Origin: a bacterium
GTDB taxonomy: Bacteria > Eisenbacteria > RBG-16-71-46
Assembly (NCBI GenBank): GCA_043779265.1
Contig: JAYWEM010000180.1
Coordinates: 1 to 32,267 of the forward strand
DNA length: 32,267 nucleotides
Direction: 5' to 3'
Under the pieces are notes generated by a model, which worked only from the letters and a program-made list of their open reading frames with translations, did not search any database and had not been told where the DNA came from. The translations under genes were made by a program, and so were the position numbers. Of this stretch, positions 1-32,267 are shown in pieces; the stretch's first letter is position 1, and every line of letters begins with the position of its first letter.

Positions 1-120
1 ACCGGATACGGCGGTGCGGAGGAGGGCGCGACCGGGGTTCTCCCTCAGCGTGTGCACAGCAGTCTGCCCGATGCGGTGCGCTGGTTCCTCGACCGAGAGG
101 AAGCGCGCGTCATCGGCTGA
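1..120 (+). CDS. Partial CDS (C-terminus), probable HAD-IIIA phosphatase, GmhB-like (heptose-1,7-bisphosphate phosphatase)
   Basis: Frame 1 reads TGYGGAEEGATGVLPQRVHSSLPDAVRWFLDREEARVIG-stop (TGA 118-120). TGYG...P..v..sL.dAv.w.l resembles the C-terminus of GmhB-family HAD hydrolases. Only 39 codons are visible. Confidence 0.5.
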   Translation, partial: TGYGGAEEGATGVLPQRVHSSLPDAVRWFLDREEARVIG

Positions 121-126
121 AGCGCC

Positions 127-1212
127 TCAGAGGGGCTTCAGCGCGAGCTCGTAGGACCGGCCAGCCTCATTCACGCGATACTGGATCGCGTAGCCCGGGA
201 TCTCCACCTGGGCGGGATGCACCCAGTCCTCGCTGACCAGGGCATTCAGTTCGCCCGGGTACTGACCGCGCTCGCGCTCATAGAGATCGAGTGCGAAGCG
301 GATATCGCGCAACTGTGCGGCCGCATACACGTCGTGCTGCTGCGCGGGTCTCGCACTCAGGTGGAGCTGGCCACTGACCGTGCGCATGCCGAACAGCACG
401 GCGAGGAACGAGGCGCCGACGAGCAACTCGCGCCACCAGGTCCGCGGGCCGCTCGCGCGTGGTGAGGCTGCCTGCGCGACTCGGGGTTCCGGCGTGAGGC
501 CCGGATCCTGGCGACCGACGACCTCGACCCACTTCGAGTCCAGCATGCGGAACAGGGCTTCGTAGCCTTCGTACTCACTCAAGGGCGCGCGCTCGACGAT
601 CTGGGCGACCGTGTGCTGGCCGTCGATGATGCCGAACAGATCGCGCTCCTCCTCCGACAGCGGCTCATCCGGGTCGGGCAGATCGCGGACGCCGAGCAGC
701 TGATAGGGGTCCTTGAACACCTGGAGATAGCGCTTCTGCTCGTCGCCGCGGCGAGCGGCCTCGATCATCGCGCCTTCCATGCTGATCAGGACGAGCGGCG
801 TGTTCGGCCACTTGGTGTTCGGGTCGAACCGGTAGGTGCCGTTCTCCCATCGAACGATCTGCATCAGGTCATCGAGGATCTGACGCTCGATGAACATGGC
901 GAGTTCCTGGGAGTCGAGGTAGCGGCCATTGAGCAGCAGGTCCTCGAGGTCGCGGCCCGATTCCTTCTGGATCGTCACGAGGCCCCGGTGCTGCTCATCG
1001 GAGAGCCGGTGCGTCGCGAGGAGGAAGCGAAGCAGCGGATCATCCTTGGTCATCCCCGGCGGCCGCGTGGCGACGATGCGGCCCTCGTGGATCCAGACCA
1101 TGGAGCGTTCGGTGTTCCACTCGAGCATCAGGCAGCCGGACTTCTTCTGCCCACCCACCAACTGGAGGATCTCGCTCGCCGAGAAGTCACGGAGATTGCC
1201 TTGCAGGGCCAT
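127..1212 (-). CDS. DUF4388 (PatA_N-like) domain membrane protein with C-terminal GspG/pilin-like segment
   Basis: N-terminus MALQGNLRDFSASEILQLVGGQKKSGCL...W..G.Y.F matches the DUF4388 pattern. It is followed by a winged-helix-like IDGQHTVAQIV, one TM segment (ELLVGASFLAVLFGM) and LRDIRFALDLYERERGQYPGELNAL. GGAGG RBS lies upstream on the minus strand. Confidence 0.8.
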   Translation of the reverse strand: MALQGNLRDFSASEILQLVGGQKKSGCLMLEWNTERSMVWIHEGRIVATRPPGMTKDDPLLRFLLATHRLSDEQHRGLVTIQKESGRDLEDLLLNGRYLDSQELAMFIERQILDDLMQIVRWENGTYRFDPNTKWPNTPLVLISMEGAMIEAARRGDEQKRYLQVFKDPYQLLGVRDLPDPDEPLSEEERDLFGIIDGQHTVAQIVERAPLSEYEGYEALFRMLDSKWVEVVGRQDPGLTPEPRVAQAASPRASGPRTWWRELLVGASFLAVLFGMRTVSGQLHLSARPAQQHDVYAAAQLRDIRFALDLYERERGQYPGELNALVSEDWVHPAQVEIPGYAIQYRVNEAGRSYELALKPL

Positions 1213-1221
1213 GGTCGCCTC

Positions 1222-3291
1222 CTACGCCGCGTTCGACAGCCGGTGAGAGGCCTGCGTGAAGCGACCACGCTGGGCCGAAGCGAACTGCGCTTCGCGAGCG
1301 CGTTCCTGCCCGACCTGATGGAAGTAGCCGAGCAGCGACCACGCTTGGACGAGCACGAGGACGCCGACGAGCAGCAGGGTCGGGACCTCGTGCCCCGGCA
1401 GCCACAGGCGAGCTTCGGCGGCGAACGGCGCCCCGATTCCGGTCCAGACGCGCGCGACCAGCCAGGTCAGCATCAGCAGGATGATCGGGCTGATGATGCG
1501 ACGGTAGGCGAGCAGGCCGTATCCCGGGATCAGCGTCGCGAGGGCGGTGCGCACCCAGTGGCTCCGCTGCTGCATGCGAGTGCGGTGCTGCAACAGCAGC
1601 ACGCGCGAGAAGTCGGGCGTCTCCGCCTGGGACTCGAGACGCGAGCAGGCGGGGCACAGCGCGTTCTCGCGGCGACGCGTGGCGCAGCGTCGGCAGGTGA
1701 CGCGGCCGCAGTTGCCGCAGGGGCGAAGTGGGAGGCGACGATTCTGCATGCGACCCAAAGCGAATGAGCTCAGCGTCAGGATGACCGCAGCCACGCTGAA
1801 CGGCCAGCCGGTGGTCTCGATGGGACCGCGCAATCCGACCGGAAGCGATCCCTGCGTGCTCGGGTCGAGCGGGGCCTTCCACAGCGCTGTCCAGAACCGA
1901 TCGGGCGACAGCCACTGGTCGGCGAGGACCAGGAGCCCGTCCTCGGTGGTCTGCGCCTGGTAGTGCTTGACCAGCTCGAAGTCGAGGGCCGACGCGTGTT
2001 CGAGCGACTCATTGGCGCGCTGGTAGTCCAGCCGCTGGGTGTAGAGCTGGCTGGCGTTGAAGTGCGCCGCGGCGCTTCCTTCGGGAGTCGCGTCGGCTTG
2101 CGCGTAGGTCTGGAGTGCATCCTCGATGCGGCCCTGCATGGCGAGGACGTTGCCCAGGTCGGTCAGGACTCGCGGGTCGTTCTCCCAGATCTCGAGCGTG
2201 CGCCGATAGGACTTCTCCGCCGTGGCGAGATCCCCGCCTTGGCGAGCCGACCAACCGAGGCCGAAGTGGACGAACGCGTTGTCGGGCTCGCTCGCCGCCA
2301 ATCGCCTGAGCTGATCGAGGCGCTCAGGACGGAAGGTCGCGTTCTCCAACGCAGCGACGCCGTGGAACGGAGCGGCATTCTCATTCATCGGCAGGGCGTA
2401 GCGTTCGACCGTCCGCAGCGCGAGTGGCGTTGCGAGGACCGCGATGAACAGGCTCGCGAACAGCACGCGTTCGCGGATGCGCAGCTGCGGGCCGAGATAT
2501 CCGAGCGACATCAGAGCGGGCAGGGTGAGCCCGAAGCCCGCGAGAAACGGCAGCATGAGCAGCAGCGGCGCCCAGAACGGGGCGCTTGCGGCGTGCGCGT
2601 AGTGCGCGAGCCATTCCTGCCAGCCATGCACGAGTTCCTGACGGCGGAGCCAGACGATGATGAGCGCTGCGGTCAATAATCCCAGGAACAGCGCCTGCAG
2701 CAGCAGGATCGTGGCGTTGGCAGCGAGGTCGAGCTGGAGGCTGAAGTTACGCCGCAGGAGATCGAGCGCCGCGGCGTAGTGGAGCAGGGACTGGCTGGGG
2801 TCCTGGGTGAGCGTCCACGAGGCCAGGGTCAGGTGCGGCTCGAGGAAAGTGGGGTCGAGCGTGGCCGCCGCTCGCACCATGAGCGTCGCCTCCTCGCGAT
2901 GTCCCGATCGCATGAGGATCGTGCCGCGACGATGGAGGAGTCGCGCTTCCTCGGGGAGCGAGGCGAGATGGCGCGCCTGCTTGTAGGCGATCCAGGCCTG
3001 CGGATCTCGCATGTTGCTCGGGGGCGCGATCGAGGTGCCGATCACATCCGAAGCCGCCACGATCGGGGCGTGCTCGATCGCGGGGGCCGCTCGGGCGGTG
3101 GCGGGGACGGGAGCCGGCTCGATCGGAGTCGAAACTGCGGCGACCTCGGACTCGACGGCGAGCGCCGCTCCGGGCGTGACCGGTTCCTCGGCGAGCGCGA
3201 GTGCGCCGATCGTCGCGGTGAGCAGCAACGTCGTCGCGATCCTCAGCCAAGCGAGTCTCGGTGACAGCCCCGCCCGTCGTTCGCGTGCCAT
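1222..3291 (-). CDS. Multi-pass membrane tetratricopeptide-repeat protein with Cys-rich zinc finger
   Basis: N-terminal hydrophobic segment, TPR-like repeats (e.g. [39 protein letters not shown]), several TM helices, and CGNC-x4-CRRC-x9-CPAC. The start is uncertain (ATG 3291 or 3354). Confidence 0.8.
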
Positions 3292-3358
3292 CCAAGGCAC
3301 GACGACCGATCCGGGGGAGACGTTCTTGAGTCGGGGCAGGTCCGTCCGTCGCATTCCC

Positions 3359-3388
3359 TTGACACTCCCGTTGGAGCACTCCTACCGT
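3359..3388 (+). promoter_or_regulatory. Putative sigma70-type promoter for asnS
   Basis: TTGACA (3359-3364), 18 nt spacer, TACCGT (3383-3388), in the divergent intergenic region upstream of asnS. Confidence 0.5.
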
Positions 3389-3526
3389 GCAGGTGTTCCG
3401 CCGCGGGTATCGGCGGTCTCCCGTGCCGGCTTGACGTCCGATTCGCGCCCCAGGCGCTTGCGCCGGGGCGTTCTTCATGAGGTCCGGCGGCGCCCACCGC
3501 CCCCGCGGCCCAGGAGCCCAGAACCC

Positions 3527-4846
3527 ATGAGTGAGCCCGTTCCGACCTTGGAAGCCCGCTGGATCCGCATCTCCGAGGCGCCCGAGGCGATCGGCGAGGT
3601 CGTGGAGATCCGCGGCTGGATCGTGCACCGGCGATCGAGCGGCAAGGTCCAGTTCCTGGTGGTTCGCGACGGCAGCGGCCAGATCCAGTGCGTTGCCGGT
3701 ATCAAGGACCTCCCGCCCGAGCAGTGGGAGGCGAGCCAGGCGCTGACCCAGGAATCCGCGGTCATCCTCCGTGGGGTCATCAAGGCCGACACGCGGCAGG
3801 TGGGCGGGGTCGAGCTCGGGCTCCAATCGCTGCAGGTCGTCTCGCTCGCGCCCGAGTTCCCCATCACGCCGAAGGAACATGGCGTCGAGTTCCTGATGGA
3901 CCACCGACACCTGTGGCTCCGGAGTCCACGGCAGGCGGCCATCCTCCGATTGCGCGCCGAGCTGGTCGCGTCCTTCCGCGACTTCATGGATTCCGAGGGC
4001 TTCACCCTCGTCGATGCGCCGATGTTCACGCCGAGTGCCTGTGAGGGCACGACGACACTGTTCGAAGTGCAGTACTTCGACGACAAGGCCTATCTCAGCC
4101 AGAGCGGCCAGCTGTACATGGAAGCCGCGGCGATGGCGCTCGGGAAGGTCTACTGCTTCGGACCCGCGTTCCGCGCCGAGAAGTCCAAGACGAGACGGCA
4201 TCTCATCGAGTTCTGGATGATGGAGCCCGAGTGGGCGTTCGCCACGCTCGAGGATGTCATCGCCCTCGAGGAGCGGCTGCTGCTCTCGTGTGTGGCACGC
4301 CTGCTGGATCGTCGGCGCGAGGAGTTCAAGATCCTCGAGCGTGACACCACCATCCTCGAGCGGATGAGCGGGCCGTTCCCACGCATCCACTACAACGATG
4401 CGGTGAGAATGCTGCACGAGAAGGGCATGCCATTCGAGCATGGCGCCGACTTCGGTGCGCCGGACGAGACCGAGATCTCGAGCCGATTCGACACACCCAT
4501 CTTCGTCACGAACTATCCGGCGAAGGTGAAGGCCTTCTACATGGAGCCCGATCCGGCCGATCCTGCGCTGTGCCTGTCGTGCGACTGCCTCGCCCCGGAG
4601 GGCTATGGCGAGATCATCGGGGGAGGGCAGCGCATGGCCTCGCTCGAACTCCTCACGCAGCGAATCGATCAGCACGGTCTGCCGCAAGAGGCGTTCGAGT
4701 GGTACAAGGACCTTCGTCGATTCGGCACGGTGCCCCACTCGGGTTTCGGAATCGGGCTCGAGCGGACCCTGGCCTGGATCGCCGGAATCGAGCACGTGCG
4801 CGAGACCGCCGCATTCCCGCGCATGCTCTACCGGCTCACGCCCTGA
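3527..4846 (+). CDS. asnS: Asparagine--tRNA ligase
   Basis: OB-fold start ([22 protein letters not shown]), [24 protein letters not shown], motif 2 [15 protein letters not shown], motif 3 [19 protein letters not shown] at 3512-3516, ATG 3527. Confidence 0.95.
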
Positions 4847-4957
4847 GCCGGAAGGTCGGAGCGAACGTGACAGCCTCTGGACCTGCCCGGAAGAAGGCCA
4901 TCGCCGCGATCGCGACGATCGATGTGGTTTCAGCGTCCGGAAGTCGCAAGTCCGTGA

Positions 4958-4987
4958 TTGACATGGGGAAAGGCCTCCTCCTAGACT
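4958..4987 (+). promoter_or_regulatory. Putative sigma70-type promoter for the PstS-like/TPR/STAS/exb operon
   Basis: TTGACA (4958-4963), 18 nt spacer, TAGACT (4982-4987). It overlaps the candidate start codons of the next CDS, so the two calls partly conflict. Confidence 0.45.
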
Positions 4988-5937
4988 TGCATCACTTCGT
5001 TTTCCGGGCCACTGCGCGGTGCTCCCTCTCGCCGGTCGGGCTCGTGTTCGTGTTGGCCGTGGTCTCACTCTCGGGCTGCACGACCCGCTCCAGCAGCACC
5101 GACGCGGTGGAAGATTCCCAGATCAGCGGGCGTATACGTATCGCTGCGGGAAGCGAGCTCATGCCGCTCATGCGTCAGGAGACCCAGATGTTCTCGACCA
5201 CCTATCCGAAAGCCGATTTCGAGCTCTCCGAGCTGCCGTCTCCGCAGGCGGTGGCGGAGCTGTTCGGCGGGCGTGCCGATCTGATCGCGCTGCCTCGGCT
5301 GCTGGCCGCTGCCGAACGCTCGGCAGCTTCGAGCGCGGGGATCGAACTCGAGGGTTACCTGGTCGGGCGCTCCGCGCTCGTCGCGATCGTCCATGAGTCG
5401 AACCCGGTCCAGAATGTCTCGCGATTCGAGCTGCAGCGCATGCTGAACGGCGGCCTCACGCGCTGGTCGGAGATCGGGGGCGGCGATTCGCGCATCGTCC
5501 CCGTCCTGCCGCCGCTCGATGGGGAGACCTCGCTCTCGGTGGCGCACCAACTCCTCGATAGCGCGAGCATCGCCGTGCCGACTCGCGTGGTCACGTCGGA
5601 TTCGGCGGTTGTCAAGAGCGTGCGCACGGATCGACACGCCATCGGTTTCGTGGACATCTCGGCGCTGCCTGCCGCGGGCGTCCGCGCCCTCAAGGTGGCG
5701 GCTCTCGACGGACTGACCTACGTCCGCCCTGATGCGGAGACCATCTACGATGGTCGCTATCCGCTGAACCGTCCCATCCACCTGTACATGCGGACCGCCG
5801 GGCCGCGACTGGCCGGCGGATTCATCACTTTCGTCACCAGCGGCGACGGCCAGCGCCTGCTGCATGAGGCCGGCTTCGTCCCGACCGCGATCCCCGTCCG
5901 TTTCGTCCGTCGTTCCCCGCTACAGAGCAGTCATTGA
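4963..5937 (+). CDS. PstS-like (PBP type 2) substrate-binding lipoprotein
   Basis: Lipobox VVSLSG-C; ALVAIVHESNPVQNVS, W(S)EIGG, AIGFV, IYDGRYPLNRPIHLY, FITFVTSGDGQ are PstS/PBP_like_2 motifs. The start is uncertain (GTG 4867, ATG 4963, TTG 4987 or GTG 5044). Confidence 0.8.
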   Translation: MGKGLLLDLHHFVFRATARCSLSPVGLVFVLAVVSLSGCTTRSSSTDAVEDSQISGRIRIAAGSELMPLMRQETQMFSTTYPKADFELSELPSPQAVAELFGGRADLIALPRLLAAAERSAASSAGIELEGYLVGRSALVAIVHESNPVQNVSRFELQRMLNGGLTRWSEIGGGDSRIVPVLPPLDGETSLSVAHQLLDSASIAVPTRVVTSDSAVVKSVRTDRHAIGFVDISALPAAGVRALKVAALDGLTYVRPDAETIYDGRYPLNRPIHLYMRTAGPRLAGGFITFVTSGDGQRLLHEAGFVPTAIPVRFVRRSPLQSSH

Positions 5938-5954
5938 GGAGTGAGCCCCAGACC

Positions 5955-7724
5955 ATGAACCTCCCGACCCGGATCCTCCGCACCCTCGTGATCCCCGCGG
6001 TGGTCGCCGCAGCGGCGCTGAGCGCGTCCGCGGTGAGCGCCGATGACCTCAAGGATGGCCGGACCGCGTTCGCGGCCGGCGAGTTCGACCGTGCGGTCGC
6101 GGCCTATGAGAAGGCAGCGGCACAGGGCTACGCCGAGGGCCGCGCCGGCATCGGCATGGTGCACCTGCGCCGTCGGCAACTCGACAAGGCACTCGAGCAG
6201 TTCGACCTCGCGCAGCGCATGGACGCCAATCACCCGATGTCGTGGTACGGACAGGGTGAGGTGCTGCGCCGCCGAGACGACTGCGTGAACGCCGTCCCCA
6301 AGCTCCAGCGCGCAGTCGAACTCGATCGCAAGTACCCCGAGGCCCAGTTGGCGTTCGGCAACTGTCTCGTTGCGCTCGGCAGGCATGCGGACGCCGTGAA
6401 GGCGCTCGAGCCCGGTACCAACTGGGGGACGAAGGTGCGGCCGCGGTTCCTGATCGCATTGGGCGACGCCGAACTCTCACGCGACTCGCTGCGGGACGCC
6501 GGCATCTACTACACGCGCGCGCAGCAGGAAGCGCCTGATGATCCAGCGACGAACCGCGCGCTCGGCGAGTTCTACGTCAAGCGCAACATCGGTTCGCTCG
6601 CGGTGCAGTACCTCGAGAAAGCGGTGGAGCTCGATCCCAAGGATGTCGAGCTGCGCTACGCCCTCGGTCAGGGCTTCTATTACGCGCAGCGCTACAATGA
6701 GGCGCTCGAACAGTACAAGCAGGTCGCCGAGGAGGATCCGGAGTTCGCCCCGGGTCAGTACGCCCTCGGGTACCTCTACTACCTCTCGGGGCAGGCGGAT
6801 CCTCGCCGCTACGCTGACGCCAAGCCCTATCTCGAGAAGTACACGAAGATGAGCCCCAAGGATGGCAAGGGGTGGAGCGCGCTCGGACGGACCCTGTTCT
6901 TCCTCAAGGACCGCGATGGCGCCACCGCCGCGCTGCTGACCGCGCAGAGCCTGGGCGATAAGTCCAAGGAGATGTACCGGCTGCTGGCTCGGACCTACGT
7001 GGAGAAGCGCGAGTGGCAGGCTGCCCTCGCGGCTTATGCCAACGCCGATCTGGAATCCTCGGACCTGTTCAGGATCGCCCAGGTCCACGCGATTCTGGGC
7101 GATATCGTCCGGGCCGACTCGGTCTATGCCCAGATGGTCGACAAGGACCCGTCCTCGGGGGAGGCCAAAGTGGCCCTGGTCGAGTGGGGCAAGCTCAAGT
7201 ATCGCCAGAAGGACCACGCGGGCGCGATCGCTGCGTTCCAGAAGCGGAACGCGCTTGACCCGCCGAGCGATGAGGCCTTTTACTACACCGGCTTGGCCTA
7301 CTTGGAGCTGAAGCAGTCGCCGGAAGCCATCGCAGCGCTCCGCCGAGCCACGGAGATCGCCCCGGACAAGGGGGACCGACACCTGTGGCTGGCCATGGCG
7401 CTCATGCGGGCGGACTCCACCGACGTCGCCGAGGTCTCATTCCAACGGTCGGTCGAGTTGGATTCGACGAGCAAGAACGCGGCACTCGGCTTCCAGCAGA
7501 TCGGCTACCGCCAGTTGCTTCGCAAGGACTGGCCGGGCGCCGTGACCACGTTGGAGAAGGCGTCTGCAATCGATCCTGCCAGCGTCCAGACGCTGGTCTG
7601 GCTTGCGCAGGCTCATCAGAATGCAGGCAACAAATCACAGGCGATCGACTACTACCGCAAGGTGATCTCGCTCCAGCCGGGTCAGACCGACGCGGTGAAA
7701 GGTCTCAAGTCCCTCGGGGCATGA
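5955..7724 (+). CDS. Secreted/periplasmic tetratricopeptide-repeat protein (589 aa)
   Basis: Signal peptide MNLPTRILRTLVIPAVVAAAALSASAVSA followed by tandem TPRs throughout (e.g. AVQYLEKAVELDPKDVELRYALG). GAGGAG RBS upstream. Confidence 0.9.
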   Translation: MNLPTRILRTLVIPAVVAAAALSASAVSADDLKDGRTAFAAGEFDRAVAAYEKAAAQGYAEGRAGIGMVHLRRRQLDKALEQFDLAQRMDANHPMSWYGQGEVLRRRDDCVNAVPKLQRAVELDRKYPEAQLAFGNCLVALGRHADAVKALEPGTNWGTKVRPRFLIALGDAELSRDSLRDAGIYYTRAQQEAPDDPATNRALGEFYVKRNIGSLAVQYLEKAVELDPKDVELRYALGQGFYYAQRYNEALEQYKQVAEEDPEFAPGQYALGYLYYLSGQADPRRYADAKPYLEKYTKMSPKDGKGWSALGRTLFFLKDRDGATAALLTAQSLGDKSKEMYRLLARTYVEKREWQAALAAYANADLESSDLFRIAQVHAILGDIVRADSVYAQMVDKDPSSGEAKVALVEWGKLKYRQKDHAGAIAAFQKRNALDPPSDEAFYYTGLAYLELKQSPEAIAALRRATEIAPDKGDRHLWLAMALMRADSTDVAEVSFQRSVELDSTSKNAALGFQQIGYRQLLRKDWPGAVTTLEKASAIDPASVQTLVWLAQAHQNAGNKSQAIDYYRKVISLQPGQTDAVKGLKSLGA

Positions 7725-7779
7725 GACCGTTTCGAGTCCGACCCGACCGTTTCGCGGCGGGTCGTCACGGAGGACCACG

Positions 7780-8136
7780 ATGGCGTCGTTGAAGAGTCGG
7801 CAGGTCGGCTCGATCCACATCCTCGCACCGAAGGGGTATCTGACCGGCGGGGATGAGACGGAGGAGCTCGAGAAGGCGATCAAGACGCTCGGGAACGAGG
7901 GGAACCTCCACCTCATCATCAACCTGAGCGATACGCAGCATCTGAACTCGACGGCGCTGGGCGTGCTCATCCAGGCGCATTCGAGCTATGTCCGTCGCGG
8001 CGGCCAGATGAAGCTCGCGGCTGTGGACAAGCGCATCGAGAATATCTTCGTCATCACGAAGCTGTCGCTGGTGTTCGACGTCTACTCGACCGAGGAGCAG
8101 GCGATCGCCAGCTTCGCGGAACGAGAGTCGGTCTAG
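7780..8136 (+). CDS. STAS-domain anti-sigma factor antagonist (SpoIIAA/RsbV-like)
   Basis: LIINLSDTQHLNSTALGVL with the phosphorylatable Ser position; GGQMKL; IFVITKLSLVFDVY..EEQA. GGAGG RBS. Confidence 0.88.
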   Translation: MASLKSRQVGSIHILAPKGYLTGGDETEELEKAIKTLGNEGNLHLIINLSDTQHLNSTALGVLIQAHSSYVRRGGQMKLAAVDKRIENIFVITKLSLVFDVYSTEEQAIASFAERESV

Positions 8137-8148
8137 GGAGGATTGCGC

Positions 8149-8499
8149 ATGGGAGTCCGTCGCAAAGAGGTCCTCACCATCACCGTTCTCAGTCTCTCCG
8201 GCCGCTTCTTCGGAGACAAGGAGACGGACGAGCTCGAGACGGCTGTGATGGATGAGGCAGCGAAGGGCAACACCAGACTGATCTTGAACATGACGCAGTG
8301 CGAGGTGGTGAACTCGGTTGCACTCGGTGTGCTCATGCGCGGGTATGCCAACTACAAGGGTCGCGAAGGCGAGATCAAGTTGTGCGGTCTCGGCAAGCGC
8401 CTGAAGGATCTGTTCACCATGACCAAGCTGATCATGGTGTTCGACCATCACGATACCGAGGAGGAGGCCCTCGCGGCCTTCACCGCCCCGGCTTCGTGA
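8149..8499 (+). CDS. STAS-domain anti-sigma factor antagonist (second paralog)
   Basis: LILNMTQCEVVNSVALGVL; GEIKLCGL; LFTMTKLIMVFDHHDTEEEA. GGAGG RBS at 8137-8141. Confidence 0.88.
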   Translation: MGVRRKEVLTITVLSLSGRFFGDKETDELETAVMDEAAKGNTRLILNMTQCEVVNSVALGVLMRGYANYKGREGEIKLCGLGKRLKDLFTMTKLIMVFDHHDTEEEALAAFTAPAS

Positions 8500-8539
8500 G
8501 GTGGGGCCGGCGGACCGGGCCGGCAGTCGCAAACATCGC

Positions 8540-8568
8540 TGGAACGTGTCCCGCCGTGGAGCGTTCCA
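8540..8568. promoter_or_regulatory. ECF-sigma-like promoter or palindromic operator upstream of exbB
   Basis: TGGAACG-N15-CGTTCCA perfect inverted repeat, which also reads GGAAC-N16-CGTT on both strands. Confidence 0.4.
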
Positions 8569-8659
8569 TTCCCGTGTCGGTCTCGACCGTCACTTCTGAG
8601 TAGCCCGTTCGGGGTCACCACTTCGGTGCCCCGGATCGTCAACGGAGGATCTTCGTCAC

Positions 8660-9406
8660 ATGAACCGTTATCTGATGCCGCTCGGCTTCATCTCGGTCTT
8701 CGTCGTCTCGTTCCTGATCTGGGCGAACATGCAGCTGTTCATCGGCCACTTCGGCGAGGAGATGAAGAAGGCCGGTCCGCTCGTCGCACTGCTCATCGCG
8801 CTGCTGATCCTGCAGATCGCCTTCGTGCTCGAGCGCCTCTGGAGCCTCAAGAAGGCCGAGGGCACCGGTTCGCTGCCGATGTTCCTGAACAGTGTCCGCA
8901 AGCAGCTCCACGCCGGTGATGTCGATGGAGCCGTGCTGCTGTGCAACAAGCAGAAGGGTTCGGCCGCCAACGTGATGCGCGCCGGCCTCGAGCGCTACCG
9001 CGCACTTCGTTCCGAGAATGCTCCGAAGGAGAAGATCCAGGCCGAGACGCAGGCGGCGATCCAGGAGGCGGCTGGCCTCGAGACGCCGCTGCTCGAGCGC
9101 AACCTGATCGCGATGTCGACGATCGCCTCGATCGGAACGATGGTCGGACTGCTCGGCACCACGGTCGGGATGATCCGTTCGTTCCAGGCGCTGGGCACGA
9201 CGGGCGCGGTCGATGCGAGCGCGCTCGCCACGGGTATCTCCGAGGCGCTCATCAACACCGCCGGCGGTCTGTTCGTCGCCATCCTCGGTATCGTGTTCTA
9301 CAACGTCTTCGTCACGCGCGTCGACAGCTTCAACTACATGATCGACGAGGCGTCCTACGAGGTGCTCCAGCTGCTCACCGCCAAGGCCCATTCGGACGCG
9401 AAGTAG
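8660..9406 (+). CDS. exbB: MotA/TolQ/ExbB proton channel protein
   Basis: IASIGTMVGLLGTTVGMIRSFQAL and GISEALINTAGGLFVAI are the TM2/TM3 signatures; adjacent to exbD/tonB. GGAGG RBS. Confidence 0.92.
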   Translation: MNRYLMPLGFISVFVVSFLIWANMQLFIGHFGEEMKKAGPLVALLIALLILQIAFVLERLWSLKKAEGTGSLPMFLNSVRKQLHAGDVDGAVLLCNKQKGSAANVMRAGLERYRALRSENAPKEKIQAETQAAIQEAAGLETPLLERNLIAMSTIASIGTMVGLLGTTVGMIRSFQALGTTGAVDASALATGISEALINTAGGLFVAILGIVFYNVFVTRVDSFNYMIDEASYEVLQLLTAKAHSDAK

Positions 9407-9430
9407 CGTCGGCCGAAGGGAGCTCGTTCC

Positions 9431-9907
9431 ATGCTCAAGAAACGGCGCCGAGTCGGCATCGCCATCGACATGACTCCGATGGTGGACATCGCGTTCCTGT
9501 TGTTGATCTTCTTCATGTGCACCACTCAGTTCAAGCCGCCGGAGAAGGACAAGATCACGCTGCCGGATTCCTCTTCGGAGGCGAAGTCACCTGAGTCGCA
9601 GATCATCATGATCTCGGCGACTCCGACAGGGCCGGTCAAGTTGACCTACAAGCCCCTCGGAGGCGAGGAGGTCGAACTGGTGCTCGATGCCGCGACCCTC
9701 CCCGAGACGTTCGGTCATGCCATCAAGACAGCTCGTGCCGCGGCACCGGCGTCCCGCATCCTGCTCAAGATGGACAAGGATGCGAAGTACGGAGTGATGG
9801 CCGACATGATCGCGGGTCTTCAGGAGGCCAACGCCACCCGATTCAACGTGCAGACCAACCTCAAGGGCGGCGCAGGCGCGTTCGCCAAGCAGGCGAGCGG
9901 GCAGTAG
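9431..9907 (+). CDS. exbD: Biopolymer transporter ExbD/TolR (paralog 1)
   Basis: IDMTPMVDIAFLLLIFFM TM with the essential Asp; periplasmic LKMDKDAKYGVMADMIAGL. Confidence 0.92.
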   Translation: MLKKRRRVGIAIDMTPMVDIAFLLLIFFMCTTQFKPPEKDKITLPDSSSEAKSPESQIIMISATPTGPVKLTYKPLGGEEVELVLDAATLPETFGHAIKTARAAAPASRILLKMDKDAKYGVMADMIAGLQEANATRFNVQTNLKGGAGAFAKQASGQ

Positions 9908-9934
9908 CCCGGTCCCCTTGAAGGAGATGTTCAT

Positions 9935-10426
9935 ATGGGAATGGTAGACACACCGGATCGGTCCAGTAAGAAGAAGGGCAAGAGCACACGGCGCAAGAAG
10001 CGCCGCGTGGGTATCCATATCGACATGACGCCGATGGTCGATATCGCATTCCTGCTGCTCATCTTCTTCATGGTCACGACCGTGTTCCGTACGCCACAGG
10101 CGATGGAGATCAATCTCCCGCCCGACCAGGAGTCCGAGATCGAGGTCGCGGAGTCCAAGGTGATCCAGCTTCGGTTGCTCGGGGACGGTCGGCTCTACTG
10201 GAAGCATGGAGCCAATGCGTTCACGCGTGCCGAGGTGACCGGGCTCAAGGACGTGCTCGCGCCCTACGCCGGTCGCACCGAGATGATCATCGTCGTCGCG
10301 ATCGACCGTGAGTCGCCGTTCGACTACATGGTGCAGGCGCTGGATCACCTGCACAGTGCCAAGTTGACGCGGTTCTCGGTGAGCCCGATGAAGGAGCAGG
10401 AGAAGAAGGAGGTCGAGTCGCTGTGA
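9935..10426 (+). CDS. exbD: Biopolymer transporter ExbD/TolR (paralog 2)
   Basis: IDMTPMVDIAFLLLIFFMVTTVF; IDRESPFDYMVQALDHL. AAGGAG RBS. Confidence 0.92.
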   Translation: MGMVDTPDRSSKKKGKSTRRKKRRVGIHIDMTPMVDIAFLLLIFFMVTTVFRTPQAMEINLPPDQESEIEVAESKVIQLRLLGDGRLYWKHGANAFTRAEVTGLKDVLAPYAGRTEMIIVVAIDRESPFDYMVQALDHLHSAKLTRFSVSPMKEQEKKEVESL

Positions 10427-11151
10427 GTGCCAACTCCGAGCGTCCGAGCCTCTTCGAGTTCATGCCCTACGGGGCGCCTGAACTCAAGCAAGTCGCCAAG
10501 CCCTACATGTTGCGCGCACTCGGTGGCGGGATCCTCGTGATCCTGGGTTGCTTCGGCCTGTTCGCGCTGGTGAACTTCATCCAGTCGCGGCAGGAGATGT
10601 CGATCCCCGTCGTGCAGATGCAGGTGAGCGATCTCGCTGCCCCGCCGCCGCTGAGCCAGGACACGCCGCCGCCGCAGGTCCAGGTGCAGCCCACCGAAGC
10701 TCCGCCCGTGGCGGCCATCCCGGTGCCGGTGCCCGATGCCGAGGCCCCGCCCGAGCAGACCATCATGACTCAGGAGGAGATCTCCCAGACCACGCCGGGG
10801 ATCTCGACCGAGGGGGACGGCGGACAGATCGTCGTCGCGCCTCCTTCCGAGGAATCCATGCCCGGCCTGGGGCAGTACGTGTACGTCGAGGAACTCCCGG
10901 AGGCGATCAAGCGCGTCCATCCCCGCTATCCGGATCTGGCTCGCGAAGCCGGAATCGACGGTACCGTGCTCGTCCAGGCGTTGGTCGATAAGAACGGCAA
11001 GGTCCGCGACGTGAAGGTCCAGAAGAGCATCCCGATGCTGGATCAGGCGGCCGTGGATGCGGTCAAGCAGTGGACCTTCAAGCCGGCCCTCTCGAACAAC
11101 AAGCCGGTGGCCGTGTGGGTGGCCGTTCCAGTGAAGTTCAGCTTGAACTGA
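10423..11151 (+). CDS. tonB: Energy transducer TonB
   Basis: YGAPEL pre-TM motif, single TM, Pro-rich linker, C-terminal domain PRYPDLAREAGIDGTV...LDQAAVDAVKQWTFKPA...VPVKF. GTG start overlaps the exbD stop. Confidence 0.92.
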   Translation: MSANSERPSLFEFMPYGAPELKQVAKPYMLRALGGGILVILGCFGLFALVNFIQSRQEMSIPVVQMQVSDLAAPPPLSQDTPPPQVQVQPTEAPPVAAIPVPVPDAEAPPEQTIMTQEEISQTTPGISTEGDGGQIVVAPPSEESMPGLGQYVYVEELPEAIKRVHPRYPDLAREAGIDGTVLVQALVDKNGKVRDVKVQKSIPMLDQAAVDAVKQWTFKPALSNNKPVAVWVAVPVKFSLN

Positions 11152-11184
11152 AGTTCCACGAGGTCCAGATTCGAAGTCGTCGAC

Positions 11185-11229
11185 CGGGCGCCTCACCGCG
11201 AAAAGCGGCGAGGCGCCCGTCTAGTTCTC
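11185..11229 (+). terminator. Probable intrinsic terminator after tonB
   Basis: Stem CGGGCGCCTC-A-CCGC / GCGG-C-GAGGCGCCCG with GAAAA loop, followed by TCTAGTTCT. Confidence 0.65.
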
Positions 11230-11249
11230 GTCTCCGGGCGGATCGCGGC

Positions 11250-11275
11250 GGAATGCGCAGGTATTGCTTCGCGTA
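11250..11275 (+). promoter_or_regulatory. ECF-sigma-like promoter upstream of the second tonB
   Basis: GGAAT (11250-11254), 17 nt spacer, CGTA (11272-11275), between the terminator and the GGAGGAGG RBS. Confidence 0.35.
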
Positions 11276-11306
11276 GCCACTGCGGACCCCAACGGAGGAG
11301 GGATCG

Positions 11307-12029
11307 ATGACCGCACTCGTCGTACGCCACGACCATCCACAACGAAACTCGTTCCTCGAGGACATCCGCTCCCGGCGGCAGGCGGGGGAGACCTCGATCG
11401 CGAGGGCGCTGCCCGCCTCGTCGCTGCTGCTCATGGCCGCGCTCGCGATCGTCGGCCTGCTGCCGGACCGAGGCTCCCAGCAGGTGGCGGGCCCTTCGAT
11501 CGCCGTGGAGCTTCGCGAGTGGGGCGCGCCACCTCGGATCGAGCATCCGCCAGTCGATCGCATCGCCGCCAGGCCGTCGGCTCCCGCGCGAGCGGACGCC
11601 ATCGCAGTCCCTGCGCCTGATGGGGGCACCATTGCGGAAGCCGTCTCCGGGGCCGGGAGGGCCGATGCGGAGGGATCATCGCCTCCCTCGATCGCGGGTT
11701 CGGGGTCGGGCACGGCGCCGGTCACGGAGGTCGGCTCCAGTGAACCCGGCTTCACCTGGTTCGAACGGATGCCCGAGGTGGTTCGGAGTGTGAAACCCAT
11801 CTACCCGGAACTCGCGATCTCCGCACAGGTGGAGGGCACGGTCCAGGTCTGGGCTCTCGTCTCGAAGGAGGGAACGGTCCAAGAGGCACGCATCCGTCGT
11901 TCCATCGTGGTGCTCGACCAGGCGGCTCTCGATGCGGTCCGCCAGTGGCGATTCATACCTGCCCGAAGCGGCGACCAGGCAGTTCGGGCGTGGGTGAGCG
12001 TCCCGATCCGATTCCGATTGCGCGACTGA
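11307..12029 (+). CDS. tonB: Second TonB-family energy transducer
   Basis: Single TM, Pro/Ala/Ser linker, C-terminal PIYPELAISAQVEGTV...LDQAALDAVRQWRFIPA...VPIRF. Strong RBS. Confidence 0.85.
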   Translation: MTALVVRHDHPQRNSFLEDIRSRRQAGETSIARALPASSLLLMAALAIVGLLPDRGSQQVAGPSIAVELREWGAPPRIEHPPVDRIAARPSAPARADAIAVPAPDGGTIAEAVSGAGRADAEGSSPPSIAGSGSGTAPVTEVGSSEPGFTWFERMPEVVRSVKPIYPELAISAQVEGTVQVWALVSKEGTVQEARIRRSIVVLDQAALDAVRQWRFIPARSGDQAVRAWVSVPIRFRLRD

Positions 12030-12034
12030 ACCTG

Positions 12035-12072
12035 CGGGCGTGGTGGCTTCGGCCCCCGAACCACCGCGCCCG
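12035..12072 (+). terminator. GC-rich hairpin after second tonB (terminator-like, no U-tract)
   Basis: CGGGCGTGGTGG-C-TTCGG / CCGAA-CCACCGCGCCCG stem with a 3-nt loop, starting 6 nt after the stop codon. Confidence 0.45.
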
Positions 12073-12105
12073 AATGGGGTTCTCCTGCGCCGGTCGAGTA
12101 GACAT

Positions 12106-12134
12106 TTGACCCTCCTGCGGCGCTCCCGGAGACT
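12106..12134 (+). promoter_or_regulatory. Putative sigma70-type promoter of the exporter operon
   Basis: TTGACC, 17 nt spacer, GAGACT, about 70 nt upstream of the Yip1 ATG. Confidence 0.35.
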
Positions 12135-12204
12135 CCGGGCGAGTGTCCATAGCCGCCCCCGGGCCCCGTGTCCGTCCGACCTCCCCCCAGCCAGGAGCCC
12201 GAAC

Positions 12205-12963
12205 ATGTCCCTGCCGCTCGATGCACCGGTGTCGTCGGAGAGCCAGGACGGGTCGCCGCTCTCCTTCCTCCAACGAGTCGGCCGTGTCTTCACGGACCCC
12301 GCGAACGCGTGGTCCGGGCTCGGAGCGAAGCCGCAGTTCCTCCTGCCGCTTCTCGTGACCATGCTGTTCAGCCTCGCGTCGACGGCCATCCTCTACCCGC
12401 GCGCCATCGTCCCGATGCAACTCGAGCAGATGGAAATGCAGGTCCTGAATGGCCAGATGCCGCCCGAGTCATTCGATCGGGCTGTCGAGATGATCGACTC
12501 CCCGATGATGATGGGCGTCACGCTCGTGATGGTCGTGCTCGGTACCCTGTTGTTCTATCTGGTCGCCGCAGGGACGATCGGATTCGGCGTGGGATTCGTT
12601 CTCGGCTGCAAGCTGCGATTCCGTTCGGCATTCGAGGTCGTGGTCTGGGCCGGACTCGTGACATTGCCCGGGGCCGTGATCCACTCCGTGATGGGCTGGT
12701 TCCAGCAGACGATGGACGTCCGCCTGAGCCCGGCCGTGCTGCTTCCTGCGATGAGCGAGGCGAGCAAGCTGGAGGCGGGTCTGATCTCGTTCTTCCAGTG
12801 GATGAACCCCTTCAGCCTGTGGTTCCTCGCCGTCACGATCATCGGTGCGAGCGTGCTCTCCGGGGCACCCCGCAAGAACGTGACCTGGGTGCTGGCCGGG
12901 CTCTATGTGGCGTTCGCGATCGTCCTTTCCGCGGTCGCCATGATGTTCGCGCCGGGGGCGTGA
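12205..12963 (+). CDS. Yip1-family (YknW-like) multi-pass membrane protein
   Basis: RVGRVFTDPANAWSGL..KP..LLPLL N-terminal Yip1 pattern, about five TM helices, NPFSLW motif. AGGAG RBS, ATG 12205. Confidence 0.8.
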   Translation: MSLPLDAPVSSESQDGSPLSFLQRVGRVFTDPANAWSGLGAKPQFLLPLLVTMLFSLASTAILYPRAIVPMQLEQMEMQVLNGQMPPESFDRAVEMIDSPMMMGVTLVMVVLGTLLFYLVAAGTIGFGVGFVLGCKLRFRSAFEVVVWAGLVTLPGAVIHSVMGWFQQTMDVRLSPAVLLPAMSEASKLEAGLISFFQWMNPFSLWFLAVTIIGASVLSGAPRKNVTWVLAGLYVAFAIVLSAVAMMFAPGA

Positions 12964-13058
12964 CGCCGCGCGTGCAACCCCGTAGACCAATGACCCGTAT
13001 CCATGAGCGCCGCCGGGGACGTCCCGCGGTGACCTACTCAGAGAGGAGTGTCCCGAGG

Positions 13059-14432
13059 ATGCGTCCCGTCCTTCCCGCCCTCACCCTGCTGCTGGCAGTG
13101 GCAAGTGCCTCACCCGCCCGATCGGCGGATCTCACCGCGGATGAGGCGGTGCGGATCGCCTTGCTCCGCAACTCCCAGGCGATCTCAGCCGAGGCGTCGG
13201 TGCTCGATGCGCGCGGCGGCCTGTGGGGCGCGTACGCGGGAGTGCTCCCGAGCGTCTCGGCCAACTATAGCTACACCCGCACGGTCGCCGACCCCTCGGA
13301 TCGCACCCAGACGACCTATTTCGGACCGGTCCCGGTGGACTACCGCACGATCTCGTCCACCAGCACGACCACGTCCCCGAGCATCACCGGTCGTTGGTCG
13401 CTGATCGACCTGTCGTCCTGGAGCAGCCTGTCCTCGGCACGCCAGGGAATGGCAGCGGCACAGGCCTCTCGCCAATCCACGCGGCAGGACGTGATCCTCG
13501 AGACTCGCCGACGATTCTACGACGTGGTCCGGTCGTGGCGGCTCGCCGAGGTCTCGGCCGGCGCTCTGAGGCTGGCCCGCGATGACGAGCGGCGCGTTCG
13601 CGCGCTGTTCGAGGTCGGGTCGGTCTCGAAGAGCGACCTGCTCAAGGCTCGAGTGCGGACATCGCAGAGCGAACTCGATTCGCTGGTGAGCCGCAATGCG
13701 GTCACCAATATGCGCATCTCGCTGGCCTCATTCCTCGGTGTCGCCGAGTCGGAGATGAGCGCGGTCGACACGGCGCTCATCAGCGTGAAGCGGGTGTACG
13801 AGCCGGCTGCAGTGCTGGCCGATGCCCGCGCATCGCGGCCCGATCTCGAGGCGGCGGATCGGCAGGTGAAGGCGGCGCAGGCGGGGCTCAATGCCGCTCG
13901 CTGGCGCCGGCTCCCGTCACTCGATCTGAGCGCATCGGCGAGCTTCCCCTCGAAGACCAAGAGCGAATCGGAAGTGGCCTTCGCCGACAGCAATGGCGTG
14001 TTCTCGGATCGCCAGGTGCAGGACGTCGAGAACACGTCGGATACGCGCTATTCGGCGACGCTCGGATTCAGCATGCCGATCTTCGACGGCTTCGCGACCG
14101 ACGCGCAGACCGCTTCGGCGCGCGCGCGCTTGTTGCGGACGCGTGAAACCCGGGACGCGCTCGTCCGTAATCTGGAGAGTGAAGTGCGTCAGGCGCTGCT
14201 GCAGTACCAGGAAGCCACGGAGCGTGAAGTGCTCGGCCGCCGGACGCTCGAGTCCGCCGCCGAGAACCTCAACCTGGTTCAGCAGAAGTACAACGTCGGA
14301 TCTTCCACGATCCTCGAGCTGATCGACGCACAAGTTCAGCTCCAGCGGGCCCAGAGCGATCTGGTCTCCGCCATGGCCGCCATCCGTGTCGCTGACGCCA
14401 CGCTCGATCGCGTGCGCGGCCGCGGCGAGTGA
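13059..14432 (+). CDS. TolC-family outer-membrane efflux protein
   Basis: Signal peptide; LTADEAVRIAL; FEVGSVSKSDLLKA; RPDL; PIFDG; KYNVGSSTILELIDAQ. GAGGAG RBS, ATG 13059. Confidence 0.92.
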   Translation: MRPVLPALTLLLAVASASPARSADLTADEAVRIALLRNSQAISAEASVLDARGGLWGAYAGVLPSVSANYSYTRTVADPSDRTQTTYFGPVPVDYRTISSTSTTTSPSITGRWSLIDLSSWSSLSSARQGMAAAQASRQSTRQDVILETRRRFYDVVRSWRLAEVSAGALRLARDDERRVRALFEVGSVSKSDLLKARVRTSQSELDSLVSRNAVTNMRISLASFLGVAESEMSAVDTALISVKRVYEPAAVLADARASRPDLEAADRQVKAAQAGLNAARWRRLPSLDLSASASFPSKTKSESEVAFADSNGVFSDRQVQDVENTSDTRYSATLGFSMPIFDGFATDAQTASARARLLRTRETRDALVRNLESEVRQALLQYQEATEREVLGRRTLESAAENLNLVQQKYNVGSSTILELIDAQVQLQRAQSDLVSAMAAIRVADATLDRVRGRGE

Positions 14433-14448
14433 ATCGAGGAGTGAACCG

Positions 14449-15735
14449 ATGAAGCTGAAGCCCTGGGTCTGGTTCGTCGCCGGAGGAGTGGTGGTGGTGG
14501 CGTTGATCGTCATCGGCGCCATGCAGAGCAACAAGGGGAAGGTCGAGTCGGTGCAGTTGGCTCGCGTGCGGTTGGAGGACGTGACGTCCCGCGTGCGCGC
14601 ACCGGGCAAGATCGAGCCGAAGACGCAGGTGAAGATCAGTGCCGACATCGCCGGCAAGGTGCTCGACCTCCGGGTCAAGGAGGGCGACCGCGTCAAGCGC
14701 GGCCAGCTCATGCTCCAACTGGACGACACGCAGTACCGCGCGTCCCATCGCCAGGCTCAGGCGGGGCTGGCCTCGGCCAAGGCCCGTCTGCGTGAGGCGG
14801 AATCGTCGCTGCGCGTGAGCGACGCCAACTTCGAGCGTCAGCGCACGCTGTTCCAGCAGCGCCTGCTCTCGCAGGCCGAGTGGGATGCGGCATCGAGCGT
14901 GAATGAGGGCGCCCGCGTCGCGGCCGCCACGGCTCGCGAGGACGTGGCGCGCGGCCAGGCGTCGCTCGAGTCCACGGCGGACTACCTCTCCAAGTGCCGC
15001 TTCCTGGCGCCGTTCGATGGCGTTGTCAGCGCACTGAACGTCGAGGAAGGGGAGACCGTCATCACGGGCACGATGAACAACCCCGGCTCGCAGATCATGG
15101 TTGTCTCGGATCTCTCGCGCATGCTGGTCCGTGCCGAAGTCGATGAGACGGATGTCGTGGACATGCGCATCGGACAGAAGACGCGCATCACGGTGGATGC
15201 CTATCCCGACACCCATTTCGTCGGAATGGTCACCACGATCGGAAATACGGCGAAGCGGTCGCTGACGTCGTCAGTCGAAGGGCAGACGAACTTCGAGGTC
15301 GAGGTCGTGTTCGCCGAGGACGTGCCCGGCGTCCGTCCCGGCATGACGGCCGACGTCGACATCGAGACCGGCACGCATGCCGGGACACTCGCCGTGCCCA
15401 TCCAGGCTGTGGTCATCCGGACGGAGCGCGAGCTCGAGCGGGCCAAGCTGGGCGGCAAGGGCAAGCCCAAGGCCAAGCGTGGTGCGGCGATCGCCGCCGA
15501 GGACGACACCGTCGGCAAGAAGGACAAGGAGATCGCGGGCATCTTCATCGTCGAGAACGATGTCGCCAGGTTCGTGCGGGTGCGCACGGGACTTGCCAGC
15601 GAGACCATGATCGAGGTTCTGGGAGAGGTCACCGAGGGCAGCTCGGTGGTCTCGGGACCGTACAAGGCGCTTCGCGAACTGAAGCCGGGCGGCAAGGTCA
15701 AGCGGGAGACCGTCACCGCCACCGGTCGCAAGTGA
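14449..15735 (+). CDS. MacA/YknX-like periplasmic adaptor (membrane fusion protein)
   Basis: N-terminal TM; lipoyl halves [12 protein letters not shown] and APFDGVV; coiled hairpin; [29 protein letters not shown]. Confidence 0.93.
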
Positions 15736-15739
15736 GCGC

Positions 15740-16459
15740 ATGATGCTGATCGAGATCCGTGACCTGCATCGCGTCTATCAAGTCGGAGACCAGGAGGTGC
15801 GCGCGCTCGATGGCGTGGACCTCGACATCCGGCAGAACGAGTATCTCGCGATCATGGGCCCCTCGGGCTCCGGCAAGTCGACGCTCATGAACATCATCGG
15901 CTGCCTCGACACGCCAACGCAGGGCTCCTATCGCCTCAAGGACAAGGAGATCGCAACGCTCACGGATGACGAGTTGGCGCGAATCCGGAACCAGGAGATC
16001 GGATTCGTCTTCCAGACGTTCAATCTGCTGGCTCGCGCCGATGCTCTGCACAACGTCGAGCTGCCGCTCGTCTATGCCGGCCTCAAGCATGAGGAGCGGC
16101 GGAGGCGTGCCAAGGAGGCGTTGACGTTGGTCGGGCTGGGCGATCGCATGATGCACAAGCCGAACGAGCTCTCGGGCGGTCAGCGTCAGCGCGTGGCGAT
16201 CGCGCGTGCACTCGTCAACAAGCCGAGCATCATCCTGGCGGACGAGCCGACGGGGAACCTCGACTCCAAGACCGGTGACGACATCATGACGGCGTTCCAT
16301 GGCATCTGGAGCGCCGGGAACACGGTGATCCTCGTCACCCACGAGGCTGATGTGGCGGAGCACGCCCACCGTATCGTGCGCGTGAAGGACGGGCGCATCG
16401 AGAGCGACACGGTCAACCCGAACCCGCGTGGTGCCTCCGCGAGCGGGGCGCACGCGTGA
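15740..16459 (+). CDS. MacB/LolD-type ABC transporter ATP-binding protein
   Basis: Walker [18 protein letters not shown], signature [15 protein letters not shown], Walker [15 protein letters not shown] switch. Confidence 0.95.
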
Positions 16460-17673
16460 ACCTCCGAGAGAGCGTCGGGATCGCCCTCGCCGGGCTGCGG
16501 GCCAACAAGCTCCGCTCGTTCCTGACGCTGCTCGGCACGATCATCGGCGTGGCCTCGGTCATCGCGGTCGTGTCGTTCGTCGAGGGCATGAACCAGTTCG
16601 TCACGCGGAAGCTCCTGAACGCTGGCGCGAACGTGTTCGTCGTCGACAAGTACGGCTTCATCACGAGTGAGGAGGCGTGGGAGGAGGCTCAGAAGCGTCC
16701 GGACGTGACGCTCGACGATGCTCAGGCGCTTCGAGAGGGTGTCGCCCATGCCTCCATGGTCGTGGCTCAGGCCAACGGGAGCGCGCCCGTCCGATATCGC
16801 GCCAAGTCGATGAAAGGGGTCTCGCTCAACGGGCGTGGTCCTGGCTATGAGGTGGTGGACGATCAGGCCATCGGGTTCGGCCGCCATCTGACGCACGTCG
16901 ACGATTCGAATCGCAGGCTGACGTGCGTGATCGGATCCGAGGTCGCCGAGGAACTGTTCGGCAATCTCGATCCCATCGGCAGGCGGATCCGGGTCGACCG
17001 ATGGGAGTTCGAAGTCGTGGGCGTGACCGCGGCGAAAGGCAAGGTTTTCGGGCAGAGCCAGGATCGTTTCGTCACCGTCCCCATCCATACGTTCCAGAAG
17101 TACTGGCAGGAGCGCGGGTCCTTCGCGATCGCCGTCAAGAGCATCGATCAGGCCTCGCTGCCCCGGGCCGAGCAGGAGGCGCGCAACATCCTCCGCTCGA
17201 TGCGCCATCAGAGGCCGGGTCAGCCCGACCAGTTCGGCATCACGACCTCGGAGACCTGGCTCGAGCTCTACCGCAACCTCACGGGCGGGATCTTCGTCGT
17301 CTCGATCGGTGTCGCGGCGATCTCGCTGCTCGTCGGGGGGATCGTCATCATGAACATCATGCTCGTGTCCGTGACCGAGCGGACCAAGGAGATCGGCATC
17401 CGCAAGGCGCTTGGCGCGAGGAGACGGGACATCATGACGCAGTTCCTCGTCGAGTCGACGACGCTCTCGCTGGCCGGCGGCATTCTCGGGATCATCGCCG
17501 GCGGCTCGCTGGCGCTCGGGGTGGGATTGATCAGCCCACTCCCGGCAGCCGTGAGTGCTCCGGCGATCATCATGGGACTCGTCATGAGCACGGTGGTCGG
17601 GATGTTCTTCGGCTCCTATCCAGCGTACCGCGCCGCGCAACTCGATCCCATCGACGCCCTCCGGTACGAGTGA
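16456..17673 (+). CDS. MacB/FtsX-family ABC permease (type A1, 405 aa)
   Basis: [21 protein letters not shown]; periplasmic core; [47 protein letters not shown]. Confidence 0.93.
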
Positions 17674-17675
17674 CC

Positions 17676-18947
17676 ATGCGCACCTCCGACCTGCTTCGCG
17701 AGACGTTCCAGATGGCCCGGGCCGCGCTGTTGGCCAATCGCCTCCGCTCGATGCTGGCGCTGCTCGGCATTGTCATCGGCGTCGGCACCGTGATCGGCAT
17801 GGTCTCGTTGATCAATGGCTTCCAGAAATCGTTCCAGGACAGCATCCAGTCCTTCGGCAACAACACGCTCTACATCCGGCGCATCCGTCCCGGCATCCGA
17901 ATCAATGGGGACTTCCCGGACAGCCTGAGGCTCCGCAAGGCGTTCACCATGGACGACGCGAGGGCCATCATGGCTGGCGCGCCCGCCGTCAAGGCCATCG
18001 CACCATTCAAGTGGCCGTGGGATGACATCCGTCTTCGCCATCGCGACAAGCGGACCAAGACGACATTCTGCTACGGCACGAATCAGGAGTACCTGACGAC
18101 GCACAGCTACGACCTCGCTGCGGGACGATTCTTCACCGAGGAGGAGGTCCAGCGGAGCGCCAATGTGGTCGTGCTCGGAAAGGACACGCGTGAGGCTCTG
18201 TTCGGGGACGGTTCGGGCGTCGGTAAGACCGTCCATCTGAACGGGATTCCGTTCACGGTGCTCGGGGAGTTCGAGAAGAAGGGCAAGTTCCTCGGGAACA
18301 ACTTCGACGAAGTGGCCTGTGTTCCCTACACCGTCGTGGACAAGTACTGGACCGCTCCGCCATCGGCTCCACCCTGGGTGCCGAGGAAGGGCGAGTTGTT
18401 CCTCGACGCGATTGCCGTGTCGCCGGATCAGAGCGAGGCCGCGATGCTGCAGATCGGCGAGGTCCTCCGTGTCCGCCGCCAACTCCCGAGTAACAAGTTG
18501 AACGACTTCGTCGTGTTCAGTGACGATGCCTTCCTCTCGCTCTACAACACGGTCACCGGCGGGATCGTGGCGCTGATGACACTGATCTCCTCGATCTCGT
18601 TGCTCGTGGGTGGCATCGGCGTCATGAACATCATGCTGGTGGCCGTCACGGAGCGCACCCGGGAGATCGGTGTGCGCAAGGCCCTCGGGGCCCCGCGCAA
18701 GGCGATCCTGCTTCAGTTCCTCGTCGAGTCCGTGATGCTCACCGCCGTCGGCGGGGTGCTCGGAATCCTGCTGGGAGCGGGCGTCTCGGGGTTGGTACGG
18801 GCGCTGAGTCCATTGCCCACATTCGTCTCGCCGTGGTCGGTGATCCTGGCGCTGGGTTTCTCGGCGGTGGTCGGCGTGTTCTTCGGGCTCTACCCGGCGA
18901 TGCGCGCTTCTCGATTGGACCCGGTGGAGTCTCTGCGCTACGAATAG
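17676..18947 (+). CDS. MacB/FtsX-family ABC permease (type B1, 423 aa)
   Basis: ANRLRSMLALLGIVIGVGTVI; VGGIGVMNIMLVAVTERTREIGVRKALGA; LDPVESLRYE. ATG 17676. Confidence 0.93.
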   Translation: MRTSDLLRETFQMARAALLANRLRSMLALLGIVIGVGTVIGMVSLINGFQKSFQDSIQSFGNNTLYIRRIRPGIRINGDFPDSLRLRKAFTMDDARAIMAGAPAVKAIAPFKWPWDDIRLRHRDKRTKTTFCYGTNQEYLTTHSYDLAAGRFFTEEEVQRSANVVVLGKDTREALFGDGSGVGKTVHLNGIPFTVLGEFEKKGKFLGNNFDEVACVPYTVVDKYWTAPPSAPPWVPRKGELFLDAIAVSPDQSEAAMLQIGEVLRVRRQLPSNKLNDFVVFSDDAFLSLYNTVTGGIVALMTLISSISLLVGGIGVMNIMLVAVTERTREIGVRKALGAPRKAILLQFLVESVMLTAVGGVLGILLGAGVSGLVRALSPLPTFVSPWSVILALGFSAVVGVFFGLYPAMRASRLDPVESLRYE

Positions 18948-18953
18948 CAGCGC

Positions 18954-20171
18954 ATGAACATCCGCGAGAGTGCGGGACTCGCCCTTGAAGCCCTGAGAAC
19001 GCATGTGCTCCGCACCGCGCTCACGTTGCTCGGTGTGATCATCGGTGTTTCCTCGGTGATCGTCGTGATGTCGGTGGTTCAGGGGCTCGATCGCTATGTG
19101 GCCGATCAGGTCTCCTCGGCGGGCGGCGACGTGTTCACCATCGATCGAGTCGGATTCGAGTTCGACTTCACCAAGGTGCGCGACAAGTTGAAGCGCGCGC
19201 CCATCGATCCCGACGTGGCCGCGATCATCCAGAGCGTCGGCGTCCACATCGAGGCCGCGGTGGCGGGCGAGAGCTCCTCGAAGACGATCCGCTCCGGACG
19301 CCGCCAGCTGCGCCGCGTGTCGGTTCAGGGCAAGCAGCCCGGCTACATGGAGGTGGAGGACCTGCCGGTCGCGCGGGGCCGTCCGCTCGATGCCCGCGAT
19401 GAGCAGTCCAGAGCATCGGTCTGCGTGCTCGGGGCCGACCTGCTCGAGGACCTCTATCCGAATCTCGATCCCCTCGGCTCCGAGATCCGGATCGGATCCC
19501 ATCGCTACACGGTGGTCGGGATCGGCGAGCGGAAGGGCTCCTCGTTCGGTCAGAGTCAGGATCTCTACGTGCTCGTGCCCTACTCCACCTGGCGCAAGCA
19601 GAACGGTCGTGGCGGATCGGCCGCGATCACGGTCAAGGCGAAGGGACCCGAGCACTATGCGCAGGCGCAGGAGGAGGCTCGCGCCATCTTGCGCACGGCT
19701 CGCGGTGTCCGTCCCGGAGCCCCCGATGACTTCGAGCTCGTGACGCCCGAGATGTACCTCGGTCTATGGCGCAACCTCTCCGGCGCCATCTCGATCGTGA
19801 TCGTCGGCGTCTCGCTGATCTCCCTTCTCGTCGGCGGCATCGTGATCATGAACATCATGTTGGTCTCGGTCACCGAGCGGACGAAGGAGATCGGCATCCG
19901 CAAGGCACTTGGAGCGACGCGGCGCGATATCCTGACGCAGTTCCTCATCGAGGCGATGACGCTGTCGGCACTGGGAGGCGCGATCGGACTCCTGCTGGGT
20001 TGCGGCGTCACGCTGCTGCTCGGAGCGCTGACGCCTCTGCCGGCGTTCATCAGCCCGGTGGCGGTGGTGCTCGGGCTCCTGAGCGCCACGCTCGTCGGGG
20101 TCTTCTTCGGTGCCTATCCCGCAGCACGAGCGGCGCGCCTCGACCCGATCGAAGCGCTCCGGTACGAATGA
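18954..20171 (+). CDS. MacB/FtsX-family ABC permease (type A2, 405 aa)
   Basis: [57 protein letters not shown]. Confidence 0.93.
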   Translation: MNIRESAGLALEALRTHVLRTALTLLGVIIGVSSVIVVMSVVQGLDRYVADQVSSAGGDVFTIDRVGFEFDFTKVRDKLKRAPIDPDVAAIIQSVGVHIEAAVAGESSSKTIRSGRRQLRRVSVQGKQPGYMEVEDLPVARGRPLDARDEQSRASVCVLGADLLEDLYPNLDPLGSEIRIGSHRYTVVGIGERKGSSFGQSQDLYVLVPYSTWRKQNGRGGSAAITVKAKGPEHYAQAQEEARAILRTARGVRPGAPDDFELVTPEMYLGLWRNLSGAISIVIVGVSLISLLVGGIVIMNIMLVSVTERTKEIGIRKALGATRRDILTQFLIEAMTLSALGGAIGLLLGCGVTLLLGALTPLPAFISPVAVVLGLLSATLVGVFFGAYPAARAARLDPIEALRYE

Positions 20172-21442
20172 TGAGCCCACGCGTACGCGACATGTTCGGT
20201 GAAGTGGTCTCGATGGCATTGCGTGCCCTGCGCGCCAATCGCATGCGCTCGCTCCTGACGACGCTCGGGATCGTGATCGGGGTCGGCACGGTCGTGGCGA
20301 TGACGAGCATCATCCAGGGATTCGATCGCACGGTTCAGCTCTCGATCTCGTCGTTCGGTTCGCATGTGATCTACATGCGCAAGGCCCGTCCCGGGGCGTT
20401 CAACCCCGACTTGATCGACAGCGTCCGCCGCACCCAGGCCTTCACGGTGGAGGACGCCGAGGCGCTGCGCCGCCGCTGCCCGGACGTGAAGGGCGTCTCC
20501 ATCATCGGATTCGTCGAAGCCGCGAAAGTGAGCTACCGGGGCCGGAGTTCGCGCGGCATCCAGATCATCGGTTCCGACCCCTCGATCCAGGAGGTGAACT
20601 CCTACGATCCCTGGGTGGGGCGGTTCTTCACCGAGGAGGAGGTGCGCCGTCGCGCTCAGGTGGCGGTCGTCGGGAAGTCGATTCGAGACGATCTCATGGG
20701 AGGGATCGATCCCATCGGTCGGATCCTCCACGTCAACGGCGTGCCTTTCCGCATCGTCGGGGAATTGGAGCCCAAGGGACGCTCACTCTTCTTCAATCCC
20801 GACGAGATCCTCACGATCCCGTACACGACGATGACCAAGCTCTTCCCGCCGGGTCCAGACGCCTCGTTCTTCGTTCCCGCCAAGGGGCAGTACTACTTGA
20901 ATGCCGTGGCTGTGGAGCCCGAGCGGACCGCCGCCGCAGTCGACCAGATCGTGGATGTGCTCCGGCAGCGCCGGGGGCTGACGCACCGCCGACCCAACAA
21001 CTTCGCGGTGTTCACCGAGGAGGCCCTGTCGGAGCTCTACAACCAGATCACGGGGGCGACGTTCGTCGTGATGCTGCTCGTCTCATCGATCGCGCTGCTC
21101 GTGGGCGGGATCGGCGTGATGAACATCATGCTGGTGGCCGTGACGGAGCGAACGCGCGAGATCGGTCTACGCAAGGCGGTCGGCGCGCCGAGGCGCACGA
21201 TCCTGCTGCAGTTCCTGCTCGAGGCGGTGTTCCTGACGACGGTGGGAGGGGCGATCGGCCTCGCCGCCGGTGCCGGCATCGCCCAGGTCGTGCGCATCTT
21301 CACGGCGCTGCCGGCCTACACGCCGCTGTGGGTGGTGGTGCTTGCCTTCGGATTCTCCGCGGCAGTCGGCGTGTTCTTCGGGCTCTATCCGGCGGTGCGC
21401 GCCTCGCGGCTCGATCCGGTCGAGGCACTGCGGTGGGAGTGA
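20168..21442 (+). CDS. MacB/FtsX-family ABC permease (type B2, about 424 aa)
   Basis: ANRMRSLLTTLGIVIGVGTVV; VGGIGVMNIMLVAVTERTREIGLRKAVGA; LDPVEALRWE. ATGA overlap with the previous stop. Confidence 0.93.
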   Translation: MMSPRVRDMFGEVVSMALRALRANRMRSLLTTLGIVIGVGTVVAMTSIIQGFDRTVQLSISSFGSHVIYMRKARPGAFNPDLIDSVRRTQAFTVEDAEALRRRCPDVKGVSIIGFVEAAKVSYRGRSSRGIQIIGSDPSIQEVNSYDPWVGRFFTEEEVRRRAQVAVVGKSIRDDLMGGIDPIGRILHVNGVPFRIVGELEPKGRSLFFNPDEILTIPYTTMTKLFPPGPDASFFVPAKGQYYLNAVAVEPERTAAAVDQIVDVLRQRRGLTHRRPNNFAVFTEEALSELYNQITGATFVVMLLVSSIALLVGGIGVMNIMLVAVTERTREIGLRKAVGAPRRTILLQFLLEAVFLTTVGGAIGLAAGAGIAQVVRIFTALPAYTPLWVVVLAFGFSAAVGVFFGLYPAVRASRLDPVEALRWE

Positions 21443-21482
21443 GCGCGCGAGCCCCGGGGCGATGCGGTAGATTCGGCCCTCC

Positions 21483-24341
21483 ATGACACCCTTGCTCGAG
21501 ACCCCCGTCGAACGCTCCTCGGCCCTCAGCGACATCCACATCCGTGGCGCGAGGGAGCACAATCTCCAGGATCTCTCACTCCGGCTACCGCGGCAGAGCC
21601 TCATCGTGATCACCGGGGTCTCGGGGTCGGGTAAGTCCTCGCTCGCCTTCGACACGTTGTATGCGGAGGGGCAGCGTCGCTATGTCGAGTCGCTGAGTGC
21701 CTATGCGCGCCAGTTCCTCGGACAGATGGAGAAGCCCGATGTCGATGCGATCGAGGGCCTGTCGCCCGCGATCGCCATCGAGCAGAAGGGCGCCGGTTCC
21801 AATCCGCGCTCGACCGTGGCGACGATCACCGAGGTCTACGACTACCTCCGCTTGTTGTTCTCGCGAGTCGGGGCCCGGCACTGTCCCAAGTGCGACACGC
21901 CGCTGGCGAGACGCAGCATCCAGGAGATGGTGGATCAGCTGCTCGCCGACCTGCCGGGGCAGCGCATCGCGCTGTTGGCGCCGGTGGTGCGTGGGCGCAA
22001 GGGCGAGTACAAGAAGGAGCTCGAGCAGTTCCATCGCCAGGGCTACCTGCGCGCGAGGATCGACGGCGCCTGGGTCGAACTCGAGGACCCGCCGACGCTC
22101 AAGCGTCATCAGCGTCACGATGTCGAGGTCGTCGTGGATCGGCTGAAGGTCCAGCGTGACGATCGCGGTCGCCTCACCGAATCCCTGGAGGCCGCCCTCA
22201 AGCTGGGCGAGGGTCTCGTGTTGGTCGCTCGCGATGGAGCCGAGGACATGCCGCTCAGCATCGGAGGGACCTGCCCCAAGTGCGGCACGGCGGTCGACGA
22301 TCTCGAGCCGCGCCACTTCTCGTTCAACTCGCCCTATGGCGCCTGCAAGGACTGCGATGGACTCGGAACGCAGCTCAAGGTCGATCCCGACCGTGTGATC
22401 CCGGATGCCGGCAAGAGCCTGCGCGAGGGGGCGATCAGCTCCATGGGCGATGCCGGAGGCACCTGGACGGCGGGCACCCTCAAGGGGCTGGCCACGGCAT
22501 TCAAGATCCCGCTCGACACGCCGTGGAAGAAGCTGTCGGCCAAGCACCGGCAGATCATCCTGAATGGAGCAGGGGATGAGGAGGTGCGCTTCGAGTACAA
22601 GAGCGCCAAGGGCTCGCGCTTCGTGCATCGCGCCGAGTGGCGCGGCGTGCTGCCCGACCTCGAACGCCGCTATCGACAGAGCACGAGCGAGGCGGTTCGC
22701 AGGTCGATCGCCGCGATGATGAACCTGACGCCATGCCCATCGTGCAAGGGTCGCAGGCTCCAGCCGGCCAGCCTCGCAGTGCGCGTCGATGGCGAGAACA
22801 TCGGCGAGTGGACGGCCCTCTCGGTCTCGAAGGCGAGGGTTCGTGCGGAGTCGCTCGTGTTCAAGGGAGGCTCGGCCACGATCACCGCGCCCATCCTGAA
22901 GGAGATCCGCAGCCGCCTCGGCTTCCTCGAGGACGTCGGACTGGGCTACCTCACGCTCGACCGCTCGGCGGGCACGCTTGCGGGTGGCGAGGCTCAGCGC
23001 ATCCGACTGGCGACGCAGATCGGATCGCAGCTCACGGGCGTGCTCTACATCCTCGATGAGCCCTCGATCGGGCTGCACCATCGCGACAACCAACGCCTGC
23101 TCACGATGCTGCGACGACTGCGGGACCTCGGGAACACGGTCGTCGTGGTGGAACACGATGAGGAGACGATGCGCGCCGCGGATTTCCTCGTCGATCTCGG
23201 CCCGGGCGCCGGACGGCACGGCGGACGCATCGTGGCGCAGGGCACCCCCGCGGCGGTGATGCGCATCGCCGACTCGGTGACGGGGCAGTACCTCTCCGGC
23301 AAGCGACGCATCCGCGCACCCGAGAAGCGCCGCAAGGGCAGTGGCGAGGCGCTCGTGGTGAAGGGTGCCAGGGAGCACAACCTCAAGGGTGTCGACGTGA
23401 GCTTCCCGCTCGGCACGTTCATCTGCGTGACGGGCGTCTCCGGCTCGGGCAAGAGCACGCTCGTCAACGACATCCTGCTGCGAGCGCTCGAGCTCAAGCT
23501 CGGCCAGGGCTCGGAGGATCCGGGCAAGCATGCCGGGCTCACGGGCCTCGAACATCTCGACAAAGTCGTGGCCATCGACCAGAGCCCCATCGGACGCACG
23601 CCGCGCTCGAATCCGGCCACTTACACCGGAGCGTTCAGTTTCATCCGCGACCTGTTCGCGAAGCTGCCGGAGTCCAAAGTGCGCGGATATCGTCCCGGAC
23701 GATTCAGTTTCAACGTCAAGGGTGGCCGGTGCGAGGCGTGTGAAGGGGATGGCTCCAAGCGCATCGAGATGCATTTCCTCCCGGATGTGTTCGTGCGTTG
23801 CGACACCTGCCACGGGCGCCGCTACAATCGAGAGACGCTCGAGGTGCTCTATCGGGGGCGTTCGATCGCGGATATTCTCGAGATGACGGTCGAGGAGGGA
23901 CTGGAGTTCCTCGGGGCGGTACCGGCTCTGCGGCGCAAGCTCGAGACGCTGCGCGACGTGGGGCTCGGCTACATTCACCTCGGTCAGGCCGCGACGACGC
24001 TGTCGGGCGGGGAGGCGCAGCGCGTCAAGCTCGCCGCCGAACTCTCCCGCGTCGCGACTGGCCGCACGCTGTACGTGCTCGATGAACCGACCACCGGACT
24101 CCACTTCGAGGATGTCCGAGTGTTGCTCGGCGTGCTTCAGGCGCTGGTCGATCGTGGGAACACGGTCGTGGTCATCGAGCACAACCTCGACGTCATCCTC
24201 AGCGCGGATTGGCTGATCGATCTGGGACCAGAAGGTGGCGACCGCGGAGGTCAGGTGGTCGCTGCAGGGACACCCGAAGCGCTCGCACGCGCCAGGGGAT
24301 CCCATACCGGCATCGCACTTCGAGAGGTACTCGCCCGATGA
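21483..24341 (+). CDS. uvrA: Excinuclease ABC subunit A
   Basis: GAREHNL twice, two Walker A motifs GVSGSGKS, AEGQRRYVESLSAYARQF, Zn-finger Cys pairs, LAGGEAQRIRLA and LSGGEAQRVKLA; 952 aa. Confidence 0.98.
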   Translation: MTPLLETPVERSSALSDIHIRGAREHNLQDLSLRLPRQSLIVITGVSGSGKSSLAFDTLYAEGQRRYVESLSAYARQFLGQMEKPDVDAIEGLSPAIAIEQKGAGSNPRSTVATITEVYDYLRLLFSRVGARHCPKCDTPLARRSIQEMVDQLLADLPGQRIALLAPVVRGRKGEYKKELEQFHRQGYLRARIDGAWVELEDPPTLKRHQRHDVEVVVDRLKVQRDDRGRLTESLEAALKLGEGLVLVARDGAEDMPLSIGGTCPKCGTAVDDLEPRHFSFNSPYGACKDCDGLGTQLKVDPDRVIPDAGKSLREGAISSMGDAGGTWTAGTLKGLATAFKIPLDTPWKKLSAKHRQIILNGAGDEEVRFEYKSAKGSRFVHRAEWRGVLPDLERRYRQSTSEAVRRSIAAMMNLTPCPSCKGRRLQPASLAVRVDGENIGEWTALSVSKARVRAESLVFKGGSATITAPILKEIRSRLGFLEDVGLGYLTLDRSAGTLAGGEAQRIRLATQIGSQLTGVLYILDEPSIGLHHRDNQRLLTMLRRLRDLGNTVVVVEHDEETMRAADFLVDLGPGAGRHGGRIVAQGTPAAVMRIADSVTGQYLSGKRRIRAPEKRRKGSGEALVVKGAREHNLKGVDVSFPLGTFICVTGVSGSGKSTLVNDILLRALELKLGQGSEDPGKHAGLTGLEHLDKVVAIDQSPIGRTPRSNPATYTGAFSFIRDLFAKLPESKVRGYRPGRFSFNVKGGRCEACEGDGSKRIEMHFLPDVFVRCDTCHGRRYNRETLEVLYRGRSIADILEMTVEEGLEFLGAVPALRRKLETLRDVGLGYIHLGQAATTLSGGEAQRVKLAAELSRVATGRTLYVLDEPTTGLHFEDVRVLLGVLQALVDRGNTVVVIEHNLDVILSADWLIDLGPEGGDRGGQVVAAGTPEALARARGSHTGIALREVLAR

Positions 24342-25441
24342 GCCCCACCAGCACGGAGTCGACGCGTTCCACGACGAGAACTGCCCCGACGGGCACGATG
24401 CGGGCGGTGGTCAAGGCCACTGCCGGCCCCGGAGCCGAGATCCGCGAGGTCCCGATTCCCACCTTTGGGCGCGCGGAGATCCTGCTGCGTGTCCTGCGAG
24501 CCGGCGTCTGCGGCACCGACCTGCACATCTGGAACTGGGACCGATGGTCCGAGGGGCGGGTCAAGCCGCCGGTGACGCTCGGACACGAATTCGTCGGGGA
24601 GGTCGTGGAGCTCGGCGAGGATGTCCTCAACGTGAAGCGCGGGGACATCGTCTCGTGCGAAAGCCACGTCGTATGTGGGACCTGCCTCGCTTGTCGCACG
24701 GGTAGCGCGCATGTGTGCGAGAACACGCTCATCCTCGGCGTGGACATCAACGGCGGCTTCGCCGAGTACGTCGCGGTCCCTGCCGTGAATGCCTGGCCCG
24801 TCCCTTCCGGCGTGTCGCTCGAGGTGGCTGCGGTCATGGAGCCGTGCGGGAATGCCGTGCACACGGCGTTCGCCGGGCCGCTCTCGGGTTGCAACATCGC
24901 CGTGACCGGCTGCGGCCCGATCGGCTTGTTCGCCATCGGCGTCGCTCGTGCAGCGGGGGCCGCACGCGTGTTCGCCTCGGATGTCTCGCCCTTCCGTCTC
25001 GATCTCGCACGCCAGATGCATGCGGATGCGGTCATCGATGTGTCGAAGGAGGACTTCGTCGCGACGTCGATGAAGTTGACGGGGGGCCGCGGGCTCGATG
25101 GCGTGCTCGAGATGTCGGGGAATCCGAAGGCGGTTCGCGACGGATTGGGGGCGCTCCGCATGGGAGGACGGCTCTCGATGCTGGGGCTGCCGACCGAGCC
25201 GTTCGATCTCGACTGGAATCGGCTCGTCATCTTCAAGGGGATCACGCTGCACGGCATCATCGGGCGGCGCATGTACGACACCTGGTTCCAGCTCGATCAA
25301 CTGCTCGGCTCGGGTCGACTCGACCTGCGGCCCGCCATCACGCACGTCATGGAGATGGAGCGATTCGACGAGGCCATCGCACTGCTGCGCGACGGCCGCG
25401 CCGGTAAGGTCGTGTTGGTTCCGTGGGGCCGCTCGGCCTAG
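24338..25441 (+). CDS. tdh: L-threonine 3-dehydrogenase
   Basis: CGTDLHIWNWDRW, GHEF, structural Zn C..C..C.......C, GCGPIG, LEMSG, GIIGRRMYDTW; adjacent to kbl. Alternative start ATG 24398. Confidence 0.93.
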   Translation: MSPTSTESTRSTTRTAPTGTMRAVVKATAGPGAEIREVPIPTFGRAEILLRVLRAGVCGTDLHIWNWDRWSEGRVKPPVTLGHEFVGEVVELGEDVLNVKRGDIVSCESHVVCGTCLACRTGSAHVCENTLILGVDINGGFAEYVAVPAVNAWPVPSGVSLEVAAVMEPCGNAVHTAFAGPLSGCNIAVTGCGPIGLFAIGVARAAGAARVFASDVSPFRLDLARQMHADAVIDVSKEDFVATSMKLTGGRGLDGVLEMSGNPKAVRDGLGALRMGGRLSMLGLPTEPFDLDWNRLVIFKGITLHGIIGRRMYDTWFQLDQLLGSGRLDLRPAITHVMEMERFDEAIALLRDGRAGKVVLVPWGRSA

Positions 25442-25450
25442 GAGGATTCG

Positions 25451-26659
25451 ATGTTCGAACGGATGAAGCCAGCCCTCGAAGCGGAACTCGAGCGGATCCG
25501 CGAGGCGGGTCTGTGGAAGCATGAGCGCGTGATCGCCTCGGCGCAGGGTCCCGAGGTCACGCTCGAGGATGGTTCACGCGTGCTCGTCTTCTGCGCCAAC
25601 AACTACCTCGGACTCTCGAGTCATCCTGTAGTGATCGAGGCTGCGCATCGAGCGCTGGACTCGCACGGCTTCGGACTGTCCTCGGTCCGGTTCATCTGCG
25701 GCACGCAGGACCTGCACCGAGCGCTCGAGCAGCGCATCGCCGGGTTCCTCGGGATGGACGACAGCATCCTGTACGCCGCCTGTTTCGATGCCAACGGCGG
25801 CGTGTTCGAGCCGCTGCTCGGAGAATCCGATGCGATCATCAGCGATGAGCTGAATCACGCATCGATCATCGACGGCGTGCGGCTGTGCAAGGCGCAGCGC
25901 TGGCGGTATCGCAACAACGACATGGCCGACCTCGAGCGCTGCCTGGAGGAGGCGAAGGCGAAGGGCTGTGCCCAGACGCTGATCGTCACCGACGGTGTGT
26001 TCTCGATGGATGGCACGATCGCGGACCTCAAGAGCATCTGCGACCTCGCCGACCGATTCGGCGCCATGGTCATGGTCGATGAGTGTCATGCCACGGGCTT
26101 CATCGGGGCGACCGGTCGCGGCACGATCGAGCTGCACGGAGTGCAGGGCCGAGTCGACATCGTCACCGGGACGCTCGGCAAGGCGCTCGGCGGTGCCCTG
26201 GGTGGATTCACGGCGGCGCGCGCTCCCATCGTCCAGATGCTGCGCCAGCGCTCACGGCCCTATCTCTTCTCGAACACGCTGCCGCCCGCGGTGGTGGGAG
26301 CGGGGATCGCGGTACTCGACCTGCTCCACTCGTCGACCGAGCTGCGGGATCGTCTCGAATCGAACACGACGCGGTTCCGGAACCTGATGACCGCGGCCGG
26401 ATTCGACATCCGTCCGGGGGGCCACCCGATCGTCCCGATCATGCTGGGGGACGAGCGTCTCGCGCATGAGATGGCCTCCCGGCTGCTCGCCGAGGGCATC
26501 TACGTGATCGGCTTCTCGTTCCCCGTGGTTCCCAAGGGGAAGGCCCGGATCCGCGTGCAGGTGTCCGCGGCTCATTCGGAGGCTCAGATCGACCGTGCCG
26601 TGGCCGCTTTCACGTGTGTCGGGGAGGCTCTGGGCGTCATCCGTCACGCTGGTGCCTGA
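25451..26659 (+). CDS. kbl: 2-amino-3-ketobutyrate CoA ligase (glycine C-acetyltransferase)
   Basis: [47 protein letters not shown] (PLP Lys), [25 protein letters not shown]. Confidence 0.95.
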
Positions 26660-26707
26660 GCATGCAGCGGTCCCGGAACGCATCGGGCTGCGGATTCGAC
26701 CTCTGGC

Positions 26708-26737
26708 TTGACCCTGCTTGAGGCAGGCGGATAACTT
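26708..26737 (+). promoter_or_regulatory. Putative sigma70-type promoter for gcvT
   Basis: TTGACC (26708-26713), 18 nt spacer, TAACTT (26732-26737), about 35 nt upstream of the GTG start. Confidence 0.5.
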
Positions 26738-26771
26738 CGGGCGGTTCGGACCTTCACCCAGAGGACATCGC

Positions 26772-27881
26772 GTGCAACCCTCTTCCGCTCTGCGCCGCAC
26801 CCCCTTCCATGCCCATCATCAAGCGGCCGGGGCGAAACTCATGGATTTCGCCGGTTTCGAGATGCCGGTCCGCTACACGGGCGACGTCCGTGAGCACCAG
26901 GCTGTGCGAACCGGTGTCGGGCTCTTCGACATCAGCCACATGGGCGAGTTCGAGGTGTGTGGCCCGGGGGCCACCGAGTACCTCGACCGTGTGGTCACCA
27001 ATCATGTCGCGGCGCTCGAGGTGGGGCAGGCGCTCTATTCGCCCATGTGCCGGCCGGATGGCGGCATCGTGGACGACCTGCTCGTCTATCGGTATGCGGG
27101 CCACCACATGGTGGTGGTGAACGCCTCGAACATCGCGAAGGACCTGGCCTGGATGCTGGAGCACAAGCCGGCCTCGGTCACGCTGACGGATCGATCCGAC
27201 GAGACCGCGCTCCTCGCCGTGCAGGGGCCGCGCGCCGCGGATCTGCTGAGACCGCACGTCCCCGCCGAAGCCCTGGAGCTCGGCTACTATCGCTTCACGC
27301 TCGCCACGCTGTTCGGTGCGCCAGTGACGCTCTCGCGCACGGGCTACACGGGCGAGGATGGTTTCGAGATCTACGTCGCTCCCGAGTATTCAGATGCGGT
27401 GTGGCAGGGCGTGACGGCCGCGGGTCAGGCGCACGGGCTCGAACTCGTCGGACTCGGGGCGCGCGATACGCTGCGACTCGAGATGGGCTACATGCTCTAC
27501 GGCAATGACATCACGGACTCGACCACGCCTCTCGAAGCCGGTCTCGGTTGGACGGTGAAACTCCAGAAGGGTGAGTTCCACGGCAGCGAGGTGATGCTGA
27601 AGCAGAAGGCCGAGGGCTTGAAACGCCGACTGGTCGGATTCCAACTGGAGGGTCGCCGTGTCCCTCGCCACGGGATGCCCATCTTCGCCGACGGCCGACA
27701 GGTGGGAGAGGTGACGAGCGGGACCTACAGTCCGACGCTCGAACGTCCCATCGGGATGGGCTATGTCGAGAAGGCGCATGCTGCCACGGGCGGATCGCTC
27801 GAGATCCATGCGGGCAGCAGTCAGCTCGCCGCGCGGGTGACCGCGCGGCCGTTCTACACACGCGGTTCACATCGTTCGTGA
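26772..27881 (+). CDS. gcvT: Glycine cleavage system aminomethyltransferase T
   Basis: LRRTPF, FAGFEMPVRY, GLFDISHMGE, SRTGYTGEDGFEI, GLGARDTLRLEMG, GEVTSGTYSP. GAGGA RBS, GTG 26772. Confidence 0.95.
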   Translation: MQPSSALRRTPFHAHHQAAGAKLMDFAGFEMPVRYTGDVREHQAVRTGVGLFDISHMGEFEVCGPGATEYLDRVVTNHVAALEVGQALYSPMCRPDGGIVDDLLVYRYAGHHMVVVNASNIAKDLAWMLEHKPASVTLTDRSDETALLAVQGPRAADLLRPHVPAEALELGYYRFTLATLFGAPVTLSRTGYTGEDGFEIYVAPEYSDAVWQGVTAAGQAHGLELVGLGARDTLRLEMGYMLYGNDITDSTTPLEAGLGWTVKLQKGEFHGSEVMLKQKAEGLKRRLVGFQLEGRRVPRHGMPIFADGRQVGEVTSGTYSPTLERPIGMGYVEKAHAATGGSLEIHAGSSQLAARVTARPFYTRGSHRS

Positions 27882-27897
27882 GTGCAAGGAGGCCGGA

Positions 27898-28287
27898 GTG
27901 ACGTATCCCGATGATGTGCGCTACACCCGCGAACACGAGTGGGTCCGAGAGGCCTCAGGCGTTCTCACGATCGGCGTGACGAGTTATGCCACCGACCAGT
28001 TGGGCGATGTCGTCTTCGTCGAGCTGCCGGATGCGGGTCGCTCGATCGAATCCGGCAAGCCGTTCGGCGTGGTCGAGGCGGTGAAGACCGTGAGCGACCT
28101 CTACGCGCCGATTGCCGGTGAGGTGGTCGAGGTCAACGCCGCACTCGCCGACAATCCCGCGCTGGTGAATCAGGACCCTTACGGCGAGGGCTGGATGATC
28201 CGTGTCCGCCCGAGCGATCCGACGGCCATCCAGTCCCTGCTCACGGCTGCGGACTACGAGAAGCACGTGGAGGAATCGCACGCGTGA
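27898..28287 (+). CDS. gcvH: Glycine cleavage system H protein
   Basis: YTREHEW, QLGDVVFVELP, lipoyl Lys in VEAVKTVSD, NQDPYGEGW. AGGAGG RBS, GTG start. Confidence 0.96.
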   Translation: MTYPDDVRYTREHEWVREASGVLTIGVTSYATDQLGDVVFVELPDAGRSIESGKPFGVVEAVKTVSDLYAPIAGEVVEVNAALADNPALVNQDPYGEGWMIRVRPSDPTAIQSLLTAADYEKHVEESHA

Positions 28288-28354
28288 GCCTCCCGTTCGC
28301 GCACGGAACCGCCAGCACCAGAGCACCGCGCCCTGCCCGCGTGGCGCGGGCGTG

Positions 28355-28801
28355 ATGCTGGCCGTGGCAGACGTTTCACGGGTGGAGGCGGCCGAGACGG
28401 TCACCTGGCAGTACGACCCTTGGGCGGAGAAGCCGCAGGTCGCGTGGATCGCGGCGATCGCCGCGCTGCTGCTGTGCGTGCTCGTCGTGAACCTCGAAGA
28501 GTCGTTCCTCGTCAGCGTCGGACTGTGCCTCTTCTGTGTCGGCGCGTTCGCGCCTGCGCTGTCACGCGTCGAGTGCCGGATCGACCCGAATGGCGTCGCA
28601 CGCCGGGGTTGGCTCGGCTGGGAGCGACGTGACTGGAGCATGTTGCGTCGGATGGACCGGCTCCCCGCGGGAGTGCTCGTCTCGCCCTACAGCAAGCGCA
28701 ATCTCCTCGACAGTGCGCGCGGGATGGTCCTGCCGATGCCCGCGAACCGTCGCGAGGAACTGACGCGTCTCGTGACCGATGCACTGGAGCGATCACGATG
28801 A
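28355..28801 (+). CDS. Hypothetical membrane protein (TM hairpin plus bacterial PH-like C-terminal domain)
   Basis: Two hydrophobic helices, then ECRIDPNGVARRGWLGWERRDW (bPH/YcxB-like pattern, inference). Its stop overlaps the next ATG. The start is uncertain (28352, 28355 or 28364). Confidence 0.65.
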   Translation: MLAVADVSRVEAAETVTWQYDPWAEKPQVAWIAAIAALLLCVLVVNLEESFLVSVGLCLFCVGAFAPALSRVECRIDPNGVARRGWLGWERRDWSMLRRMDRLPAGVLVSPYSKRNLLDSARGMVLPMPANRREELTRLVTDALERSR

Positions 28802-29124
28802 CCGATGCGCCCGCGTTCTTACCGGAGGATCAGGCCCTACTCGAGCGCCTCGCGGACCGCGTCGTCGAGTTGCGCATCGAGACGGCGGCGATCCTGACGC
28901 TCGAGACCGCCAAGCCGATGTCGTTCCTCGCCTCGCAGGCGATGGTCTTCTTCGAACCGATCGTGCAGTCGCTGTTCCGATTCACCGACTACCAGCGACT
29001 CTCGCGCCTGCTCGAACGGCGTGACACGCTCGAGTCGCTCACTCAGCTCATCGAGGTCCGCGCCGAGGCACGCCACCGTGCTCGTCGAACCCCGGCAGCC
29101 TCCGACCGACAGGAACCCCAGTGA
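28798..29124 (+). CDS. Small helical hypothetical protein
   Basis: 108 aa with GGAG RBS; ATGA and GTGA overlaps on both sides; amphipathic sequence LLERLADRVVELRIETAAILTLETAKPMSFLASQ. Confidence 0.8.
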   Translation: MTDAPAFLPEDQALLERLADRVVELRIETAAILTLETAKPMSFLASQAMVFFEPIVQSLFRFTDYQRLSRLLERRDTLESLTQLIEVRAEARHRARRTPAASDRQEPQ

Positions 29125-30956
29125 ACCCCGAGATCATCCCGAAGAACATCCGCTCGATCCTCGCGACCGACTGCGGGTCGACGACCACGAAGGCCGTGCT
29201 CATCGAGCGGCGTGAGGAGGGTTTCCGCCTCGTCACCCGTGGGGAGGCCCCGACGACCGTGGAGGCGCCCTTCGAGGACGTGACGCGAGGCGTGTTGAAC
29301 GCGGTGAAGGAGGTCGAGGAACTCCGCGGCCGTCGGCTGCTCGACGGCGAACGCATCCTGACGCCGCAGCAGGGCGAGGACGGCGTCGACCTTTACTTGT
29401 CGACATCGAGCGCGGGCGGCGGCCTCCAGATGATGGTCTCGGGCCTGGTCATGCAGATGACCGGCGAGAGCGCGCAGCGAGCTGCGCTCGGCGCGGGCGC
29501 CATCGTGATGGATGTCATGGCGCTCAACGACGGGCGTAAAGATCACCAGAAGATCCAGCGCATGCGCCAACTGCGCCCCGACATGATCCTGATCTCGGGT
29601 GGCACCGACGGTGGCGACGTGAAGCGAGTCTGCGAGATGGCCGAGCTCCTCGCCGCCGCGGACCCCAAGGCCCGGCTCGGAGCGGGCTACGAGCTTCCGG
29701 TGATCTTCGCCGGCAACAAGGATGCGGCGCCGTTCGTCGTCGACCTGCTCGCCAAGAAAACGGCGCTTCTCGTGGTCCCGAACCTGCGGCCCAAGCTGGA
29801 ACAGGAGAACCTCCAGCCCGCTCGCGACGCGATCCATGACCTGTTCATGGAGCACGTCATGGCGCACGCGCCCGGATACAAGAAGCTCATGACGTGGACG
29901 CCCGTGCCGATCATGCCGACACCAGGTGCCGTCGGGCTCATCATCGAGAAGGTCGCCAAGCGAGATGGTATCGCCGTCGTCGGTGTGGATATCGGCGGGG
30001 CGACGACCGACGTGTTCTCGGTCTTCCGTGTGCCGGAGAACGAGGAGACCGTGTTCAACCGCACGGTCTCGGCCAACCTCGGCATGAGCTACTCGGTCTC
30101 CAATGTCATGGCGGAAGCCGGCATCGAGAACATCCTCCGCTGGGTGCCGTTCCCGGTCGACGAGGTCGAGCTTCGCAATCGGATCAAGAACAAGATGATC
30201 CGGCCCACGACGATCCCGCAGACACTCGACGATCTCGTGATCGAGCAGGCGATCTGCCGAGAGGCGCTCCGCCTCTCGTTCGAGCAGCACAAGTCGCTGG
30301 CCGTGGGACTCAAGGGCAAGCAGACGGCACGCGACATCTCCGACACGTTCGATCAATCGGCGTCGGGCTCGACGCTCGTCAACCTGCTCGACTTGGGGCT
30401 ACTGGTCGGCTCCGGCGGCGTGCTCTCGCACGCGCCGCGCCGCGCTCAGTCCGCACTCATGATGGTGGATGCGTTCCTGCCCGAGGGCATCACCGAACTG
30501 GCCGTGGACAGCATCTTCATGACGCCGCAGCTCGGCGTGCTCTCGACCGTGCATGAGGAGGCTGCGACGCAGGTGTTCGAGCGCGACTGCCTCATCCTAC
30601 TGGGTCCGTGCGTCGCGCCGATCGGTGCAGGTAAGCCAGGTCAGCGTTGTGTGTCGGTGGAGGTGAAGCTCCCCGACGGCAAGACGGAGACTCGAGAGGT
30701 CCCCTTCGGCGAACTCGTCCTGTTGCCCATCCCGGCGGAAGGGCGCCTGCAACTGACCGTGACGCCCGACCGCTCGTTCGACATGGGAGCCGGCAAAGGC
30801 AAGCCCGTCTCGCGCGACGTGCGCGGCGGGGTTGTGGGACTGATGATCGACACGCGCGGCCGTCAGCCGTTCGTGCTGCCGACCGACTCGAGCAAGCGGA
30901 TCGATCGCCTGCGCGCCTGGAACCGTGCGCTCTCGTTGTATCCGCGGGAGGTGTGA
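29121..30956 (+). CDS. GlmL/MutL-like (glutamate mutase L family) ASKHA-fold ATPase
   Basis: Phosphate-1 ATDCGSTTTKA, SSAGGGL, PDMILISGGTDGG, IFAGNK, IMPTPGAV, phosphate-2 VDIGGATTDVFS, adenosine motif VGSGGVLSH, all characteristic of GlmL. It has a C-terminal extension. Confidence 0.85.
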   Translation: MNPEIIPKNIRSILATDCGSTTTKAVLIERREEGFRLVTRGEAPTTVEAPFEDVTRGVLNAVKEVEELRGRRLLDGERILTPQQGEDGVDLYLSTSSAGGGLQMMVSGLVMQMTGESAQRAALGAGAIVMDVMALNDGRKDHQKIQRMRQLRPDMILISGGTDGGDVKRVCEMAELLAAADPKARLGAGYELPVIFAGNKDAAPFVVDLLAKKTALLVVPNLRPKLEQENLQPARDAIHDLFMEHVMAHAPGYKKLMTWTPVPIMPTPGAVGLIIEKVAKRDGIAVVGVDIGGATTDVFSVFRVPENEETVFNRTVSANLGMSYSVSNVMAEAGIENILRWVPFPVDEVELRNRIKNKMIRPTTIPQTLDDLVIEQAICREALRLSFEQHKSLAVGLKGKQTARDISDTFDQSASGSTLVNLLDLGLLVGSGGVLSHAPRRAQSALMMVDAFLPEGITELAVDSIFMTPQLGVLSTVHEEAATQVFERDCLILLGPCVAPIGAGKPGQRCVSVEVKLPDGKTETREVPFGELVLLPIPAEGRLQLTVTPDRSFDMGAGKGKPVSRDVRGGVVGLMIDTRGRQPFVLPTDSSKRIDRLRAWNRALSLYPREV

Positions 30957-30957
30957 C

Positions 30958-32082
30958 ATGGCGCATTCCTACACGCCGGGGTTGAGGGTCACGTCTCACG
31001 CTCTCGTCCGCCGCGAACGTCGTCTTCCGCTCAAGGGCGAGGTGCTGGTCCAGGCCGGCGCTCAAGTCGAGCCGGACACCGTCGTCGCCAGGACGCAGCT
31101 GCCCGGCAACGTCCAGACGGTGAACGTCGCAGCGAAGTTGTCCGTGGATCCGGCCAAGTCGGCCGAGACGCTGCTGCACCCGCTCGGAACGCTGGTCAAG
31201 AAGGGACAGCCGATCGCGAGTGCCAAGAGCCTGTTCGGACTGATGAAGAGCCAGATCGAGTCACCCGCCGATGGCACGATCGAGAGTGTCTCCTCGGTGA
31301 CCGGCCAGCTCATCCTGCGTGAGCCGCCCATCCCCGTCGAAGTGCAAGCCTATGTGCGAGGTCGCATTTCCGAGGTGCTGGCGGGCGAGGGCGTCGTCGT
31401 CGAGTCGCAGGGTGCCCTGATGCAGGGCATCTTCGGCGTCGGGGGCGAGACCTTCGGCCCGATCGCCGTTGCGGTGAGCCGCGCGGATGAGGTGCTGGGG
31501 CCCTCGCATCTCAAGCCGGAGCATCGCGGTGCCGTGGTGGTGGGCGGCGCGTACGTCGCGCATGACACGCTCATGCGAGCCAAGGAGATCGGGGTCGCGG
31601 CCGTCGTGGTCGGTGGATTCGATGATCACGACCTCAAGCGACTGCTCGGCAAGGACCTGGGCGTCGCGATCACCGGGCAGGAGGACCTCGGCTTCACGCT
31701 GGTGCTGACCGAGGGCTTCGGTCACATCCCGATGGCCGATCGGACGTTCCGCATGCTGCAGGACCATGTCGGTCACGTGGCCTCCGTGAGTGGCGCGACT
31801 CAGATCCGCGCCGGCGTGATGAGGCCGGAGATCCTGATCCCGCGCGATGATGCCGGCGCTGCCAGGCCGAGCGAGGACTCCGAAGGCGGTCTCGAGATCG
31901 GAGCACTGATCCGCGTGATCCGTCAGCCTTACTTCGGTCGCCTCGGCAAGGTAGTCGAGCTGCCGCCCGAGCTGCAGGCGCTCGACAGCGAGGCCCGTGT
32001 GCGCGTGCTGCGCGTCGCGTTCGAGGGCTCACAGGAGTCCGTGCTGGTGCCTCGCGCCAACATCGAGCGGATCGCCGATTGA
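30958..32082 (+). CDS. Hypothetical protein with barrel-sandwich hybrid motifs and a C-terminal KOW-like motif
   Basis: GGAGG RBS, ATG 1 nt after the glmL-like stop; GEVLVQAGAQV and GTLVKKGQPIA...IESPADGTIESV (hybrid motif); C-terminal LEIGALIRVIRQPYFGRLGKVV (KOW-like). Confidence 0.8.
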   Translation: MAHSYTPGLRVTSHALVRRERRLPLKGEVLVQAGAQVEPDTVVARTQLPGNVQTVNVAAKLSVDPAKSAETLLHPLGTLVKKGQPIASAKSLFGLMKSQIESPADGTIESVSSVTGQLILREPPIPVEVQAYVRGRISEVLAGEGVVVESQGALMQGIFGVGGETFGPIAVAVSRADEVLGPSHLKPEHRGAVVVGGAYVAHDTLMRAKEIGVAAVVVGGFDDHDLKRLLGKDLGVAITGQEDLGFTLVLTEGFGHIPMADRTFRMLQDHVGHVASVSGATQIRAGVMRPEILIPRDDAGAARPSEDSEGGLEIGALIRVIRQPYFGRLGKVVELPPELQALDSEARVRVLRVAFEGSQESVLVPRANIERIAD

Positions 32083-32267
32083 GTCGATGGCTGTGGCCCT
32101 GTTCGGGCCGCGGCCAGTTCCACGAGAGCTGCGACTGTGACTTCCGTGGCCGTTCTCGGCCGTCTGACACCCGTCAAGCCATTTGAGAAGGTAACCCTGC
32201 TGGGTATCGTCAAGCCGTTTGCGATGTCACCCGGTTCTGGCGGTCTTCTGGCGCCCGACCTCGTAGA

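Follow-up and report, generated by a model that had tools for sequence, protein, structure and literature searches.

A GlmL-related ATPase, a swivelling-domain partner and a four-protein membrane cassette form a conserved module and possible transporter in Eisenbacteria

Results

A gene module downstream of gcvT-gcvH continues on a second contig

The window analysed here is an entire contig of 32,267 nucleotides (JAYWEM010000180.1, hereafter C180), and the module that lies at its right end is therefore truncated at the contig end. The first-pass annotation of this DNA described four genes, here named A to D, that directly follow gcvT-gcvH, and the coordinates of the open reading frames agree with the junctions it gave (ATGA for A/B, GTGA for B/C and a 1-nt gap for C/D). 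Upstream of gcvT-gcvH are kbl and tdh. As also described, a family scan of 16 window proteins turned up neither gcvP nor a B12 mutase.

Table 1. Coordinates of the module genes and adjacent features in the window.
Feature	Position	Strand	Description
gcvT	26718-27881	+	context, outside module
gcvH	27898-28287	+	context, outside module
gene A	28355-28801	+	148 aa; two predicted membrane helices, then bacterial-PH-like domain; accessory
gene B	28798-29124	+	108 aa; small soluble protein without family; core member
gene C	29121-30956	+	611 aa, GTG start; ASKHA (actin/Hsp70-fold) ATPase, PF13941 family
gene D	30958-32082	+	374 aa; ATPase partner; barrel-sandwich hybrid, swivelling beta/beta/alpha and KOW domains
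5-bp target duplication of IS-like element	32165-32169		
IS-like element, left end	32170-32267		multi-copy; between D and membrane genes

Inspection of the DNA past position 32267, as the annotation had advised, reveals four membrane-protein genes, E (DUF6754), F, G and H, at the start of the next contig (C195). Judged from the sequence, C180 and C195 are joined through the IS-like element with its 5-bp target duplication. The 5-mer beside the left end of the element recurs beside its right end on C195, another copy is flanked by its own matching 5-mer pair, and contig depth is 25-26 for the element versus 8-10 in unique DNA. The two contigs share no direct sequence overlap, and the interior of the element is absent from the assembly. 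Because the four membrane genes continue the module on C195 and A is accessory, the original reading of a four-gene system is not supported, and its suggestion of a possibly membrane-tethered complex is borne out with respect to the membrane link.

The seven genes B to H form a conserved set: all of them are present in 37 of 47 well-flanked loci, which are drawn from many phyla. Among 50 genomes that carry D, PF13941 is present in all 50 and DUF6754 in 49; in a sample of 151 genomes of the phylum, D is found in 136, DUF6754 in 134 and PF13941 in 131. Gene B is present in 38 of the 47 loci, either before C or after D, and a natural B-C fusion occurs in one of 150 representatives (P0269). Gene A is present in 13 of the 47. 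Although the A protein of the window has no Pfam match, its two hydrophobic segments, together with three of eight homologues that pass the bPH_6 cut-off, fit its earlier description as a TM/PH-like protein.

C is an ASKHA ATPase that stands apart from GlmL

The product of gene C matches Pfam PF13941 with 425 bits over residues 13-490 (cut-off 27), and its ASKHA phosphate-1, phosphate-2 and adenosine motifs, at residues 15, 289 and 430, are intact and nearly invariant among 28 homologues. The assignment of C as an ASKHA ATPase of the GlmL-type family is thus upheld, and C is predicted to bind and hydrolyze ATP. Its C-terminal extension measures ∼120 aa, and two long homologues (P0243 and P0249), inspected by eye, carry a large N-terminal region with a hydrophobic segment at its end, followed by the ATPase.

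C shares a homologous ASKHA core and its motifs with GlmL/MutL (NF040745, TIGR01319, PF13941), which assists the B12-dependent glutamate (methylaspartate) mutase, and with the GlmL-related Or-4 of ornithine aminomutase (NF040744), with ∼26-31% identity to these relatives in tblastn. Unlike these proteins, which span ∼460 aa against 611 aa for C, C has an obligate partner in D plus a membrane cassette. It scores below the cut-offs of NF040745 (227 versus 475 bits), TIGR01319 (166.5 versus 204 bits) and NF040744 (216 versus 600 bits). In a quick tree, seven reference rows split from 57 others (SH-aLRT 99), where the 57 rows were retrieved with C or D as query and are therefore a biased sample. 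An AU test on a quick tree of 31 rows rejects a clade shared by C and GlmL (p-AU 0.00137). The tree of GlmL homologues that the annotation had called for therefore places the ATPase outside the mutase-linked GlmL proteins, and on these alignments C lies in a long clade apart from both GlmL and Or-4.

The gene neighborhood differs as well. Whereas GlmL lies between glmS and glmE, C adjoins neither these genes nor an aminomutase. GlmE (PF06368) is missing from this genome (92% complete) and exceeds the cut-off in 0 of 50 module-carrying genomes, with the positive control matched in four of five records; this and the rejected GlmL clade agree with the initial proposal that the ATPase complex is not tied to glutamate mutase. 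The aminomutase family PF09043 is absent from this genome and present in three of the 50, with controls matched. EutB was not found, with its positive control matched, and dehydratase PF02286 gave no match in this genome, with its control likewise silent. No B12 enzyme family was recognized among the recurring neighbors of the module. Given these searches for the cognate enzymes, we rejected C as a reactivase of glutamate mutase, aminomutase or ethanolamine lyase.

D carries a swivelling domain between its barrel-sandwich and KOW domains

The predicted model of D (pLDDT 88) resembles the swivelling domain of PTS Enzyme I at residues 152-299 (VIA Z 9.3, rmsd 2.8 over 108 residues) and, in the same middle domain, rifampin phosphotransferase (Z 8.9). 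The protein ends in a KOW fold resembling NusG/Spt5 (VIA Z 8.1 against Spt5 KOW). D had been described as a barrel-sandwich/KOW protein, which is correct for both of those domains but overlooks the swivelling domain between them. A Foldseek search with the model gave no whole-chain match. When the PDB was searched by sequence, neither the C protein itself nor the profiles built for C, D, E and G gave a hit below E 0.01. C and D are fused as a single polypeptide in 45 of 150 representatives, and PF13941 is also carried by an Atlas cluster (92 proteins, ∼876 aa long) whose alignment to D has a TM of 0.90.

Two carrier functions were considered for D and rejected. As a lipoyl or biotinyl carrier, D would use Lys90, which is present in 40 of 51 rows and replaced by Arg in eight. 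The model places this residue at a strand end rather than at a tight beta-turn tip, with a hydrophobic loop at 91-96 and a hairpin tip of L-F-G-L, and the Biotin_lipoyl score is below threshold (20.3 bits against 22.1). For a phosphohistidine carrier of the PTS Enzyme I type, the spacing GG-x-x-x-H, which we take to mark the phospho-His motif, places the candidate acceptor at His224. Only seven of the 51 D sequences have a His at this position, and the fused forms lack it; the sole conserved His of D is residue 3. T239 and T281 are invariant. A likeness of D to RnfC/NqrA is confined to ∼65 residues of the barrel-sandwich domain.

E to H constitute a multiplied membrane cassette

Gene E matches Pfam PF20539 (DUF6754) with 370 bits, a membership that amounts to a family label; F, G and H belong to no family. 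By simple hydropathy and charge count, two helices are predicted in the C-terminal part of E, six in F, two in G and at least four in H, with opposite Lys/Arg bias between E and G. In the model of G (pLDDT 93.6), the soluble domain shows only a Rossmann-like fold of a generic kind (best Z 9.9, with Foldseek TM < 0.4). Foldseek gave no whole-chain match for G, and an Atlas search gave only unnamed clusters. Of 28 profile pairs compared, E-G scored best (E 0.0036, or 0.0057 with more rows, against 0.024 for the best of 20 block shuffles), with an HH probability of 6-9%. E and G may be distant paralogues that face opposite sides of the membrane. No paralogy of F and H was found (E 0.16-0.23).

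Many polar residues are invariant in E, including C203, D204, E210 and E211 (numbering of the aligned part). Its N-terminal region ranges from absent to ∼650 aa and the outer domain is nearly missing in several copies. The four membrane proteins match no catalytic, ECF or Rnf/Nqr family in Pfam or NCBIfam, and no cofactor-binding set was found in them; one Cys (in E) and one His (in G) are the only Cys and His residues conserved at 90%. A redox ion pump of the Rnf/Nqr type was rejected because cofactor ligands are not conserved and no family matches exist in the membrane subunits. No likeness to a known transporter was seen, where the structural comparison used the G model.

In the order to which the window belongs, the ratio of membrane cassette to ATPase is 1:1, and sharing of an energizer is therefore not needed there. 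In other orders of the phylum, DUF6754 was matched 293 times across 79 genomes and PF13941 89 times across 73, counts that come from draft and partly related genomes and are thus neither exact copy numbers nor independent. Diverged cassettes reach up to nine per genome. F, G and H accompany E in 16 of 18 hand-picked DUF6754 loci, and the other two end at contig ends. The multiplied cassette beside a near single-copy ATPase suggests that one energizer is shared by several membrane units.

Neighboring genes differ among lineages

The annotation had placed the module where gcvP should be and linked it to the Thr-Gly-C1 genes upstream. Neither point is supported by the comparison. A 952-aa single-chain gcvP of this genome resides on another contig (C181), and of the 16 related loci that have gcvT-gcvH, 14 retain gcvPA/PB between gcvH and A, so the position is incidental and the module was rejected as a substitute for gcvP. 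Likewise, gcv neighbors are nearly confined to Eisenbacteria-type loci, which argues against a specific link. In those loci the module has the gcv genes on one side and an LplA-like gene on the other.

Lipoate-related neighbors are found in 22 of 24 Eisenbacteria-type loci, lipA adjoins the module in three of four Nitrospira loci, and gcvH or lplA lies near it in two others; these counts do not derive from the LplA profile, which matched Opp proteins too. Lipoate genes are near the module in none of 26 Marinimicrobia-like loci and in none of seven other small groups. In four lineage groups, opp genes are found no more than 10 kb from the module; in seven of 11 groups there are none near it. 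The neighbors of extra cassettes are mixed and yielded no common substrate. No conserved regulator or DNA-binding gene was found in the module loci.

Discussion

Bacterial transport driven by ATP relies on ABC/ECF, P-type, F/V-type or AAA/RecA motors, and we know of no bacterial transporter driven by an ATPase with the actin/Hsp70 fold. We tentatively propose, at a little under an even chance, that in the eight-gene set described here the ATPase and its partner drive a four-protein membrane unit, probably a transporter or importer. Somewhat more doubtful still is the broader claim that this represents an unrecognized class of primary active transporter, in which a reactivase-related ASKHA ATPase and a swivelling partner serve interchangeable four-subunit cassettes with two opposed paralogues. 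If true, such a class would extend almost throughout one bacterial phylum and into many more. The module occurs in roughly nine in ten of the genomes sampled from the phylum, and many further lineages, most of them uncultured, also have it.

In the proposed mechanism, an undescribed membrane machine would consist of a cytoplasmic half that uses ATP, made up of B, C and D, and a predicted membrane half, made up of E, F, G and H. ATP binding and hydrolysis by C would cause a change that the swivelling domain of D passes on, an action modeled on the ATPase and swivelling domains of the B12 dehydratase reactivase. Docking of the C-D(-B) unit would take place at the cytoplasmic domain of E, which is highly conserved, and E and G, as oppositely facing paralogues, may form the pathway together with F and H. 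The nearby opp genes provide a weak lead that the substrates could be peptides or amino-acid-like solutes.

The alpha subunit of the diol/glycerol dehydratase reactivase, DdrA/GdrA (PDB 1NBW), has an architecture in which an Hsp70-like ATPase domain works with a swivelling domain (PMC7674605). The same pairing is seen in C and D, often in one chain. The likeness is one of architecture only, with no sequence match to C among PDB chains. Unlike DdrA/GdrA, the swivelling domain of D is flanked by barrel-sandwich and KOW domains, and the partner set of C-D is membrane-bound.

A single energizer for several cassettes would operate as in group II ECF transporters, where one shared ATPase module serves several separately encoded membrane units. 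This likeness is drawn from the copy-number pattern. The ATPase of group II ECF transporters is of the ABC type whereas C is an ASKHA protein, and the multiplied unit here comprises four proteins, none matching ECF families. Membership in the ECF group was rejected, since that group has ABC-type ATPases with T and S components, whereas C belongs to PF13941 and E to H match no ECF family.

A rather unlikely alternative, but one to be taken seriously, is that C-D is a reactivase-like remodelling chaperone that uses ATP for the assembly, swap or reset of subunits in an E-F-G-H complex that would be an enzyme or scaffold instead of a transporter. The closest named relatives of C are accessory chaperones, in that MutL/GlmL has been called a chaperone for mutase reactivation (PMC4682846), and an ATPase with a swivelling domain powers subunit swapping in the dehydratase reactivase (PMC7674605). 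The copy numbers would equally suit one chaperone for many paralogous clients, and the invariant polar residues of E also favor this explanation. Against it, no catalytic family or cofactor-binding set was found in E to H, and the membrane subunits appear to resemble a symmetric pathway more than an enzyme. Even if C-D should turn out to remodel a membrane complex as a chaperone, we found no described system of matching composition.

We regard it as improbable that E-F-G-H is a transmembrane receptor, with variable outer domains as sensors, for which C-D acts as a nucleotide switch, relaying a signal, for example, via the KOW domain of D. The variable N-terminal region of E, the NusG/Spt5-like fold and the multiplied cassettes would suit a receptor, but the loci have no conserved regulator or DNA-binding gene, KOW/SH3-like barrels are common, and several E copies are almost devoid of an outer domain.

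Only a slender chance is assigned to a role in lipoate-dependent metabolism, either as importer of lipoate or octanoate or through D as a lipoyl/biotinyl carrier. This idea is near to the glycine link of the first-pass annotation. The neighbors in Eisenbacteria-type, Nitrospira and two other loci speak for it, as do Lys90 and the sub-threshold Biotin_lipoyl match. The Marinimicrobia-like loci and the seven small groups speak against it, as do the Arg replacements and the strand-end position of Lys90 beside a hydrophobic tip, and one vitamin can hardly account for genomes with as many as nine diverged cassettes.

Many ASKHA proteins are kinases, and the best matches of the middle domain of D are phosphohistidine domains, which together would allow a PTS-like phosphorelay wherein C phosphorylates the swivelling domain and the phosphate then moves from D to the membrane unit to allow group translocation. 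The sparse occurrence of His224, beside a sole conserved His at residue 3, makes this very improbable; a variant may use phospho-Thr or phospho-Asp on D, given the invariant T239 and T281.

The notion that C is an ordinary or relocated reactivase of a B12 enzyme (glutamate mutase, aminomutase or methylmalonyl-CoA-mutase-like), for which the PF13941 match, the source-database label and the two PF01642 genes plus B12-binding domains of this genome can be cited, is largely refuted by the tree and the enzyme searches and retains hardly any credence.

In the literature covered, which lay outside subscription journals and supplements, we found no paper on the module, no mention of DUF6754 or PF13941 and nothing linking Eisenbacteria to glycine cleavage; none of the ASKHA-transporter papers in the same range appears to concern this system. 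The module is a defined set of seven or eight genes with natural fusions, which makes direct expression and testing feasible. The label given to the ATPase in source databases, 'glutamate mutase L', misleads metabolic reconstructions.

Extent of the module

The first-pass annotation had proposed four genes, A to D, and their reading frames are confirmed, with successive genes joined by ATGA, GTGA, and 1-nt junctions. The genes lie downstream of tdh, kbl, gcvT, and gcvH, and each is present in one copy in the genome (3.4 Mb, 92% complete), of which the window makes up all of contig C180. The nearest named homologs carry the label Candidatus Eisenbacteria. A separate region of the window (12168–21442) encodes an outer-membrane efflux protein, a membrane-fusion protein, an ABC ATPase, and several tandem MacB/FtsX permeases, followed by uvrA; some ORF calls in this region overlap, and thus the start positions are uncertain.

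The proposed limit of four genes proved too narrow. Searching species-representative genomes for D yielded 445 confirmed relatives, from which 80 loci were kept, and ORF clustering over these loci revealed four more conserved genes 3′ of D, designated E, F, G, and H. E is a DUF6754 protein (370 bits), and no family matched F, G, or H in profile searches. In this genome, E to H begin contig C195 (locus L081); immediately after them come an LplA-like gene and the full oppA-B-C-D-F operon (L081:3627–10420).

Counts were restricted to 47 well-flanked loci (at least 3 kb upstream and at least 5 kb downstream), excluding 33 shorter ones. The complete set from B through H occurs in 37 of the 47. Taken separately, E to H are found in 41 loci and C in 39; B follows with 38, and A with 13. 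Members co-occur in genomes even where the genes are split apart. Among 50 genomes that we picked from the 80 loci, all carry PF13941, the family of C, and 49 carry DUF6754, and in an even sample of the phylum (151 genomes) D was found in 136, DUF6754 in 134, and PF13941 in 131.

Features of the module, its junction, and protein D (residue numbers for domains; Z values are modest and indicate fold only)
Feature	Position	Strand	Description
A	28355–28801	+	148 aa; no Pfam match
B	28798–29124	+	108 aa; no Pfam match
C	29121–30956	+	611 aa; PF13941, 425 bits
D	30958–32082	+	374 aa; Biotin_lipoyl match below threshold only
D, barrel-sandwich hybrid domains	residues about 50–123		predicted model
D, swiveling beta/beta/alpha domain	residues 152–299		Z 9.3 to PTS Enzyme I, 8.6 to RraA
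D, KOW barrel	residues 308–374		Z 8.1
Putative IS-like element, multi-copy (both ends)	window 32165–32267 and L081:1–104, 5-bp target duplication included		depth, inverted repeats, duplication

Contig ends were compared by using two public assemblies from one study. Window positions 32170–32267 and C195 positions 1–99 fall on repeat contigs with a depth of 23 to 26, versus 8 to 12 for unique DNA. The two element ends form imperfect inverted repeats, and internal repeats are present. TGACA precedes the left end (32165–32169) and follows the right end on C195, and another copy of the element in the same assemblies has a different matching pair of five-base repeats, GTCCC. The repeat depth, inverted-repeat ends, and matching five-base repeats therefore suggest that insertion of an IS-like element separated D from E and duplicated 5 bp of the target, which would make contig C195 the neighbor of the window's contig. 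The element interior is absent from the assembly. Such an insertion may be polar on E to H.

An ATPase with its partner and a predicted membrane cassette

A profile search gave 3845 matches at an E-value of 0.001 or better. Among the best 150 representatives of these, a D-like region follows the ATPase in 45, and B is fused ahead of it in one; one Atlas cluster is made of C-D fusions. As judged from such fusions, C and D are partners. Two C homologs (P0243 and P0249; 1304 and 1332 aa) have long N-terminal regions ending in a hydrophobic segment, and one includes a metallopeptidase-like motif, judged by eye.

The D model (pLDDT 88) combines three kinds of domain (see table). A conserved basic-hydrophobic stretch, K-x-L-F-G-L-F-K, occupies the tip of its hairpin in place of a lipoyl lysine and may touch the membrane. 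Because the first eight residues are strongly conserved yet poorly predicted in the monomer model, they could behave as a docking peptide would. The glycerol dehydratase reactivase is reported to pair an Hsp70-like ATPase with a swiveling domain in the same way, and ATP hydrolysis there frees a subunit from the swiveling domain (PMC7674605).

Hydropathy predicts six helices in F, at least four in H, and two each in G and the C-terminal part of E, where they surround a domain of ~200 residues. Since E and G have opposite Lys/Arg bias, the E domain would be cytoplasmic and the G domain outside, as far as this simple hydropathy and charge method indicates. Of 28 profile comparisons, E with G ranked first (E-value 0.0036); this pair gave 0.0057 versus a best of 0.024 among 20 block-shuffled controls, at a probability of just 6 to 9%. 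Modeled with a pLDDT of 93.6, G shows a Rossmann-like alpha/beta domain and a pair of long helices; no close structural match to it was found. The N-terminal region of E is variable, missing in some cases and reaching about 650 aa in others; by eye it looks fibronectin-III-like, with no Pfam match. Loci L119 and L123 have an additional gene between E and F, which in L119 encodes a beta-helix/FlgD-Ig protein.

F, G, and H adjoin E in 16 of 18 hand-picked DUF6754 loci, the other two being cut by contig ends. The window's order has one DUF6754 match per positive genome (55 genomes), whereas the phylum's other orders have 293 in 79 genomes (up to nine) versus 89 PF13941 matches in 73 genomes (one to three). 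One genome has six E-F-G-H cassettes and a single ATPase match. Although draft genomes and related taxa limit these counts, the excess of cassettes over ATPases recurs over several families. Genome G024 (loci L112 and L113) has three PF13941 and three DUF6754 matches, in the order E-F-G-H then C-D.

Possible mechanisms

Observed gene linkage, gene fusions, protein folds, and copy numbers underlie the mechanism that we tentatively favor, at a little short of an even chance. B-C-D may act as an energizer that would hydrolyze ATP, bind E at its conserved cytoplasmic domain (if the predicted topology holds), and drive transport of a presumed substrate through E-F-G-H; A would be an optional accessory in the membrane. 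The individual domains are known, and the system as a whole could be matched to no known kind that we found; no description of the module was found in the literature outside subscription journals and supplements.

We consider it unlikely, if a serious contender, that B-C-D or C-D is instead a remodeling chaperone for a membrane complex, and improbable that the system is a membrane receptor with a nucleotide switch. A lipoate-linked role is quite improbable: by our own grouping of loci into eleven lineage groups from record title and gene order, lipoate-related neighbors occur in 22 of 24 Eisenbacteria-type loci, three of four Nitrospira loci, and one of four in one other group, but in none of 26 Marinimicrobia-like loci, and the hairpin tip of D lacks a lipoyl lysine. 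A PTS-like relay would account for the likeness of the swiveling domain to PTS Enzyme I, but is very improbable, as no conserved phospho-His was found in D (His in 7 of 51 sequences).

C is distinct from GlmL

MutL/GlmL is described as a reactivating chaperone of glutamate mutase (PMC4682846). C, whose ATP-binding motifs are intact, falls below all three curated cut-offs (NF040745, 227 versus 475 bits; NF040744, 216 versus 600; TIGR01319, 166.5 versus 204). GlmE was not found in this 92% complete genome, and among 50 carrier genomes none had GlmE above cut-off (two weak sub-threshold matches), in a search that was positive in four of five control records. Lysine/ornithine aminomutase occurs in three of the 50, and other B12 enzymes are encoded on other contigs of this genome. 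Seven reference proteins from annotated records (six glmL-type and one aminomutase-linked; seven of 10 matches used) split from 57 C-type sequences with an SH-aLRT of 99 in a quick tree with long branches, and a constrained topology making a clade of the window's C and the six GlmL sequences was rejected (p-AU 0.00137; 31 sequences). The scores, the absence of GlmE, the tree split, and the AU rejection rule out C as GlmL. An ATPase independent of glutamate mutase, as first proposed, is thereby upheld, and that C is a B12 reactivase is scarcely credible.

Genomic neighborhoods

The module had also been read as standing in place of gcvP, which the related loci do not bear out. Where gcvT-gcvH lie upstream, 14 of 16 loci retain two gcvP subunit genes in the interval from gcvH to A; the exceptions are L004 and L031, which resemble the window in this. 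Because most loci keep the subunits and this genome encodes a single-chain 952-aa gcvP on contig C181 (L082:1207–4065), the arrangement is best read as a local loss of gcvPA/PB. The single-chain form, as against the two-subunit form of most related loci, may have been acquired from elsewhere as a substitute.

Across lineages the module is without any general neighbor: opp genes adjoin it in four of the eleven groups (the window's lineage and three others) and lipid-synthesis genes in two. At L120:8047–10020, a DUF6785/DUF6784 membrane protein is encoded immediately upstream of A-B-E-F-G-H, and C and D lie elsewhere in that genome.
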